Assembly: GCA_040755995.1 (NCBI GenBank) | Contig: JBFMAF010000013.1 | Coordinates: forward strand, 69,123 to 133,122 | Direction: 5' to 3' | Length of the DNA stretch: 64,000 bases | Source: Acidobacteriota bacterium | GTDB lineage: Bacteria; Acidobacteriota; CAIWXX01 | Part shown: in pieces, positions 1-64,000 of the stretch | How positions within the stretch are numbered: the first letter of the stretch is position 1 | Layout of the letters: each line of letters starts with the position of its first letter | Notes under the pieces: generated by a model | The model's database searches: none | The model's input: only the letters and a program-made list of their open reading frames with translations | Told to the model about the DNA's origin: nothing | Program-made: the position numbers and the translations under genes

Positions 1-354
1 CTTGAAATCGGTTTCCGCTTCGACAGACTGCACGACGCCATCGAGAGGGGAGAGATGGAGCTGGCGCAGTACGAGATGGAGAAGATCGTCCAGGCCGCGA
101 GCTTCGCAATACTCCTGCAGCCCGGCTGGCAGGAAGGAAAGGGCATCGAGTACCTCGGGCGTTCCGATTGGATGGCCCTCAAAGCGGCCGTGCTGGCCAG
201 GAACCAGGAGGCCGCAAAGACGTCGTACCTGGACGTTCGACAAGCATGCATGAGCTGCCACACGCTTAAGCAGATGGAGTTCCTGAATCGACAGCAGCTC
301 TTCGCGCGGACGGCTTCATTCACTCAACCTGACGAGCAAGGAGGCGATAGATGA
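1..354 (+). CDS. c-type cytochrome-like protein with C-terminal CxxCH (5' end outside the window)
   Basis: Frame is open from base 1 (LEIGFRFDRLHDAIERGEMELAQYE...). Helical-looking sequence with CMSCH near the C-terminus, as in class II (cytochrome c'-like) proteins. Its stop overlaps the next ATG (ATGA). Confidence 0.65.
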   Translation, partial: LEIGFRFDRLHDAIERGEMELAQYEMEKIVQAASFAILLQPGWQEGKGIEYLGRSDWMALKAAVLARNQEAAKTSYLDVRQACMSCHTLKQMEFLNRQQLFARTASFTQPDEQGGDR

Positions 355-2648
355 TCGAAAGGACTGCGAAGCGGTTCCACCCGCGAGTGCTGGTGATCGA
401 CGACGAGCTTCGGGCGCCTACAGCATGCGGCCGCGCTCTCTGCGCACTCGTCGGCGAGCTTCGCGAACGAGGCGTCGAGGTCGTCGAAGCTACCTCGGCC
501 GAAGACGCCCAGTCGGTCATCATCTCAGACACCGCGATACACTCGATCATGCTCGACTGGAGCCTCGGCGCGGACGACGAAGCGACCCATGCCAGGGCGC
601 TCGAGCTGCTGAAGTTTGTTCGCCGGCGGAATGACAAGATCCCGATCTTCCTGATGGCGGAGCGCGAGGAGGCCTCGTCGATCCCGATCGAGGCGATGCA
701 GATGGCCGACGAGTTCGTGTGGATACTGGAAGACACGGCGGCATTCGTCGGCGGACGCGTAGTGGCCGCCATGGTGCGCTACGGTCAGGTCCTGCTGCCG
801 CCGATGGCCGCCGCACTGTTCAAGTTCGCCCGCGTCTACGAGTACTCCTGGCACACGCCGGGCCACACAGGCGGCACGGCCTTCTTGAAATCGCCCGTCG
901 GCCGGGCCTTCTACGACTATTTTGGCGAAAACCTCTTCCGTTCGGACCTGTCGATCAGCGTCGGCGAGCTCGGCTCGCTCCTCGATCACAGCGGCCCTAT
1001 CGGTGAACACGAGAAATACGCCGCGCGCGTGTTCGGCGCACACCGGACCTACTGCGTCACCAACGGCACATCCACGTCCAATCGGGTGATCTTCATGGCG
1101 GCCGCTGGCCGCGACCAGATCGCACTCTGCGACCGCAACTGCCACAAGTCGATCGAGCACGGTCTGACGCTCACGGGCGCTATCCCTACCTACCTGGTTC
1201 CGTCGCGCAATCGCTACGGAATCATCGGCCCGATCCATCCGGAAAGGCTCAGGCCCGAGGCCGTCAAGGCGGCGATCGATGCGAACCCGCTGGTGACGGC
1301 GGGGATTGACAAGAAGCCGGTCCACTGCGTGATCACCAACTCCACTTACGACGGCCTCTGCTATCGCGCTTCGCGTGTGACGGAGCTGCTCGATGCGACC
1401 GTCGACCGGATTCACTTCGACGAGGCCTGGTACGCATACGCCCGCTTCAATCCGATCTACCGCGAGCGATTCGGCATGCACGGCGACCCGTCGGGGCACA
1501 AGGGTCCGACGGTTTTCACCACGCACTCGACGCACAAGCTGCTCGCAGCGCTCTCCCAGGCATCCTTCATCCACATCCGCGACGGCCGCGGCCCGATACC
1601 GCACGCGCGCTTCAACGAGTCGTTCATGATGCACGCATCCACATCGCCGCTGTACACGATAATCGTCTCCAACGACATTACCGCCGCCATGATGGACGGC
1701 CCCGGCGGGATCACGTTGACGACGGAGTCGATTCAGGAGGCCGTGGCGTTCCGCCAGGCGATGGGTCGGATCAGGAAGGAGTTTGCCAACAGGGGCGAGT
1801 GGTTTTTCGGCACGTGGAATGCCGATGAAGTGACGGACCCGGGGAGCGGCAAACGGATCGCATTCGAGGATGCGCCGGCGGAGGTTCTGGCCACGGCACC
1901 GGATTGCTGGGTCCTGCATCCGGGGGACGAGTGGCACGGGTTCGATGGTCTGGAGGACGGGTATTGCATGCTGGATCCCATCAAGGTCTCGGTAGTGACT
2001 CCGGGCGTTGCGATCGACGGCTCACTGGAGCCTCCTGGGATCCCGGCGACCCTCGTGACGGCCTATCTGGACCGGCATGGTGTCGAGGTGGAAAAGACGA
2101 CGGACTTCACGATTCTGTTCCTTTTCTCGATCGGCATCACCAAGGGCAAGTGGGGCACGCTGCTCAACGCTCTGCTCGACTTCAAGCGCGACTACGACCG
2201 CAACGCTCCTCTGGCCGAAGTTCTGCCGGGCCTGGAAACCGATCATCCCGGCCGGTATGCCGGCCTCGGTCTACGAGACCTGGCAGACCAGATGTTCGCC
2301 CAGCTCAGCGATTTCGGGCAGACGCACTGGCTGGCCCAGGCTTTCTCCACCCTGCCGCAGCCGGTGATGACTCCTGCGCATGCCTATCAGCTTCTGGTGC
2401 GCGACAGGGCTGAGCGAGTTGCGCTGGCCAGGCTCGCCGGCCGTGTGCTCGCCACCGGCGTCGTGCCGTATCCTCCAGGCATCCCGATGCTCATGCCTGG
2501 GGAGAACGCAGGGTCGGATGACGGGCCTTACCTGAGCTACCTTCGCGCTCTCCAGTCCTGGGATCAGCGCTTCCCCGGGTTTGCTCACGACACCCACGGC
2601 GTCGAATGCGAGGACGGGATCTACTACATGCAGTGCTTGAGATCGTAG
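351..2648 (+). CDS. adiA: Orn/Lys/Arg decarboxylase, AdiA-like arginine decarboxylase with N-terminal wing domain
   Basis: 765 aa. Receiver-like wing domain, SWHTPGH, TNGTSTSN, DRNCHKS, FDEAW, PLP-lysine motif THSTHKLL and C-terminal VPYPPGIP. Substrate is assigned by resemblance only. Confidence 0.85.
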   Translation: MIERTAKRFHPRVLVIDDELRAPTACGRALCALVGELRERGVEVVEATSAEDAQSVIISDTAIHSIMLDWSLGADDEATHARALELLKFVRRRNDKIPIFLMAEREEASSIPIEAMQMADEFVWILEDTAAFVGGRVVAAMVRYGQVLLPPMAAALFKFARVYEYSWHTPGHTGGTAFLKSPVGRAFYDYFGENLFRSDLSISVGELGSLLDHSGPIGEHEKYAARVFGAHRTYCVTNGTSTSNRVIFMAAAGRDQIALCDRNCHKSIEHGLTLTGAIPTYLVPSRNRYGIIGPIHPERLRPEAVKAAIDANPLVTAGIDKKPVHCVITNSTYDGLCYRASRVTELLDATVDRIHFDEAWYAYARFNPIYRERFGMHGDPSGHKGPTVFTTHSTHKLLAALSQASFIHIRDGRGPIPHARFNESFMMHASTSPLYTIIVSNDITAAMMDGPGGITLTTESIQEAVAFRQAMGRIRKEFANRGEWFFGTWNADEVTDPGSGKRIAFEDAPAEVLATAPDCWVLHPGDEWHGFDGLEDGYCMLDPIKVSVVTPGVAIDGSLEPPGIPATLVTAYLDRHGVEVEKTTDFTILFLFSIGITKGKWGTLLNALLDFKRDYDRNAPLAEVLPGLETDHPGRYAGLGLRDLADQMFAQLSDFGQTHWLAQAFSTLPQPVMTPAHAYQLLVRDRAERVALARLAGRVLATGVVPYPPGIPMLMPGENAGSDDGPYLSYLRALQSWDQRFPGFAHDTHGVECEDGIYYMQCLRS

Positions 2649-2682
2649 ACGACTGATGGTGCGAAACCGAAAGGAGTTGTCC

Positions 2683-4086
2683 ATGTCGACGCGAATTCTC
2701 GCGGGCGCTTTCCTGGCATCTTTGATCGGGTCTGGCTGGGCGCGGGCGCAGGAACCGGCCGATATCGAGAAGATCACCGCGCGGATCGAGGCTCTCCAGA
2801 GAGAGCTCGACGAGCTGAGATCGCAGGTACAGCAGATTCAGAGAGGAGCCGCTCCGGTGGCTGGGGCTCCGGGTGCGCCGCCGGCCGCCGGCCCCGCTCC
2901 GGCGCCGACTGCCGTGAGTCCTGCGATCGTGCAGTACGAGACCCTGTCGGGCGATCCATATGCTGCTGCCCGCATCGACAACGCGCCAATAGACCCGGAG
3001 CTGAAGGGCTTCTTTGCGATTCCGTTTACCGAAACCAGGCTCCGCATCGGCGGCTATGCGAAGCTCGATGCGATACACGACTTCAAGCCGATCGGTGACC
3101 ACGACTTCTTCACTACCTCGACGATTCCGGTCGAGCCCGGGATCTGGGGGGACAACACCAACATCCAGGCGCGGCAGACGCGTCTGAACATCGAGATGCG
3201 CCGTCCGACCCCGGCGGGCATGTTGCGTTTCTACTACGAGAACGACTTCACGGGGAGCTACGGACCGAGGGTCTACAATCTGCGCCACGCGTACGGCCAG
3301 TTGCACAACTTCCTGGCCGGCTTCACCTTCTCGTCCATGGTCGACATCGATTCCACACCGGACACGCTCGATTTTGAAGGGCCTGGCAGCACGATTTTCG
3401 TTTTTCAGCCGCAGGTGCGCTACACGCACCCGATCACCAAGCATCACAGTATCGCCCTCTCCGTAGAGAAAGGCACATCCGATATCGTGACCGAGACGGA
3501 CGTGAATCAAACCATCACGCCTACATCGCCATGGCCGGACGGGGTGTTCCGGTGGAGGTACGAAACGGACGCGGGACACCTGCAGGTTGGGGTGGTGCTG
3601 CGGTCGGTCGGCGGTTACATGGGTAACATCGCCGAAGAGCACGTATTCGCGCGGGGCCTGAGTTTTTCCGGAAACTGGCTCGTCGTCGGCTCTGACAACG
3701 TCCAGTTCCAGCTCAACGCGGGCGATGGCTTCGGCCGGTATTTCTCCGACATCTCGGGTCTGGCCGCGGACGTCGGACTGGACTCGGATGGGAAGATGGT
3801 CCCACTGCCGGCCTACGGTTTCTTCGGCGGCTACCAGCACTATTGGCGGCCCGCCTTCCGATCGACCGTGACGTACGGCTACCTGAACGTGGACAGCGTC
3901 GACAAGACCTTGACGACCGACTTCCACGCGAGTCACTACGCTGCAGCCAACCTGATCTGGCACCCGAAGGGAAGCGCCTTCAACATGGGCATCGAGGGCC
4001 TCTACGGCAAGCAGACGCTGAAGACCGGCGAGTCAGGCGACGCCACGCGCCTGCAGTTCGCGTTTCAATACGACTTCGTCAAGTAG
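2683..4086 (+). CDS. DcaP-family outer-membrane porin
   Basis: AAGGAG RBS, signal peptide, coiled-coil/Pro linker, then RIGGYAKLDAIHD, ARQTRL, YENDF, LRHAYG and FQPQVRY. Ends in a beta-strand (LQFAFQYDF). Confidence 0.75.
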   Translation: MSTRILAGAFLASLIGSGWARAQEPADIEKITARIEALQRELDELRSQVQQIQRGAAPVAGAPGAPPAAGPAPAPTAVSPAIVQYETLSGDPYAAARIDNAPIDPELKGFFAIPFTETRLRIGGYAKLDAIHDFKPIGDHDFFTTSTIPVEPGIWGDNTNIQARQTRLNIEMRRPTPAGMLRFYYENDFTGSYGPRVYNLRHAYGQLHNFLAGFTFSSMVDIDSTPDTLDFEGPGSTIFVFQPQVRYTHPITKHHSIALSVEKGTSDIVTETDVNQTITPTSPWPDGVFRWRYETDAGHLQVGVVLRSVGGYMGNIAEEHVFARGLSFSGNWLVVGSDNVQFQLNAGDGFGRYFSDISGLAADVGLDSDGKMVPLPAYGFFGGYQHYWRPAFRSTVTYGYLNVDSVDKTLTTDFHASHYAAANLIWHPKGSAFNMGIEGLYGKQTLKTGESGDATRLQFAFQYDFVK

Positions 4087-4097
4087 CAGAGGGGGAC

Positions 4098-4114
4098 GAC
4101 ACGGAGACACGGAG
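4098..4114 (+). repeat. 8-bp-period repeat GACACGGA x2
   Basis: gacacgga gacacgga g just after the porin stop codon; a related array lies at 5750-5777. Confidence 0.5.
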
Positions 4115-4194
4115 CCGGTGATTCCTCATAGCGTTAGTTGTATTCCCAGTTCTGAACGTGAAACGCAAGTGGCAGCAACCAAGGAGGTGTGCTC

Positions 4195-5676
4195 ATGAAG
4201 GTTGCCATCCAACTCGGGGTTTCAGTCTTGATTATCTCGCTGGCAGAGGTCATGGTGCCCATTGCGGCGGCGGAGATCCTGCCGATCCCTATCCCACAGC
4301 AAATCGGCGCAGCGAAGGTGCCGACGTTCATAGGCGCCGCGGCAACAGCCGCGCCGATCACGGCTCAGGCGATTCCGCAGCATCCGTTCATGGCGCCCAA
4401 CGGCAGAAGCTGCATGCACGACGATGCGTATATGAGTGATACATACGCCATTGCAGGACCGCTCGGCCGGTCACCGGAAGTGATTTCTACCGACCTTGGA
4501 GGCGTCTGCCCCTCAGTGACTTTCGACAGCCAAGGCCGCATCGTCACACTCTGCGTGAGCCGTGTTTCGGCGCGGCTCTACCTGATCAACCCTACCACGA
4601 TGGGGATCATGGCGGACTTTGCCCTGCCAGCTATCGAGCGCGCTGGGAGTGAGTTCTCAGCCGGTGGGTACTTTTATCTCGATAACAAGAACCGCGCGAT
4701 CGTCCCGACAATCACGCAGGAGATCTGGGTCGTTGATGTAGTTGACGGGTCGTGCGGCCCCTATTTCGAGCGAAGCAAGGTTCATGATCTCTCGGAGTAC
4801 ATGGCCGAAGACGATTCAATAGAGTCCGCGCTCCCGGACTTCTCGAGAAATCTCTGGTTTGTGACCGGGGATGGCATCATCGGCATCATCGGCGCGAGCG
4901 ACGGAGCCGTTGCGACGCGGCGCTTGGAAGGCGAGGGAATTGCCAACTCGTTTGCAATCGACGAAACAGGCGGTGTATTCGTAGCCTCCGACCATGCCAT
5001 GTACCGCTTCGACATGGGCGAGAACGGCCGCCCCCACATCACATGGCGCGAAGCTTATGATCGCGGCACAAGGATCAAGCCTGGTCAGGTCAGCATGGGG
5101 ACCGGAACCACACCCACGCTCATGGGAACCGACTTCGTCACCATTGCCGACAACGCCGACCCGCAGATGCACGTTCTGGTCTACCGCCGTGCCCGTAAGG
5201 TAGATCGAGCCCGCCTGGTGTGCTCAGTGCCCGTATTTCAACCGTCGAAAAGCTGCACAGAGAACTCGCTCATCGCCACGGATAGGTCCATAGTCGTCGA
5301 GAACAACTACGGTTATTCGGGACCCACAGCCACCATGTATGGTCGCACGACGACCTCGGGGATTTCCCGGATCGACATCGACGACAGCGGCGTCGCTCGG
5401 ACCGTTTGGACAAGTCACGAGCGGACTCCAAGCGTTGTTTCCAAAGGCTCGCTCGAAACCGGTCTCATCTACGCTTACACGAAAGACAAGGGGCCCGGCG
5501 TGACCGACGCATGGTACTTCACGGCGATCGACTTCCAGACTGGAAAGACGATTTTCAAGCAAGTCGCCGGCACAGGGCTCTACTATAACAACCACTACGC
5601 CGGTATCTACGTCGGGCCCGATGGCACTGCATACGTAGGAGTGATCGGAGGTCTCGTCGCAATCCGCGACAAGTGA
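4195..5676 (+). CDS. secreted conserved hypothetical protein, probable beta-propeller
   Basis: AAGGAGGT RBS (GTG 4189 or ATG 4195), signal peptide, beta-rich repeats (LWFVT..GIIG, FAIDE.GGVFVAS, VGPDGTAYVG). Confidence 0.7.
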   Translation: MKVAIQLGVSVLIISLAEVMVPIAAAEILPIPIPQQIGAAKVPTFIGAAATAAPITAQAIPQHPFMAPNGRSCMHDDAYMSDTYAIAGPLGRSPEVISTDLGGVCPSVTFDSQGRIVTLCVSRVSARLYLINPTTMGIMADFALPAIERAGSEFSAGGYFYLDNKNRAIVPTITQEIWVVDVVDGSCGPYFERSKVHDLSEYMAEDDSIESALPDFSRNLWFVTGDGIIGIIGASDGAVATRRLEGEGIANSFAIDETGGVFVASDHAMYRFDMGENGRPHITWREAYDRGTRIKPGQVSMGTGTTPTLMGTDFVTIADNADPQMHVLVYRRARKVDRARLVCSVPVFQPSKSCTENSLIATDRSIVVENNYGYSGPTATMYGRTTTSGISRIDIDDSGVARTVWTSHERTPSVVSKGSLETGLIYAYTKDKGPGVTDAWYFTAIDFQTGKTIFKQVAGTGLYYNNHYAGIYVGPDGTAYVGVIGGLVAIRDK

Positions 5677-5749
5677 TCAGCCAGACGCGTCCCCCAGGAG
5701 CCCCGCCTCAGCCGTCTTCGCCCAGTCCCCCATGCTCCGCAAACTCGCA

Positions 5750-5777
5750 GACGCGGAGACGAGGGGACACGGAGACG
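5750..5777 (+). repeat. 8-bp-period repeat (GACGCGGA GACGAGGG GACACGGA GACG), part of a hairpin with 5726-5740
   Basis: Read directly; gtcccc/ggggac and ctccgc/gcggag are complementary. Confidence 0.5.
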
Positions 5778-5790
5778 CTACGATTGCGGC

Positions 5791-5841
5791 TCAGTAGGGG
5801 AGCAGAGGGAGACGCGCAGGGTTGACGCGGAGACCGGCGCG
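5791..5841 (-). repeat. diverged copy of the last 17 codons of the PIN toxin gene (6265-6315)
   Basis: Translates RAGLRVNPARLPLLPY* versus RAGLRVNPARLPVLPY* in the toxin; 5 synonymous and 1 nonsynonymous codon differences. Confidence 0.8.
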
Positions 5842-6264
5842 GCGACGGTTTCACGTGATAGCACAATAGTGTTCTACTGCAAGATACAGTGTCGGCAATC
5901 ACGGAAATGACCCTGTCATCTGCACTCATGTCGGCGCCTTCCGCTTGTGGCACGGCGGCATTATGCCGCGCACACCCGACCGCGGATCGAGTGGATACTC
6001 ACAGATGGCGGATGCACCGGAGCTTCGAAGATTCGCCGATTCGCCGAGAGTACCAACGCTCTTCGAAAGACCATCAAGAGCCTTCTCAAGATCGAGCCTG
6101 CCATGACTGCCGCTCCTTTCTGCGCAGTGCCAGATACTCAGCGAGTGACATGATATCTGCAAGTCAGGGGAAGGTCTACGCAGGAAGATCGAGACTCTCG
6201 TCCAGTATCCTCTGCTCCAAGACCACACACGTGCGTCTGGACGCCGAGACGGTGCTGATGCGCC

Positions 6265-6726
6265 TCAGTACGGGAGGACAGGAAGGCGCGCGGGGTTGAC
6301 GCGGAGGCCGGCGCGGGCGGCAAGTACCCGCTGCCTTCGATCGAACGAGTAGAACCGATCCGCGCCGAGCAGCAGGGCGCATGCTACGTGAAGGACGTCG
6401 AGGCTGCGGGCCAGACACTCTGAAGCGTGCCTGGCAGAAAGCTCCTCGGCCCGATGGAATACCTCCGGCCAGTCCGAAGACATGCGCAGCAGCCGGCCCT
6501 GAGCGATGTCGCGATCGACTCGCCCGAAAACGCGCGCAACCTGATCTGACGACAGCTCGCCACGGCCCTGCTTCAGTCGGCACGCATTTCTGATCTCGAG
6601 CTCGTGCAGACGCGTCAGAATGAGCGGGTGTTTCTGCCGCTGGACGAGCTTCGCTGCCGCCGCCGAGTCTGCCTCTGGGACGTAGATCTTGATGATGACG
6701 GCGGAATCGAAATATGCGAGCCTCAA
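6265..6726 (-). CDS. vapC: PIN-domain (VapC-family) toxin
   Basis: AYFDSAVIIKIY, HELEIRNA, RSLDVLHVACA, SFDRRQ. The TTG start overlaps the antitoxin stop (TTGA). Confidence 0.85.
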   Translation of the reverse strand: MRLAYFDSAVIIKIYVPEADSAAAAKLVQRQKHPLILTRLHELEIRNACRLKQGRGELSSDQVARVFGRVDRDIAQGRLLRMSSDWPEVFHRAEELSARHASECLARSLDVLHVACALLLGADRFYSFDRRQRVLAARAGLRVNPARLPVLPY

Positions 6727-6971
6727 CGGCCGCCTCGACCTTCCATCAGCAGGTGGCTCCCGGGCACCCCTGGCGGTATCCCCTCCGGGAAGTCCTCCTC
6801 CAATCGCGCCATCAGATTGGGCCAATGGATCCTCGGCAGGTCGAAATCGGGAGGAACGAGACGCGCAACCGCGCGCCCCCGGCGAGTGATCTCGACCGTC
6901 TCACCCGCTGTTACCCACTCGAGCACTTCGCTCAGGTGGTGCTGAACCTGTCGAATGGCTGCCGTCTTCAT
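6723..6971 (-). CDS. Phd/YefM-family antitoxin
   Basis: MKTAAIRQVQHHLSEVLEWVTAGETVEITRRGRAVARLVP; directly upstream of the PIN toxin. Confidence 0.88.
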   Translation of the reverse strand: MKTAAIRQVQHHLSEVLEWVTAGETVEITRRGRAVARLVPPDFDLPRIHWPNLMARLEEDFPEGIPPGVPGSHLLMEGRGGR

Positions 6972-6978
6972 GTTAAAC

Positions 6979-7007
6979 ATTATGTCTAACAAATGTTCGC
7001 TTGTCAA
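6979..7007 (-). promoter_or_regulatory. sigma70-type promoter of the TA operon, probably leaderless, with operator-like repeats
   Basis: TTGACA (7007-7002), 17 bp, CATAAT (6984-6979), then 7 nt and the ATG. Near-palindromes TGTTAAACA and TGTCTAACA flank the -10. Confidence 0.7.
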
Positions 7008-7143
7008 GGTCGCAATCTCGCCGTGGATACCTGGACAGATCTGATCCGGTGGACGGGCTCCTCGCCCTCAGCACCACCTCACCACCTTGACTCTGTCGGG
7101 TGCGCGGGGTATCTTGATCTAGTAGGTGCCACGGCGGACGGAA

Positions 7144-8004
7144 ATGATCATCGCCAATCCCATTTACGATTCGGTTTTCAAGTACTTGATGGAGGACAAC
7201 CGCGTTGCGCGGCTGGTCATCTCGACCATCATTGGCGAGGAGGTCGTCGAGCTCGAGATGCGCCCGCAGGAACGGGCGGCCCGCCTTTCGGAAATGCCAG
7301 TCTCGGTCTTCCGGATCGACTTCGCTGCGATAGTGCGCACTACCGCCGGCGAGATGAAGAACGTTCTCATCGAGATCCAGAAGGCCAAGTACCTGGACGA
7401 CATCATGCGGTTCAGGAAGTACCTGGGCGAGCAGTACATGAGACTCGACAACGTCCGCGGACCGGCCGGGCCTGTCACGATCGCGCTCCCGATCGTCGCG
7501 ATATACATTCTCGGCTTCCAGCTGGACAACATCGAGGCGGAGGCCGTGCGGGTGAATCGGAGCTACTACGATGCGATAACTGGCGAAGAGCTGCACGTGA
7601 AGAACGAATTCATCGAGCGGCTCTCGCACGATGCGTATGTGATCCAGGTGCCGAGGCTGAAACCACGCCGGAGGAACCGGCTCGAAGCCCTGCTGAGCGT
7701 CTTCGACCAGCGGTACAGGAAGGAAAGCGACCGGTACGTGTTGGATCTGCAGGAGGAGCTGCCGCCGGAGATTGAGCCTGTGGTGAAGCGGCTTGAGCGC
7801 GCTGCGATGGACAGCGAGATTAGAGCCACTTTGGAGATGGCGGATGCATACGACGGGCTCATGAGCGGCATGGACCGGGCTCTGGCCGAAAAGGATGCGG
7901 CTCTGGCCGAGAAGGATGCGGCTCTGGCTGAAAAAGAGGCGGCTCTGGCCGAACAGGAGAGGCTTATCGCCGAACTCCGACGGAAACTGGGTGAATCTGA
8001 ATAG
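7144..8004 (+). CDS. Rpn/PD-(D/E)XK nuclease-family protein with coiled-coil tail
   Basis: IANPIYDSVFKYLMED, FRIDF...VLIEIQK (D...ExQ), and C-terminal ALAEKDA heptads. Confidence 0.75.
   Translation: MIIANPIYDSVFKYLMEDNRVARLVISTIIGEEVVELEMRPQERAARLSEMPVSVFRIDFAAIVRTTAGEMKNVLIEIQKAKYLDDIMRFRKYLGEQYMRLDNVRGPAGPVTIALPIVAIYILGFQLDNIEAEAVRVNRSYYDAITGEELHVKNEFIERLSHDAYVIQVPRLKPRRRNRLEALLSVFDQRYRKESDRYVLDLQEELPPEIEPVVKRLERAAMDSEIRATLEMADAYDGLMSGMDRALAEKDAALAEKDAALAEKEAALAEQERLIAELRRKLGESE
7879..7962 (+). repeat. 21-bp coding tandem repeat x4 (ALAEKDA)
   Basis: gctctggccgaaaaggatgcg followed by three variant units. Confidence 0.9.
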
Positions 8005-8163
8005 GATTCGATAGACGATTCCAGATCGGACGACGGTCTGCCAGGGTCAATTCTGCAGCACGAGATCGGGGGGCGGTCTATCAGTGCGCCCGGTATCAGG
8101 GCAAGCTACGGGAGCTCACCGCGACCTGCGTGAGACAGCGCCGCCAGGGCGGCGTCCTCCCGG

Positions 8164-9741
8164 TCAGCCGAGGCGCTTGTTGGTGATGAAGTCGGAGATG
8201 AGCGAGGAGAGTTGGATGGGGTTGTCGGTCTTGACTGGGAAGGTGAGGGCCAGCTCTTCGCTGTCGAGCACGAGGCTGAGGCGTGGCCGCGAAATTGATC
8301 CATCGCGTCCCGCCACAGTGATGCTCACGTTGCGGATTTCGGGGTAGGCGATCCGGCGGTTGTCGGACCCGTTCACGAAGACGATCGCGCGTTCAGCCAG
8401 GAAGAACGATCCTGCGAGCCTTCGCCCGCCGGCTTCGAGCTCGGCGGTCTCACCCCACCAGAAGCGTGGAGCCGCCCAGCCGACGAATACTCTTCCTTCG
8501 CCCTCGAGCATCGGGAATCGTTTCGTCATGCCGCTGGAAACCGGCTGGACTTTCAGCTTGCGGAGGCCGTCTTCAAGCGTGCGGGTGGCCAGGGTGTGTC
8601 TGCCGGCGAGCGGATAGCCGCAGATGGCGCAGCCGGCCGCATCGGCGTCATTGGTGCGCTGGCAGCGGGGGCAAGTCTGGGCGAGAAGGAAGCCGCAGAA
8701 GGAGCACCGGAGGGCGGCCGAGCCGAGTTGCAGGCACGATGGGCACTGCACCTTCTCCTCGCGTTCGGGCTCTGCGGCAGACCCGTCAAGCGTGCTTCCG
8801 CAGCGCGAACAGGCCGAGTCCTTCACCTTGACGAATGCCTTGCACGACGGGCACTGCCGGTTTCGCTTCTTGCTCTTGGACTCCATGAAGCTGAAGTAGT
8901 GGAACAGCTCGCCCGTCTTCGTCATGTCCGTCGTCGCCTGCGAGACTTCGCTGAAGTCGATCTTCTGGCTGCGCATGCTGTGGCCGACGAGCAGCGCCAG
9001 GTCGGCGATCGAGCAGATGACGCGCGGGCACCCCTGGCTGAACCGGTAGATGCCCTCCACGGCTGTCGGGCTGAAGATGTCGCGGTTCGCCACACCCGCC
9101 ACTCGCACTCGGAATCTGAGCAGCTCGCCCGTGTCCCTCAGGTCGAGGTTGCGCAGAAAGAAGCGCACCGGGAGCCTCTGCCAGAACTCGGGCATCTTCT
9201 TCACGGCGCCTTCGAGCGGCTTCTGGCCGGAGAAGATGAAGGACAGCAGGAATGTATCTGCCACGCAGAAGTTCAGCAGAATCCGCAGCTCCTGCAGCAT
9301 CTCCGGGCGGTGCACGAGCATCTGTCCCTCGTCGATAATGACGAGCGACTTGATGTCCGCCTCGTGCAGCTCCGTCAGCTTCCCGCGCAGGGCATTGAGG
9401 TTGTCGATCTTCTCCTTGCGCACGCGTGAGACGCCGAACTGCCGCGCAATCTCCGCGATCATCTGATTGACCGTGAGAGTGGGATGATCGATGAAGGCGA
9501 TCCGGATCTTGCTCTCGTACTCGTCGGTCAACTCCTGGATCAGCTTGCGCAGGATCGACGTCTTGCCGTCACCCGCATTCTCGGAAATGAGCAGCACGCC
9601 GCCCTTGTTCGACACCACGCCGTACTTGAGCCGCATGATGCCCTCCCTGTGCTGGCTGCTCAGAAAGAGCATCTCGGGATCCGGCGACAAAGAGAAAGGC
9701 TGCCGCTCGAAACCCCAATACTGAAGGTATTCCGGGAGCAT
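8164..9741 (-). CDS. ExeA/GspA-type AAA ATPase with C-terminal zinc ribbons
   Basis: YLQYWGFERQPFSLSPDP, P-loop ENAGDGKTS, IIDEGQ, FSQGCPRVI; six CxxC motifs followed by a beta-rich tail. Confidence 0.8.
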   Translation of the reverse strand: MLPEYLQYWGFERQPFSLSPDPEMLFLSSQHREGIMRLKYGVVSNKGGVLLISENAGDGKTSILRKLIQELTDEYESKIRIAFIDHPTLTVNQMIAEIARQFGVSRVRKEKIDNLNALRGKLTELHEADIKSLVIIDEGQMLVHRPEMLQELRILLNFCVADTFLLSFIFSGQKPLEGAVKKMPEFWQRLPVRFFLRNLDLRDTGELLRFRVRVAGVANRDIFSPTAVEGIYRFSQGCPRVICSIADLALLVGHSMRSQKIDFSEVSQATTDMTKTGELFHYFSFMESKSKKRNRQCPSCKAFVKVKDSACSRCGSTLDGSAAEPEREEKVQCPSCLQLGSAALRCSFCGFLLAQTCPRCQRTNDADAAGCAICGYPLAGRHTLATRTLEDGLRKLKVQPVSSGMTKRFPMLEGEGRVFVGWAAPRFWWGETAELEAGGRRLAGSFFLAERAIVFVNGSDNRRIAYPEIRNVSITVAGRDGSISRPRLSLVLDSEELALTFPVKTDNPIQLSSLISDFITNKRLG

Positions 9742-9927
9742 CCCTACTTCTAATAATTTTCCGAAAACAAGCAACCGTATCTTAGCACAAAGCGGTGGCT
9801 GTGCCAAACGCGACTTGGGCGGGGGTGGGGGCGGGTCGTCCCGTGCCCCTTCCCGAACCTGTTCCCGACCGATCCATCTCAGCTGCGCGAACGGCTACGG
9901 GACGCCGTTCACGTCTGCGATCACGGC

Positions 9928-11274
9928 TCAGGCTCCAGGCTTGGACGCCGATTGAGTGCCGCTGCTCTGCGTCTGGCCGGCCGGCTGGCTCTGCGATGTT
10001 GGCTTGGCCTGCGCCGCCGGCTGGCTCTGGGGCGCCGGCTTGGCCTGCGCCGCGGGCTGGGCCTGGGCCGCAGGCTGCGTTTGTGGAGGTGGTGGAGGCT
10101 GCGTGACGTACGCGCCAAGTATGCCTTCACCTGTCTCCGCGTCGAACATAGGAACGTACAGCGTTCGATCGGACAGCAGCAGCCCGGCGCGGACTTCCGA
10201 CGGGAGATCCAGCTTGCCCAGTCCATTGCCGTTGGACGGATCGAGGGCCAGGACCGTGTTGCTGAATGCCCCCACCAGGATCATCGTGTCGAACGCGAGC
10301 AGATCGTCGTACATGCGGGCCGGGATCGTCACTCGACTCACCCAGTTCCCGTTCGCTTTGAGGCTGTACATGCAGCCGTCAAACCCGGCCACGAAAATCC
10401 TTTCCGATCCCTTGACCTCCATCACGACGGGCGAATTGACGATGTCGGCGTGAGTCATGACTCGCCAGCTGATGGTTCCCTTCGAGCGATCGATTGCATA
10501 TATGAAATTGTCTGTGCTGTTCGCGATCACCAGCTCACGGGCGACCGCAGGCCGGCCGCGGATCTCGCCGCCGCACTTGGACTTCCACAAGAGCGTTCCG
10601 TCGTCGGAACGCAGACAGTACAAGCATCCATCCAGGGCTCCGAAGTAAGCCCTCTGGCCGTCAACCACCGGCGGGCTCATCACCTTGCCGTCAGCCGTAA
10701 ACTTCCAGCTCATGCGATGGTCCCTCGTGGAATAGCATCTTATCTGGGAATCGCCGCTGGCGAAGTACAGGATGTCGCCGGCCATCGTTCCGGTGCTGAC
10801 GGGCTTCCCGAACTTGAACTGCTTGTACAACGCCTCGCCTGTCTCCGCATTCAGCTCGTAGTACTCGTCCTCCACCGTGTAGACGATCAAGCGATCGGCC
10901 ACCAGCAGCGGGTACGTGGCGAACGGCTTCATCGCCTTGAACTCCCACGCGGTCTTCCCGTCGGCCCGGTTGACCGCATAGCAGTATCCGTCGGCGGTCG
11001 TCATGTAGACCCTGTCCGAGTCGGTCACGGGTCTGCCGACGATCTTCCCGTGCCCGCGCCACTCCCATTTCGATATCAGAGGAAAGTCGATAGGGTAGGG
11101 GGATGCGGGTGGAGTCGAGGGTTGTTGAGCTTTCTTCGAGAGGAAGAAGCACCCAGGGAGGACCGCCAGCAGAGCTCCGGCGAGACACAGTCCCAGCGCG
11201 CCAGCACGGCTCCTGCGACCCGTCACGACCTCCGGTATCGCCGTGCCCCTGCCGGCCTCAGCTCGGGCGTCCAT
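9928..11274 (-). CDS. PQQ-like beta-propeller lipoprotein (BamB-like)
   Basis: Lipobox-like VLPGC; repeated blades (DG..YA...DG...W); Q/P/A-rich tail. Exact start uncertain. Confidence 0.75.
   Translation of the reverse strand: MDARAEAGRGTAIPEVVTGRRSRAGALGLCLAGALLAVLPGCFFLSKKAQQPSTPPASPYPIDFPLISKWEWRGHGKIVGRPVTDSDRVYMTTADGYCYAVNRADGKTAWEFKAMKPFATYPLLVADRLIVYTVEDEYYELNAETGEALYKQFKFGKPVSTGTMAGDILYFASGDSQIRCYSTRDHRMSWKFTADGKVMSPPVVDGQRAYFGALDGCLYCLRSDDGTLLWKSKCGGEIRGRPAVARELVIANSTDNFIYAIDRSKGTISWRVMTHADIVNSPVVMEVKGSERIFVAGFDGCMYSLKANGNWVSRVTIPARMYDDLLAFDTMILVGAFSNTVLALDPSNGNGLGKLDLPSEVRAGLLLSDRTLYVPMFDAETGEGILGAYVTQPPPPPQTQPAAQAQPAAQAKPAPQSQPAAQAKPTSQSQPAGQTQSSGTQSASKPGA
9970..10077 (-). repeat. 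18-bp coding tandem repeat x6 (QPAAQA/KPAPQS)
   Basis: Read directly at the 3' end of the propeller gene. Confidence 0.8.
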
Positions 11275-11653
11275 GCGGCCGCAGCGACTTCGCGATCAGC
11301 CCGACGCCGCCGGCAAGCAGCCCGAGCATGAGGATGGTGTTGTAGAGGCTGGTGCGCTCGAAGTAGATGTCCATGTGCATCAGGACGCCCGCGACGATGA
11401 TAGCGAAGCCCAGGACCGTAAGGACCCATCCAACGACCGACTTGCCGTCGAAGAACAGCATGCCGATCCCGATCAGCAGCGGCACCAGCGAGAGCCCGAA
11501 TGCGCTGACTCCCCAGAATCTCCAGTATGATGTCGTCACCTGAACCTGATTCAGAAACAGATACGCGCCTACTCCGGCCATCACGAGCCCGATGAAAAAC
11601 TCGCCGACGCCTCCCGGCGTTCCGCCGGCTCCTCTTGTTTCCTTGTCGCTCAT
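11258..11653 (-). CDS. small four-helix membrane protein, conserved hypothetical
   Basis: GGAGGAGG RBS; GAGGTPGG motif followed by four hydrophobic segments. Confidence 0.75.
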   Translation of the reverse strand: MSDKETRGAGGTPGGVGEFFIGLVMAGVGAYLFLNQVQVTTSYWRFWGVSAFGLSLVPLLIGIGMLFFDGKSVVGWVLTVLGFAIIVAGVLMHMDIYFERTSLYNTILMLGLLAGGVGLIAKSLRPHGRPS

Positions 11654-11902
11654 GTTGCTGCCCTCCTCCAACAATCCTCACCCCCTCCGGTGCGACAACC
11701 TCGATCCGCCGCCCGGGGATCGGCTCTTATTCTATCAGTGTATCGACCGAGGTTCTACAATCACCTTGGGCTGGGAACCGCAATCCTGCGGCGTCTGTCG
11801 CAGGAAACGAGGCTACTTGCTTGTGCGGCTGAAAACGGCCAATATTAGAGCCTCGGCGGGTCGACAGCGAAGACTGGACCGCCGTTGGAGAGGAGCTTGC
11901 GC

Positions 11903-13240
11903 ATGAGAAGATTCTGGCCGGCCATCGTGCTCCTGAACGCTGCGCTCGCGTTCGGGCAGCAGGGCCGCATCACGGTCCCATACACGAATATTGTTCTGCC
12001 CAACGGACTGAACGTGATCCTTCACGAGGACCATTCGACTCCGATTGTGAGCGTGAATGTCTGGTATCACGTAGGGTCCGGCCGCGAGAAGCCGGGCCGC
12101 ACAGGCTTCGCGCACCTGTTCGAGCACCTGATGTTCGAGGGATCGGGACACGTTCCCGAGGGGAAATTCGACGAATGGCTCGAAGCTGTCGGTGGGGAGA
12201 ACAACGGATCCACGACCGAAGCGCGCACGAACTACTTCGAGCTAGTGCCGAGCAACGCGATCGAGGTGGCGCTGTTCCTGGAGTCTGATCGTATGGGCTT
12301 CCTGCTCGACGCCATGTCCCCGGCGAAAGTCGACGGCCAGCGCGACGTCGTGAAGAACGAGCGGCGGCAGTCCTATGAGAACAGACCGTACGGCACTGCG
12401 CCCCTCATCGTCGAGGAGAACCTCTTCCCGCCGGACCACCCGTATCACTGGCCGGTGATCGGCTCGATGGAAGATCTCTCGGCTGCCTCGTACGAGGACG
12501 TTGTCGATTTCTTCAAGAAGTACTACGTTCCGTGCAATGCGAGTCTGGTGATTGCGGGGGATATCGACGCGGCCATGACCAGGGCGCTGGTGGAGAAATG
12601 GTTCAGCGATGTGCCGGCGGGGCCCGCAGTTCCGCCGCTGGGCGCCCCGGCTGCGTATCTCGATAAGGAGAAGCGTCTCACGCACGAGGACAAGGTGCAG
12701 CTGCCCAGGCTCTACATGTCCTGGCTGACGCCGGCTGGTTTGACGCCCGGAGACGCCGAGCTCGACGTTCTGGCAAACATTCTCGCAGGCAGCAAGAACG
12801 CACGGCTGTACAAGCGGCTGGTCTACGACATGCAGATCGCGCAGGATGTCAGGGTGTCGCAACAGTCCGCGCCGATTGCGTCGAGCTTCTGGATTGTGTC
12901 AACGGCGCGGAGCGGCCACACTCTCGAGGAGATCGAGAAGGTGATCAACGAAGAAGTCGCTCGCGTGAGAAACGAGCCTCCATCGGCCCGCGAGGTCCAG
13001 CGGGCGGTGAACCAGTTTGAAGCGGTCTTCCTGTCCCGATTGGAGTACGTGTCAGGCAAGGCCGACGCGCTGAACAACTACTTCACCAACACCGGCAACC
13101 CCGACTACTTCCACGAGGACATGGCCCGCTACCGCGCGTTGGAACCGACCGACATCCAGGCGACCGCATCGAGGTTCCTCCGAGATGACGCCCGCGTGGT
13201 CCTGAACGTCGTGCCGCAGGTCAAGAAGGAGGGTGAGTGA
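11903..13240 (+). CDS. M16 zinc peptidase, catalytic subunit
   Basis: Signal peptide, LPNGL, GFAHLFEHLMF (HxxEH), VVKNERR. Confidence 0.92.
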   Translation: MRRFWPAIVLLNAALAFGQQGRITVPYTNIVLPNGLNVILHEDHSTPIVSVNVWYHVGSGREKPGRTGFAHLFEHLMFEGSGHVPEGKFDEWLEAVGGENNGSTTEARTNYFELVPSNAIEVALFLESDRMGFLLDAMSPAKVDGQRDVVKNERRQSYENRPYGTAPLIVEENLFPPDHPYHWPVIGSMEDLSAASYEDVVDFFKKYYVPCNASLVIAGDIDAAMTRALVEKWFSDVPAGPAVPPLGAPAAYLDKEKRLTHEDKVQLPRLYMSWLTPAGLTPGDAELDVLANILAGSKNARLYKRLVYDMQIAQDVRVSQQSAPIASSFWIVSTARSGHTLEEIEKVINEEVARVRNEPPSAREVQRAVNQFEAVFLSRLEYVSGKADALNNYFTNTGNPDYFHEDMARYRALEPTDIQATASRFLRDDARVVLNVVPQVKKEGE

Positions 13241-14742
13241 TGCGAATAGTCGTCGCGATCGCGCGCACACGGAGGATCAGCCGCCGTCTCCTTGAGCCCT
13301 GCCTGCTGCTCGCCCTTGCCAGCGCATTCCTGCAGGCCCAGGCCCCGGATCGAAGCGCCCCGCCTCGAGTCGGACCGCCGCCCGAGCTCAGGCTCCCGCC
13401 GCTCCAGCACCGCCGGCTATCCAACGCACTTCCCGTCGTCCTACTCGAGAAGCACCAGGTCCCGGTCGTCGAGATCGACGTTGTGGTCAAGGCCGGATCC
13501 GCCCTGGACCCCGCCGGCATGGCCGGACTGGCCAGCATGACGGCTGCGATGATGGACGAAGGGGCGGGCTCAATGGATGCGCTGCAGCTCGCGGATGCAA
13601 TCGATTTCCTCGGCGCCAGGGTGTCGGTCTCCGCGGGGCTCCACCAGACCGTCGTCTCTCTCTCTACACCCCTCTCCAAGCTCGACGACGCGCTCCCACT
13701 GCTCGCCGACGTCCTGCTGCGCCCGACCTTTCCGGCCCGGGAGCTCGATCGCGAACGGAAGAACCGTTTGACGACACTACTGCAATGGCACGACGATCCG
13801 AGCGCTATCGCCTCGACGCTGCTCCGGCGCGTTCTCTACAGGCGCGACCATCCCTACGGTGTCTCGAGCATCGGAGACGAGCAGAGCCTCAAACGATTCC
13901 GGGTGGAGGACCTCCGGCGGTTCCACGAAATATCCTTCACGTCGAACAACGCCGAGATCATCGTGGTAGGCGACGTCGATGCGGCGGTGCTGCCGAAACT
14001 CGAGAAGGCATTCGGCCAGTGGAAGCCGGGCGCGGCGGCGACAGCGGGGAAGCTGCCCGAGATCAAACAGGTGACGCGGCGCGAGGTCTATCTCGTCGAT
14101 CGACCTGGATCGGCACAATCCGAAATTCAGATTGGCCGCATCGGTGTCCAGCGGTTGTCGCAGGACTATTACGCGATCGAGGTCATGAACACCGTGCTTG
14201 GCGGATCGTTCACCTCTCGCCTCAATCAGAACCTTCGGGAGAAGCACGGGTTCAGCTACGGAGCCGGTTCGTACTTCGACTACAGGCCGCTGCCGGGCCC
14301 CTTCGTGGCGCTCAGCGCGGTGCAGACCGCGGTCACCGACAAGGCGCTCGTCGAGATCATGAAGGAGCTGTCGGCGATTCGTAAGCCGCTGGGCGAGCAG
14401 GAGCTGGACCGGGCCAAGAACTACACCGCGCTGGGATTCCCCGCCGGCTTCCAGTCAGTGGCGCAGGTCGCGGCGCGAGTCGAGGAGCTTGTGACCTACG
14501 ACCTGCCCGACACCTACTTCAACGACTATGTCGGCCGCATCCTTGCCGTCACGGGCGCGGACGTCGAACGGGTGGCCAGGAAATACGTAGACCCTTCCAA
14601 GGTGGCCATCGTCGTGGTCGGCGACCTGAAGGAGATCGAGGCCGAGGTCCGTGCCCTGAACCTCGGGCTCGTCCACCGGATGACGATCGATGACGTGCTC
14701 GGCAAGGCGCCGGTAGTTGATGATACCGCCCCACGCGAATGA
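13237..14742 (+). CDS. M16 peptidase, non-catalytic partner subunit
   Basis: M16 fold motifs without HxxEH; SRLNQNLREKHGFSYG. Overlaps the preceding gene. Confidence 0.88.
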   Translation: MMRIVVAIARTRRISRRLLEPCLLLALASAFLQAQAPDRSAPPRVGPPPELRLPPLQHRRLSNALPVVLLEKHQVPVVEIDVVVKAGSALDPAGMAGLASMTAAMMDEGAGSMDALQLADAIDFLGARVSVSAGLHQTVVSLSTPLSKLDDALPLLADVLLRPTFPARELDRERKNRLTTLLQWHDDPSAIASTLLRRVLYRRDHPYGVSSIGDEQSLKRFRVEDLRRFHEISFTSNNAEIIVVGDVDAAVLPKLEKAFGQWKPGAAATAGKLPEIKQVTRREVYLVDRPGSAQSEIQIGRIGVQRLSQDYYAIEVMNTVLGGSFTSRLNQNLREKHGFSYGAGSYFDYRPLPGPFVALSAVQTAVTDKALVEIMKELSAIRKPLGEQELDRAKNYTALGFPAGFQSVAQVAARVEELVTYDLPDTYFNDYVGRILAVTGADVERVARKYVDPSKVAIVVVGDLKEIEAEVRALNLGLVHRMTIDDVLGKAPVVDDTAPRE

Positions 14743-14750
14743 GGTGGACG

Positions 14751-16841
14751 ATGGACTCGACACGACTCAACATTGCAGATGATTTCCCGGCCGTCACCCG
14801 CGAGGACTGGATGACCCTCGTGCAGAAGAGCCTCCGGGGCGCCCCGTTCGAGAAGAAGCTGGTCACGCGACTGTACGAAGGAGTCGACGTCCAACCGCTC
14901 TACACTGCCTCCGACTGGCCGGGAGACGACGACCCCTCGGGCCTGCCTGGATTCGCGCCGTATGCGCGCGGCGCCAGCGCCATGGGCCCGGCCGTCGGCG
15001 GTTGGGACGTCAGGCAGGAACATGCCTCCCCGTCGCCGGCGGCCAACAACGCGGCGATTCGGAAGGATCTGGAACGAGGCGCCAGCTCGGTGCTCATCAC
15101 GGTCCGACATGCGGACCTTCGCCCCGCGGATGCCGGTGTCGTGATCGGGAACATGCGGGATCTCGGCACCGTTCTCGCGGGCGTCCAACTGGACACCCAT
15201 GCCGTGCACATCGTTGCAGACGCTGAGTTCTTGCCGGCTGCGGCGATGCTCGCGTGCGTCTGGCGGGATCGCGACGTCGAGCCGTCGAAGGCCCGCGGGG
15301 GCTTCGGCTGCGACCCTCTCGGAACCCTGGCCCGTAACGGGCAGCTTCCCTGGCCGGCCGACCGGGCCCTCCTGATGCTGTCCGACTTGGCCGTCTGGAC
15401 ATCGAGGACCTTCCCTTCGGTGAGGAGCCTCCAGGTCGATACTTCTCCGTATCACAACGCCGGTGCCACGGCCGTTCATGAGATCGCGATCGCGGCAGCG
15501 ACCGCCCTCGAGTATCTGCGCGCAATGGCCGGCTGTGGACTCGATCCCGCGCCTGCATCCAGGCAGATGATGTTCACCTTCAGCGTCGGCTGCGACCTGT
15601 TCTTGGAGATCGCCAAGATCCGCGCCGTCCGGATCGTCTGGGGCAGCGTTCTCCAGAGATGCGACGCAGGATCGGAGATGCGGGCCACACAGATCCACGC
15701 TCGCACTTCACGCCGATCCATGGCCGCACGCGATCCGTGGGTGAACCTGCTGCGGGCGATGACCGGCGTGGTCGCGGCCGCCGTGGCAGGCGCGGACGCG
15801 ATCACAGTCGCGCCCTTCGACGAGGTGCTCGGGTTGCCCGATGACTTCAGCCGCCGGGTCGCGCGCAATACCCAGGCCATGCTGAAAGATGAGGCGCACC
15901 TCCATCGAATCATCGACCCGGCGGGCGGAAGCTGGTACGTCGAGTCGCTCACTGATCGCCTGGCTCGCGCCGCGTGGGACCTCTTACAAGAGATCGAGCG
16001 GCGCGGTGGAATGGCCGCAGCGCTACTGGATGGAACTGTAGCCGGTTGGATCGGCGAAGCAGCCGCCGCGAGGAAACGCAATGTCGCGACGCGGAAAGAC
16101 GCGATCACCGGTGTGAGCGAGTTCCCGAACGGGGGTGAGGAGAAGTTGCGGCGCGCGCTGCCGCACGATTCGATCACGCGCGCGCCGCACGCATCGGAGA
16201 CCCCACCTGCTGCGGCCGCCGCGCTCGCGCGATGCTCGGGAATCGCTCGAGAGCAGGCGTGGGAGGCCGGTACGCTGACCAGCGAGGTTCTCGCGGCAGC
16301 GCGCGCCGGGGCGTCTCTCACAGCCCTCGCAAGGGCTCTGGCGGGTCCGGCACCACTGGTCCTGACGGCGCCTCTGGCCCCGATGAGGCTGAGCGAACCG
16401 TTCGAGGAGCTGCGCGATGCGAGCGAGGCATGCCTGGCCCAGGATGGCGCGCGCCCGCGCATGTTTCTGGCGAGCCTCGGCTCGGTTGCGCAGTACGGCG
16501 CACGTTCGACGTGGGCCTCCAACTTCTTCGAGGCGGGTGGGTTCGAAGTCATAGAGGAGACGGGCGTCAGGACCGCGGAGGCCGCGGCCGCGGCGTTTGC
16601 GAGCTGCGGCGCGCGGATAGTCACGATTTGTTCTTCGGACGAAGTCTACGAACGCATCGCGCTTGACGTGGCGCGAGCTTTGAAGGGCGCCGGGGCGCAG
16701 ACGGTTGTGTTGGCCGGCAGGCCGGGCAACCGCGAGGCTGCGTATCGCGAGGCCGGTGTCGACAGCTTCATCTTCGTCGGGTGCGACGTGTTGGCGACAC
16801 TACGCCAGTTGATGAAAGCACAGGGGGTGGAAATCCGATGA
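14751..16841 (+). CDS. mutA: methylmalonyl-CoA mutase small (non-B12-binding) subunit
   Basis: [51 protein letters not shown]; no DxHxxG. Confidence 0.88.
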
Positions 16842-19030
16842 GCAAGATACCGGATTTCTCGACATTCCCATTCGACGGTCCGGCTGCGCGGGCGACCTTG
16901 AGGGAATGGTTCAATGGTGCCGAGGCACAGGCGGGCCGCGCGCTACATACGTTCGTCTGGAAGACACCCGAACAGATCGACCTGCGTCCGCTCTATACGG
17001 CAGCGGACCTGGACGGCCTGCAGCACCTCGGGAGCATGCCGGGGCTGCCACCGTTCGTGCGCGGTCCCTATGCAACGATGTACGTGCTGCAACCGTGGAC
17101 TGTACGGCAGTATGCCGGCTTCTCCACCGCCGAAGAGAGCAACGCATTCTACCGCCGCAACCTTGCAGCGGGACAGAAGGGCCTCTCGATCGCATTCGAC
17201 CTTGCCACGCACCGTGGGTACGATTCGGATCACCCGCGCGTCGTCGGTGACGTCGGCATGGCCGGGGTCGCAATCGATTCGATCCTGGACATGCAGGTTC
17301 TGTTCGAAGGCATACCGCTCGACCAGATGAGCGTGTCGATGACGATGAATGGAGCCGTCCTGCCCGTGCTGGCGATGTACATCGTGGCCGCAGAGGAACA
17401 GGGCGTCAAGCAGGAGAGTCTCGCCGGCACCATCCAGAACGACGTCCTGAAAGAGTTCATGGTCCGCAACACCTTCATCTATCCCCCGAAACCGTCGATG
17501 CGGATCGTCTCGGACATCCTCGCTTATACGTCGCAGCACATGCCCCTGTTCAACGGCATCAGCGTGTCGGGGTATCACATGCAGGAAGCCGGGGCCACTG
17601 CGGACCTCGAGCTCGCCTACACTCTGGCCGACGGGGTCGAGTACGTGCGGGCCGGAGTCAATGCAGGCCTCGCGGTCGACGCGTTCGTGCCGAGATTCTC
17701 GTTCTTCTTCGGCGTCGGAATGAATTTCTTCGTGGAGATCGCCAAGCTGCGCGCGGCCCGCTTGCTGTGGGCGAAACTGATCAAGCAGTTCAATCCGAAG
17801 GACCCGCGATCGATGTGCTTGCGCACGCATTGCCAGACTTCGGGGTGGAGTCTCACCGCACAGGACGTGTACAACAACGTGATTCGCACCGGGATCGAGG
17901 CGATGGCGGCGACGCAGGGCCACACGCAGTCCCTGCACACGAACTCATTCGACGAGGCGCTGGCGCTGCCCACCGATTTCAGCGCACGCATCGCCCGCAA
18001 CACGCAACTGTTCCTGCAGATGGAATCGGGCACCTGCCGGGTCGTAGATCCGTGGGGCGGCAGCTACTTCGTCGAACGGCTCACGTGGGAGCTGGCGCAG
18101 CGGGCCTGGGCGCACGTGCAGGAGGTCGAGAGCCTCGGCGGCATGGCGGAAGCTATCGAGGCGGGCCTGCCGAAGATGCGAATCGAGGAGGCCTCTGCGC
18201 GAACCCAGGCGCGAATCGATTCGGGCCGCCAGACGATCATCGGCGTCAACAAGTACCCGCTCGACCAGCCGGAAAAGGTGGATGTGCTGCGAGTGGACAA
18301 CAAGGCCGTCCGTGAGGCTCAAATCGAGCGGCTGGCGCGGCTGCGTCGCGAACGCGACGGCAAGGCGGCTCAGGATGCGCTGGACGCGCTCACCGGCGCA
18401 GCGCGCAGCGGCACGGGCAACCTGCTCGACTTGTCCGTGCGAGCTGCGCGCGCGCGCGCAACCGTCGGCGAAATCAGCTATGCTTTGGAGCAGGTCTGGG
18501 GACGCCACCAGCCGGTCGTCCGCACAGTCTCGCACGTGTACGCCGGCGAGATCGGGGAGGAGTCGGTGGAAATCGTCAAGCTGCGCCAGCGGGTCGCGGA
18601 GTTCGCGAGGCATGAGGGCCGCCGGCCCAGGATACTCGTGGTCAAGATGGGGCAGGATGGGCACGACCGGGGACAGAAGGTGGTGGCCTCCGCCCTGGCC
18701 GATCTCGGGTTCGACGTGGATGTCGGCCCGCTGTTCGGGACGCCGGCGGAGGCCGCGCGGCAGGCGGTCGAGAACGACGTAATGGTAGTCGGCGTGAGCT
18801 CGCTGGCCGCCGGCCATCTCACTCTGGTGCCGCAGCTTATCGAGGAGCTGCGCATGCTGCGGCGGGCGGACATCATGGTGGTGGTCGGTGGAGTGATTCC
18901 GCCGGAGGACTACGAGACTCTCCGCAGGATGGGTGTCGCAGAGGTGTTCGGACCTGGGACCTCTCTCGAGAAGGCGGCCCACCAGATGCTAGATGCTCTG
19001 GAGCGTCTGGAGGTGGCGGGGCGGAGCTGA
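16838..19030 (+). CDS. scpA: methylmalonyl-CoA mutase large subunit (B12-binding)
   Basis: [48 protein letters not shown] overlap with the small-subunit gene. Confidence 0.95.
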
Positions 19031-19052
19031 TGCGGAGAGGCATCGTCCGTTC

Positions 19053-20048
19053 ATGAGCCGTCGGGCCGGCCTGGACGCCGCCGACCTCGTGCGAGGTGTT
19101 CTCGGTCGTGATCGGTCGGTCCTGGGCCGAGCCATCACGCTGCTCGAAAGCGATCATCCAGGCGACCAGCAGACGGCCGAAGAGCTGCTCCTCAGTCTGC
19201 TGCCATACTCGGGCAAGTCGCACCGGATCGGTGTGAGCGGTGTGCCGGGAGCCGGCAAGAGCACGCTCATCGAGACACTCGGCAAGAACCTGACGAGCTC
19301 GGGGCACAGGGTCGCCGTGCTCGCGGTGGATCCCACGAGCAGCGTGAGCGGCGGGAGCGTCCTCGGAGACAAGACCCGGATGACTCGACTGGCCACGGAC
19401 CCGGACGCGTTCATCAGGCCGACGCCGAGCGGCGGGTCGACGGGCGGCGTGGCCAGGAGGACTCACGAGGCGATCGTGGTCTGCGAAGCCGCGGGGTTCG
19501 ACGTGATCTTCGTGGAGACGATGGGGGTCGGCCAATCGGAGGCCGCCGTGGCGCAGATGGTCGACTTTCTACTCGTCCTTGTACTGGCAGGCGCAGGAGA
19601 CGAGCTGCAGGGCATCAAACGAGGCATCCTGGAACACGCCGACATGCTGGTGGTGAACAAGGCCGACGGCGAGAACGAGTCACGCGCGGAGCGCGCGAGC
19701 CGCGAGTACCAGTCCGCCTGGCGGATACTCCGGCCGCCGCGCGCCGACTGGGACCCTGTGGTGCTCACGTGCAGCGCGATCAACAACCGCGGCCTCGACG
19801 CCCTATGGGCCAGGATCGAAGAGAGCCGCGCGCGACGGCTGGCATCGGGCGAGCTTGATAGCAGGCGCCAGAAACAGCGGCTGCACTGGACGTGGGCGAT
19901 CGCGGAGGCAGAGTTGTCGCGCGACTTCAGAAACGACGAGGCCGTACGGCAGCGCCTGCGCGAGCTCGATGCCGACTTGGCTGCCGGCAAGGTGACGCCG
20001 GCGACAGTCGCCAGAAGCCTGATCGCCGTGTTCCGGCAGCAGCGTTGA
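19053..20048 (+). CDS. meaB: MeaB/ArgK GTPase chaperone of methylmalonyl-CoA mutase
   Basis: GVPGAGKST, AVDPTS..SGGSVLGDKTRM, VETMGVGQSE, GDELQGIKRG, VNKAD. Confidence 0.93.
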   Translation: MSRRAGLDAADLVRGVLGRDRSVLGRAITLLESDHPGDQQTAEELLLSLLPYSGKSHRIGVSGVPGAGKSTLIETLGKNLTSSGHRVAVLAVDPTSSVSGGSVLGDKTRMTRLATDPDAFIRPTPSGGSTGGVARRTHEAIVVCEAAGFDVIFVETMGVGQSEAAVAQMVDFLLVLVLAGAGDELQGIKRGILEHADMLVVNKADGENESRAERASREYQSAWRILRPPRADWDPVVLTCSAINNRGLDALWARIEESRARRLASGELDSRRQKQRLHWTWAIAEAELSRDFRNDEAVRQRLRELDADLAAGKVTPATVARSLIAVFRQQR

Positions 20049-20151
20049 CGGCGGCGCCGCTCAGGCAAGGACTGCCCATACGCACCAGGGACTTCGCTTC
20101 TCCCTCGGCATGACACGCCGGCTCCGCAAGGTGGCAATCGAGGAGCGGCTC

Positions 20152-20664
20152 CTACATCCTGCTCAGTGCCAGCTTCGCCAGCTTTTCCGCCGCCTGCCGG
20201 TCCGCTTGTTCGCTGCCGAGTGCCACGTCGACGGAGAAGTAGACATCTCCTTTCAGCACGTGCAGCCCCGCACCGGCTTTGAGGCCGCTGCCGCCCCAGA
20301 ACGCCTTGTCACCGAAGCCGGTCAGCATCTGGACTCCGCTCAGCAGCCTGGCCGAATCTTCGAATAGCTTCGGTGCAGACATTCCGTTCTTTCTCATTCT
20401 TTCCGGCATCGCGGCTGTCTGATTCACCGAGATTTGCACGTACCGGACCTTGGTACCCTGCGCCGCAGGCGAGTAGTGAACGATCTTCTGGCCCATCGGA
20501 TTGGCGGTCGCCTCGGGGTCCTTGACCGGCGTCCCCAAGACCGCCTCGGCGTCCGCCTTGGTCAGGAGCACTGCGGGATCCACGAGGGCGCCCGCCCCCC
20601 AACTCGAAACCGCCATCAGTCCCACCAGAATGGCCGGAGCCACGATGAACTTCCCTTTCAGCAC
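20152..20664 (-). CDS. secreted hypothetical protein
   Basis: AAGGAG 6 nt before the GTG; signal peptide; LLTKADAEAVLG...GFGDKAFW...LHVLKGD pattern. Confidence 0.7.
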   Translation of the reverse strand: MLKGKFIVAPAILVGLMAVSSWGAGALVDPAVLLTKADAEAVLGTPVKDPEATANPMGQKIVHYSPAAQGTKVRYVQISVNQTAAMPERMRKNGMSAPKLFEDSARLLSGVQMLTGFGDKAFWGGSGLKAGAGLHVLKGDVYFSVDVALGSEQADRQAAEKLAKLALSRM

Positions 20665-21237
20665 GATCAACTCCTTTCGGCTCGGGTTCTTTGCCAATTC
20701 GAGACACGACCGAATTGTAGCATTGTTGTGCCGCTGGGCGCACTGCCAACTCCTGGCCAACACCGGATGCCGCGTCGTAAGCGGGCGTTCGCGCGGCATG
20801 GGCCGACTGCACACCGCACCCTCCGCGCGTCAATGCAGGTATGGCTTCACGTACGCAGAGACGATGCCGCGGGTTTCGGGGTTCTCGCCAGCTTGACAAT
20901 GCATCTTGTGCGGTCTACAGTTGCCGATAGAAATGCACCAACGGCGGGCCTGAAGGTCGGTGGTAGTGCTCTCGAGTCTGCGCATGGTTCCCCGCACGGG
21001 AGAGCGGAGTAGGACGGGTGGCATCGCTAGTGAGCGGTCCGGCACCGTGGAGTCCAATTCGGTGTCTCCGCGCGCCTGCCGGAGTTGCTCGATTGCATGC
21101 GATCCGTGCTCTGCTCGGCGTCTGTGCACGGAGGTTGAGCTCACTCACGGCCTCTGCCCCAAGTGCGTGGAGAAGCCGTACCTACGCTTCAAGCTGAAAT
21201 CGGAAAGGGCCGAGCCGAAGGGAGGTGCGACACGGGG

Positions 21238-24200
21238 GTGAACGCGAGGAAGACGATGCCATCAACCTGGCTGATGCTCGCTCTCGCCGCGTTGACCATC
21301 GGCCTGGTAGTCGTCCAAGGGGTGCAAATGGACCGGGCCGTCCAGCAGGAGGTCGTGGCCCGCTTCAGCGAGCGCCAGTTGATGCTGGTCGAGCAGACCG
21401 CTGCCAGCATCCAGGCGGACTTCGACGAGGTCCAACGGGACCTCCTGTATCTCAGGAGCGCCACTAGCAGCACAGCGGGCCTGGCCGACACGCTGGCGAT
21501 GAAGGACAAAGAAGGGAGAGCCCGGTGGAAGAGGGCGATCGAGCAGAACCTGCTCGCCTATCTCTCCTCCCACACGATCTATGCGCAGATCCGCTACGTC
21601 GATTCCAGCGGGCTGGAAATCCTGGGAGTGGATACCGACGGCCAGACCGTGCGCGTCATACCCGATGGGGAACTGCGGCAACAGGCAGGGCGGGATTTCT
21701 TCCGTGCGACTATGAACCTCGGCGCGGGGGAGGTCTATGTCTCCCGGCCGGAGCCAGCGTTGGGCCACGGCCGCGTCGGCGTCGGCCTGCCGGCTGTGCG
21801 CTTCGCCACACTCGTCTTGGACAGCCAGGGCCGGCGGCAAGGCATGATTGTCATCAACCTGATGGCCGACAAGATACGCGCACACATCGCCCACTTGAGC
21901 ACTGTGGAGGGATTGGATGCCTGGGTGCTGGACGAGAATGGCATCGAGATCATCAACATGGCTCATCCTGAAAGAGAGGGCAGCAATGCGTACGAGTATT
22001 GCAGACAGACTGGGGACAGGACCCTGATAGCGTTGACCGAGGACATGCGTACCGGCGGCGAGGGGGTGCGGACCTATCTCTGGCCCGAGCAGATGGGCGG
22101 GCCCCTGGCGGTGATGAAGCTGGTGGCCTTCTCCCCGGTCCACCCGGCGGAGGGTCGTGTGTGGTCAGTGGGCACCTCGGTGACGTACGAGAGCATCCTC
22201 GCCGCGCACCGCCGGGGCCGCACCGGCGTGCTCTTGCTGGGAGGATGCATAGTCCTCGCCATTCTGCTCGTGGCGGCTGTGGCCGTGTGGTCCGGCCGCC
22301 AACGTGCAGCCGCTGAGGAGCGAGCGCGCCTCAGCAGTGTGCTTTCCCGTCGGAATGAGGAACTCGAGGCACTGCGAGAGACCTCCCTTGCGATCACATC
22401 TCAACTGGGCCTCGACGGACTCCTCCAGAACATCGTCAAACAGGGTTGCCGCCTGCTGGGCAGCGAGCGGGGGAGCATCTACCTCGTGGACGAGGCAAGT
22501 GGACACCTCAAGTTGGCCGTGAGCCAGGGCCACACGCGCGACTACGCTGGCTTGCACCTGGAGCCCGGTGAGGGCATTGCGGGCCGGGTGCTCCAAAGTG
22601 GCGCGCCGTTGGCCGTGGACGACTACCGTCATTGGGAAGGACGGTCGCGGGGGGCTGAACCGCTCTCTGCCGCCCTCGGCGCCCCCCTCAAGCACGGGGA
22701 GGAGGTCATCGGCGTTCTTGGGTTCGCCAGGACCACGCGAGGCGAGAGCTTCGACGAGCACGATATCTGGCTTGCTACGCTCTTCGCCAGCCAGGCTGCG
22801 GTGGCCATCGAGAACGCGCGGCTGTACGAGCAGTCGCAGCGAGAGATCACCGAGCGAAAACAGGCAGAAGAGGAGATCCGCATCGAGCGGGACAAGGTCC
22901 AGGGCGTTCTTGCCGCTATTGGCGATGGCGTGGACGTTACCACGTACGACTACCGGGTGCTCTATGCCAACGACAATCTCAAGAAGATCGTAGGCAAGGA
23001 TAGACTCGTCGGCCAACTGTGCTACCAGGTCTTCGTGGGCCGGGATGCCCCTTGTGAAAGGTGCCCCATGAGAAGGGCGATAGAGCACGGGAGGATCGAG
23101 ATTGAGGAGATCCTCCAGCCCAATGGGAGAACCGTGGAAGTGAGCGCTTCTCCCTTGAAGCTGCCCTCAGGCGAGATGGCGGCAATCGAGATCGCCAAGG
23201 ACATCACCGGTCGCAAGCAGGCCGAGGCCGAGCTGCGACAGCTGAAGGAGTTCAACGAGAGCATCATCCAGAGCATGTCCGAGGGCATCGTAGTAGATGA
23301 TGCTGACGGGTACCTGACCTTCGTCAACCCGGCTGCAGCGGCAATGCTGGGATATGCGCCCCAGGAGTTGGTTGGCCAGCACTGGAGGATCACAGTGCCT
23401 CCTGACCAGGGGCACATCGTGCGGGCCGCCGATGAGCGGCGCATGCGCGGCGAAGCCGACCGATACGAGCTGGAGCTCGTTCGTAAGGACGGCCAGCGGC
23501 TTTGCATCTTGGTGAGCGGGAGCCCTCGATTCGAGGCAGATCGTTTTGTCGGCACCTTCGCTGTGTTCAGCGACATCACGGAGCGCAAGCGCGCCGAGGA
23601 GTGGGTGCGGCAGCAGGACAGGCTGGCCGCTGTCGGCCAGCTGGCCGCAGGAATAGCCCACGACTTCAACAACCTCCTGACAGGCATCATCGGCTACGCC
23701 CAACTACTGCAGGGAGAGCCGGGCATCTCTGATCGTGCCAGAGGAAAAGCGAATCTCATCGCGCAGCAGGGGCTGCGCGCTTCGCACCTGGTGCGCCAGA
23801 TCTTGGACTTCAGCCGCCAGACGGTAATCCACCGGCACCCGTTGGACTTGGCACCCTTCCTTCAGGAAACCTGCAAGCTGTTGCAGCGCACCTTCCCCGA
23901 GAACATCCGGCTCTTGTTGGAGACGGAGCCGGGGCCGCAGGTGATCCTCGGCGATCCCACCCAAGTCCAGGAAGTGGTCGCTAACCTGGCGCTGAACGCG
24001 CGCGACGCCATGCCTGCCGGGGGCGAGCTGCGTATCCGCCTGTCTCCCCTCTCGCTGCATGCGGGTGACAGGGTCCCAGTCCCCGAAATGGCGCCCGGCG
24101 AATGGATCACCTTGGCGATCTCGGATACGGGGACAGGGATTGCGCCCGCCGTGCTCCCTCGGATCTTCGAGCCCTTTTTCACCACCAAGGCGCCGGGGGC

Positions 24201-24741
24201 CGGAACCGGCCTGGGCTTGGCGCAGGTGCACGGCATCGTCAAACAGCACAATGGGTACATCGGCGTTGAAAGCCGGGTCGGACAAGGCGCAACGTTCACA
24301 ATCTATCTGCCAGCGATTCGAGACGGCCGTGGGAGTTCACCGCAGGCGCCGAGACTGGAGGAGGCTGTTGGCGGGCGGGGCGAGGTTATTCTGCTGGTTG
24401 AGAACGAGCCGGCTGTGCTTGAGGTACTCCGGCAGATGCTGGCGCAAATGGGGTATCGTGTGCTGACGGCGACAGACGGTGAGGAAGCCCTGGCAGTCTA
24501 TCGTCAGCGCAGCAAGGAGATCGCGCTGGTCCTGACCGACCTAATCATGCCGCGGATGGATGGAGCGATGTTGCTGCGGGCGTTGCGAGCGGAGGACCCC
24601 CAGGTGAAGGTCGTGGCTATGACGGGCTATCCGCTCGGGGACGGTCATGGACAGCTTCTTGCCGAGGAAGTCGTGGACTGGGTGCAGAAGCCGATAGACA
24701 ACGCCCTCCTGGCGCTGGCCCTGCGCCGTGCCCTCGGATAG
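21238..24741 (+). CDS. hybrid sensor histidine kinase (TM-Cache-TM-GAF-PAS-PAS-HisKA-HATPase-REC)
   Basis: YAQIRYVD, AAVAIENARLY, two DIT.RK PAC ends, GIAHDFNNLL, NLALNARDAM, FEPFFTTK, GTGLGL, TDLIMPRMDG. Start is GTG 21238 or ATG 21256. Confidence 0.92.
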   Translation: MNARKTMPSTWLMLALAALTIGLVVVQGVQMDRAVQQEVVARFSERQLMLVEQTAASIQADFDEVQRDLLYLRSATSSTAGLADTLAMKDKEGRARWKRAIEQNLLAYLSSHTIYAQIRYVDSSGLEILGVDTDGQTVRVIPDGELRQQAGRDFFRATMNLGAGEVYVSRPEPALGHGRVGVGLPAVRFATLVLDSQGRRQGMIVINLMADKIRAHIAHLSTVEGLDAWVLDENGIEIINMAHPEREGSNAYEYCRQTGDRTLIALTEDMRTGGEGVRTYLWPEQMGGPLAVMKLVAFSPVHPAEGRVWSVGTSVTYESILAAHRRGRTGVLLLGGCIVLAILLVAAVAVWSGRQRAAAEERARLSSVLSRRNEELEALRETSLAITSQLGLDGLLQNIVKQGCRLLGSERGSIYLVDEASGHLKLAVSQGHTRDYAGLHLEPGEGIAGRVLQSGAPLAVDDYRHWEGRSRGAEPLSAALGAPLKHGEEVIGVLGFARTTRGESFDEHDIWLATLFASQAAVAIENARLYEQSQREITERKQAEEEIRIERDKVQGVLAAIGDGVDVTTYDYRVLYANDNLKKIVGKDRLVGQLCYQVFVGRDAPCERCPMRRAIEHGRIEIEEILQPNGRTVEVSASPLKLPSGEMAAIEIAKDITGRKQAEAELRQLKEFNESIIQSMSEGIVVDDADGYLTFVNPAAAAMLGYAPQELVGQHWRITVPPDQGHIVRAADERRMRGEADRYELELVRKDGQRLCILVSGSPRFEADRFVGTFAVFSDITERKRAEEWVRQQDRLAAVGQLAAGIAHDFNNLLTGIIGYAQLLQGEPGISDRARGKANLIAQQGLRASHLVRQILDFSRQTVIHRHPLDLAPFLQETCKLLQRTFPENIRLLLETEPGPQVILGDPTQVQEVVANLALNARDAMPAGGELRIRLSPLSLHAGDRVPVPEMAPGEWITLAISDTGTGIAPAVLPRIFEPFFTTKAPGAGTGLGLAQVHGIVKQHNGYIGVESRVGQGATFTIYLPAIRDGRGSSPQAPRLEEAVGGRGEVILLVENEPAVLEVLRQMLAQMGYRVLTATDGEEALAVYRQRSKEIALVLTDLIMPRMDGAMLLRALRAEDPQVKVVAMTGYPLGDGHGQLLAEEVVDWVQKPIDNALLALALRRALG

Positions 24742-24775
24742 CGGGGCGCTCAGCAGGTCCGGTCGGCGCCCCGCT
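24740..24775 (+). terminator. GC-rich hairpin after the kinase stop
   Basis: agcggggcgc...gcgccccgct, a 10-bp inverted repeat; there is no U-tract. Confidence 0.4.
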
Positions 24776-24844
24776 GACAACAGCGCAGTCCAAGCCTGAG
24801 CACCATCTACCGCTCCAGACTCGTTGTTCGTCACCCTGGATCGT

Positions 24845-24873
24845 TTGACACAGCGGAGCAAGGGCCGGATAAT
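24845..24873 (+). promoter_or_regulatory. sigma70-type promoter upstream of ackA-pta
   Basis: TTGACA, 17 bp, GATAAT. Confidence 0.6.
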
Positions 24874-25054
24874 ACAATTCGCCTTGGTGATTGAGCTCCC
24901 GGACACTGGCAATCGAGAGGATGATGGCGATGCGCGATCCGAGACCCGGGCGGGGCTTTCTGGTGATCTCACGCATGGGCCGCGCTGATCACACCCAGGC
25001 GATTCAATCAGGTCCGAATCCGGATTCTTGCATCCTTCTTCAAGGAGTCATCAA

Positions 25055-26302
25055 ATGAATATCTTCGTGCTGAATTGCGGCAGCTCTTCGTTGAAGTTTC
25101 AGATCATCGAGACGGATCTCGAGAAGATCAAGATCGACGAGGACCGGCAGCTGGCCAAAGGGCTGATCGAACGCGTGGGAAGCCAGGCTGTGGTCACATT
25201 CCAGGTAGTGGGGCAGCCTCCGGTCAAGCAGGCGCTGCCCCTGCGCGATCACCGTCTCGCTCTTAGCCACGCGGTCAGGTGGATCACGGCACCGGAGACG
25301 CAGATCCCGGGGGTCAAGGCGATCGAGGACATCTATGCGGTCGGCCACCGGGTGGTGCACGGTGGCGAGCGGTTCACTCGCTCCGTGAAAATAGACCAGG
25401 AGGTAATCACGGGGATCGAAGACTGCATCGACCTCGCGCCTCTCCATAACCCGGCGAATTTGAAGGGTGTCTATGCATCGCGCGACCTGTTCGGGCCGGC
25501 TGTGCCTCAGGTTGCCGTGTTCGACACGGCCTTCCACTCCACCATGCCCGAGACATCGTACCTCTACGCCATACCGTATCCGCTGTACAAGAGATTCAAG
25601 ATCCGCAAGTATGGGTTCCACGGGACCTCGCACCGGTACGTCGCATACAGGTATCGGAAGATGAACGGCCTGGAGCGCGAGCAGACGAACATCATCACGT
25701 TGCACCTCGGCAACGGCTCCTCGGCGTGCGCCATCAAGGACGGCGAGTCCGTCGACACCTCCATGGGAATGACACCGCTGGACGGCCTGATGATGGGAAC
25801 GCGCTCCGGCGACCTCGACCCCACCGTCATCGACTACCTCATGCACAAGGAGGGGACGACGGTCGACGAGGTGCTCTCGGTGCTGAACAAGAGCTCGGGA
25901 ATTCTCGGCATCTCCGGCCTGACCAACGACATGCGCGATCTGTTGAGCGAGATCGATGAGCATCAGGACAGGCGCGCGAATCTTGCGGTGGACATGTTCT
26001 GCAACCGGATCAAGAAGTATGTCGGCGCGTACCTCGCCGAGATGGACGGCGCCGACGCCGTCTGCTTCACGGGCGGCATCGGAGAGAATGCGGTGGAAGT
26101 CCGCAGAAGGATCTGCTCGGGGCTCGGCTGGACGGGCATCAAGCTCGACGACGAGCTCAACCGCCAGGCGGTGGCCGGCAAGGAAATGCTGATCAGCGCG
26201 CCGGACAGCCGCGTGAAGCTCTATGTAATCCCGACCAACGAAGAGCTCCTGATAGCCAGGGACACCCTGAGAGTCGTGCTCGATGTGCCTAGAGTGTGGT
26301 AG
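25055..26302 (+). CDS. ackA: acetate kinase
   Basis: VLNCGSSSLKFQ, GHRVVHGG, LAPLHNP, YGFHGTSH, FTGGIGEN, IPTNEEL; AAGGAG RBS. Confidence 0.96.
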   Translation: MNIFVLNCGSSSLKFQIIETDLEKIKIDEDRQLAKGLIERVGSQAVVTFQVVGQPPVKQALPLRDHRLALSHAVRWITAPETQIPGVKAIEDIYAVGHRVVHGGERFTRSVKIDQEVITGIEDCIDLAPLHNPANLKGVYASRDLFGPAVPQVAVFDTAFHSTMPETSYLYAIPYPLYKRFKIRKYGFHGTSHRYVAYRYRKMNGLEREQTNIITLHLGNGSSACAIKDGESVDTSMGMTPLDGLMMGTRSGDLDPTVIDYLMHKEGTTVDEVLSVLNKSSGILGISGLTNDMRDLLSEIDEHQDRRANLAVDMFCNRIKKYVGAYLAEMDGADAVCFTGGIGENAVEVRRRICSGLGWTGIKLDDELNRQAVAGKEMLISAPDSRVKLYVIPTNEELLIARDTLRVVLDVPRVW

Positions 26303-26409
26303 GGGAAAGGCAGAAGGGGCGCGGTTTCCCCGCGTAGTTCATCTTGCCTCGTTCACGCGCAATGGCAGCGGGGAGTAACATTGGGGAGAAACGCCACATT
26401 GGAGGAATC

Positions 26410-27387
26410 ATGAGTCAGAATTTCGTAAGCGACATACGCCGGAAGGCAGCGGCGCGGCATCTTCGGGTGGCGTTGCCGGATGCCAATGACATCCGGGCGA
26501 TTAAGGCGGCGATCGAGCTCAAGAGGGAACGCATCGCCGTGCCACTGCTGGTGGGTAGTGCCCGCGAGATCGAGGACGTGGCCAAGGCGAACGGGATTTC
26601 GATCGCCGATCTGGAGATCGCCGATCCGGCTACCTCGACTCACCGCGAGAAGCTCGCGAACGTGCTTTACGAGAAGCGTAAGGCCAAGGGGATGACGCCG
26701 GAGGCCGCAGCAAAGACGGCGTTGAATCAGCTGTACTTCGCCGGACTTCTGCTGGACGCCGACGAGGTGCAGGCCTGCGTCGGCGGCAATATCGCCGCCA
26801 CAGGCGATCTGCTGCGCGCCGCAATCCATACGGTCGGCGTGGCCACTGGGATCTCGATCGTGAGCAGCTACTTCATCATGGTCCTCGCCGACAGGCTGCT
26901 CTGCTTCGCCGACTGCGCCGTGGTGCCCGAACCGGATGAGGCCCAGCTCTGCGACATCGCAATCAGCTCGGCGAGAAACTTCCAGGCCGTCACCGGTGAA
27001 GAGCCGCGAGTCGCCATGCTGTCGTTCTCGACGAAGGGCAGCGCCGAGCACCCGCGAGTCGAAAAGGTCCAAAAGGCGGCGAAGCTCCTCCGCGAGCGCG
27101 CCCCGGAGATCCCGTCGGACGGGGAGCTCCAGGTCGACTCCGCCCTGGTCGCATCCGTCGGACTGCGGAAATGCCCAGGGTCGCCAGTGGCCGGGAAGGC
27201 CAACGTGCTCATTTTCCCGGACCTGGATTCCGGCAACATCGGGTACAAGCTGACGCAGAGGCTGGCAGGCGCCGAGGCCATCGGGCCGATCGTGCAGGGG
27301 CTACGCAAACCCTACTGCGATCTCTCTCGCGGCTGCAGCGTTGACGACATGATCAACGTCGCCGCCATCTGCAGCCTCATGGCGTGA
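26410..27387 (+). CDS. pta: phosphate acetyltransferase (short form)
   Basis: FADCAV, AMLSFSTKGSA, DGELQVD, ANVLIFPDLDSGNIGYK, DLSRGCS; GGAGG RBS. Confidence 0.95.
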   Translation: MSQNFVSDIRRKAAARHLRVALPDANDIRAIKAAIELKRERIAVPLLVGSAREIEDVAKANGISIADLEIADPATSTHREKLANVLYEKRKAKGMTPEAAAKTALNQLYFAGLLLDADEVQACVGGNIAATGDLLRAAIHTVGVATGISIVSSYFIMVLADRLLCFADCAVVPEPDEAQLCDIAISSARNFQAVTGEEPRVAMLSFSTKGSAEHPRVEKVQKAAKLLRERAPEIPSDGELQVDSALVASVGLRKCPGSPVAGKANVLIFPDLDSGNIGYKLTQRLAGAEAIGPIVQGLRKPYCDLSRGCSVDDMINVAAICSLMA

Positions 27388-27557
27388 GGCACTTGCCGGC
27401 GCTCCAGGCTTGAGGACGGGCGACCACTACGCTTCGCGATTTCTTGATGTCCCCGGCGCGGAGGCGCTGAGAACGATCACGAAACGCCGGCGCTTTCGCC
27501 GGTGTCCCTTGTCATCGCTCAGCGTCGTGTGTATGAGGCGCTGGCTGAGCCGCCGTC

Positions 27558-28328
27558 TCAGCGTGCGTCACCCATCCGTCTCAGTCGCTCCTCAAGCTCC
27601 GCCACCCGCGCCTCGGCTCCCAGGCGACGAGCTGCCTCCTCAGCCGCGCGGCGCTCCGCCTCGATTCGCGCAATCGTCTCTTCTTCCGGAGTCGGAATCC
27701 ACCTGGCGCTAGCCGGATCGTACAGCCGCATCACGTGCGGCATCTCGGGATCATCATGCGGCCACGACCAGAGCTCCAAACCCAGAACTCGGCTGCTCAA
27801 TCCCAGCTCCCCTCGCTGATCCTCAAGGTGGGGAATCGCCGAATAGAACCTGCCGTCCAGCCGGAACCCTTGAAGGTGCGGCCGGAAATGCTTCCCCTCC
27901 GGATCGAACAGAAAGTACTCTGTGACCTGCAGGCCCTGATACAGGCCCAACTTCCAGCCCAGGCCGGCGCGCCATGAGTTTGGTGACGCGATCTCGAAAA
28001 CCACGTCCGGCGCTTTCCCTTCCTCCCAGATCAGATAGGTCCGTCGTGTCCGCTTCGGCACACCGCAGGCCAGGAAAACATCCGGGGCGACACTCTTGCC
28101 CGGGTCTCCTTGCTCGTAATAGACGAGCAGATCAGAGCCGACGTAGACGTCGGCTCGGTCTCTGAAGTGGAGTTCCAGCGAGAAGCGGGTCCGGACAATG
28201 CTTCGATACTGCTGATCATTCTCGGCCATCGGCTTTCCATCCGAATCGGGGTAGACAATCCCGTTCTCGTCAATGATCGACTGAAGTGGGGGCAGCGCCG
28301 GATCCGCTTCGGCTCTCGTGGTGCTCAC
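27558..28328 (-). CDS. Uma2 (DUF820) family endonuclease
   Basis: YPDSDGKPMAEN, VAPDVF, PDVVFEIAS, EYFLFDP; coiled-coil tail; GGAGGAG RBS. Confidence 0.88.
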   Translation of the reverse strand: MSTTRAEADPALPPLQSIIDENGIVYPDSDGKPMAENDQQYRSIVRTRFSLELHFRDRADVYVGSDLLVYYEQGDPGKSVAPDVFLACGVPKRTRRTYLIWEEGKAPDVVFEIASPNSWRAGLGWKLGLYQGLQVTEYFLFDPEGKHFRPHLQGFRLDGRFYSAIPHLEDQRGELGLSSRVLGLELWSWPHDDPEMPHVMRLYDPASARWIPTPEEETIARIEAERRAAEEAARRLGAEARVAELEERLRRMGDAR

Positions 28329-28745
28329 GCTATCTCCTCCAACCTCAAGCTGCGATCACTATACTTCCATGTGGAGGCGGTTTCAAGGCCGCGCCACTCG
28401 CACTCGCACAGGAAGAGGGGTGGTCAGCCTTTGGCGTCTGTCAACTCAGCGCCGGGGCCGCGACAGAGAGGAATCAGGGATGCAACGCCTCAAACCGACG
28501 AGAGGTGGCCTCGCCTCGAAAGACCAAGGCTGAGGGTCGAAAGTCGATAGCCCGACGCAGCAACCACTCCGGCGGTCGCCACCTGCCCCGCGAGCAAGAC
28601 AAGAGATTCAACCTTGCGGGTTTGCAAGACTTTTCTTGAGCCCCCCGGATGCAGAGTCGAAGCGCTGGCGATGGCACACCGCCGTCCGGAGCCCAATGAC
28701 TACGCGGCCGCGATAACCCCGGTGACGCCCACGGCACACGCACGA

Positions 28746-30113
28746 TTACAGCAGCGACAGCTCCTGGTACAGAATCGCCGCGGCCTTGATGCCGCTGAAG
28801 TAGTGGTCGAGGTACATGTGCTCGTCGGGCGCGTGCGAGTTCTCCTCGGGGTGTCCGAAGCCGACCAGGAGACACGGCGTGCGGAAGATCTCGTGAATCG
28901 TCGCCACGAATGGAATGCTGCCGCCCTCGCGGATGTACAGAGTGCGTACGCCGAAGGCCCGCTCGAGCGCCCGCGCCGCAGCCTTCACGGCGGGGTGTTC
29001 GATAGGCGTCAGAAAGCCCTTCCCGCCGTGCAGGCTCCTCACCTCGATGCCGATCGAGGCCGGGGCGACTTCTCTCACATAGTGCGCGAAGAGCTCAGCG
29101 ATCTTCTCGGGATCCTGGTTCGCCACGAGCCGCATGCTGATCTTGGCCTTGGCCCACGAGGGAATGATCGTCTTGGCCCCCTCGCCTGAATAGCCTCCCC
29201 AGATGCCGTTGCAGTCGAGCGTCGGGCGCGCCCACATGCGTTCAAGATCGGTGTAGCCGAGCTCGCCCGTGAGCTGCTTCACGCCTGCGGCGGCCCGCAG
29301 CGTCTCGGTGTCGAGCGGCAGCCGGGCCAGCGCCTCGCGTTCTTCCTGGCTGATCTGTATCACATCATCGTAGAAACCGGGAATCTGGACCCGGCCGGCC
29401 TTGTCCTTCATCGAGGCGATGATCTCGCAGAGGACGTTCACCGGGTTGGGAACGATGCCGCCGAAGGAGCCCGAGTGCAGATCCATACCCGGTCCCTTCA
29501 CGCCGATCTCCATGTAGCAGATCCCGCGGAGGCCGTAGCAGATCGACGGCATGTTCTTACCGAACATCGGCGTGTCCGAGATGACGACCCAGTCGGCGGC
29601 GAGCATCTCTTTGTGCGCTCGCAGGAATCCCTCCAGGCTGGTAGACCCGACCTCTTCTTCGCCCTCTACGATGAATTTCACGTTGACAGGCAGATCGCCG
29701 ACAGTGCGCAAGTAGGCTTGGACCGCCTTCAGGTGAGTATAGAGCTGTCCCTTGTCATCGGTCGCGCCGCGCGCGTAGAGCCTTCCGTCGCGGACCTGAG
29801 GTTCGAACGGCGGGCTCGTCCAGAGGTCGACCGGGTCCACGGGCTGCACATCATAGTGGCCGTACACCAGAACCGTCGGCTTCGCACGGCCTGCGCCAAA
29901 CTCCGAGTAGACGATCGGGTGCCCCTCAGTCGGGAACACATCCACCCGCGCCGCGCCGGTTTCGTGCATGCGCATCGCCAGATGATCGGCGCACCGCACC
30001 ACCTCCGGCTTGTATTCGGTGCTGCTGCTGATACTTGGAATCCTGAGGATCTCCATGAGGTCATCGAGGTTCCTCTGCTGGTTGTCTTCGACGAACCGAA
30101 TCACTTTCTCCAT
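28746..30113 (-). CDS. M20-family dipeptidase/deacylase
   Basis: YGHYDVQP, ARGATDDKGQ, EGEEEVGS, DLHSG, GGSIP, HAPDE. Confidence 0.92.
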   Translation of the reverse strand: MEKVIRFVEDNQQRNLDDLMEILRIPSISSSTEYKPEVVRCADHLAMRMHETGAARVDVFPTEGHPIVYSEFGAGRAKPTVLVYGHYDVQPVDPVDLWTSPPFEPQVRDGRLYARGATDDKGQLYTHLKAVQAYLRTVGDLPVNVKFIVEGEEEVGSTSLEGFLRAHKEMLAADWVVISDTPMFGKNMPSICYGLRGICYMEIGVKGPGMDLHSGSFGGIVPNPVNVLCEIIASMKDKAGRVQIPGFYDDVIQISQEEREALARLPLDTETLRAAAGVKQLTGELGYTDLERMWARPTLDCNGIWGGYSGEGAKTIIPSWAKAKISMRLVANQDPEKIAELFAHYVREVAPASIGIEVRSLHGGKGFLTPIEHPAVKAAARALERAFGVRTLYIREGGSIPFVATIHEIFRTPCLLVGFGHPEENSHAPDEHMYLDHYFSGIKAAAILYQELSLL

Positions 30114-30317
30114 TGACACTCTCCGAGTGACCGAATATACGAGATTTCCGGGAGCGGCGCAATGCTCACGATGAATGAACGAGCGTCCGCCTCATGCCGA
30201 GCGAGGTCGGTCGGGCGGCGGCGTGACGGTGCCTGGCATCCGGAGCGGTGCGGCAGACAACGATCGGCCCACCTTCACGAATGCTCGGAGGATGCCCGTG
30301 GACTGGGGCCGGTCCGC

Positions 30318-31220
30318 TCAATGCGCGCGCGGGTGGTACTTGTCGTATACGCGCTTGAGGCGCTCCTGCTGGATGTGAGTGTAGATCTGTGTGGTGGAGA
30401 GAGAGGCGTGCCCCAGCATCATCTGTAGGGCGCGGAGATCGGCTCCGTTCTGGAGAAGATGCGTCGCGAACGAATGCCGGATCACGTGAGGGGAGAGCGT
30501 CGCCTTGATCCCGGCCTTCGCCGCGTAGTTCCGCAAGAGCTTCCAGATGGCCTGCCTGGTCAGAAGAGTGGCCCGGTTGTTCAGGAATACGAATTCGGAC
30601 CCGCGCTTCTTCTCGAGCTTCGGTCGTGCCGAGCCCAGATAGCGGCGAAGGCTGGATGTGGCGGCCTCTCCCATCGGCACGAGCCGCTCCTTGCCCCCCT
30701 TCCCCGTCACTCGCACATATCCCTCGTCGATGTGAATGTCGGCCAGCCGCAGGCCGACGAGCTCCGAGACGCGCATGCCCGTGGCGTAAAGCAGCTCGAG
30801 CCATGCCGCGTCGCGACAGCCGAGCAAGGTCGCCTCGTCCGGCGCCCCCAGGAGCGTGTCGACTTCCTCGGGGCTCAGGAACTTCGGCAGCGTCGCCCAG
30901 AGCCTCGCCGTCTGAATGTCGCTCGACGGGTCGCTCTTGGCGCGGTTGTCGTAAACGAGATACCGGTGGAAGGACTTGACCGCCGAGAGCAACCTGGCGC
31001 TGGACCGGGGGCTGAGACCCGACGAACGCACCGTCCTCACGAACTCGACGATCGCGTCCCGGCCGGCGCTCAGAACATCGATCCGCCGGCGGGTCAGGAA
31101 GGCCGCGTAGCGCCTGAGGTCGCGCTGGTACGCGATGAGGGTATTGTGCGCGACCCCGCGTTCAAGCCGCAAGTACTCCAGGAAGTCGCGCAGCACGTCG
31201 TCCAATGCCACAGCAGTCAT
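30318..31220 (-). CDS. xerD: site-specific tyrosine recombinase XerD
   Basis: LERG..NT..AY.RDL, ELLYATGMRVSEL, GKGGKER, SPHVIRHSFATHLLQNGADLR, LGH...TTQIYTH, YHPRA. Confidence 0.93.
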   Translation of the reverse strand: MTAVALDDVLRDFLEYLRLERGVAHNTLIAYQRDLRRYAAFLTRRRIDVLSAGRDAIVEFVRTVRSSGLSPRSSARLLSAVKSFHRYLVYDNRAKSDPSSDIQTARLWATLPKFLSPEEVDTLLGAPDEATLLGCRDAAWLELLYATGMRVSELVGLRLADIHIDEGYVRVTGKGGKERLVPMGEAATSSLRRYLGSARPKLEKKRGSEFVFLNNRATLLTRQAIWKLLRNYAAKAGIKATLSPHVIRHSFATHLLQNGADLRALQMMLGHASLSTTQIYTHIQQERLKRVYDKYHPRAH

Positions 31221-31693
31221 GGCGCGGATTCGGACTCAAGCTCGTTCGCTTTCGCCCTTCTCTCCAGAATGAACGTCACGGGTCCGTCGTTCACCAGGCG
31301 CACCATCATCATCGCCTGGAAGACCCCCTGCTTGACCGGCGCAGAGCCCTCGCCAAGTTTCCCCACGAACTGTCCGAACAGCCGCTCGGCTCTGCGGGGC
31401 TCTTCGGCCAGCACGAAGTCGGGACGACGTCCCTTGCCGATGCGGGACGCAAGCGTGAACTGTGAGACCGCCAGGATCTCCCCGCCGATCTCCTCGACCG
31501 AGAGATTCATCTTCCCCTGCCCGTCGTCGAAGATGCGCAGAGATCGGATCTTGTTCGCCATCCAGCCGATTTCCGCCTCGCCATCCCCCTTCTCGACACA
31601 GGCTAGCACCAGCAGGCCCTTGCCGATTGCCGACACCTCGCGGTTGTCCACCGACACGCCGGCCTGGAGCACTCGCTGCACTACGGCTCTCAT
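31217..31693 (-). CDS. dtd: D-aminoacyl-tRNA deacylase
   Basis: MRAVVQRV, LRIFDD..GKMN, SQFTL, NDGPVT. Confidence 0.95.
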   Translation of the reverse strand: MRAVVQRVLQAGVSVDNREVSAIGKGLLVLACVEKGDGEAEIGWMANKIRSLRIFDDGQGKMNLSVEEIGGEILAVSQFTLASRIGKGRRPDFVLAEEPRRAERLFGQFVGKLGEGSAPVKQGVFQAMMMVRLVNDGPVTFILERRAKANELESESAP

Positions 31694-33234
31694 CTGCGCC
31701 TGATGCTCCTGATGATGGCTCCAGCTTCCTCGATGCCCGAAGCCCTGGCGAGTACGAATAGAAGGGCCATGCCCACGGGTATGACGATCCCCAGACGCAA
31801 GGGCAGCATTCCCAGGCGTCCGCCGGGCAGATACCTGTAAAGTGCCCACACCACCACACCCATCGCCGCAGATACACAGAAGCTCCTCAACACCGGGAAG
31901 AGCAACCGAGTCTGCTCGAACGGCGAGAGCTTTCGCTTGAGCCGGTAGATCAGAAGAGTGTAGTTGACCCATGCAGCCAGGCTGGTGGTGAGAGCGATCG
32001 AACTGAATCCGATCACGTACGACAGACTGATGTTGCAGATGATCTTGAGCCCGATGGCGGTCGCACTGACCTTCAGAGGGAAGTATGGATCGCCGAGCGC
32101 GTAGAATGCGGGCACAAGTATCTTCACGGCGGCATATGCAGAGAGGCCGAAGACGTAGAGCACGAGCACCGAGGCGGTGGCCTCGGAGTCCTCGTGCGTG
32201 AACCGGCCATGCTCGAAAATTACCTGGATTATGGGCAGAGCAAGGGCGATCAGCCCCGCGCTGGCGGCGAAGTTCAGGAAGAATGATGTCTTCACCGATG
32301 TTGCAATGCTGTGCGCGGCCGCCTCGGTCTCGCCGCCCGCGAGCATCCGAGACACAGCCGCCAGGTTGACCGTGGCCAGGCTGACGCCGAAAAGCCCTAT
32401 CGGAAGCTGCATGAGCCGGAAGGCGTAGACCAGCCAGGTCACCGGCCCGTTCCCGAAGTGAGATGCGATCTGCGTGTCGATGACCACGTTGATTTGCGTG
32501 ACAGACAGCCCGATGATCGCCGGCGCCATCATGCCGGCAATCTTGCGGACCGCCGGATCGCGGACGCTGGCGACGGCCGAGTAACGGTATCCCTCGCGCC
32601 GCAGCGTCGGGATCTGCACACCGAGCTGGGCGATGCCGCCGAGCATCGACCCGGTCGCGAGCGCGATGATCGGCTGTATGCCGAATCGCGGCATGATGGG
32701 GGCCAGCAGCAGCGTCACGACGATGTTGACGACGTTGAAAAGCGCCGGCGCGATGGCCGGCAGGAAGAAGTGGCCGAGCGCATTCAGGGCTCCCATCACC
32801 GCCGCAGCGAGCGAGACGAACAGGAGAAACGGTGAAAGTATCCGGGCCATGACAGTGGCCAGCTCGGCCTTGCCGGCGATGTCGAAGAAGCCCGAGGCGA
32901 GCACCCAGGTGAGCTCGCGGGCGAAGACGAAGATCAGGACGGTGATTGCGCCGAGCAGGATCAGGAGCGCGTTGATGACGAGGTTCGCGAGGCGGAACGC
33001 CTCGGTCTTGCTGACATTGCGCAGCTTGTCCGTGAAGACCGGCACAAACGCCGCGCTCAGTGCGCCCTCGGCGAAGAGATCGCGGAGCAGATTGGGGATG
33101 CGGAACGCGGTGTTGTAGGCGTCTGTGGCGAGGCCCGCGCCGAAGAGAGCCGCAATGACCTGCTCGCGAACGAGCCCGAGTATCCGGCTGATCCCCGTCG
33201 CTATGGTGATGCCGAGTGCCGAGGAGAGACGCAT
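31690..33234 (-). CDS. murJ: lipid II flippase MurJ
   Basis: SRILGLVRE, AFRIPNLLRDLFAEGALSAAFVP, RLMQLPIG, FEHGRF. Confidence 0.93.
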   Translation of the reverse strand: MRLSSALGITIATGISRILGLVREQVIAALFGAGLATDAYNTAFRIPNLLRDLFAEGALSAAFVPVFTDKLRNVSKTEAFRLANLVINALLILLGAITVLIFVFARELTWVLASGFFDIAGKAELATVMARILSPFLLFVSLAAAVMGALNALGHFFLPAIAPALFNVVNIVVTLLLAPIMPRFGIQPIIALATGSMLGGIAQLGVQIPTLRREGYRYSAVASVRDPAVRKIAGMMAPAIIGLSVTQINVVIDTQIASHFGNGPVTWLVYAFRLMQLPIGLFGVSLATVNLAAVSRMLAGGETEAAAHSIATSVKTSFFLNFAASAGLIALALPIIQVIFEHGRFTHEDSEATASVLVLYVFGLSAYAAVKILVPAFYALGDPYFPLKVSATAIGLKIICNISLSYVIGFSSIALTTSLAAWVNYTLLIYRLKRKLSPFEQTRLLFPVLRSFCVSAAMGVVVWALYRYLPGGRLGMLPLRLGIVIPVGMALLFVLARASGIEEAGAIIRSIRRR

Positions 33235-33244
33235 GCGACTCGGC

Positions 33245-35566
33245 CTATGTCTTGATCGTGAAGAGCATGTACAGGCCGATGATGCTGAACAGGATGTTGG
33301 AACTCCACGCGGCGAGAAACGGCGGAAGCACCTGCAGATAGCCCAACGACCTGAACACACCCAGCGTTCCCCAGAAGAGGATCGCGAGTCCCACGGAGAC
33401 ACCGATGCCGTAAAGCGCGCCGTGGCGGCCCATGAGAAACGAGAACGGCACGGCGATAACCGCCATGATCAGGGTGACGAGAGGGAAGGAGAGCTTCTGC
33501 GCGAGCTGCACCCGAAACTTCACGGTGTCGAACCCGCTGGCCTCGAGCTCGCCGACGTACTTCTGCAGCTCCAGATACCGCATCTGGTCCGGCATCTTCT
33601 GTTCCTTGAAGAAGTGAGTCGGCGTTTCGGGCAGGTCGATCGTCATGCGCGGCAGCACCCGAAAGCCGCTTGTCTTGCCCTGCTTGAATTCTCTGATCCA
33701 GACTCCATCCATCACCCACTGCGTGCCGCGCCACACGGCGGACGCGGCATGAATCCGGCGCACAAGCTGGAACCCCGTGGGATCGAAGTCGAAGATCGAG
33801 AGCTGGCCGAATCGCTCGCGCTCGGAGTCGTAGTAGTTGTAGTTGAAGATGCGGTTGCCGAGGCCGCGCATCCACGTCCGGTTGGACTGGTAGTACGTCT
33901 GGACCGGACGGTTCTGGATCTCGTTGAGAAGCTGGTCGGCCTTCCGGTTCGTTCGCGGCAGAACGTAGTCCTGCACGTAGAACGCCCAGGCGCTCATGAG
34001 TGCCGCGCCGGTGATGACGGGGATCGAGATGCGGTAGAGGCTCAGGCCGCAAGCCTTCATCGCGGTCACCTCGGAACTCTTCGTCAGCAGTCCGTAGGTC
34101 ACCAGGGTGCCGATCAAGGCGGCCACCGGCAGCATGTAGAAAAGCATCTGCGGGAGGTAGTACCAGATGTACTTCAGGATTAGGTAGATCGGCTTGTGAT
34201 TCTCCAGCGCATCGTCGATGAGCTCGAAGAAAGTGATGATCACGAACAGCGAGACCAGGCTCGTGAACGTCAGCAGGAAGACCATGCCGAACCTGCGGAG
34301 GATGTAGCGGTCGAGGATGTTCGGGAACTTCAGGAAGACCCTCGGCACACGAAGCACCAGCGCCCGGCCCTTCGGCGAAGCCCTCCTGGGTTGCTGGCCG
34401 TTTGCGGCCGCAGGCTGGGTTCTGCCCGCCCGCCGCTTGAGAAACCCGAACACGGCCCTCTCCCGGGCCGACTGCACCAGGAACACGACACCGGCGACAG
34501 CCAGAGTAATATTGGCTGCCCACATGGCCAGAAGCGGCGACACCTTGCCTTCCTCCGCAAGCTGCTCGCCCGCCGTGATCATGATGTAGTAGTAGATGAT
34601 GATGCCGAGGCTCAGAACGAATCCCGATGACTTGCCGCCCTTCTTGGTGACGATGCCCAGCGGGAGGGCCAGCACGCCGAAGACGATGCAGGAGAACGGG
34701 AGGGCGAACTTCTTGTGGATTTCGATCCACAGCCCGAGGGTCGGCTCGCCCTTGGCGGCGCGCAGCTTCTCAGAATCGAACAGTTCGTGGATGTCCTTCT
34801 CGCGATCGCGCTTCTGCAGCGCGATTCTTGGGAATATGGCGTTGGCGTCCACCTGCTCGACCGAGCTCTCGAAGTGCGTGATTTCATACCTGTCCGGTTC
34901 CGAGCTGGACTCGGAGAACGTATGGGTGACTCCGTCGGTGAGTCTCAGATAGGCCGTCCGCCGCTCAGGATCCACCTGGAACTGGCCCTCTTTGGCAAAA
35001 ATGATCCGCGGGTTCTCGCGGTTCTTGGTCTCGCAGATGAACACACCCTGCCAGGTGTCACCGGTCGCAGGTATGTCCTGAATGTAGATGACGAAGTCGG
35101 GGATCGACTCGTTGAAGATCCGCGGCCGTATCTGCTCCTTGGCCTGCGTGAACGCCACGCGATAGAGAATCTGAACGAGCCGATAGTTGCTCCACGGGGC
35201 CAGGTACAGCGCGAGCACAGACGCCAGCCCCCAACCGGCCAGACAGAAGATCAACACCGGTCTCAGCAGCCGGTAGAGCGAGAACCCCGAGGCCTTGAGT
35301 GCCATGATCTCCATGTCGGTCGACATGCGGCCGAGCCCGATCAGGAGCCCCACGAGGACCGACATCGGGAGCGTGAATGCAGTAATGCCGGGCAGGAAGT
35401 AGACCAGGATATGCCACGCGTCGGAGAAGGTGGCCCCCTTGCGCACGAGCAGCTCGGTGATGTTGAGGATCTGATCCATCAACATGGTGAACGTGTAGAC
35501 GACGAAGCCCAACAGCGCGGGCGGCGTCATCTCGCGCAACATGTACCGATCGATCAGCCTCAACAC
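33245..35566 (-). CDS. lptFG: fused LptF-LptG LPS export permease
   Basis: Two YjgP/YjgQ halves in one 773-aa ORF (LIDRYM...EIMALKASG...; ILDRYI...EVTAMKACG...) joined by a basic linker. Confidence 0.88.
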   Translation of the reverse strand: MLRLIDRYMLREMTPPALLGFVVYTFTMLMDQILNITELLVRKGATFSDAWHILVYFLPGITAFTLPMSVLVGLLIGLGRMSTDMEIMALKASGFSLYRLLRPVLIFCLAGWGLASVLALYLAPWSNYRLVQILYRVAFTQAKEQIRPRIFNESIPDFVIYIQDIPATGDTWQGVFICETKNRENPRIIFAKEGQFQVDPERRTAYLRLTDGVTHTFSESSSEPDRYEITHFESSVEQVDANAIFPRIALQKRDREKDIHELFDSEKLRAAKGEPTLGLWIEIHKKFALPFSCIVFGVLALPLGIVTKKGGKSSGFVLSLGIIIYYYIMITAGEQLAEEGKVSPLLAMWAANITLAVAGVVFLVQSARERAVFGFLKRRAGRTQPAAANGQQPRRASPKGRALVLRVPRVFLKFPNILDRYILRRFGMVFLLTFTSLVSLFVIITFFELIDDALENHKPIYLILKYIWYYLPQMLFYMLPVAALIGTLVTYGLLTKSSEVTAMKACGLSLYRISIPVITGAALMSAWAFYVQDYVLPRTNRKADQLLNEIQNRPVQTYYQSNRTWMRGLGNRIFNYNYYDSERERFGQLSIFDFDPTGFQLVRRIHAASAVWRGTQWVMDGVWIREFKQGKTSGFRVLPRMTIDLPETPTHFFKEQKMPDQMRYLELQKYVGELEASGFDTVKFRVQLAQKLSFPLVTLIMAVIAVPFSFLMGRHGALYGIGVSVGLAILFWGTLGVFRSLGYLQVLPPFLAAWSSNILFSIIGLYMLFTIKT

Positions 35567-35734
35567 GGTCGATCATCCTATCATAAGCAGTTGCCGGTTG
35601 ACGGTTGTCGGTTGACAGCAGGCTCCGGCGGAATCTTCCTTGCGCCCTTCACCCGCGCAGGCCGCGGCCCGCCGGAGTCCACCGGACCGCGTCCCCGCGT
35701 TCTCGCGACTCTACGCAGACGAACCGCCGCCGGC

Positions 35735-37867
35735 CTACTGCGTGGCCTGCGCCTGCACCAGGCCTCGTTTCATCAGCAGCGGTCCGACGTCGGGCTCGCG
35801 TCCACGGAAGCGCTTGTAGAGCGTCATGGCATCCTCGGTGCCCAGCTTCTCCAGGATGTTCTTTCGGAACGAATCGGCGGTCTTGCGATCGAACAGCGAG
35901 GATTCCTTGAACGCCTGGAACGCATCCGAATCGAGAACACCCGACCAGATGTAGCTGTAGTAGCCCGCCGGATAGCCGCCCATGATGTGGCCGAAGTAGG
36001 TCGAGCGATAGCGAGGCAGGATCTCCGGAATGAGTCCAATGGCTGCCATTGAATTGGCCTCGAACCGCGTGACATTGTGGTCGGCCGCGTTTTCCAATGA
36101 GTGCCAGTCCATGTCCAGGAAGCACGCCGCGAGGTACTCGACGGTCTGGAACCCCTGGTTGAAGAGACTGCTCCTCTTGATCTTGTCGACCAGGGCAGCC
36201 GGAATGACCTCGCCGGTCTCGTAGTGCGTGGCGTAGAGCTTGAGCAGCTCGGGCTCGAGCGCCCAGTTCTCCATGATCTGCGACGGCAGCTCGACCGAAT
36301 CCTGCGGGGCGAAGTTCGATCGGTAGCTGCCGTTCGTCACAAGAGTATTGACGGCGTGACCGAACTCATGGAAATAGGTATTGACCTCGTCGATGCTCAG
36401 CAGCGACGGGGTACCGGCGGTCGGTTTTGTGAAATTGCACACCAGTGTCGCAAACGGGATGACCCGCTTCCCGTTCTCGTAGAACGCCGTACGGAAGGCC
36501 CCGGACCACGCGCCGCCGCGCTTGGACTCCCTCGGAAAGAAGTCGGTGTAGAGCAGGCCGAGCAGACGGCCGTCGGCCTCCTGCACCTCGTACACCTTCA
36601 CATCAGGATGGTACACGGGTATGTCCTTGCGCTCGATGAGTTTCAGGCCGTAGAGCTTGTTGGCCAGGGTGAAGACACCCTTCGTGACGTTTTCGAGCCG
36701 GAAATACGGGCGCAGCGCCGAATCGTCCAGGTCGTACTTCTCCTTGCGCACTCTCTCGGCGTAGTACCACCAGTCCCATAATGCCAGCTTGAAGCCGCCG
36801 TTCTCGCGGTCGATGATCGCCTGCATCTCGGCAGCTTCGCCCCTGGCCCTCTCCAAGGCGGGCTTCCACAAGCGCTGGAGCAACGAGTAGACGGTCGCGG
36901 GATCTTTGGCCATCCGATCTTCGAGGTAGAACCGCGCGGGGGTCGGGTAGCCCAGGAGCTTGCAGCGCTCCTCGCGCAACGTCAGGATCTTCTGCAGGAG
37001 TGCCTTGTTGTCCCGGTCGTTGTCGCGATCGCCGCGCATGAAGTAGGCTGTGTAGAGGGCTTCGCGCAGGTCGCGCCTGCCGCAATATTGCAGGAATGGT
37101 GTCCAGCTGGGCCGCTGCGCCGAGTAGACCAGCTTGCCGGGCATGCCCATCGAGCTCGCCGTTTCCTCGCCCGTCGCGATGAGACTCTCCGGAGCCCCGT
37201 CGAGGGCACTCTTGTCGTCGATCACGATGTATGAGTTGTTCGTCTCCGCCAGCAGGTTCTCGCCGAACTTCAGCGTCAGCAAGGACAGGTCCCGGTTGAT
37301 GTCCCGCATCCTGGCCTTCTGCTTCTCGTCCAGGAGAGCTCCATTGCGAACGAAGCTGCGGTAGGTGTTTTCCAAGAGATAAAGTTGCTCCTCGGTCAGC
37401 TTCAGGGCGGCCCTCTTGTCATAGACCGCCTTGACCCTGAGGAACAGCTCCTCGTTCATGGCGATGTTGTCGTTGTGCGCAGAGAGCCTCGGAGCGATCT
37501 CCTTTGCAGCCGCCTCCATCTCAGGACTCGTCAGCGCCTCCAGAAGCCCGTAGAAGGGATTCGTCACGTTGGCAAGGAATCGACCGGACATGTCAAGAGC
37601 GACAACGGTGTTCTGGAAGGTCGCCTCCTGCGGGTCGTTCACGACCGCATCGATCTCGGCCTGCTGAAGCTTGATGCCTTCTTCGACTGCCAGCGAGTAG
37701 TGTTCCGTTTTGAGGCGATCGAAGGGCGGCGTCTGGAAAGGGGTCTTGTATGGAGCGAAGAATGGGTTGTCCTGGAGCTGTGAGCCGGGTGTCTCTCCTG
37801 CGCGCAAGACGACCGGAATCAAGACGACCGGAATAATAAGAAGAGCGAAGCGGTTTCTACCGAGCAC
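35735..37867 (-). CDS. M3 metallopeptidase (peptidyl-dipeptidase Dcp-like), secreted
   Basis: Signal peptide, KRGGAW, FHEFGHA, VELPSQIMENW, GYYSYIW, FRGREP. Confidence 0.92.
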   Translation of the reverse strand: MLGRNRFALLIIPVVLIPVVLRAGETPGSQLQDNPFFAPYKTPFQTPPFDRLKTEHYSLAVEEGIKLQQAEIDAVVNDPQEATFQNTVVALDMSGRFLANVTNPFYGLLEALTSPEMEAAAKEIAPRLSAHNDNIAMNEELFLRVKAVYDKRAALKLTEEQLYLLENTYRSFVRNGALLDEKQKARMRDINRDLSLLTLKFGENLLAETNNSYIVIDDKSALDGAPESLIATGEETASSMGMPGKLVYSAQRPSWTPFLQYCGRRDLREALYTAYFMRGDRDNDRDNKALLQKILTLREERCKLLGYPTPARFYLEDRMAKDPATVYSLLQRLWKPALERARGEAAEMQAIIDRENGGFKLALWDWWYYAERVRKEKYDLDDSALRPYFRLENVTKGVFTLANKLYGLKLIERKDIPVYHPDVKVYEVQEADGRLLGLLYTDFFPRESKRGGAWSGAFRTAFYENGKRVIPFATLVCNFTKPTAGTPSLLSIDEVNTYFHEFGHAVNTLVTNGSYRSNFAPQDSVELPSQIMENWALEPELLKLYATHYETGEVIPAALVDKIKRSSLFNQGFQTVEYLAACFLDMDWHSLENAADHNVTRFEANSMAAIGLIPEILPRYRSTYFGHIMGGYPAGYYSYIWSGVLDSDAFQAFKESSLFDRKTADSFRKNILEKLGTEDAMTLYKRFRGREPDVGPLLMKRGLVQAQATQ

Positions 37868-37893
37868 CGTTGAATCCTCCTTTGGGCGCTAAC

Positions 37894-37988
37894 TGGCGGA
37901 GGCGGATGGGAATCGAACCCACCCGGCGGCCTTAAGCCGTCGCACTGGATTTGAAGTCCAGGGGAGCCACCAGACCCCTTTCGCCTCC
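37894..37988 (-). tRNA. selC: tRNA-Sec (anticodon UCA)
   Basis: 95 nt: GGAGGCG...CGCCTCC-GCCA acceptor, 6-bp D-stem with TGGT loop, CTGGA-CTTCAAA-TCCAG anticodon arm, long variable arm, GTGGG-TTCGATT-CCCAT T-arm. Confidence 0.95.
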
Positions 37989-38151
37989 CCGGCGATTATA
38001 TTCCAAGCCCGCGAACGAAATCCAAACGCGACACAATCCCTGTGAGCCCCATCCTTCCCGTACCCGATTCCGTCCCAGCTCGCACCCGGGCACGCGTACC
38101 CGCATTCGACCCGGGTCCGCCAGCAGCTCGTGGAACTGAGGCGCAGCGCCG

Positions 38152-39897
38152 CTAACTCTTCTTCCCGAACAGGCGTCCGAACAAACCTGCCTTGCCCCCG
38201 GCCGGCTGCTGTGGCGGCCCCGGTCGATGGGTGGGTGGCGAGGGAGGTCGCGGCCGGCCCTGAAGCGGCGCACCGGGTGCTCGCGGTCCCGCGGCTCCGG
38301 CAGCAGCGACACGCTCGGGCATCGACGGCGGAGGTGGAGGCGGCACACCGGGCGGCACCGCGGGTGGCGGCGGAGGCGGCGCGGAACGCGCAACGAATCT
38401 GCCAGAGGGCGAGCTCGCCAGCACCTTCAGCTTGTAATTGCCCAGATCGACATCGTCGCCATCCTTCAGCACCGCCGAGTCTACCTGCGTGCCGTTCACG
38501 ATCGTACCGTTGGTGCTGTTGAGGTCCTTGATCGTGTAGGAGAAATCCGACGCACGGGAGATGGTGGCATGATAGCGCGAAACACTTGTGTCTGGAAGGA
38601 CCAGATCGTTGCCCTGATCCCGCCCGATCTTGGTCATGTCGCGGAATAGTATGTGCTCGAAGGTAACGTTGTCGAATGTCACGATGAGCTTGTATACGGG
38701 CGGGCTGTCCACCTGGACCGTCCTGTCGATCTTCATGCCGCTCGACATGCTCTCGGACAACATCTGTGTCGCCGGAACGTCCGGCGGGCGAGCCGCGGTC
38801 GACAGCGGCGTCACATCTTCGGGCGCGAGTGGAGCCGTCTGGCTTGTCCGGTACACCGCAGGTGGAGGCTCGATCGACGGCGCAGCGACGGCGCGCATCT
38901 CAGGCGCAGGTGCCTGCACTGGGATAGGAGGTGGCATCGGCCTGGGAGGCGCTTCCACCCGCTCAGGCTGAACCTGTTCTCGCATCGGCATCGCCTCCCA
39001 TGGCGCCGGCACGGGCGGCGGAGGTGGCGGCAGGCCCGCGGGCCCTTCCGCCAGCGCGCCGGTAGCCTCGACCTGAGCAGGCATCGGCGCTTCAAGCACG
39101 GTCGCCGACACGGGCCCTTCGGGTACCTCCCCGACTTCCTCCGGAGGCGTTTCCAGGCGGGGCGTCTCAACTGCTTCCTTCAGCTCGACGGGGACCTCAG
39201 CCTCGCTGACTGCCTCGGCACTCAAGGCCGCCGCCGGAATCGGTGCCTCAACCACCTCGACCTCCGGCCCCGTCACCTCCGCGGCGCGCGGCTCGACCAC
39301 GGCCTCGGGCTCCGCTGGCGGAGGCGCGGGTGGAGGCGGCATCGCCTCTGGCGCAGCGGCAGCCGGGGGTCCTTCCGGCACCGTCACCTCCGCTGCGGCT
39401 GGCTCCTGCGGTGGCGCCGGACTGGCGGATTCGGCGGCCACCGGTGGAGGCGCTGCCACCTCGGCCTCCGCAACCTCTGCCACCGCGGGCTCGGCCTCCC
39501 TTGCGGCCTCCGGGGGCTCGACGGCAGCCAGCGCCGCCTCAGGCGCGGGGGGCGGCACAGCCGGGGGAGCCGCGTAGAACGCGGGAGGCTTCACGGCAGC
39601 CAGCGTATCTGCGCCGGGCGCAGCCACCGGGGGCGCCGCCGGGCCCTCCGACGGCAGCGCACGTCCAAGCGAGACAGACCGCGCAGCCGCTTCCGCGGGT
39701 CGAACCTCCAGCGGTGTCGCATCGGAGGCCCACTGCTCACCTTCAGCCTCGATCTCCAGGATGATATCCCCTATCTGCCAGCGGTCGCCTGGTTTCAGCG
39801 GGATCCGGGCTTCGTTGCCGAATTGCCAGGACCCGGCGGTCCGATCGACCGTGAGTCTGAACTCGTGATCTCCCGCGCGTACTCGAAGTTTGGCCAT
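38152..39897 (-). CDS. FHA-domain protein with long Pro/Ala/Glu-rich linker
   Basis: IGRDQGNDLVL..SVSRYHA..IKDLNSTNGT.VNG; roughly 350 aa low-complexity linker; Pro-rich tail ending GLFGRLFGKKS. Confidence 0.85.
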   Translation of the reverse strand: MAKLRVRAGDHEFRLTVDRTAGSWQFGNEARIPLKPGDRWQIGDIILEIEAEGEQWASDATPLEVRPAEAAARSVSLGRALPSEGPAAPPVAAPGADTLAAVKPPAFYAAPPAVPPPAPEAALAAVEPPEAAREAEPAVAEVAEAEVAAPPPVAAESASPAPPQEPAAAEVTVPEGPPAAAAPEAMPPPPAPPPAEPEAVVEPRAAEVTGPEVEVVEAPIPAAALSAEAVSEAEVPVELKEAVETPRLETPPEEVGEVPEGPVSATVLEAPMPAQVEATGALAEGPAGLPPPPPPVPAPWEAMPMREQVQPERVEAPPRPMPPPIPVQAPAPEMRAVAAPSIEPPPAVYRTSQTAPLAPEDVTPLSTAARPPDVPATQMLSESMSSGMKIDRTVQVDSPPVYKLIVTFDNVTFEHILFRDMTKIGRDQGNDLVLPDTSVSRYHATISRASDFSYTIKDLNSTNGTIVNGTQVDSAVLKDGDDVDLGNYKLKVLASSPSGRFVARSAPPPPPPAVPPGVPPPPPPSMPERVAAAGAAGPRAPGAPLQGRPRPPSPPTHRPGPPQQPAGGKAGLFGRLFGKKS

Positions 39898-39901
39898 AAT
39901 A

Positions 39902-41128
39902 TTAATTCCCCGTACGAGACCCATTGGGGTCCCGCAGATGATCGGAAATCAGCTTCGAAAGGATCTCGACGCCTCTCGTGAGGCTGTTCGGAGCCTCCTT
40001 GGAGTAGGCGAGGCGCAGCGTGTTCTGTCCGCCTCCATCGACGTGGAACGGCGCCCCGACCACATACGCGACGCCCCGATCCACACTCTCCGGCAGCATG
40101 GCCTCGGAGTCCAGTCCCGAGGGCAGGCGTGCCCAACAGAAGAAGCCTCCTGAGGGCTCGGTCCACGTCACACCGGCCGGCATGTGCCTGCGCAGGGCAT
40201 CGACCATGACATTCCTACGCTCGTAGTAAAAGCGCCGGATTTTCGGCACGTGTCTCGCCAGGTGGCCGTCCTTGCAGTAGGCCAGGACGATCGCCTGGTC
40301 CATTGTCGAGCTGCAGATGTCGGCTGCTTCCTTGGCGATCTCGATCGTGCGCACGATCGCCGGGTCCGCACACATCCAGGCCGCCCGGAAGCCGGGCGCC
40401 AGGATCTTGCTGAAGCTGCTCAGGTAGATGACCCGCCCGTCCTCGTCAAGGGACTTCATCGTGGGCTGCTCGACCGAGTCGCCGAAAAACAGCTCGTAGT
40501 ACGGGTCATCCTCTATGATGAGGAAATCGTGCCTGGCAGCCAGCCGCAGGATTTCGCGTCGCTTGGAAGTCGAGATAGATATGCCGGAGGGGTTCTGGAA
40601 GTTGGGGATGGTGTAGAGCAGCTTCACGCGGCGCCCCTGGGCCTTCAGCCGCGCTACGGTCGCGTCGAGCTCGTCGGTCACGATTCCGTCATCGGCCTGG
40701 CTGACGCCGACCAGGTCGGCTCCGGCGTTGCGCAGCGCCGTGGTACCTCCGATGTAACTCGGGAGCTCCACGACGGCGACATCACCCGGGTCGAGGAAAA
40801 CCTCGCCCACCAGGCGTAGCGCCTGCTGGCTGCCGCTGGTCATGATGATGTTCTCGGAGCTGGCTGTAACCCCGCGCGTAGCCATGAATTCCGCGAGCCA
40901 TACAGCGAGCTCGCGGATGCCGCCGGTGAGTCCGTATTGAAACGCAGCGGGCCCGCGCCTCGCATACACCTGATCGAACAGCTCGCGGATGATGTCCATT
41001 GGAAAGGTTTCGGTGCTGGGCATCCCGCCGGCCAAGGAGATGATCCCGGGCTTGTCGATCAGGTGCACCATCTTGCGTATGGCGGAAGGTTTCAGGCGTC
41101 GAGCGCCATCAGAGTAGAAGTCTGACAT
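39902..41128 (-). CDS. PLP-dependent aminotransferase, class I/II (LysN-like)
   Basis: ISLAGGMP, GSQQAL, IPNFQNPSG, IEDDPY, SFSKILAPGFR. Confidence 0.92.
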   Translation of the reverse strand: MSDFYSDGARRLKPSAIRKMVHLIDKPGIISLAGGMPSTETFPMDIIRELFDQVYARRGPAAFQYGLTGGIRELAVWLAEFMATRGVTASSENIIMTSGSQQALRLVGEVFLDPGDVAVVELPSYIGGTTALRNAGADLVGVSQADDGIVTDELDATVARLKAQGRRVKLLYTIPNFQNPSGISISTSKRREILRLAARHDFLIIEDDPYYELFFGDSVEQPTMKSLDEDGRVIYLSSFSKILAPGFRAAWMCADPAIVRTIEIAKEAADICSSTMDQAIVLAYCKDGHLARHVPKIRRFYYERRNVMVDALRRHMPAGVTWTEPSGGFFCWARLPSGLDSEAMLPESVDRGVAYVVGAPFHVDGGGQNTLRLAYSKEAPNSLTRGVEILSKLISDHLRDPNGSRTGN

Positions 41129-41169
41129 ATTCATGAGAGCCAGTCCCGCACGCAATAATCGGCACCAAC

Positions 41170-41198
41170 AACCTAAACTCAGATACGCAGTTTGTCAA
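41170..41198 (-). promoter_or_regulatory. possible sigma70 promoter of the aminotransferase gene
   Basis: TTGACA, 17 bp, TAGGTT on the minus strand. Confidence 0.4.
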
Positions 41199-41301
41199 TT
41201 CACTTCTGAATGACGCGTGAGCCGCATCACACGGGCAACAGATGCGGCGCCGGGCTCGATCGGCGGGGGTCGTCCCGGGGGAAAGGAGCTTCCGGAGCGG
41301 A

Positions 41302-42168
41302 TCAGTACTGCACGTGCTTGTCGATCAGCAACCGGAGGTTCTCCTTGGTCCGGGGGTTCATCTTGTCGGGCGCCGTGAAGATGGCACCTTTCAGGGCGCT
41401 GGTGCAGTGGCAGGCTCTCTCAGGGCCGATGCGAGACATGGCATGGCGGATGAGCTTCTTGGCGTTCTCGGCGTTCTTCATCAAGTAGGCCACGATTGTT
41501 TCCACCGTCACGTTCTCCTCTTCCTCGTGCCAGCAGTCGTAATCGGTGACGAGCGCGATGGTCGAGTAGCAGATCTCGGCCTCGCGCGCCAGCTTGGCCT
41601 CGGTAAGATTCGTCATACCTATTACGTCGACACCCCACTGCCGGTAGAGCATCGATTCGGCGAGCGATGAGAAGGCCGGGCCTTCCATGCAGAGATAGGT
41701 CCCTTTCGGGTGCGTCGTCAGCCCCAGTGACCTGCCTGTTTCTACCAGGGCCTTGCTCAGGTCCGGGCACACGGGTTCGGCGAAGCTGATGTGCCCGACG
41801 ATGCCGTCGCCGAAGAAGGAAGCCTGGCGCCTGGTCGTGCGATCCAGGAACTGGTCAGGGATCACGAAGTCGAGAGGTTTGATCGTCTCTTTCATGCTCC
41901 CGACGGCCCCGCATGAGATGATCCGTTCGACGCCCAGCTTCTTGAACCCGTAGATGTTCGCGCGGTATGGGATCTCGGTCGGCATGAACACGTGACCGAT
42001 CCCGTGACGCGCGAGAAACGCGGCACGCCTGCCCTCGATCGTACCGATGACATATGGCGCGGACGGCCTCCCGAACGGCGTATCCATCTCGACTTTCTCT
42101 ACGTCGAGTAGCCCCTCCATCTCCTGAATGCCGCTGCCGCCGATGATCCCGATTTGTGCAGATGTCAT
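41302..42168 (-). CDS. mtnP: S-methyl-5'-thioadenosine phosphorylase
   Basis: IGIIGGSG, TPFG.PS, FLARHG, YRANI, MEGPAFS, IGMT, EAKLAREAE, VTDYDCW. Confidence 0.93.
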   Translation of the reverse strand: MTSAQIGIIGGSGIQEMEGLLDVEKVEMDTPFGRPSAPYVIGTIEGRRAAFLARHGIGHVFMPTEIPYRANIYGFKKLGVERIISCGAVGSMKETIKPLDFVIPDQFLDRTTRRQASFFGDGIVGHISFAEPVCPDLSKALVETGRSLGLTTHPKGTYLCMEGPAFSSLAESMLYRQWGVDVIGMTNLTEAKLAREAEICYSTIALVTDYDCWHEEEENVTVETIVAYLMKNAENAKKLIRHAMSRIGPERACHCTSALKGAIFTAPDKMNPRTKENLRLLIDKHVQY

Positions 42169-42248
42169 GTCTCTCCTCCCGCGTGAACCCCAAAAGAGGC
42201 GAATACATAGCACAGCGCCGCTTGCACGGTCAAACTCGGCGATCGATC

Positions 42249-42356
42249 CGGGTTGCTCTGGCCCGGGCTCTTCTTCTCAGTGCAGAGGTGCTCGTCCTTG
42301 ACGAAGCGAGGACGGATGTGGACAGCCGCACAGAGGAGGCGATGATGGCCGGTATC
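42249..42356 (+). pseudogene. 36-codon relic of an ABC-ATPase Walker B region; inverted, diverged copy of 44423-44530
   Basis: RVALARALLLSAEVLVLDEARTDVDSRTEEAMMAGI versus RVALARALLLDAEVLVLDEATNDVDSRTEEAMMAGI; 12 synonymous and 3 nonsynonymous codon differences by manual comparison. Confidence 0.85.
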
Positions 42357-42471
42357 CGCACGTTCTCCATCTTGGCGTGATCGAGGACAGCCGGATGCAG
42401 CCGTGACGAAGCAGGATCTCGATCCTCGGTTTTCGCCGCGGCAGGTCCCGCGGTATCGGAGACGGTGGCCC

Positions 42472-42945
42472 TCAGGTCCTCAGGTGTTGGATGCCACGCT
42501 TCTCGGCGAATTCGCTTAGCGCTGTGTAGTGTTGCCTGTCCGAGACGCCCAGTGAATCAAGGAGGCGAGCGAACTCCTCGTTCGCCTCTTTCATTGCCGT
42601 CCTGTAGTGGAACTCCGCGGCGCTGTGCTCGAAGTCGAAGGCCATCGCTACGGCTTCCTGCAACGACGGCCGGCTCGAGCATGATCGGGCCTCTTCGACC
42701 TTCTCAGCGGCGCGTCGAATAACCTCCAGGTCCACAGAGACCTCTCCAAAAAGGCCAGGATCCTGCGATACTACGCGCCGCTGGTACTCAATGAGGGCCG
42801 CATGCGCCTTCTCCTCTGTTGCGAGACGGTAGAACAGAAAGCGTGCTCCCGGGTCATCAGCGAACTGCTCGGCGAGCCCTTCATAGAGGCAGCTCAGCTC
42901 CTCTTCGAACCGGGCCAGGGGCGTGAATACCAGCTGAATGTCCAT
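42472..42945 (-). CDS. ferritin-like/rubrerythrin-domain protein
   Basis: AGGAAAGGAG RBS; FEEELSCLY...LATEEKAH...FEHSAAEFHY...DRQH four-helix E/ExxH pattern. Confidence 0.7.
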   Translation of the reverse strand: MDIQLVFTPLARFEEELSCLYEGLAEQFADDPGARFLFYRLATEEKAHAALIEYQRRVVSQDPGLFGEVSVDLEVIRRAAEKVEEARSCSSRPSLQEAVAMAFDFEHSAAEFHYRTAMKEANEEFARLLDSLGVSDRQHYTALSEFAEKRGIQHLRT

Positions 42946-43103
42946 AGCCGCTCCTTTCCTGTAAGCACATTCTCTTTTATCACATGCGCGATGGACATGC
43001 CACGGAAGCGACTGCCCCGGCCCCGGCATTTCGCATCCATATCATCAACATCGCCCATCGGGACAACACATAGGAGAACCGGCTCAGCGCCGCTTCTCCC
43101 AAG

Positions 43104-43140
43104 TTGACCCGGGCCACGACGTGACCTATAATGTGTCACG
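43104..43140 (+). promoter_or_regulatory. sigma70 promoter and inverted-repeat operator of the second TA module
   Basis: TTGACC (43104-43109), 17 bp, TATAAT (43127-43132); CGTGAC-N9-GTCACG palindrome straddles the -10. Confidence 0.75.
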
Positions 43141-43151
43141 GAGAATGGCAC

Positions 43152-43646
43152 ATGGTGGAAATATCGACTCGAGAGCTCAAGGCCAACCTGGCGAAATATC
43201 TGAAGTTGGTAATGCGGGGAAGGCGCGTGCGTGTGCTGAATCACGGGCACGCCGTCGCCGATATCGTTCCATCATCAAAGACCACTCCGACCGTGAGATT
43301 CTACGCGGTCACCAACGGTGTTGTCGAGGAATCGACAATACACAGCACGGAAGTTGACTGGCACAACGTGCTGCTCATTCAAGCAGTGTCTGAGACGGAA
43401 GCTCTCAAGATCGAACGGGATTTCGGCGAAGGAAAGATCCGACCAGCCGAACGGTACTGCCGCCGGTGCTTGACGACGCATCGCTTTCTGACGAGGCAAG
43501 CGCAGCCCACCACTTCTTCGATACAGATGGTCGGGGGAACCAGGATCACGCTATCTAACAAACGGTTCCAACTCCCGGATCCTGTGACGCCGAGAGGGGA
43601 TGGCCCTACAGCGGCGCGGATGATAGTTGAGGGCCGGAGCAGATGA
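43152..43646 (+). CDS. Phd/YefM-family antitoxin, unusually long with an inserted segment
   Basis: ISTRELKANLAKYL..V..G..V.V.NHG.AVA.IVP at the N-terminus; ends MIVEGRSR with an ATGA overlap to the toxin; 164 aa. Confidence 0.8.
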   Translation: MVEISTRELKANLAKYLKLVMRGRRVRVLNHGHAVADIVPSSKTTPTVRFYAVTNGVVEESTIHSTEVDWHNVLLIQAVSETEALKIERDFGEGKIRPAERYCRRCLTTHRFLTRQAQPTTSSIQMVGGTRITLSNKRFQLPDPVTPRGDGPTAARMIVEGRSR

Positions 43647-44110
43647 ACCTCTACCTGGACAGTTCGGCGTTCGTGAAACTCTTCCTCACCGAGGAGTTCT
43701 CGGAGGAGGTACGGGAGGCCACTGTGCAAGCGACTCGCCTCTGCACATCACGTCTGGCCTGGCCTGAAACGGTGTCGGCATTCGCGCGCATGTGTCGTGA
43801 AGACAGAATCACTCAGTATGAGTTCTTTCGGCTCATGGACTGCCTGGGCAGCCGCTGGCAGGAGATCAACGCTGTGGTTGAGGTTGACGCTAATCTCCTG
43901 AGTGACACACCGCTCCTGATGCTGGCGCACCCGCTGAGGGCCCACGACGCCATCCATCTGGCGAGCGCGAAAGCATTCGCAAAGATCGTGGATGATGATC
44001 TGCGCTTCGCAGCTTACGACGAGGCTCTGGCCAGAGCAGCACATGCGTCCGGGTTCGACGTGCTATCCGATCCAAGATGGAAACTGTTTGGGGGAACTCA
44101 CTCGGTTTAG
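43643..44110 (+). CDS. vapC: PIN-domain (VapC-family) toxin
   Basis: LYLDSSAFVKL, WPETVSA, LRAHDAIHLASA, AYDEALARAA. Confidence 0.9.
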   Translation: MNLYLDSSAFVKLFLTEEFSEEVREATVQATRLCTSRLAWPETVSAFARMCREDRITQYEFFRLMDCLGSRWQEINAVVEVDANLLSDTPLLMLAHPLRAHDAIHLASAKAFAKIVDDDLRFAAYDEALARAAHASGFDVLSDPRWKLFGGTHSV

Positions 44111-44167
44111 GACCGATAGTGGGTCTGGGGCTCCGCCCCAGTACGGGGCTGGTGCGCCTGACAAGAT

Positions 44168-46072
44168 TCAGGGAGAATCGCCGATCGGACCGGTTGTCTG
44201 CCGGGGCAGGACGCCTTGCCCGTGGACGCCCGCGCCCCGGAGCTCCTCGTATTGCTGTGCCACGAAAAGGCGCCGGTAAAGGCCGTCCCGGGTCATCAAC
44301 TCTTCATGCGTTCCATCCTCGACCAATCGCCCGCGGTCGAGCACGTAGATCCGATCGGCCTGGGTCACCATCGAGAGGCGATGCGCGATTATCAGAAGGG
44401 TCCGGCCACGACAATACTCCGCGATTCCAGCCATCATCGCCTCCTCGGTCCTGCTGTCCACGTCGTTTGTGGCCTCGTCAAGTACGAGCACCTCTGCATC
44501 GAGAAGAAGAGCGCGGGCAAGAGCTACACGGCGGCGCTGACCCGCAGATAGGCGAGTCCCCCGATCCTGCAAAACAGTCGAATAGCTGTCCGGCATCGCG
44601 GCGATGAAATCGTGAGCTTGCGCCAGCCGGCATGCCGCAATGACCTGGCTGTCTGTTGCATCCGCACGAGCGAAACGCAGGTTCTCCATCGCGGTCGCAT
44701 GAAACAAGAAGACGTCCTGGGTCACCACGGCCACCCGCCTTCGCCAGCTCGTGATCTCCAGCTGACGAAGGTCGATGCCGTCCACTTGAATCATCCCATC
44801 CGTCGGATCATAGAGGCGCGAGACGAGATTCACCAAGGTTGACTTGCCCGCACCCGATGGACCAACCACGGCGACCCGGTGCCCACGCGGTATGGTGAAG
44901 TCGAGACGATCGAGGACGAGCGGCTCGTCGCGCGCATATCGAAACGACACCCCCAGGAATCTCACCGAGTCGCAAAGCGAATCGAAGACGATCGATCCGC
45001 CGCTCGGCGCCACCGGGCTCGTCGTGCCGATGGTCTCCGTCAGGGTATGCAGCATCGGAGCGACCTGGGCAACCTGCGTGTGCAGGCTGGTCAGGATTCC
45101 GGCCGGCCCCATCAACCGAATTGCGATGACCAGGAAGATCCCCAAGAGGGCGGGGACTGTGTGTGTCGATAGGGGAAGGAACAAAGACCCCACGGCCAGG
45201 ACAGCGGCAAGAAGAGAGAGATTCAGCGCGTTGAAGAGCGGGCGCGCGAAACCGCCGATGGCCGAGGCGCGGTATTCCTGCGCAAGAAGCGCCTGACTAT
45301 GCTGCGCGAACGTGGCATGGCTCCAGTTCTCTCGGCCGAAGACGCGCACGAGCTTCATCCCGGCCAACAGCTCTTGAACCGCAGCCTGTGTCTCGCGAAT
45401 GTTGTCATGGAGCTTCCTGCTGGCCTTCCGCAGGCGCACCGCTATCGCGGGGCGCAGCAGGAAGCTCACGGGGGCAAGCAGCAACAAGCTGAGGATCGTC
45501 AGGCGCCACGACAGAGCCAGCGCGAGCACCACATAGCTCACCATCACCGCGATACTCGCGGCCGCCTGCCCGGCCTGGAGAACCAAGGCCCCGACGCTGC
45601 GGACGAATGAGTCGAGCAACGCCGTCAGGCTCCCGCGGCGCTCGCGCAGAAAGGCATCGAGCGGCATTTCGGAAAAACGGCGGAAGACGGCCTCCTGCAG
45701 CGTGCGCTGGACGTGCTTTCGCAATTGAAGCGACGCCATGGTCTGTGCCAATTGCAAGGAGGCCCTGAAAAGCGCGAACAAAATCAAGGCGGCGGCCGCC
45801 AGTCGGATTCGTGACCCAACCGGCAGGCTCGATGCATGCCGGGCGATCTCCGTCAGCCAGGTCCCTTCCGGCACCGCGGCATCCCGCCCGGCGGCCAGGA
45901 GAATGAACACGCTGCCGATCCCGATTGCTTCGCCAGCCACCTGAAGGGCAGCCGTGACCACGAGCAGCGCGAGCAGGCCGCGATGGGGCTGCATGAGTGC
46001 AAGCAGTTGAACCAGACACCTGGTGGATGATGGTCGAGCGTCAGGCGATGCAGAGAGCTGTTCGTTAGTCAT
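44168..46072 (-). CDS. ABC exporter, fused permease and ATPase (MsbA-like)
   Basis: Transmembrane domain, GPSGAGKST, LSAGQ, VLVLDEAT, IAHRLS. Start uncertain. Confidence 0.9.
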   Translation of the reverse strand: MTNEQLSASPDARPSSTRCLVQLLALMQPHRGLLALLVVTAALQVAGEAIGIGSVFILLAAGRDAAVPEGTWLTEIARHASSLPVGSRIRLAAAALILFALFRASLQLAQTMASLQLRKHVQRTLQEAVFRRFSEMPLDAFLRERRGSLTALLDSFVRSVGALVLQAGQAAASIAVMVSYVVLALALSWRLTILSLLLLAPVSFLLRPAIAVRLRKASRKLHDNIRETQAAVQELLAGMKLVRVFGRENWSHATFAQHSQALLAQEYRASAIGGFARPLFNALNLSLLAAVLAVGSLFLPLSTHTVPALLGIFLVIAIRLMGPAGILTSLHTQVAQVAPMLHTLTETIGTTSPVAPSGGSIVFDSLCDSVRFLGVSFRYARDEPLVLDRLDFTIPRGHRVAVVGPSGAGKSTLVNLVSRLYDPTDGMIQVDGIDLRQLEITSWRRRVAVVTQDVFLFHATAMENLRFARADATDSQVIAACRLAQAHDFIAAMPDSYSTVLQDRGTRLSAGQRRRVALARALLLDAEVLVLDEATNDVDSRTEEAMMAGIAEYCRGRTLLIIAHRLSMVTQADRIYVLDRGRLVEDGTHEELMTRDGLYRRLFVAQQYEELRGAGVHGQGVLPRQTTGPIGDSP

Positions 46073-46278
46073 TGATGAATGGGGACGAACCAATGTTGAG
46101 GGGCTCGGCGCAATCACGCCTCGTCGCAACCCTGTGCCCTTCGGTCCGGAACATGAGCGGCCTCTGCATGGCGTGACTATATTCAGGCGGGCTTCCTCTC
46201 GCAAGACACGCGCTCACTTCACGAAATCAGTCAAACGGAGGGATGCAAAATGCGCGAACATGCCCTAGGATATCCGTC

Positions 46279-49191
46279 ATGGACCACCGGGCGGAAGGCG
46301 TGACCGATTCGGTTGTGGGTCAAGGCCCGGCGGGGACGCTCACCGCCGCATTCCAAGCTCAGGCGGCACGGAAGCCGCGGGCCGTTGCGGTTGACTGCGA
46401 TGGCATCAGGCTGACTTATGGAGAGCTCGATTCCATCTCGAACGCATTGGCCGCCGCCATCGCAGAGCGGCACGGGATTTCAAATGCTCCGATTGCTCTC
46501 CTATGTCCTCATCGTCCGGATGCCGTCCTCGGAGTCCTGGCGATACTGAAGGCGGGGAAGTGCTTTGTCCCTCTGAACCCGGCGAGTCCAGCAGAGTATC
46601 TCAGGCGAATCTGGGTGCATTCGGGCGCATCGGCTATCCTGGCCGGCGCCGGGGAATCCTCGCTCGTCCGGGAAGTCTGCGGGACCATGGACCTATGTAT
46701 CCCGCTGGAGTCTCTTGCCTCATCGCGCTATGCCGCGCCGCCGCCTCTCGATCCGGATCCCGAGCGACTTGCGGCGATCGTGTACACCTCGGGCTCGACG
46801 GGAGAGCCCAAAGGAGTAATGACAACGCACCGGAGCATCTTGATGCGAGTGCAGCATCACGCCCGGGTCGCAGCGTACGGCTCATCGGATCGCCAGGCAT
46901 CGATTGTCTACTGGGGCTACAGCGCGTCCTTCCCTGATATCTTCGGAGCTTTGCTGCATGGCATAACGCTGCTGCCTTTCGACACGGCAGCGAGAGGTAT
47001 TGGCGGATTCATTAGTTGGCTGGAAGAGCAGAATGCTACTCTACTGCAGCTCCCGGCTGCCCTCGTTGCCGGAATTCTGGACACGGTGGTTGCCCGGAAG
47101 CGCCGCCTTCGCCGTATGCGACTGGTATACGTGAGCGGCGGCCGGCTGTACCGTTCGGAGGCTCTCGGGCTGTGGAGGGTCTTTCCGCGGGCGCGCCTGC
47201 TGCATGGATATGGCTCATCCGAGGCCAACCTTGTGGCGCAGCACGGCATGCAACCCGGCCAGGCCCCCGTCGGCGATCCGCTGCCAGTAGGCAGCGTCGT
47301 GACGGGAAAGCGGGTGATGGTCGTCGACATTTTCGGCGAAACCGTTCCCGACGGGGTGATCGGCGAATTGGTGGTGGTGAGTGACCACTTGTCGCCGGGC
47401 TACTGGCGCGATCCAGCAGCGACCGAGTCATCGTTTCGCGCGACGTCTGCCGGGCAGCAGCCGTTCTTCCACACCGGGGACCTGGGCTGCTATCGGCCGG
47501 ACGGGCTGTTGGAACTGGCGGGTCGCAAGGACTTCGTTGTCAAGATCCGGGGGAATCGGGTGGATACAGAGGACGTTGAGGCGCGTCTCAAGGCATCGAG
47601 GCGGGTCAGGGAGGCCGCGGTCGTCGTTCATCGCAGGAAGTCGGGCGAAGCCGTTCTGATTGCCTACATAGTGCCGAGGCCAGGGGCAGAGGTGGCGCCG
47701 AAGGACCTCCGTGAGGAGATGGAGAAGACTTCGCCGCCGTACATGGTGCCGAGCCGGCTCATCGTCATGGACGCTCTTCCGTTGACCGCGAGCGGCAAGG
47801 TGGACCGTCGCGCTCTGCCGCCTCCCTACAAGGTGCGTCCCTCAATCCGTGTGCAGTTCCGACCGCCCGAGAACGAGGGGCAGAAACTGGTCTGCCGGGT
47901 GTGGGCCGATCTTCTTGAAGTGCCGGAAGTGGGATTGGACGACGACTTCTTCGACTTGGGCGGCGATTCCCTCAGTGCCATGATGATGCTGGCACAGGTG
48001 GAGCACCTCCTGGAGACGCATGTGCCTCTTGCATTCTTCGAGACCCCGACGGTGTCGGGTCTCTTCGCCATCATACGCTCCGATCGGTCGTCAGAATCCC
48101 CGCCGCGCCCCGCGGAGTCACAGCCTGGAAGCACAGCCTTCGAGCACCCAGCAAGGGATTGGCAACACACGTTTCGAGGCGCCAGGGACTGGCTGCATGC
48201 CTTCGCCGGGAGGCCGGACAGGGTCGCAAGGCTCATGGAGCTCGCGCCGTCATTCGCCGCGATGCTGATGCCGTATAGGGCCGGCTGCCGGTGGCTTGCC
48301 TGGTGCTGTTCTCACGACGGTTTCGTCGAACGCACATACGGCAGCGACTACCACCTCTTCCGCCGCTTTCTGTCCGATTTCGGCTGCAGCATCTCGGACC
48401 CACTGGCCGCCTTCCGGGTCAGTCTCTTGGGAAATCTCGCAATGCTTTCGACGTTCCAGCGACTGCATATTCCGGCGGAGTTGTCGGGCCGGCTCCTGGA
48501 GGTGCTCAAGGCCTCGCCGTTGCCGTTTCGCCGCTCGGCCGGAAGGTTGATTGAGCAAGGGGATCGGGACGAGCTTCGAAAGTGGTTTCAGTTTTCCGGG
48601 CTGCAGTCTGTCGAGGAGATGCTGGCGTTGAGGCACGGAGTGATCCTGCTCTCTTATCACGGCACGGGACAGATCCTGGCATCGAGGGCGCTGCAGCGCT
48701 TTCTCGACGACAGCCCGATCAAGTTCCTCAGCCGCTACGCCAGTCGCAAGCGGGCGCAGCTGCGAATCGGGAATGGCGGCTCAGCGAAGACGGCCGCGGA
48801 AGTAATCAGAGACACAGTCGCCGCACAGCGACACCTGGAGAGGGGAGGGCTGGTGCAGATCGTGCTCGAGAGTTCTCCGAGTCGCAGCGCCATCGCATGT
48901 TCTGTTGGTGGGCGGCTCTATCATCTCGAGCCGGGCTTCGCCCATTTGTCTCTTTCAACTGGAGCAGCGATCATTCCCTGGCACGCCTATTATGACGACC
49001 GCGGCTGCGTTCAGGCGCGATTCCAGCCCCGGCTCACAGTAGAAATCGACACCGACCACGAAGCCCAGGCCGCCGCCCTGACACGAAGGTACGCCCTGCT
49101 CTTGGAGTCGACCTGGCGCGAGGTGCCCCAGTCCATGGATTGGCGACTCATCGACACCCATTATTCGTTGCCGAGGGCCGATCCTCCTTAG
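46279..49191 (+). CDS. NRPS-like protein: adenylation domain, carrier domain, C-terminal lipid A acyltransferase-like (LPLAT/LABLAT) domain
   Basis: YTSGSTGEPKG, YGSSE, FHTGDL, SGKVDR; FFDLGGDSL. C-terminal GLQSVEE...GVILLSYH...LERGGLVQIVLE...PGFAHLSLSTGAAIIP...PQSMDW resembles the LpxL family. Start is between 46243 and 46300. Confidence 0.8.
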   Translation: MDHRAEGVTDSVVGQGPAGTLTAAFQAQAARKPRAVAVDCDGIRLTYGELDSISNALAAAIAERHGISNAPIALLCPHRPDAVLGVLAILKAGKCFVPLNPASPAEYLRRIWVHSGASAILAGAGESSLVREVCGTMDLCIPLESLASSRYAAPPPLDPDPERLAAIVYTSGSTGEPKGVMTTHRSILMRVQHHARVAAYGSSDRQASIVYWGYSASFPDIFGALLHGITLLPFDTAARGIGGFISWLEEQNATLLQLPAALVAGILDTVVARKRRLRRMRLVYVSGGRLYRSEALGLWRVFPRARLLHGYGSSEANLVAQHGMQPGQAPVGDPLPVGSVVTGKRVMVVDIFGETVPDGVIGELVVVSDHLSPGYWRDPAATESSFRATSAGQQPFFHTGDLGCYRPDGLLELAGRKDFVVKIRGNRVDTEDVEARLKASRRVREAAVVVHRRKSGEAVLIAYIVPRPGAEVAPKDLREEMEKTSPPYMVPSRLIVMDALPLTASGKVDRRALPPPYKVRPSIRVQFRPPENEGQKLVCRVWADLLEVPEVGLDDDFFDLGGDSLSAMMMLAQVEHLLETHVPLAFFETPTVSGLFAIIRSDRSSESPPRPAESQPGSTAFEHPARDWQHTFRGARDWLHAFAGRPDRVARLMELAPSFAAMLMPYRAGCRWLAWCCSHDGFVERTYGSDYHLFRRFLSDFGCSISDPLAAFRVSLLGNLAMLSTFQRLHIPAELSGRLLEVLKASPLPFRRSAGRLIEQGDRDELRKWFQFSGLQSVEEMLALRHGVILLSYHGTGQILASRALQRFLDDSPIKFLSRYASRKRAQLRIGNGGSAKTAAEVIRDTVAAQRHLERGGLVQIVLESSPSRSAIACSVGGRLYHLEPGFAHLSLSTGAAIIPWHAYYDDRGCVQARFQPRLTVEIDTDHEAQAAALTRRYALLLESTWREVPQSMDWRLIDTHYSLPRADPP

Positions 49192-49337
49192 ATTGTCGCG
49201 GTGCCGGCATTGAGGTGCGTGGGAGAGTCCCCGGACGACGAATTGACACGATAACGCATTAAGAGGTAATTGTTGACGTCGATCCTGTTTCGGCAGTGGG
49301 GACAACTCGGGGAGGCATTTTGCAGGCAGGTGGTCTC

Positions 49338-51050
49338 ATGTCGGGTACGAATGAACCGCAGGTCAGCCCCTTCTTGATCGGACTCGCCGTCGGCGAAGGC
49401 ACCGGGCCGGAGCTGGCCTTGGTCTTCCGTCGTGCCGTCGAGGTACTGGCCGCAGCGTTCGGAATCGATGCGAAGATCATCGCTTGCCCGCAGCGCCTTC
49501 GCACCTTTGGGGCCTTGATGAAGCGGGGGCTGCCGACATCCGAGGTGGTACTGATCAAGGACGAGGACTGCATACGATACGAGGGATTCCTGCGGGATGT
49601 CTACGGCGAGGGTTGCCGGGTCGTGTTCCGCACCGCGATCAATGCAGAGAGCCTGTATCAGGTCAGGGAGCGGCTGCGCGGGGTGAAGATGGAGGTGATC
49701 CCGACACCGTACGGCGAGCTGTTTCTCGTTCGCGATGCGGCCCAGGGATTCTATACGGGCAGCAATGACACCGGTGATCGCAACATCATCCGGCGGACGT
49801 GCGAGTTCCGCCGTGACTGGACCGAACAACTGCTCGACTACGCGCATGCCGCCGCGGCCGCGCACTGGGGCGGCCCGCAAGGGATCGATCACTTTCTGCT
49901 CGCCTATAAGTTCCACCTGCTTGACAACCGGTTTGCGCAATGGGTCGACGAGTATTCCCGCTCGCGCAACCTCACGCTGGAGTTGTTTCAGCCCGACACG
50001 ATGAATCGCCATCTCTTGCGCGGGACCTACCACGGGCGCCTGCTCATCGTCGGCGCCAACGAGTGGCTCGATATCGCGCACCTGGACCTGCTGGCTCGCT
50101 ACGGCATGGGGCCGCAGGAGAATCGCCACAGCCGCAACGTGTACCTTGCGCGCGGCGTCGAAGGGCTGGTCGAGTACCAGACCGTGCACGGTTCTGCAGA
50201 CGACATCGCCGGCCGGGGCCTCGTGAACCCGGTCGCGACTTTGCGTGCGGCCGCCGACCTGTTCGAACACCACGGCCGCTGCGCCGGAGCCGTCGTCCGC
50301 ATGCACAGGGCGATCGAACGCAGTCGCGCGCGCGGACTGGCCACGCCCGACCTTGGCGGCCACAGCACCACCGATGACTTTGCGGCGGACATACTCGACT
50401 GCTTTCGCAGCAGCTCGCAGCCGCCGCCGGCAAGGGATACGGCGCTGCTCGTCGTGGACATGCAGAACGACCTGTGCGCACCCGGCGGGTGTTTCGACCG
50501 CCTGGGTCTGATCGACTGCGGCGCGATGCAGGCGCTCGCGAGCCGCATCGCGGAGCTGATCGAGTGGAGCCGGCGGCATGGCCTCGATGTCATTTTCACC
50601 CGCATGCTCGCCGATCCTGAACGGCAGCCGGAGAACATGGTCGAACGCAATCGGCGCCTGGGGCGGATTGACTACCTGCGCGAGGGCCATTGGGGCGCGG
50701 ATTTCTTCGGAGTCTCGCCGATGCCCGGCGAGCCGGTCGTGACGAAATTCTGCTACGACGCGTTTCTCGGCACCGAGCTTGAGCGCCGGCTGCACAGCCA
50801 TGGAGTGCAACGCCTGCTGTTCGGAGGCGTCTTCACCGACGTTTGTGTCGATGCCACGGCGCGCACTGCCTTTCAGCTTGGATTCCGAATCGCGATCGTG
50901 CGCGACGCAACCGCGCCGCTGCACTATTCTCTAGATCAGACGCTGGCATTCATGGAACAGATCTACGGCGCGCAATCGTTGGCCTTCGCCGAGCTGCCGG
51001 ACCTATTGCGTACGAACGGAGCAGCGTGCACCCGGGCTGGCGCGACATAG
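49338..51050 (+). CDS. fusion of an isocitrate/isopropylmalate-dehydrogenase-like domain and an isochorismatase-family cysteine hydrolase
   Basis: GEGTGPE, VRD..QGFY, HGSADDIAG..VNP.ATL, TPDLGG; then LLVVDMQND, TKFCYDAF, TDVCVDATAR (D-K-C triad). Confidence 0.82.
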   Translation: MSGTNEPQVSPFLIGLAVGEGTGPELALVFRRAVEVLAAAFGIDAKIIACPQRLRTFGALMKRGLPTSEVVLIKDEDCIRYEGFLRDVYGEGCRVVFRTAINAESLYQVRERLRGVKMEVIPTPYGELFLVRDAAQGFYTGSNDTGDRNIIRRTCEFRRDWTEQLLDYAHAAAAAHWGGPQGIDHFLLAYKFHLLDNRFAQWVDEYSRSRNLTLELFQPDTMNRHLLRGTYHGRLLIVGANEWLDIAHLDLLARYGMGPQENRHSRNVYLARGVEGLVEYQTVHGSADDIAGRGLVNPVATLRAAADLFEHHGRCAGAVVRMHRAIERSRARGLATPDLGGHSTTDDFAADILDCFRSSSQPPPARDTALLVVDMQNDLCAPGGCFDRLGLIDCGAMQALASRIAELIEWSRRHGLDVIFTRMLADPERQPENMVERNRRLGRIDYLREGHWGADFFGVSPMPGEPVVTKFCYDAFLGTELERRLHSHGVQRLLFGGVFTDVCVDATARTAFQLGFRIAIVRDATAPLHYSLDQTLAFMEQIYGAQSLAFAELPDLLRTNGAACTRAGAT

Positions 51051-51057
51051 TGCCAAG

Positions 51058-53697
51058 ATGCCGCCGTTTCCGAAGATCGACGCGTCATGCCAGCCGCCGA
51101 TTCCACGCTCGGCCGTCGATCGTACGATCGGCGCGGCCTTCGCCGAGTCTGCTGCTCATGCCGGCGACAGCCCGGCGGTCAAGATGGGGGAGAAGGCCCT
51201 CAGCTACGGCGAACTCGACTGTCTCTCGAACCGGCTTGCTCACGCCCTGAGCCAGTTCTCCGAAGGCATTCAACAGCGTGTGGCGCTGTTGATCGAAGAC
51301 CGCATACAGCAGGTCCTCGCCATGCTCGGCGTCCTGAAGGCCGGACATCTTTTCGTGCCGCTCGCGACTACCGACCCTCCAGCGCGGCTGGCGTCGCTGA
51401 TTACAGATGCGCAGCCCGCATGCGTGATCACGGATGCGGGCGGGGCCGAGATCGCAAGGCAGGCCGCGCAGTCGCTGCCGCGTCTGGAGCTCGGGGCGCT
51501 CGATTCGACGCCGGTAGAATTTCTGTCGCCGGTTGAACTGACCCCCTCGGCCTGCGCCTGTCTCATCTACACATCGGGCTCCACCGGCCGTCCCAAGGGA
51601 GTGCTTCAGACGCATCGCAACATCCTGCACCACGTCGCGAAGTACACACGCACAATCGGCCTGACTCGCGCCGACCGGCTCACCTGGCTCACGAGCTACG
51701 TGTTCGCCGCATCCATATCCGACGTGTTTCCCACCCTGCTCAACGGCGCCACGTTGTTGCCGTACGCGATCGAGCGGAGGGGCTTTGCTGAGCTCGGTTC
51801 CTGGCTGCGCGCGGAACGCGTGACGATCTACTACTCGGTGCCCTCAGTGCTCCGGCGACTGGCGGCACAAGAGCGCGACGACACGAGATTCTCTGAGGTG
51901 CGCCTGGTGCGCCTCGGCGGTGAGTCGCTGCGCGCAACTGACGTCGAGATCTTTCGGCGGCTGTTCGGACGGCGTTGCCGGATGCTCAATTCACTCGGCG
52001 CGACTGAAATCAACCTGATCCGCCATTTCTTCGTGGACGCTGACACCCCGCTCACTGATGCTACCGTGCCCGCGGGCTATGAGGTCGAGGACACCGAGGT
52101 ACGGCTGATCGATGAGCAGGGACGGGACGTCTCGCCAGGTTGTATCGGCCAGATCGCCGTTCGCAGCCGATACTTGAGCCCCGGTTACTGGCGCCAACCC
52201 GAGCTGACGCAAGCCACGTTCCTGGCGGATGCCGGGGACCCGGAGCTTCGTACATATCTTACCGGGGATCTCGGCCGCATGCTGCCGGACGGCTGTCTGG
52301 TTCACCTCGGGCGCATCGATCGACGGGTCAAGGTGCATGGACGCAGCGTGGATCTGCAGGAGGTCGAAACAGCCATCGCACGCCTCGACCTGCTCGAGGA
52401 CGTGGCGGTGGTCGACGTGAGCGGGGCGGGGGATGACGATGGGGTGATGCTTGTGGCCTACCTGGTCGGCCGCGGTGCGACGCGCCGCGATTCCGCCGCA
52501 CTGCGCGCGCAGCTCGCCAGAACGCTGCCCGCGCACATGATGCCCCTGCGCTTCATCTACGTCGATACGCTGCCGCTGACCAGTACCGGCAAGATCGATC
52601 GGCAGGAGCTGCGGAGACGCGCGATCGAGCAGCCGGTGTCGCGGGCGGGAGCGCAAGCGCCCCCGCGTGACGCGACAGAGAGCGCCCTGGTCCAGCTGTG
52701 GGAGGGATTGCTCAAGGTGCGCCAGATCGGCATCACCGACAACTTCTTCGATCTCGGCGGCGACTCGCTGCTCGCCCTGAGGATGCTCGATGAGGCGCAG
52801 CGCCTGTTCGGTCGCGCAGTATCGCCGAATGAGTTCCAGAAAGCGCCGACTATACGGGGACTTACCGACATCGGTCGCCGGGCTCAGCCGGCCTGCGCGG
52901 CAGCGGTGATCGTGGCAGTCAAGGCGGCGGGCACGCGTGCCCCATTGCTGCTCGTTCCAGGAGCCGGTTCGGACGTGCTCGCACTTTCAAATCTCTGCCG
53001 GCACATCGATGAGGCGCAGCCGCTGTACGGGCTGCGCATGCCCGGCCTGGTTGAGGGCGAGAAGCCGCTCGATCGGGTCGAGGCAATCGCGGCATACATC
53101 GTGACGGCGCTGCACCGTGAAGGTGCCATCCGGCGTTTCAAGGTCGGCGGGGTGTCGTTCGGCGGGCTGGTGGCGCTTGAGATCGCGCAGCAGCTCCAGA
53201 TCTCCGGCGAACCGGTGGATCACGTCTACCTGCTGGACACCGCCGCACCGCGGTATCCCCGGCGCCGGTGGATCGCCGGATTTCGCCACCCAATCCGGCT
53301 TGTTCAAAGCCTGATCCTGCCGCCCGGCGCCCGAGACCTCTTCACCCGGGAGAGACTTGAGCTCGGATGGAGAGACAGGCGGTCGCGCCTCCAGGCTCGG
53401 CTCGCTGCAATCAGGCAGAGCTGTGGAGGCCGCCGGATGTCGGCGCTCGACCGGCGAATGCTGCTGCAGGCCTCGTGCTTCCGAGCGGCCGACTGCTATC
53501 GGCCCTCTCGATACGACGGCGCCGTGACGCTGCTGCGGGCCGATCGCCAGCCTCCGCCGGACCAGTACGATTCTGACGAGCGACTGGGATGGGGAGATCG
53601 TCTCCCACGTCTCCGAGTGGTTGCAACGCCTGGCGGACACAACGATCAGTGGCAGGGCATCGCGGTCCCGGCCGTGGCGGCGGTATTGTCGGAATAG
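51058..53697 (+). CDS. NRPS-like A-T-TE protein
   Basis: YTSGSTGRPKG, SLGATE, YLTGDL, TGKIDR; FFDLGGDSL; thioesterase GVSFGG...LLD...PGGH. Confidence 0.88.
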   Translation: MPPFPKIDASCQPPIPRSAVDRTIGAAFAESAAHAGDSPAVKMGEKALSYGELDCLSNRLAHALSQFSEGIQQRVALLIEDRIQQVLAMLGVLKAGHLFVPLATTDPPARLASLITDAQPACVITDAGGAEIARQAAQSLPRLELGALDSTPVEFLSPVELTPSACACLIYTSGSTGRPKGVLQTHRNILHHVAKYTRTIGLTRADRLTWLTSYVFAASISDVFPTLLNGATLLPYAIERRGFAELGSWLRAERVTIYYSVPSVLRRLAAQERDDTRFSEVRLVRLGGESLRATDVEIFRRLFGRRCRMLNSLGATEINLIRHFFVDADTPLTDATVPAGYEVEDTEVRLIDEQGRDVSPGCIGQIAVRSRYLSPGYWRQPELTQATFLADAGDPELRTYLTGDLGRMLPDGCLVHLGRIDRRVKVHGRSVDLQEVETAIARLDLLEDVAVVDVSGAGDDDGVMLVAYLVGRGATRRDSAALRAQLARTLPAHMMPLRFIYVDTLPLTSTGKIDRQELRRRAIEQPVSRAGAQAPPRDATESALVQLWEGLLKVRQIGITDNFFDLGGDSLLALRMLDEAQRLFGRAVSPNEFQKAPTIRGLTDIGRRAQPACAAAVIVAVKAAGTRAPLLLVPGAGSDVLALSNLCRHIDEAQPLYGLRMPGLVEGEKPLDRVEAIAAYIVTALHREGAIRRFKVGGVSFGGLVALEIAQQLQISGEPVDHVYLLDTAAPRYPRRRWIAGFRHPIRLVQSLILPPGARDLFTRERLELGWRDRRSRLQARLAAIRQSCGGRRMSALDRRMLLQASCFRAADCYRPSRYDGAVTLLRADRQPPPDQYDSDERLGWGDRLPRLRVVATPGGHNDQWQGIAVPAVAAVLSE

Positions 53698-53761
53698 AAT
53701 GCGCGGGCGGACCTGTCCGTGATGGTTTGCGTCTCCCCGCGTGGTTTGGTAGCCTTCGGCC

Positions 53762-54496
53762 ATGCTCGTGACCCCGCTGCGCCAGATCGAGATAGCGATT
53801 CTGGCGATCTGGGCGGTCGTGCTTGTCGCGGCGTTCGCATTCGGGCAGCTCAGCGCCGATCACACGCGACATTCGATCCGGCCGCTGCTGATGGTGACCT
53901 CGGCTCTGCTGGTCCTGCTTGCGCTGCTCTGGTGGCTCGCGCCGGTCTCCGGCGCGCGTTCCGTGCCACAGAGCGTCTCTCTGCTGATTTTCCTGGGGAT
54001 GCTCTTCGGCTTCCTGGGCGATCTCATCATGGCCGACATACTGCGGACTCCCGACCGCGTCATCTTCGGAATCGGCTCGTTCGGCATCGGTCACGGGTGT
54101 TACATCGCTGCGTTTCTGCTGGCGTTGCGCGCGATTCATGCTCAAAGCGGGCGAGTCAATTGGATCGTCATGGCGTCTCTGGTGCTCCTGGGCATCGTGT
54201 TGTGGACCGGCCTGGTGAGGAACCCGGACAAGCCCCTGCCGCTCAACCTGGCGGCACTCGTCTATACGCTGCTCATCTGCATCATGGTTGCCTTTGCGAT
54301 CTCGCTGGCACTCGCGGTGCCACGGCTCTGGTACCTCGCGCTGGGCGCACTGCTGTTTCTGGCTTCAGACGCTATCCTGGGGAATCAGATCTTCAGGGAC
54401 CATCAGTGGTTCCTGGTCAGCGACGTCGTCTGGGTGACCTACATCGTCGGCCAGCTTCTGATCGTCCGATCGAATGCAGTATTGAAGTGTTTGTAG
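53762..54496 (+). CDS. YhhN/TMEM86 (lysoplasmalogenase-like) membrane protein
   Basis: About 8 TM segments; LGDLIM, FGIGHGCYIAAF, GALLFLASD, WVTYIVGQ. Confidence 0.78.
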   Translation: MLVTPLRQIEIAILAIWAVVLVAAFAFGQLSADHTRHSIRPLLMVTSALLVLLALLWWLAPVSGARSVPQSVSLLIFLGMLFGFLGDLIMADILRTPDRVIFGIGSFGIGHGCYIAAFLLALRAIHAQSGRVNWIVMASLVLLGIVLWTGLVRNPDKPLPLNLAALVYTLLICIMVAFAISLALAVPRLWYLALGALLFLASDAILGNQIFRDHQWFLVSDVVWVTYIVGQLLIVRSNAVLKCL

Positions 54497-54521
54497 AATG
54501 ACCTGTTGAGGAGGCCTCATC

Positions 54522-54827
54522 ATGTTGATCGTGATTGTCTACGCCTGCGTGAAGCCTGAATTCGTCGATGCCTTCCGGGCCGCTTCGATCGAGAACGCGC
54601 AGAACAGCGTCCTGGAACCCGGCATTGCACGGTTCGACGTCGTCCAGCAGATCGACGATCCGACACGGTTTGTCCTGATCGAGGTCTATCGTGATGAACA
54701 GGCGCCTGGGCGCCACAAGGAGACGGCGCACTATGCCCGGTGGCGCGGCACAGTGGCGCCGATGATGGCCGAGCCGCGCACGAGCTCGAAGTGGCGCAAC
54801 TGTTTCCCGGACGAACAGGATTGGTGA
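54522..54827 (+). CDS. antibiotic-biosynthesis-monooxygenase (ABM/LsrG-like) domain protein
   Basis: VKPE.VDAF...EPGIARFDV...FVLIEVY...HKETAHY..W; GAGGAGG RBS. Confidence 0.85.
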
Positions 54828-54884
54828 CTGACGAGGAGCGGATGAAGGTGATCGAGCGGACCAACGATTTTGCCGGAGTCCCCG

Positions 54885-56039
54885 ATGCGGTTTGAGTTCG
54901 CCACCGCGAACCGGATCATCTTCGGAGACGGGTGCCTGCGGCAGGTCGGTGACCTGACCGTCGAGCTCGGCCGGCGGGCCCTCGTCGTTACGGGAAACAG
55001 CGTCAGCAGGGCCGTTCCGCTGCTCGAGATCCTCTCGGTCTATCAGGTGGGCTACGTGGTGTTCCCGGTTGCCGGAGAGCCCACCGTCGACGTCGTGCGG
55101 GAGGCGGCGGACATAGCGCGCGAGCGCACCTGCGATCTGGTGATCGGATTCGGCGGGGGCAGTGCGCTGGATGCGGGCAAGGCCGCATCCGCATTGCTCA
55201 CCAACCCGGGGGATCTCATGGACTACCTTGAGGTCATCGGTCGCGGTCAGGCGCTTCCGCAGCCAGCCGCTCCGTACGTGGCCATTCCGACTACCGCGGG
55301 CACCGGCACCGAAGTCACTCGGAACGCCGTCCTGGCGTCGCCGGATCACGGCGTCAAGGTCAGTCTCAGGAGCCGGCTCATGGTGCCGAGGGTGGCGCTG
55401 GTCGACCCCGTGCTGACGCACAGCATGCCGCCCGAGATCACGGCGAGCACCGGGATGGATGCGCTGACGCAGTTGATCGAACCATACGTGTCCGCAAAGG
55501 CGACTCCGATAACCGATGCGCTGTGCGTCGAGGGCATCCGGTTGGCGGCCCGATCGCTACGCCGCGCGTGCGAGCATGGTGATGATGCGATCGCGCGGTC
55601 GGACATGGCTCGGGCGAGTCTTTTTGGTGGAATGGCGCTCGCGAACGCTTCGCTTGGCGCCGTTCACGGTTTCGCCGCCGCGATCGGCGGTGCCACCGCG
55701 GGGCCGCACGGAGCGGTGTGTGCGCGGCTGCTGCCGGGTGTGGTCGAGGCGAACTGGCGAGCTTTGACTGAGCGGGCAAGGGGAAGCGACGCGCTGCGTC
55801 GATACCGGGAAGTCGCAAGAATACTGACCGGCGACTCGATGAGTACCGCCCAAGACGGCGTCGAATGGCTGTATCGGCTGTGCGAAGACCTGAAGATTCC
55901 GCGACTGCGAGCTTATGGGTTGACTCTCCAGGACCTTGCTGGAATCGTCGACAAGTCGGCCAAAGCAAGCAGCATGAAAGGCAACCCGATCCAGCTAACC
56001 ACCAGCGAGATGATGGCGATTGTGGAGAGGGCACTGTAA
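54885..56039 (+). CDS. iron-containing alcohol dehydrogenase
   Basis: GGGSALD.GK, IPTTAGTGTE, GMDALTQ, LGAVHG, PHG.VC, GNP. Confidence 0.92.
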   Translation: MRFEFATANRIIFGDGCLRQVGDLTVELGRRALVVTGNSVSRAVPLLEILSVYQVGYVVFPVAGEPTVDVVREAADIARERTCDLVIGFGGGSALDAGKAASALLTNPGDLMDYLEVIGRGQALPQPAAPYVAIPTTAGTGTEVTRNAVLASPDHGVKVSLRSRLMVPRVALVDPVLTHSMPPEITASTGMDALTQLIEPYVSAKATPITDALCVEGIRLAARSLRRACEHGDDAIARSDMARASLFGGMALANASLGAVHGFAAAIGGATAGPHGAVCARLLPGVVEANWRALTERARGSDALRRYREVARILTGDSMSTAQDGVEWLYRLCEDLKIPRLRAYGLTLQDLAGIVDKSAKASSMKGNPIQLTTSEMMAIVERAL

Positions 56040-56099
56040 GAGCCTGGGAAGCAGTCGGCGGCTGCGAGAAGACGCGCCGCGCCACAGCTGGTTGGTTGC

Positions 56100-56128
56100 T
56101 TGACCCTTCGGACGATCGCCATTATAGT
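56100..56128 (+). promoter_or_regulatory. sigma70-type promoter
   Basis: TTGACC, 17 bp, TATAGT upstream of 56205. Confidence 0.55.
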
Positions 56129-56204
56129 TACAGTATGAGACACAGCCTCTGGCATTCTGGGCTCACATAGCTCTGCTCTTCGCAGCAAAAAGGGAGAGGG
56201 AGGA

Positions 56205-56450
56205 ATGCCGACCTTGACCGACAACGTAGCTCCACGGTTGAGAGAGGTTCTCGCGCCTATCGTCGGAGAATTCGTGGCCAAGACGTCGCTGAGCATGGCT
56301 GCAAAGAAGATAGGCAAGACCACGGAGACGGTCACGCTTGGTGACATTCCCAAGCTCGCCGAAGCCCTCCGGCCCGCTCTCCGCACCCTCATCGGCGCTC
56401 AGGCGACCGAGTCGGTGCTCAAGGATGTGAGCGAACTGGGCGGCAGCTAG
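56205..56450 (+). CDS. small helical hypothetical protein (81 aa)
   Basis: Strong purine-rich RBS (GGGAGAGGGAGGA), protein-like composition, upstream promoter. Confidence 0.75.
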   Translation: MPTLTDNVAPRLREVLAPIVGEFVAKTSLSMAAKKIGKTTETVTLGDIPKLAEALRPALRTLIGAQATESVLKDVSELGGS

Positions 56451-56598
56451 GAAGGCGTAAAGCAGACCCACATGAGATTGGGGGATGTCCCGGCATTGTC
56501 GGCACTTGTAGTATTCTCTGGCGCCGCCCCGGGAGTGTTCATTGTCCGCTAGACGCAGGCATAGCAACCGATCAGGTTGACTGGCCGAGGAGGGTTTG

Positions 56599-57423
56599 AT
56601 GAAGTATTGCGTACTGGCCCTTATACCGCTGGCCCTTGGACTGTTTCACCTGGTTCTCTTCTTCGTGCTTTCAGACAGCACCTATACTCCGTTCGTATTC
56701 AACGAGGTCATTGTAGTCAAGATGCTCGGGTTCCTGGGCTGTCTGGCAGTCGCACTGAAGTTCGGGAAGGGTGACTACCCGAGGCGAGCCTGGACCTTGG
56801 TGGGCCTCAGTCTGCTCTTGTTCGCGGTCAACGACATTTTCTTCCGCTCGATTGTGCCAAAACTGCTCGGCGATAGCCTCGCCAATGCAGTCAGCGGATT
56901 CGTTGTCGCGGTCGGCAACGTGTCCTTCATCCTGGGTGGCGTCATACTTGCCAGAACCTGGGCGTCCATTGGATTCACGTTCCCGGGTCGGCCATGGGCC
57001 AGGTGGCTGCTGTACGGAGCGGCCATCGCCGTCACACTGGTTCTCGTGGGTCCGTCAGTCATCTTGGGACTTCGGAACACGCTGGACGGCAACTTCACTA
57101 TGTGGGAGGTCGTGACGGACATGGTATCCGGACTGGGTGATCTCATCATCTTGAGCCTCATCGGCCCTATTCTGCTCATCGCACTCTCGCTCCGTGGCGG
57201 AGTCGTGAGATGGCCTTGGATATTCCTTACCCTCGTGCTGGCCGGCTGGCTCCTGTTTGATGGCGTCAACTCGTGGTATGCGACGTTCGGACTGACCGAT
57301 CGGCAACACCTGTGGCTCCGCGAGTTCTTCCGGATCCTCGCCTGTCTGTATACGATGTCAGCTGCACTGGCGCAGCTTCATGTCATGCGGGACTTGAACA
57401 AGGAAGGAGCGACGCCGGCATAG
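56599..57423 (+). CDS. polytopic membrane protein of unknown function
   Basis: About 8 hydrophobic segments; GAGGAGG RBS. Confidence 0.75.
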   Translation: MKYCVLALIPLALGLFHLVLFFVLSDSTYTPFVFNEVIVVKMLGFLGCLAVALKFGKGDYPRRAWTLVGLSLLLFAVNDIFFRSIVPKLLGDSLANAVSGFVVAVGNVSFILGGVILARTWASIGFTFPGRPWARWLLYGAAIAVTLVLVGPSVILGLRNTLDGNFTMWEVVTDMVSGLGDLIILSLIGPILLIALSLRGGVVRWPWIFLTLVLAGWLLFDGVNSWYATFGLTDRQHLWLREFFRILACLYTMSAALAQLHVMRDLNKEGATPA

Positions 57424-57466
57424 CCGGTCTCGCAATCCAAGTGACGCGGGCAACTTCACACGGCCG

Positions 57467-57811
57467 TTGCGTATCGAGGACCTCGCAACGCAAGTCGACA
57501 TGAGCACGTCGACCTTCCATCATCATTTCCGAATGCTAAGGGCCAGGGGCCCGTTGCAGTTTCATGGGTTGCTGCGTTTGAACGAAGCGCGGCGCATGAT
57601 GCTCACAGATCGTCTGGATGCAACAAAGGCGGCGTTTCAGGTCGGTTATGAGTGCGCCTCCCAATTCAGCCGCGCGTACAGTCGCTTATTCGGTGCACCC
57701 CCGCTACGAGGCGCCGCAAACTCGCGTCAAGTAGCTGCCGGTGAGAGGGGAAAACAGCGTTTCCAACGCGGGATGCGTCACAGATGCAGCTCGCCGCTCG
57801 TCCAGGGCTGA
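57467..57811 (+). pseudogene. C-terminal HTH fragment of an AraC-family regulator
   Basis: IEDLA..V.MSTSTFHHHFR...LRLNEARR...AAFQVGYE.ASQFSR.YSRLFGAPP; no N-terminal domain and no RBS. Confidence 0.75.
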
Positions 57812-57903
57812 CTGACGCCCGATCCTTGTTCGAACGATACCGTTGAGGTATCGTGTCGATTGGTCAGCGCCTCCGCGCGACCTCAGGAGGTTCTCGGAGA
57901 ATC

Positions 57904-59568
57904 ATGACGCGGCCCAACGGGTATCCTATCGTTCTCTCAGCCCCTTTGACCGAAATCGTAGACAACCCGGGCTTCTTCATTCAGATGGGACTGGCGTCCC
58001 TGCCCGGCTGGATGGAATGGGCCATCACGAGGACCTATCCCCGCTGGCGAGAGGTTCCCGTGGAGCCTGGCGGCACCGCGGGCGTCGCCCCGTGCGGCTT
58101 GCGAACGCTCGAGAACGTGCTCGGGAAGACGTTCGGTACTGATAACGTGGCCGTGTGCTATCCGGATGGGCTCGGTGCTTTCATCGGACCGGATACGCGC
58201 GTCGTCGCAATCTCGACGCACAATCCTCTCGGAACAACATTTGCGGCCGGCGTCTACGCCTCGATCTTCGGCTCGAGCAAAGATCCTATCAACGCCGTCT
58301 ACGCGCGGCGAATGTTTGAGAACGTGAAGGCAAGCCCCCATCGGGAGAGCTTCAGAGTCATCGTGGGGGGCTCGGGCGCGTGGCAAATCCAGGAGACGAG
58401 CTCGCTCGATGATCTTGGTGTCGACTGTGTCGTGGAGGGACGCTCCGAATCGCCGGAGGTGCTCGACGTCTTCAGGAAGGCCCTCGCGGGAGAGCCCATC
58501 CCGCGCGAGATCCGTGGGACCCACCCAATAGATCCTGATGCAATTGCGGTTCCGGTCAAGCGCACGACGTTCGGCGTCATCGAGATGACGACGGGTTGCG
58601 GCCGGCGCTGCGCGTTTTGCGCACCCGACAACAGCCCTCGAATCGACGTCCCCAAAGAAAAGATCATGGCGGCGGTGAAGGCAAACGTCGAGGCGGGCAA
58701 TGACCAGATTTCGCTCGCTACCGAAGACATGTTCATCTGGGGATCGGGCCGTGCTTGCTTTGTTCCGAATCGCGAGGCGCTCATCGACATCCATTCGTCG
58801 ATTGCGGGCTACCCGGGCGTGCGCCACGTTCTGCTCTCGCACGGGACAATGGCGCCGGTGGTTGTCGACCCGGCGCTCATTCGAGAGCTTTCGGACATCC
58901 TTCTGGACAAGAGTCCCCTGGAGCTTCCGCAGGTTTCGACTCACCCTAGGGGGCGGGTCTTGAGCCCGCTCATCGGTATCGAAACCGGCTCGCCCCGGCT
59001 CGCGAAGAAGCTAATGCCGGGGAAGGCACTTCCCTTCGACATCTCGGAGTGGCCGAGCGTCGTCATCGAGGGGCTCACGATCCTGAACAGGAACAACTGG
59101 ATCCCGGTCATGACGCTCATCGTGGGCTCACCGGAGGAGACCGGCGAGGACATCGAGGCCACGCTCGATCTTCTGTACGAGATGGAGCGGCGGAGCCTCA
59201 AGGCGCTTCTCGTGCCGTCGATCTTCACGCCGCTCCGCGACACTCGCATGCGGAACAGGCGCGGGATTACGCGCACCAGGGGGATTTCGCAGCTCCAGTG
59301 GCAGCTCATCATGAAGTCGTGGCAGATGAGTGCGCGCATCGGGCTACAGACCGGGTGGGTTCGTACGGCGTGGCCCCTGGGCTCCTACCTCTTCTGGGCC
59401 CTCCAAGGCAGACGCGCCAACGGACCGAACTTCACCTGGCCCCTCTTCCTCTTTGCCGGTTTTCCAGAAGCCCTGCTCAGGAAACTCGGCGGGCTCTATC
59501 GCGGAGTCCCGCTACAGCTCAAGCACCGCGACGAGCTCTTCGCGACGGGCAATCACACGATGCGGTAG
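57904..59568 (+). CDS. radical SAM protein with putative N-terminal B12-binding-like domain
   Basis: EMTTGCGRRCAFC (CxxxCxxC), IVGGSGAW, IGIETGS, TLIVGSPEET. Confidence 0.82.
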   Translation: MTRPNGYPIVLSAPLTEIVDNPGFFIQMGLASLPGWMEWAITRTYPRWREVPVEPGGTAGVAPCGLRTLENVLGKTFGTDNVAVCYPDGLGAFIGPDTRVVAISTHNPLGTTFAAGVYASIFGSSKDPINAVYARRMFENVKASPHRESFRVIVGGSGAWQIQETSSLDDLGVDCVVEGRSESPEVLDVFRKALAGEPIPREIRGTHPIDPDAIAVPVKRTTFGVIEMTTGCGRRCAFCAPDNSPRIDVPKEKIMAAVKANVEAGNDQISLATEDMFIWGSGRACFVPNREALIDIHSSIAGYPGVRHVLLSHGTMAPVVVDPALIRELSDILLDKSPLELPQVSTHPRGRVLSPLIGIETGSPRLAKKLMPGKALPFDISEWPSVVIEGLTILNRNNWIPVMTLIVGSPEETGEDIEATLDLLYEMERRSLKALLVPSIFTPLRDTRMRNRRGITRTRGISQLQWQLIMKSWQMSARIGLQTGWVRTAWPLGSYLFWALQGRRANGPNFTWPLFLFAGFPEALLRKLGGLYRGVPLQLKHRDELFATGNHTMR

Positions 59569-59632
59569 CCCCCCGGATAAGGCGACTAGAGTCGATGTCT
59601 CGAGCGGTCGGCAATCGCACGGCCAGTGGTAC

Positions 59633-60496
59633 CTACGATGATGCCTTCCTCTCTTCGCGTGCCCGGACAAGACGGGGAGGGGAGAAGAGCAGCTTCCAGC
59701 GAACGGCGTTCCAATAGCCCAGAGCCAGGAGAGCAAGCAGAGCAAGGCAAGTGACTTGCGCGAAGGTCAGTGGACCAAAGGCAATTCCACCGGCATCATC
59801 CCGGACGAGCTCCAGGAAGAATCGAAACACCGTGTAGATGACGCAGACGATGATGTAGAGCTGGCCGTTGAACTTCCGGCGCGGCCATAGATCGCGCGCC
59901 AGCCAGAAGAGCCCGAGGCCGAGTGCCGATTCGTAGAGCTGGGTGGGGTGAACGGGCAGCGACCAGGAGACGTCGGGAGAGATGAGTCCCAGCGCCACGT
60001 GTCTGTTGAATGCGGGAGAACCGGCAGGGAAGCGCAGACCCCACGGGAGACTCGTAACGCTGCCGTAGTTGCAGCCCGACATGAAACAACCGAATCGAAT
60101 CAGGCACAGCATCAGCATCAGTCCGTAACCGGTAGCGTCGGCGAACAGGCCGAGTGACAGATTCGTGGGATGAATGCAGAGCAGCCCGAAGAGCGCTACC
60201 GCTACCATGGCCCCGAAGAGGCTGTACCCGCCTGCGACCAGCAGGGAGTCGAGCGGACGAGTGTAGATGGACCGCGGATCGTACTGCAAGAGGTAGCCGA
60301 TCTTCGCTCCGGCCATGGCAACGACGAGGGCTGGGACAAGGATCAGTAGTGCACGCCCGCGAGTCCACCCGTCGCTTCGCGCTTTGCCGGAAATCACCCA
60401 ACAGCCGATCGCCATCGAAATCACGAGCATCACGGAGTAGTCGGGGACCAGTATCCACGCCCACTGAGGCAGGTGGATCAGGAATGCGTTTCGCAT
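59633..60496 (-). CDS. prolipoprotein diacylglyceryl transferase (Lgt)-family homologue
   Basis: RFGCFMSGCNYG...LPWG..FP, PVHPTQLYES, Y..FRFFLE.VR.D. Confidence 0.82.
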   Translation of the reverse strand: MRNAFLIHLPQWAWILVPDYSVMLVISMAIGCWVISGKARSDGWTRGRALLILVPALVVAMAGAKIGYLLQYDPRSIYTRPLDSLLVAGGYSLFGAMVAVALFGLLCIHPTNLSLGLFADATGYGLMLMLCLIRFGCFMSGCNYGSVTSLPWGLRFPAGSPAFNRHVALGLISPDVSWSLPVHPTQLYESALGLGLFWLARDLWPRRKFNGQLYIIVCVIYTVFRFFLELVRDDAGGIAFGPLTFAQVTCLALLALLALGYWNAVRWKLLFSPPRLVRAREERKASS

Positions 60497-60515
60497 TTCG
60501 GCTACAGGCGGCTCG

Positions 60516-61913
60516 CTAGGGTATCACAGGTCTCCCCATTGCCGCCGTCTCGTTGCTGTTTCTGTAGGCACGCACTCGCTCGTCCAACTCGGTGCACCAT
60601 CGACTGATCCACCTCCTCGGCAGATGCAGGTATCGGGGCATGTATGAGGGGCGAAGATAGAAGCGGGCATACGCGGCGCCGAGGAGATACGTGAGCTCGT
60701 TTGCGCTGAGCTTCTCGAGCCCGTACGTAGGATGATAGCCGTCGAACTTCTCCCAATCAGTCTCGGTGATGAGATGCTCGCATCTCTTCCATAGGGGAGT
60801 GCCCGGGTAGGGGGTGAGAATCTTGAATTGGGCGAACGTGGGTGCGATGTCCATGGCGTACTTGATTGTTGCACCAATCGAATCCCAGTCGTCTTCGGGG
60901 AATCCGAGCAGAAACTGACCCGCGGTCGCGATCCCCATGCGATAGCATTCGGAAAGGAGATGCCGCTGGTGACTAACGTCAATCGGCCGTCTCCCGGCCT
61001 TTTTCAGGACGGCATCCGAGGCCGACTCGCCTCCAAACGTCAACATCCTGAGTCCGGCACGGTGCATGAGCCGGAGGAGCTCGACGTCGAGGCGATCCAG
61101 GCGGGTCTCGCATTCGAAGCGAATCCTGAGTCCTCCAGACAGTATGCGCTCGCATATCTCCGCTGCCCACTCGCGCCGGGCGGTGAACTGGGGGTCCCTG
61201 AATGCGACGAACGGCCGTTGGTAGAATCGAAACAGGTGCGACAGCTCATCGACGACGTTTGACACGGTGCGCGCGCGGTAGCCGGCGAGCACGCGATGGG
61301 GACAATAGACGCAGTGCTCGGGACAGCTTCGGCTGGCAAGTACCGGCACACCTCCACCTATCGGCTTATGATGGAAGGGGAAATGAAATCGCTGTGCGTG
61401 CCCATTTCCTGCGATGTCCCAACGTGGGAAGGGGAGCGAGTCCAGGTCGTCGATCGACGCGCTCTCGCAGATTCCGGAAAGCTCGGCGCCGCAGGCCGCA
61501 CTGCGTATGGCCCTCTCGGGCTCACCTCTGACCAGAAAATCCGCGTGCTCACGGAAGAGCTCGGGGAGGAAGGAGGCAGCAAGGCCGACGAAACCTACGC
61601 GCAGTCCCTTCCTCCTGGCCGCGTCCGCCCAGGCACATTCGTTGCGGGAGTCCACGATGGATGAGAGCACGATCGCAACATCGCCTTCAGGAACGCCGTC
61701 GCGCGTGAAGAGGACCTCGTGTCCCTTCTCGGCCAGGATTGCCGCCAGGTAGGCCAGCTGAATGCTCGGGATATCATGGAACAGCTTCTTGAAGTGGGAG
61801 TAGAGCCTGGTCGTGATCGAGAATGGCACCATTCTCGATCCGTACCCGCCGACAACGGTGTCCTTGGCGACAAGGCCGCGCGTACCGCGGAGATCAGCGA
61901 GCACGTACCTCAT
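60516..61913 (-). CDS. B12-binding-domain-type radical SAM protein
   Basis: GEPE, DLDSLPFPRWD, ASRSCPEHCVYC, CETRLD, FGGESAS, FLLGFP, TPYPGT. Confidence 0.85.
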   Translation of the reverse strand: MRYVLADLRGTRGLVAKDTVVGGYGSRMVPFSITTRLYSHFKKLFHDIPSIQLAYLAAILAEKGHEVLFTRDGVPEGDVAIVLSSIVDSRNECAWADAARRKGLRVGFVGLAASFLPELFREHADFLVRGEPERAIRSAACGAELSGICESASIDDLDSLPFPRWDIAGNGHAQRFHFPFHHKPIGGGVPVLASRSCPEHCVYCPHRVLAGYRARTVSNVVDELSHLFRFYQRPFVAFRDPQFTARREWAAEICERILSGGLRIRFECETRLDRLDVELLRLMHRAGLRMLTFGGESASDAVLKKAGRRPIDVSHQRHLLSECYRMGIATAGQFLLGFPEDDWDSIGATIKYAMDIAPTFAQFKILTPYPGTPLWKRCEHLITETDWEKFDGYHPTYGLEKLSANELTYLLGAAYARFYLRPSYMPRYLHLPRRWISRWCTELDERVRAYRNSNETAAMGRPVIP

Positions 61914-62080
61914 CGAGGCGCCTCGATTGCAGCCAACATCAGCCGTGTGGCCCGCCCCGCGGGCAGTGGAGCGCTCCTATTCCTTTGCGGCCGCAATGAA
62001 ACCTCCTGCGGCACCCACCGATTGAGCGCGTTCCAGCAGGGGAACCCAAGCACCGCGAGTAAAACCCGGCCTCCTTGCCC

Positions 62081-62653
62081 TCAGTCCTCATCCGGACCGC
62101 AGCTTGACCGGGGGATGACCTGCCAGGTCTGGCCCGAGCGATCCGTATACTCCCCCCAACCAATATCGACGCTTTCACTTCGGAGCCCGTCTTGGTGCAC
62201 TGGCCGCTCCTGCTCCGAGTCTCCCGCGCCCACCCAGGCATAGACATAGCCATGGTCTGTGGCATCCAGCCCATCGCCAAGAACAGTCGCCTTGGCGATC
62301 CCATCGCTGCGGGTCTTGATCGTCTGTGCCCAACCCGCGTGTGGCCCCCTGGTGAGAGCGAAGTCTACCCGCACGTTCGGCACCGGTACGCCATTTTGCA
62401 GGACCTTGCACGTGATCTGCGCGGAATGACCGACGACGTCGCCCAGCATCTCGACCTTCACCTGCTCGGTATACCCGCCGGGAAGTTCGCTGACCCAGTA
62501 CCCGGTGAACGGGTCATACCAGCGCTCGCCGGTCGAATGCGACGCTCTCCAGCTTCTCGCATCGCCGGAGACGGTGTAACGAATGCACAGCGGGAGCACC
62601 AGGCCCACGAGCACCACGCTCACCAGAATCCGAGCCCCACACTTGATTGTCAT
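62081..62653 (-). CDS. secreted/membrane-anchored Ig-like-domain protein, tandem paralogue 2
   Basis: Hydrophobic N-terminus; ITCKV..NG.PVPNV.VDF....GP.....T..T..DG.A pattern (invasin/Big-1-like); paralogue of 62663-63235. Confidence 0.72.
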   Translation of the reverse strand: MTIKCGARILVSVVLVGLVLPLCIRYTVSGDARSWRASHSTGERWYDPFTGYWVSELPGGYTEQVKVEMLGDVVGHSAQITCKVLQNGVPVPNVRVDFALTRGPHAGWAQTIKTRSDGIAKATVLGDGLDATDHGYVYAWVGAGDSEQERPVHQDGLRSESVDIGWGEYTDRSGQTWQVIPRSSCGPDED

Positions 62654-62662
62654 CTGCGCCCC

Positions 62663-63235
62663 TCAGCATCCTTGATGCTCGAAATCCTCCGGGACCATAT
62701 GGTAGTTATGGATACAAAAATCCTCCAACCATTCGTTCCAATGAATGTTGAAGCTCTCGGATCTAAGGGCGTCATCGTCCGCGGGTTCGTACGGCTTCCC
62801 GTCCCGGGAGCTCACCCAGGCAGAGACGTAGCCATGGTCTTGGGCATCCATCTCATCGCCCTGGACGATGGCCCTGGCGATCCCATCGCTGCCGGTCTTG
62901 ATCGTTCGTGCCCAGCCCTTGTGTGGGCCCCTGGTGAGGGCGAAGTCAACCCGCACGTTGGGTGCCGGTGCGCCGTTCTTCAGGACCTTGCAGGTGATCT
63001 GTGCCGAATGACTGACGACGTCGCCCAGCATCTCGACTTTCACTTGCTCAGTATACCTGCCGGGCAATTCCCTGACCCAATACCCGGTGAACGGGTCATA
63101 CCAGCGCTCGCCGGTCGAATGCGACGCTCTCCAGCTTCTCGCATCGCCGGAGACCGTGTAGCGAATGCACAGCGGGAGCACCAGGCCCACGAGCACCACG
63201 CTCCCCAGAATCCGAGCCCCACACCTGATTGACAT
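62663..63235 (-). CDS. secreted/membrane-anchored Ig-like-domain protein, tandem paralogue 1
   Basis: GGAGG RBS; 190 aa, the same length as paralogue 2; repeat period 582 bp. Confidence 0.72.
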   Translation of the reverse strand: MSIRCGARILGSVVLVGLVLPLCIRYTVSGDARSWRASHSTGERWYDPFTGYWVRELPGRYTEQVKVEMLGDVVSHSAQITCKVLKNGAPAPNVRVDFALTRGPHKGWARTIKTGSDGIARAIVQGDEMDAQDHGYVSAWVSSRDGKPYEPADDDALRSESFNIHWNEWLEDFCIHNYHMVPEDFEHQGC

Positions 63236-63250
63236 CTCCGTCCTCCCGAC

Positions 63251-63865
63251 TCACAGAGATGCGAGCATAGCGCTCAACCGATGCAGCAGCGCAGGAACCA
63301 GGTCCAGCAGATGGATCGGCCGTTCTACGTACCCGGGATACCTGGGCATTTCCACATTCATCAACGCGAGCGCACCAGATCCGCTCGATCCCGCTTGGAG
63401 GTCGTACTCCCCTGGAGGAACACACACCCGAAACGATCCTTTGCTGTCTATGATCGCGACCTGCTGGACGGTGGAGGCTATTGCGCCGGGGTTGCTGACG
63501 GGATAGAACGCGACGCTCCCGTACTTTGCGATCTTGCCAGCGGCATCCTTGACCTTGCCTGAGACAACCACACCGCTTGACGCTTTGAACGTCAGCACCG
63601 TGTCAGCACCAGCCACGGTCACGGACAGGTGCGTCTGTGTCGCCGTCCCCTTGTAGGAGGTGTCCATTGTCGGCACGAAGACCAGGTCGTATGTGCCCGC
63701 GGCCAGATAGCCGGCGAATTTCCCATTCCTCACATTGAACAGCGTTCCTTGTCCGTCCTTCGATGGATCTGCTCCTTGCTTGCAGACGTAGAGCACGCCA
63801 TGCAGCGATCGCCCTGCCTTGTCGCTCACAGTCCCGGACAGCTTCGATCCCTTGGGCAGCTTCAC
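63251..63865 (-). CDS. beta-sandwich (carboxypeptidase-regulatory-like) repeat protein, possibly N-terminally truncated
   Basis: Two repeats (LSGTVSDKAG...AGTYDL; VSGKVKDAAG...PPGEYDL); no signal peptide; in-frame stop shortly upstream. Confidence 0.55.
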   Translation of the reverse strand: MKLPKGSKLSGTVSDKAGRSLHGVLYVCKQGADPSKDGQGTLFNVRNGKFAGYLAAGTYDLVFVPTMDTSYKGTATQTHLSVTVAGADTVLTFKASSGVVVSGKVKDAAGKIAKYGSVAFYPVSNPGAIASTVQQVAIIDSKGSFRVCVPPGEYDLQAGSSGSGALALMNVEMPRYPGYVERPIHLLDLVPALLHRLSAMLASL

Positions 63866-64000
63866 ATTCCTTACTAGCCTGGATTTCCACGGACAACCAT
63901 TCGCCTAAGCCGCAGGTCTTTCCGAGGGGCCATTGTACGTCGTGAGACGGAGCTTATGACCGTTCCACCATGGCACGGCGACCGGCTGGTCCATCATCCC

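Follow-up and report, generated by a model that had tools for sequence, protein, structure and literature searches.

Organization of the locus

The window analyzed here is a stretch of 64,000 nucleotides from an Acidobacteriota bacterium whose 7.7-Mb genome is 99.8% complete. Between positions 44168 and 54496 of the window lie the following genes and features:

44168..46072 (probable start), minus strand: ABC exporter, HepA/MsbA-like, with 6 TM segments and an NBD (Pfam ABC_membrane and ABC_tran)
46243..49191, plus strand: A-T-LPLAT acyltransferase fusion, 982 aa (Pfam AMP-binding, PP-binding and Lip_A_acyltrans PF03279)
49192..49337, plus strand: 146-bp gap that includes a perfect TTGACA (49243), seen in the sequence; inversion breakpoint relative to genome G002
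49338..51050 (ORF open from 49296), plus strand: fusion of an IDH/IPMDH-family dehydrogenase and a cysteine amidohydrolase, 570 aa (Pfam Iso_dh and Isochorismatase)
51058..53697, plus strand: A-T-TE, 879 aa (Pfam AMP-binding, PP-binding and Thioesterase)
53762..54496, plus strand: YhhN membrane hydrolase, a real gene outside the conserved cassette (Pfam YhhN)

Pfam agrees, gene by gene, with all five domain assignments of the preliminary description of this DNA, which had also remarked on missing condensation (C), ketosynthase (KS) and phosphopantetheinyl transferase (PPTase) functions. The Pfam scan likewise found no C or KS domain in the proteins of the cassette region and no PPTase among the 40 window proteins scanned. 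One PPTase gene (PF01648) is present in the genome, on contig C21, and a large NRPS region lies on contig C36. The GC content of the cassette region equals that of the genome (0.63). The same-strand run of genes continues beyond YhhN with an LsrG/ABM gene and then an Fe-ADH gene (Pfam). Next to the exporter, outside the cassette, is a Phd/PIN toxin-antitoxin pair.

The exporter had been called MsbA-like. It is an ABC exporter, but the best NCBIfam model is HepA (374 bits against a cut-off of 725), which ranks above MsbA (330 against 602), and both scores fall far below their cut-offs. The exporter ORF is open up to a TTG at 46204; the ATG at 46072 is probably the start, judging from the sequence, because the orthologue in G002 aligns from residue 41.

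A conserved unit of two modules

The conserved unit consists of four genes, not five, and falls into two modules. Module 1 comprises the ABC exporter and the A-T-acyltransferase, and module 2 the dehydrogenase/amidohydrolase fusion and the A-T-TE. All four genes are carried by G002, a 98% complete genome from another genus of the same family, with identities of 79% for the exporter, 70% for the A-T-acyltransferase, 72% for the A-T-TE, and 76% and 70% for the two parts of the fusion, which is divided between two contig ends in G002. DNA similarity between the window and G002 runs from 44243 to 53697, stopping at the stop codon of the A-T-TE. Relative to the fusion/A-T-TE pair, G002 carries the exporter and the A-T-acyltransferase as an inverted block, which makes its exporter gene read into the dehydrogenase. 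This inversion and the limits of the similarity identify two modules as the conserved object. The gap at 49192..49337 is likely their junction, and the inversion, together with the TTGACA before the dehydrogenase, suggests that the modules are transcribed separately; a promoter scan called no full promoter at 49243.

The preliminary description had proposed a single conserved set of five genes, four of them on one strand and diverging from the exporter, and had named synteny conservation as a check. The divergent arrangement is present in the window but is not the conserved layout, as the inversion in G002 shows. A second genus keeps four genes in synteny, at 70-79% identity, with the modules inverted relative to each other and YhhN outside. 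YhhN drops out of the cassette altogether: with the window protein as query, it was not found in the cassette-bearing G002 and was found in G001, another genome of the family, and tblastn gave no match in any of 82 related loci.

A profile search of 401 genomes of the phylum placed the fusion in two, one of them the own genome, and the two modules were found together in no more than two genera, both from one family. This distribution bears on the reading that the modules are functionally independent neighbors, with module 1 acylating a glycan with an acid from general metabolism and module 2 making a separate metabolite. Each module occurs without the other: an acyltransferase domain lies near the dehydrogenase in one of 50 locus groups of the fusion family, and G401, a genome for which completeness is not given, has module 2 and no acyltransferase match. 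The inversion in G002, the restriction of the join to one family and the different acid pockets of the two A domains are also consistent with independence. However, the modules are adjacent in both genera although their flanking genes differ, G001, from the same family, matched neither the dehydrogenase nor the acyltransferase profile, and the importer found at seven of seven comparable loci (described below) was not found in the own genome. We consider independence rather unlikely.

The A-T-acyltransferase

The C-terminal domain of the A-T-acyltransferase matches PF03279 above the cut-off (E 1.6e-6) and has a PatA/LpxM fold with a catalytic His806/Glu876 pair. What had been described as an acyltransferase-like domain is, by fold and catalytic residues, a real PatA/LpxM-type acyltransferase. 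His806 lies within a conserved block and is kept in 130 of 131 sequences, and Glu876 aligns to the Glu of the PatA AERD motif, presumably Glu200. PatA acylates a mannose hydroxyl of a glycolipid via His126/Glu200, and is free-standing and works with long-chain acyl-CoA, whereas the cassette domain, which shares the PatA/LpxM fold and the His/Glu charge relay, is fused to its own A-T (PMC8519569). The domain scores nearer to PatA than to the LpxL models, at 27.8 bits against a cut-off of 209 for the PatA NCBIfam equivalog and at 17% identity.

The carrier domain (PF00550) has a GGDS motif with Ser576. The A domain has the pocket SAPQYSGLVK, with Ser instead of Asp at position 235, which we take to be the amino-binding position by GrsA numbering. 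In LgrA, and in five of six A domains encoded at other sites of the genome, this position is Asp, which the A domain of the A-T-TE also lacks; the alignment thus supports the earlier proposal of a non-amino-acid substrate for both A domains. Module 1 belongs to a large uncharacterized family.

AlmG is a member of the lipid A acyltransferase superfamily. In Vibrio cholerae, an adenylation enzyme (AlmE), a phosphopantetheine carrier (AlmF) and an acyltransferase (AlmG) work in series with no C domain (PMC4278540). The cassette, with its phosphopantetheine carrier and a PF03279 transferase bearing a catalytic His, follows the same domain logic, and the genome holds genes for LPS export and for a canonical lipid A acyltransferase, all of which would fit a fused AlmEFG-type system adding an amino acid to lipid A. 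Against this stand the missing amino-binding Asp of both A domains, the greater proximity of the transferase to PatA than to LpxL and the good representation of its family in Chloroflexota, which to our knowledge lack lipid A. The cassette differs further from AlmEFG in having these domains in one polypeptide, a dedicated exporter and an extra A-T-TE module. An AlmEFG-type function is hardly credible. Apart from the cassette gene, the genome carries two PF03279 genes.

The enzymes of module 2

The fusion protein (model pLDDT 92) consists of a dehydrogenase part, residues 1-360, and an amidohydrolase with the triad Asp374/Lys470/Cys503. Foldseek matches of the model to IPMDH, homoisocitrate dehydrogenase and IDH3 are of similar quality, with identities of 17-22%. 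Compared with Thermus thermophilus IPMDH, Arg132, Tyr139, Lys191, Asp220 and Asp245 keep the catalytic positions, and an HGSADD motif keeps the NAD-type HGSAxD positions. The likeness to IPMDH, homoisocitrate dehydrogenase, IDH3 and tartrate dehydrogenase thus extends to the fold, the Arg, Tyr, Lys and two Asp residues, and the HGSAxD motif, but identity is only about 20%, a hydrolase is attached, and residues of the active site have changed. Across 57 family sequences, the third metal Asp of decarboxylating enzymes is replaced by Val, Ala, Thr or Leu, and Glu270 (T. thermophilus IPMDH numbering) is Gln in all 57; His193 and Glu242 are new invariants of the family. All NCBIfam scores of the dehydrogenase domain are far below cut-off.

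The hydrolase triad is similarly conserved (Asp374 in 57/57, Lys470 in 55/57 and Cys503 in 57/57), and the solved relatives of this domain are biuret and ureidoacrylate amidohydrolases. It shares the Asp-Lys-Cys triad with BiuH and RutB, its nearest models, but scores far below their cut-offs (80.9 bits against 370 and 62.1 against 378, respectively) and is fused to a dehydrogenase. These features suggest an active fusion enzyme that is NAD-dependent and works on a malate-like acid bearing an amide or ureido group.

In the A-T-TE, the carrier Ser570 and the TE triad Ser700/Asp727/His861 are intact. The A-domain pocket, AASYRGSLIK, has Ala in the Asp235 column, Tyr at the position that is Tyr or His278 in the family, and Arg299. 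Among 120 relatives, by alignment only, His278 occurs in 62 and Arg or Lys299 in 72, and Asp235 in 23, mostly the weakest matches. Because the amino-binding Asp is missing and a basic Arg299 is present, the likely substrate is an acid that has no amino group but carries a second anionic group. The preliminary description had both A-T proteins activating the same acid; their different pockets and the placement of the two A domains in different clades do not support this. Non-reducing NRPS-like A-T-TE enzymes of the AcyN and atromentin type condense aromatic 2-oxo acids (PMC9047271). The cassette enzyme resembles them in its layout, its intact TE triad and its non-amino-acid substrate, but has a polar and basic pocket (Tyr/His278, Arg299) and a dehydrogenase-amidohydrolase partner.

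The fusion family is wide, with 400 matches, and the 120 listed span many bacteria and lichen fungi, with the dehydrogenase either fused or on its own among them. Seventy-nine of its loci form 50 groups at 85% identity, many of them on contigs too short to judge. In 10 of the 50 groups, the dehydrogenase has an A or TE domain within 4.5 kb, one of these being a distant acyl-CoA ligase. Eight groups lie outside the EF-hand and probably fungal clades and have both domains and at least 1 kb of downstream sequence; six of these have an A-T(-TE) partner, one a ligase and one nothing. No A or TE partner was seen in a seven-group clade with an upstream EF-hand gene, in a probably fungal clade or in a distant clade. 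The pair is accompanied in two groups by another IDH-like gene and a fusion of an amidohydrolase and an aldehyde dehydrogenase; the product of this second IDH-like gene has the Tyr-x-x-Arg, Lys and Gln changes of the fusion dehydrogenase as well. TauD, PhyH-like, P450 and Rieske oxygenases lie beside single module 2 relatives or groups.

Neighborhoods of related acyltransferases

With an acyltransferase profile, 15 of 401 genomes from the class of G766 gave matches at E 1e-28. Fourteen Chloroflexota loci were inspected, 12 from this profile search and two from another search; the ORFs scanned around them comprised 78 of 124 candidates plus sets of 18 and 21. An NRPS-type A domain is present in seven of the 14 loci, each of which has an NMT1/SsuA-type ABC importer upstream; in three of them, a methyltransferase lies between importer and acyltransferase gene. 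The other seven have a more distant A domain only, mostly fatty-acyl-ligase-like. Three importer-linked acyltransferases have the His278/Arg299 pocket found in the A-T-TE family. Thirteen acyltransferase-locus stretches yielded no dehydrogenase or YhhN match, and the dehydrogenase profile found nothing in five importer-type genomes. The own genome gave no match with three importer and three sulfotransferase queries.

A glycosyl- or sulfotransferase lies within about 6.5 kb of the acyltransferase in eight of the 14 loci, a raw count with no background rate; glycan genes were not seen among the ORFs scanned in the other six. An ABC exporter directly follows the acyltransferase in two loci, one of them in G1322. 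The G1322 exporter is 52% identical to the window exporter, which is also its best match in the own genome (355 against 197 bits). The preliminary description had linked the acyltransferase to a lipid or glycan handled by the exporter, and an association with glycan genes and with such an exporter is borne out for the family in these loci of another phylum.

Around the cassette itself, glycosyltransferases gave no match on the 133-kb contig (eight queries) or among the 40 window proteins scanned, and the flanking ORFs inspected in G002 included no glycan genes. This lack of glycan genes and the activation of two different acids would suit an exported small molecule, in which the acyltransferase replaces a C domain and couples the acyl group of its own carrier with the A-T-TE product at a hydroxyl or amine; the oxygenases beside some module 2 relatives are also as found in metabolite clusters. 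However, the solved relatives of the acyltransferase fold act on lipids or glycolipids, and the closest distant relative of the exporter sits in a glycan locus, that of G1322. We regard a small-molecule product as unlikely.

Glycosyltransferases are found elsewhere in the genome, in a locus on contig C12 that also holds PqqD, Asn-synthase-like, HPr-kinase-like, NTP_transf_5 and transglutaminase-like genes. This locus is a candidate source of the acceptor. Its gene suite raises a further reading, in which a lasso-like locus encoding PqqD, transglutaminase-, Asn-synthase- and HPr-kinase-like proteins and a nucleotidyltransferase supplies a peptide or glycopeptide as acceptor. Genes of this kind (Asn-synthase-like, HPr-kinase-like or NTP_transf_5) flank the acyltransferase in G1322, G1509 and G1524, and C12 holds the suite mixed with glycosyltransferases. 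Nevertheless, C12 is another contig and is rich in glycosyltransferases, and none of these genes was seen among the ORFs scanned in 11 of the 14 family loci. A peptide acceptor is very improbable.

A proposed route of envelope acylation

The cassette is real and uncharacterized, and its proposed role is carrier-dependent envelope acylation. In the reading that we prefer, with a probability of about 0.45, module 2 replaces the importer as supplier of the acid, and an exported glycan or glycolipid that is built elsewhere becomes acylated. The fusion and the A-T-TE would make a small non-amino acid. The NAD-type dehydrogenase may oxidize a malate-like 2-hydroxy acid bearing an amide or ureido group, which the cysteine hydrolase would remove, and the TE of the A-T-TE may release the processed acid (as an ester, a dimer or a lactone-derived product). 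After a presumed hand-over to module 1, the A-T-acyltransferase would load the acid, using its own carrier as acyl donor, and its acyltransferase domain would move the acid onto a hydroxyl group of a sugar in a glycolipid or lipid-linked glycan. The exporter would then flip the acylated product. The acceptor would be built by glycosyltransferases elsewhere in the genome, and priming of both carriers would come in trans from the C21 PPTase. In the Chloroflexota relatives, the SsuA-type importer would take the place of the supplier.

Several observations argue for this route. The four genes are kept together in a second genus despite the inversion, and the fold and catalytic pair match those of the glycolipid-acylating PatA. 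The family lies near glycosyl- or sulfotransferases in most of the inspected loci, in one of them with a related exporter. The importer present at every NRPS-type locus was not found in the own genome, while the importer-type genomes tested gave no dehydrogenase-profile match, and the acid pocket of the A-T-TE family recurs in importer-linked acyltransferases. The route is weakened by the join being known from two genomes, the occurrence of the modules apart, the different pockets of the two A domains and the lack of a nearby glycan gene.

Significance

No description of either module was found in the literature searched, and the available parts of PMC10510592, PMC10079959 and PMC8905533 contain nothing resembling the cassette. 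More generally, and tentatively, A-T-LPLAT proteins may be single "load-and-transfer" chains, with highly variable acid pockets, that decorate surface glycans with unusual acids, with no C domain and with an interchangeable supply, from an SsuA-type importer in Chloroflexota and here from module 2, which would make a new acyl unit. Direct assays are practicable for the two A domains and the dehydrogenase, all of which are soluble. If this reading is true, carrier-dependent envelope modification, as in the Dlt and Alm systems, would widen from amino acids to custom-made organic acids. Module 1 would establish a large family of glycan acyltransferases that load themselves and vary in specificity, and module 2 would provide the first role for a widespread, remodeled branch of the IDH/IPMDH enzymes that extends from bacteria to lichen fungi.

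Surroundings of the cassette

The exporter side of the cassette and the region downstream of it carry the following features in the window:

43131-44110, toxin-antitoxin pair (Phd/YefM, PIN), directly adjoining the cassette
57853-59568 and 60516-61913, a radical SAM gene each, on the downstream side of the cassette

GC3 is lower in the toxin-antitoxin pair, at 0.65-0.69. Beyond it, a stretch of 109 nt (42248-42356) repeats a segment of the exporter gene (44423-44531) in inverted orientation, with 83% identity to that segment and 81% to the exporter of G002, a cassette-carrying relative from another genus of the same family; this stretch appears to be left over from an earlier copy of the exporter or from the rearrangement. 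The first radical SAM gene (57853-59568) resembles B12-binding radical SAM models at a score below the cut-off, and neither radical SAM gene showed a tie to the cassette in G002.

Other loci of the same genome

Two further regions lie on other contigs of this genome (G000):

C12, 362-15954 (L169), glycosyltransferase locus of mixed gene content
C36, about 202900-249300, large multi-module NRPS region

The C12 locus also holds PqqD, Asn-synthase-like, HPr-kinase-like, NTP_transf_5 and transglutaminase-like genes, together with a Stealth gene and a GT2-radical SAM fusion.

Related proteins in other organisms

The dehydrogenase-hydrolase fusion also occurs in lichen-forming and other fungi (proteins P0053, P0055, P0056 and P0064; loci L047, L048 and L053), with methyltransferases nearby in the loci seen. 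In a probably actinobacterial clade (L038, L044, L045, L046, L049, L050 and L052), the dehydrogenase and hydrolase are immediately preceded by a gene for an EF-hand protein, and no A domain is found near these two. A distant dehydrogenase clade (L059-L081) has as neighbours ABC importers of the branched-chain type and a large, conserved protein (L081:1358-5098), for which no Pfam or NCBIfam match was found.

Among A-T-acyltransferase loci, those of two Chloroflexota genomes (L157 in G1322, L166 in G1550) each encode two such proteins, one with a fatty-acyl-ligase-like and the other with an NRPS-type A domain, and also carry an O-methyltransferase.

Follow-up and report, generated by a model that had tools for sequence, protein, structure and literature searches.

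Introduction

Activation of a carboxylic acid, its attachment to a carrier and its transfer by an acyltransferase can be united in one polypeptide, as in Aas, or divided among partners. In the AlmE-AlmF-AlmG system of Vibrio cholerae, as described in PMC4278540, an adenylation enzyme loads a carrier and a LABLAT homologue acylates an envelope molecule, with three separate proteins, glycine as donor and lipid A as acceptor. Mycobacterial PatA (PDB 5f2z, 5oce) is a stand-alone enzyme that takes palmitoyl-CoA as donor, keeps the acid at His+5 and acylates a sugar hydroxyl; PMC8519569 assigns the role of general base to His126 and of charge relay to Glu200, and places Tyr83-Trp84 in a stack on the mannose acceptor. 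VexE of the Vi capsule, as described in PMC9597891, is an ACP-dependent LPLAT whose gene lies in a glycan locus that also provides ABC export; it has Tyr in place of the +5 acid, a residue assigned to acyl-donor binding, yet is active and requires its His and the Asp532 equivalent to Glu200. It is fused to TPRs rather than to a loading module and transfers a beta-hydroxy fatty acyl group from an ACP of central metabolism to the sugar UDP-GlcNAc. Fusions of a fatty acyl-AMP ligase (FAAL) with a lysophospholipid acyltransferase, already noted in print (PMC8460268, PMC12820801), bring activation, carrier and acyltransferase together in one chain; as described there, they carry LPAT/AGPAT (PlsC-like) domains and handle fatty acids. 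Our literature search, light on subscription papers and supplements (Table S1 of PMC12820801 may list the FAAL form), returned no publication on an NRPS-type A-T-PF03279 enzyme.

Here we analyse such an enzyme, A-T-L, encoded in a 64,000-nucleotide stretch (the window) of contig JBFMAF010000013.1 from an Acidobacteriota bacterium (assembly GCA_040755995.1). The original prediction, made from the sequence alone, had proposed a fused analogue of AlmE-AlmF-AlmG with a different donor or, alternatively, a new NRPS release domain.

Results

A single chain with adenylation, carrier and acyltransferase domains

The proposed union of A and T domains with a lipid A-type acyltransferase in one frame (Table 1; database records start the gene at the ATG at 46279, which gives 970 aa) was borne out by Pfam, with AMP-binding at residues 37-388, AMP-binding_C at 445-519, PP-binding at 549-607 (GGDSL, Ser576) and Lip_A_acyltrans (PF03279) at 774-949 (E 1.6e-6, 28 bits, cut-off 22.3). 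Every LpxL-family landmark that had been quoted is found in the translation. All three functions of the AlmEFG trio (adenylation, carrier, LABLAT) are thus present in a single chain, and the fusion is not an assembly artefact, because a fused orthologue, 70% identical, exists in another genome of the host's family, G002. A PPTase is encoded in the host genome. Promoter and terminator scans of the window gave counts at chance level.

Table 1. Coordinates of the A-T-L gene, its domains and the adjoining genes in the window
Feature	Position	Strand	Remarks
HepA/MsbA-like ABC exporter	44168..46204	-	divergent from A-T-L; probable start near 45994
A-T-L fusion gene	46243..49191	+	982 aa from first ATG 46243; single open frame
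NRPS-type adenylation (A) domain	46351..47799	+	aa 37-519
Carrier (T) domain	47887..48063	+	aa 549-607; phosphopantetheine Ser576 at 47968
LABLAT/PatA-fold acyltransferase (L) domain	48220..49188	+	aa 660-982; His806 codon at 48658, Glu876 codon at 48868
Isocitrate/isopropylmalate-type dehydrogenase (divergent) + isochorismatase-family cysteine hydrolase fusion	49296..51050	+	kept in G002
A-T-thioesterase (A-T-TE) partner	51058..53697	+	A domain from the Asp235-less clade of A-T-L; also present in G002

Fold and active site of the L domain

An AlphaFold model of residues 660-982 (pLDDT 92.9) has the LPLAT fold that had been anticipated for the C-terminal region. Its best solved match is PatA (Foldseek E 1.3e-9; VIA Z 19.9, rmsd 3.8, 229 aligned), at 16-18% sequence identity, followed by LpxM (Foldseek E 2e-7; VIA Z 18.1), with the next fold at only Z 8.3. 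NCBIfam models for PatA (E 1.3e-6) and lipid A lauroyl acyltransferase (E 0.003) match the C-terminal part far under their cut-offs, and hhalign relates L to the canonical LABLATs of related genomes at 99.6%. By fold and profile, L is a member of the LPLAT superfamily, in its LABLAT/PatA branch (PF03279). It nevertheless differs from LpxL/LpxM in several respects: the HX4D/E motif is absent, an extra helical segment is present, and L domains form a separate long branch, apart from the canonical HX4D/E proteins (support 1.0, 140 rows; one of the outgroup rows is from the unpublished genome G025). The N-terminal membrane anchor helix of canonical LpxL/LpxM is missing from L, which is internal to the fusion, and no transmembrane helix was found in the domain (maximum 19-residue hydropathy 1.25 vs. 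1.76 for the host's own LpxL-like protein).

The catalytic motif had been described as degenerate. As far as the HX4D/E pattern is concerned this holds (HGTGQI has no acid at +5, and an acid occurs there in 1 of 75 rows only), but the partner acid sits elsewhere: His806, the conservation of which had been singled out as decisive, is invariant in 75/75 rows, and all 75 have D or E at position 876, although L rows are merely ~25-30% identical. His806 aligns with PatA His126 and Glu876 with PatA Glu200, while hhalign equates them with the H and with the D of LIDQ in canonical LABLATs, whose RxxDNP segment is replaced in L domains. Since the His/acid pair is kept throughout and VexE works without a +5 acid, the L active site is, by this alignment, complete rather than degenerate, with His806/Glu876 as the predicted catalytic pair. 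Loss of a residue that binds the acyl donor would fit a changed donor. An F/Y-W pair of the family (each in 54/75 rows) aligns with the mannose-stacking Tyr83-Trp84 of PatA in an alignment that is weak alone (i-E 0.59); the window protein has Arg763 at the position of the Trp.

A domain and predicted donor

The core motifs of an NRPS A-T module are present (YTSGSTG, TGDL, Lys519, carrier Ser576), the closest solved structures to the A domain are NRPS A domains, and TIGR01733 scores 278.6 bits, under its cut-off of 317.4. PF23024 gave no match on the window protein, which belongs to an NRPS-type clade apart from the FAAL-like relatives. While the catalytic Lys519 is kept, Ser227 replaces Asp235 and Ser325 replaces the A5 proline. 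Asp235 is found in 0/57 main-clade A domains vs. 12/13 of the host's other NRPS A domains, and Pro325 in 0/57 vs. 10/13. Both losses are described for hydroxy/keto acid A domains in PMC11253843, which also gives one case, McyG (with Val), where Asp235 is dispensable for amino acids. The donor signature of AlmEFG (glycine, via Asp235), which has known exceptions, is therefore absent from A-T-L. Judging by the pocket, the substrate would be a small carboxylic acid that lacks an alpha-amino group, a 2-oxo or 2-hydroxy acid being the likeliest. Pockets are very diverse across the clade (24 of 57 domains have a basic residue at position 299 or 322), so that members probably load different acids and no one donor can be named.

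Family size, architectures and hosts

An HMMER search with the L domain against 1.84 billion representatives yielded 382 proteins at E 0.001; word-seeded searches with a single sequence returned just 2 and 1 proteins, and the family surfaced only by full HMMER. Among 152 L relatives (the best 150 of the 382 plus two found earlier), 84 also match the A and T domains of the window protein, and many of the remainder are fragments. The 74 proteins of 900-1050 aa among those listed split in an A-domain tree into 57 NRPS-type members, with which the window protein groups, 14 of FAAL-like-T-L type and three with an Asp shifted by one. The loaders of the family are thus mostly NRPS-type, and its acyltransferase is of the LABLAT/PatA branch, in both respects unlike the FAAL fusions as described in the literature. 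Other architectures include C-A-T-L (P0079), a protein with a duplicated L stretch (P0069) and a locus where A, T and L are separate genes (L033). A C domain was found in only one of the best 150 of 382 relatives and in 0/25 proteins from a search for longer forms; multi-module NRPSs ending in L numbered 0 among 25 matches of 791-2255 aa, which is weak evidence. The idea of L as an NRPS release domain gains support from the one C-A-T-L relative. Source records name the relatives solely after their domains, and A-T-L is a recurring, uncharacterised family.

Fusions with named records come from Chloroflexota (6 of 11 loci); in the other five, from Thiogranum, Chromatiales and Fuerstiella, L is unfused. 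Neither lpxC nor lpxB was found in five fusion-bearing Chloroflexota genomes of unstated completeness, in just three of which the ribosomal control was detected. In the Anaerolineae, the class of G062 (an Anaerolineaceae record), 11 of 251 genomes have any match and eight have frames of at least 900 aa, the others being a canonical HX4D protein (G595) and short frames (G546, G521); lpxC was found in 0/251. Because the family occurs where lpxC and lpxB go undetected, and Chloroflexota are reported to lack LPS genes (PMC8793728), lipid A is unlikely to be the general acceptor. In the phylum of the host, an A-T-L match occurs in 2/401 genomes (E 1e-28; five candidates scored per genome). An earlier tally of 53/61 genomes was discarded as fusion evidence, almost all being ordinary LABLAT genes. 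Elsewhere in the host genome lie lpxC, lpxK and a canonical LpxL-like gene.

Neighbourhoods of relatives

Ten NRPS-type fusion loci of at least 10 kb (L027, L028, L030, L037, L039, L045, L071, L072/73, L076 and L080; shorter loci excluded) were compared. By hand count, an NMT1-type binding protein is encoded in nine of them, a sulfotransferase in seven, a glycosyltransferase in six and a HepA-like exporter in two, all of these numbers being minima because the scans took in a selection of the gene calls (77, 52 and 63 proteins). No glycosyltransferase was found in the remaining four long loci or in four of the FAAL-type loci examined (L039, L074, L078, L079). PqqD, asparagine-synthase-like, HPr-kinase-like and nucleotidyltransferase genes, which we take to be a lasso-type set, occur in 4/10 long loci (L030, L071, L072, L080) and in L050, a short locus.

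The NMT1 background is 2-6 matches per genome, yet one lies within ~2 kb of A-T-L in 5/5 genomes; for sulfotransferases the background is 1-13 matches per genome, and one lies within 8 kb in 4/5. These five genomes were chosen with their loci already known, and related genomes are not independent. The binding protein and the A domain share the same nearest neighbour in 12/16 cases (Mantel rho 0.34, p 0.002), and paralogous binding-protein/A-domain pairs are 65-69% and 47-59% identical across genomes vs. 38-39% and 35-36% within. Such co-variation fits import of the donor, and may reflect joint inheritance only.

A conserved four-gene unit in the window

Four genes are shared, partly inverted, with G002: the ABC exporter, A-T-L, the dehydrogenase-isochorismatase fusion and A-T-TE. 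The exporter shares 80% identity with its G002 counterpart and 52% with the one adjoining A-T-L in G490 (L072), vs. at most 43%, over shorter stretches, in the host; it matches MsbA models below cut-off. Since the unit occurs in 2/401 genomes of the phylum and its exporter is that close to the one in G490, a sideways gain by the host is suggested. The dehydrogenase belongs to the beta-decarboxylating family, which makes 2-oxo acids, and the dehydrogenase-hydrolase fusion is a candidate, and the probable, source of the donor acid in the window, replacing the importer. As a family-wide gene it was rejected, with weak partial matches only in G490, G064, G062 and G001. The A-T-TE and A-T-L genes are sisters in L028. 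The YhhN, ABM, Fe-ADH and radical SAM genes were rejected as cluster members, as they do not follow A-T-TE in G002; the first three have no match in the related loci called. No glycosyltransferase, sulfotransferase or importer was found in the window among the genes scanned or called, and this lack of a nearby glycan gene is the main weakness of a glycan reading for the window copy.

Discussion

A-T-L would work like AlmEFG and PatA/VexE, yet it carries neither the donor signature of the former nor the LpxL motif. In comparison with AlmEFG (by the published description of AlmG), the A-T-transferase logic and the different donor of the original prediction have held up; the amino acid analogy, with Asp235 and Pro325 gone, and the lipid A analogy, given many hosts apparently without lipid A, find no support. 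PatA provides the top structural match and the His/acid pair, and VexE, also compared by description, the precedent for a carrier-dependent sugar acyltransferase without a +5 acid.

From the domains, fold, residues, distribution and neighbours reported above, we infer donor, acceptor and activity along the following lines. Our preferred reading, to which we give slightly better than even chances, is that A-T-L loads itself with a non-amino acid and esterifies it to a membrane-bound sugar, and that export follows. The enzyme would be cytoplasmic and probably associated with the membrane. Its A domain would spend ATP on adenylating a small carboxylic acid that lacks an alpha-amino group, and the acyl group would move onto the phosphopantetheine of Ser576. 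His806, tuned by Glu876, would then deprotonate the acceptor hydroxyl for attack on the thioester, as in PatA and VexE. To judge from the neighbourhoods, the acceptor sugar would sit on a glycolipid in the membrane or on a lipid-linked glycan, not on lipid A, and the acylated product would leave via the HepA/MsbA-like ABC transporter. The donor acid probably enters by the adjoining NMT1/SsuA-type importer in Chloroflexota, and is probably supplied by the dehydrogenase-hydrolase fusion in the importer-less window, where the A-T-TE partner would join this type of loading module to another outlet.

The alternative that survives best, though we regard it as unlikely, is a condensation-free small-molecule assembly, in which A-T-L and A-T-TE both load acids, L acylates an acceptor in solution, be it a polyol, an amine or the partner's product, as a strict NRPS release domain, and the ABC transporter exports the result. 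The unit common to G000 and G002 consists of just the four genes named above, none of them a glycan gene; its two A-T proteins fall in a single A clade, and in L028 A-T-TE and A-T-L are sister genes, while P0079 and the absence of a transmembrane helix in L point the same way. However, the characterised relatives considered here (PatA, LpxM, VexE and AlmG) attach acyl groups to sugars or glycolipids, the majority of long loci sit among glycan genes, and the C domain is as rare among relatives as reported above.

It is less probable still, and in our view distinctly doubtful, that the host copy works on lipid A or LPS as the single-chain AlmE-AlmF-AlmG analogue first proposed, with a donor other than glycine, and that its MsbA-like neighbour flips the product. 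The three-step logic is identical to that described in PMC4278540, the host has the genes for lipid A (lpxC, lpxK, a canonical LpxL-like gene), and the exporter scores to MsbA models, if below cut-off. Against this stand the presence of the family where lpxC and lpxB are undetected, the well-supported separation of the L branch from HX4D/E LABLATs and the exporter itself, which among the loci is nearest to that of a Chloroflexota-class genome (52% vs. at most 43% in the host).

A ribosomal peptide or peptide-glycan conjugate as acceptor, produced by the lasso-type genes that lie beside some relatives, is very improbable: these genes accompany four long loci and L050 but are missing from 6/10 long loci and from the window. 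Counting further against it, we know of no LABLAT with a peptide acceptor. Least credible of all is that L is catalytically dead or merely hydrolyses the thioester (editing or release of the free acid), as the near-absence of an acid at His+5, the replaced RxxDNP segment and the thioesterase side activity of LpxM might suggest; the His and second acid are invariant despite the low identity, VexE sets a precedent for activity (PMC9597891), and a true thioesterase is already encoded by the adjoining gene.

Returning to the preferred reading of A-T-L as a glycan-acylating enzyme, it can be extended, tentatively and with the balance of doubt against the extension, to a plug-in form of glycan decoration. 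A carrier-coupled LABLAT branch would provide the release step in NRPS-like enzymes of one module with highly variable, amine-blind A domains, each taking its own acid from a paired importer or local pathway, and the acids would be ester-linked to sulfated glycans of LPS-less Chloroflexota; the cassette would have been passed sideways to other phyla, e.g., to the present host. If true, this would add a release domain to NRPS logic, and the lipid A acyltransferase fold would reach beyond fatty and amino donors and into bacteria that have no lipid A. An enzyme that picks out an acid, activates it and passes it to a sugar, all within one soluble chain, would be simple to assay and appealing as a biocatalyst, and would open a concrete way into the surface chemistry of Chloroflexota, about which little is known.

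Separate, Fused and Stand-Alone Forms

The nearer analogue of AlmE-AlmF-AlmG is found not in the fused A-T-L gene of the window but in two loci from Fuerstiella records/metagenome (L033:7634-12509 and L054), since these encode the adenylation (A), carrier (T) and lipid A-type acyltransferase (L) proteins separately and retain Asp235, the amino-binding residue of NRPS A domains (FDVS); an exporter and a sulfotransferase are also present. Unfused L proteins adjoin flavin halogenase-like genes at two further loci, accompanied by an NMT1 importer at L052 and by A, T and sulfotransferases at L036. Fatty acyl-AMP-ligase-like-T-L versions occur at L039, L072, L075, L077, L078, L079, L022 and L023, some enclosed by glycosyltransferase clusters and some adjoined by a separate acyl-CoA synthetase; one genome of the host's phylum (G050) carries two of them.

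Start Region and Flanking Genes

Within 46237-46303, GGAGGG immediately precedes ATG 46243, with no gap, and lies 7 bases ahead of an out-of-frame ATG at 46250, which starts a 17-codon frame overlapping 46279, the probable start of the A-T-L gene; this arrangement may be due to chance.

Features flanking the A-T-L gene in the window
Position	Feature	Remark
43131-44110	Phd/YefM-like antitoxin and PIN toxin pair	Abuts ABC exporter gene
49296-51050	Divergent isocitrate/isopropylmalate-type dehydrogenase and cysteine hydrolase	Unusual fusion
53762-56039	YhhN, ABM and Fe-ADH genes	Codirectional, next in line
57853-61913	Two radical SAM genes on either side of Lgt-family gene	One with weak B12-binding match

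The toxin pair possibly marks the edge of an acquired island. The whole dehydrogenase-hydrolase fusion was seen only in the host and, spread over two contigs, in a same-family genome (G002), and the top NCBIfam models for its hydrolase, BiuH and RutB, score far under cut-off. YhhN, ABM and Fe-ADH share a direction in the window but are non-adjacent in G002, and no test here ties the radical SAM/Lgt-family genes to the A-T-L gene.

A-Domain Variants and Release-Domain Exchange

In a small clade (P0135, P0101, P0137 and P0079, the last ordered C-A-T-L) the Asp is moved to position 236 (IDS/VDS), resembling beta-alanine-type A domains. At L028:5248-10825, A-T-TE (thioesterase) and A-T-L genes stand in tandem with sister A domains of identical pocket, which points to a recent exchange of the release domain.
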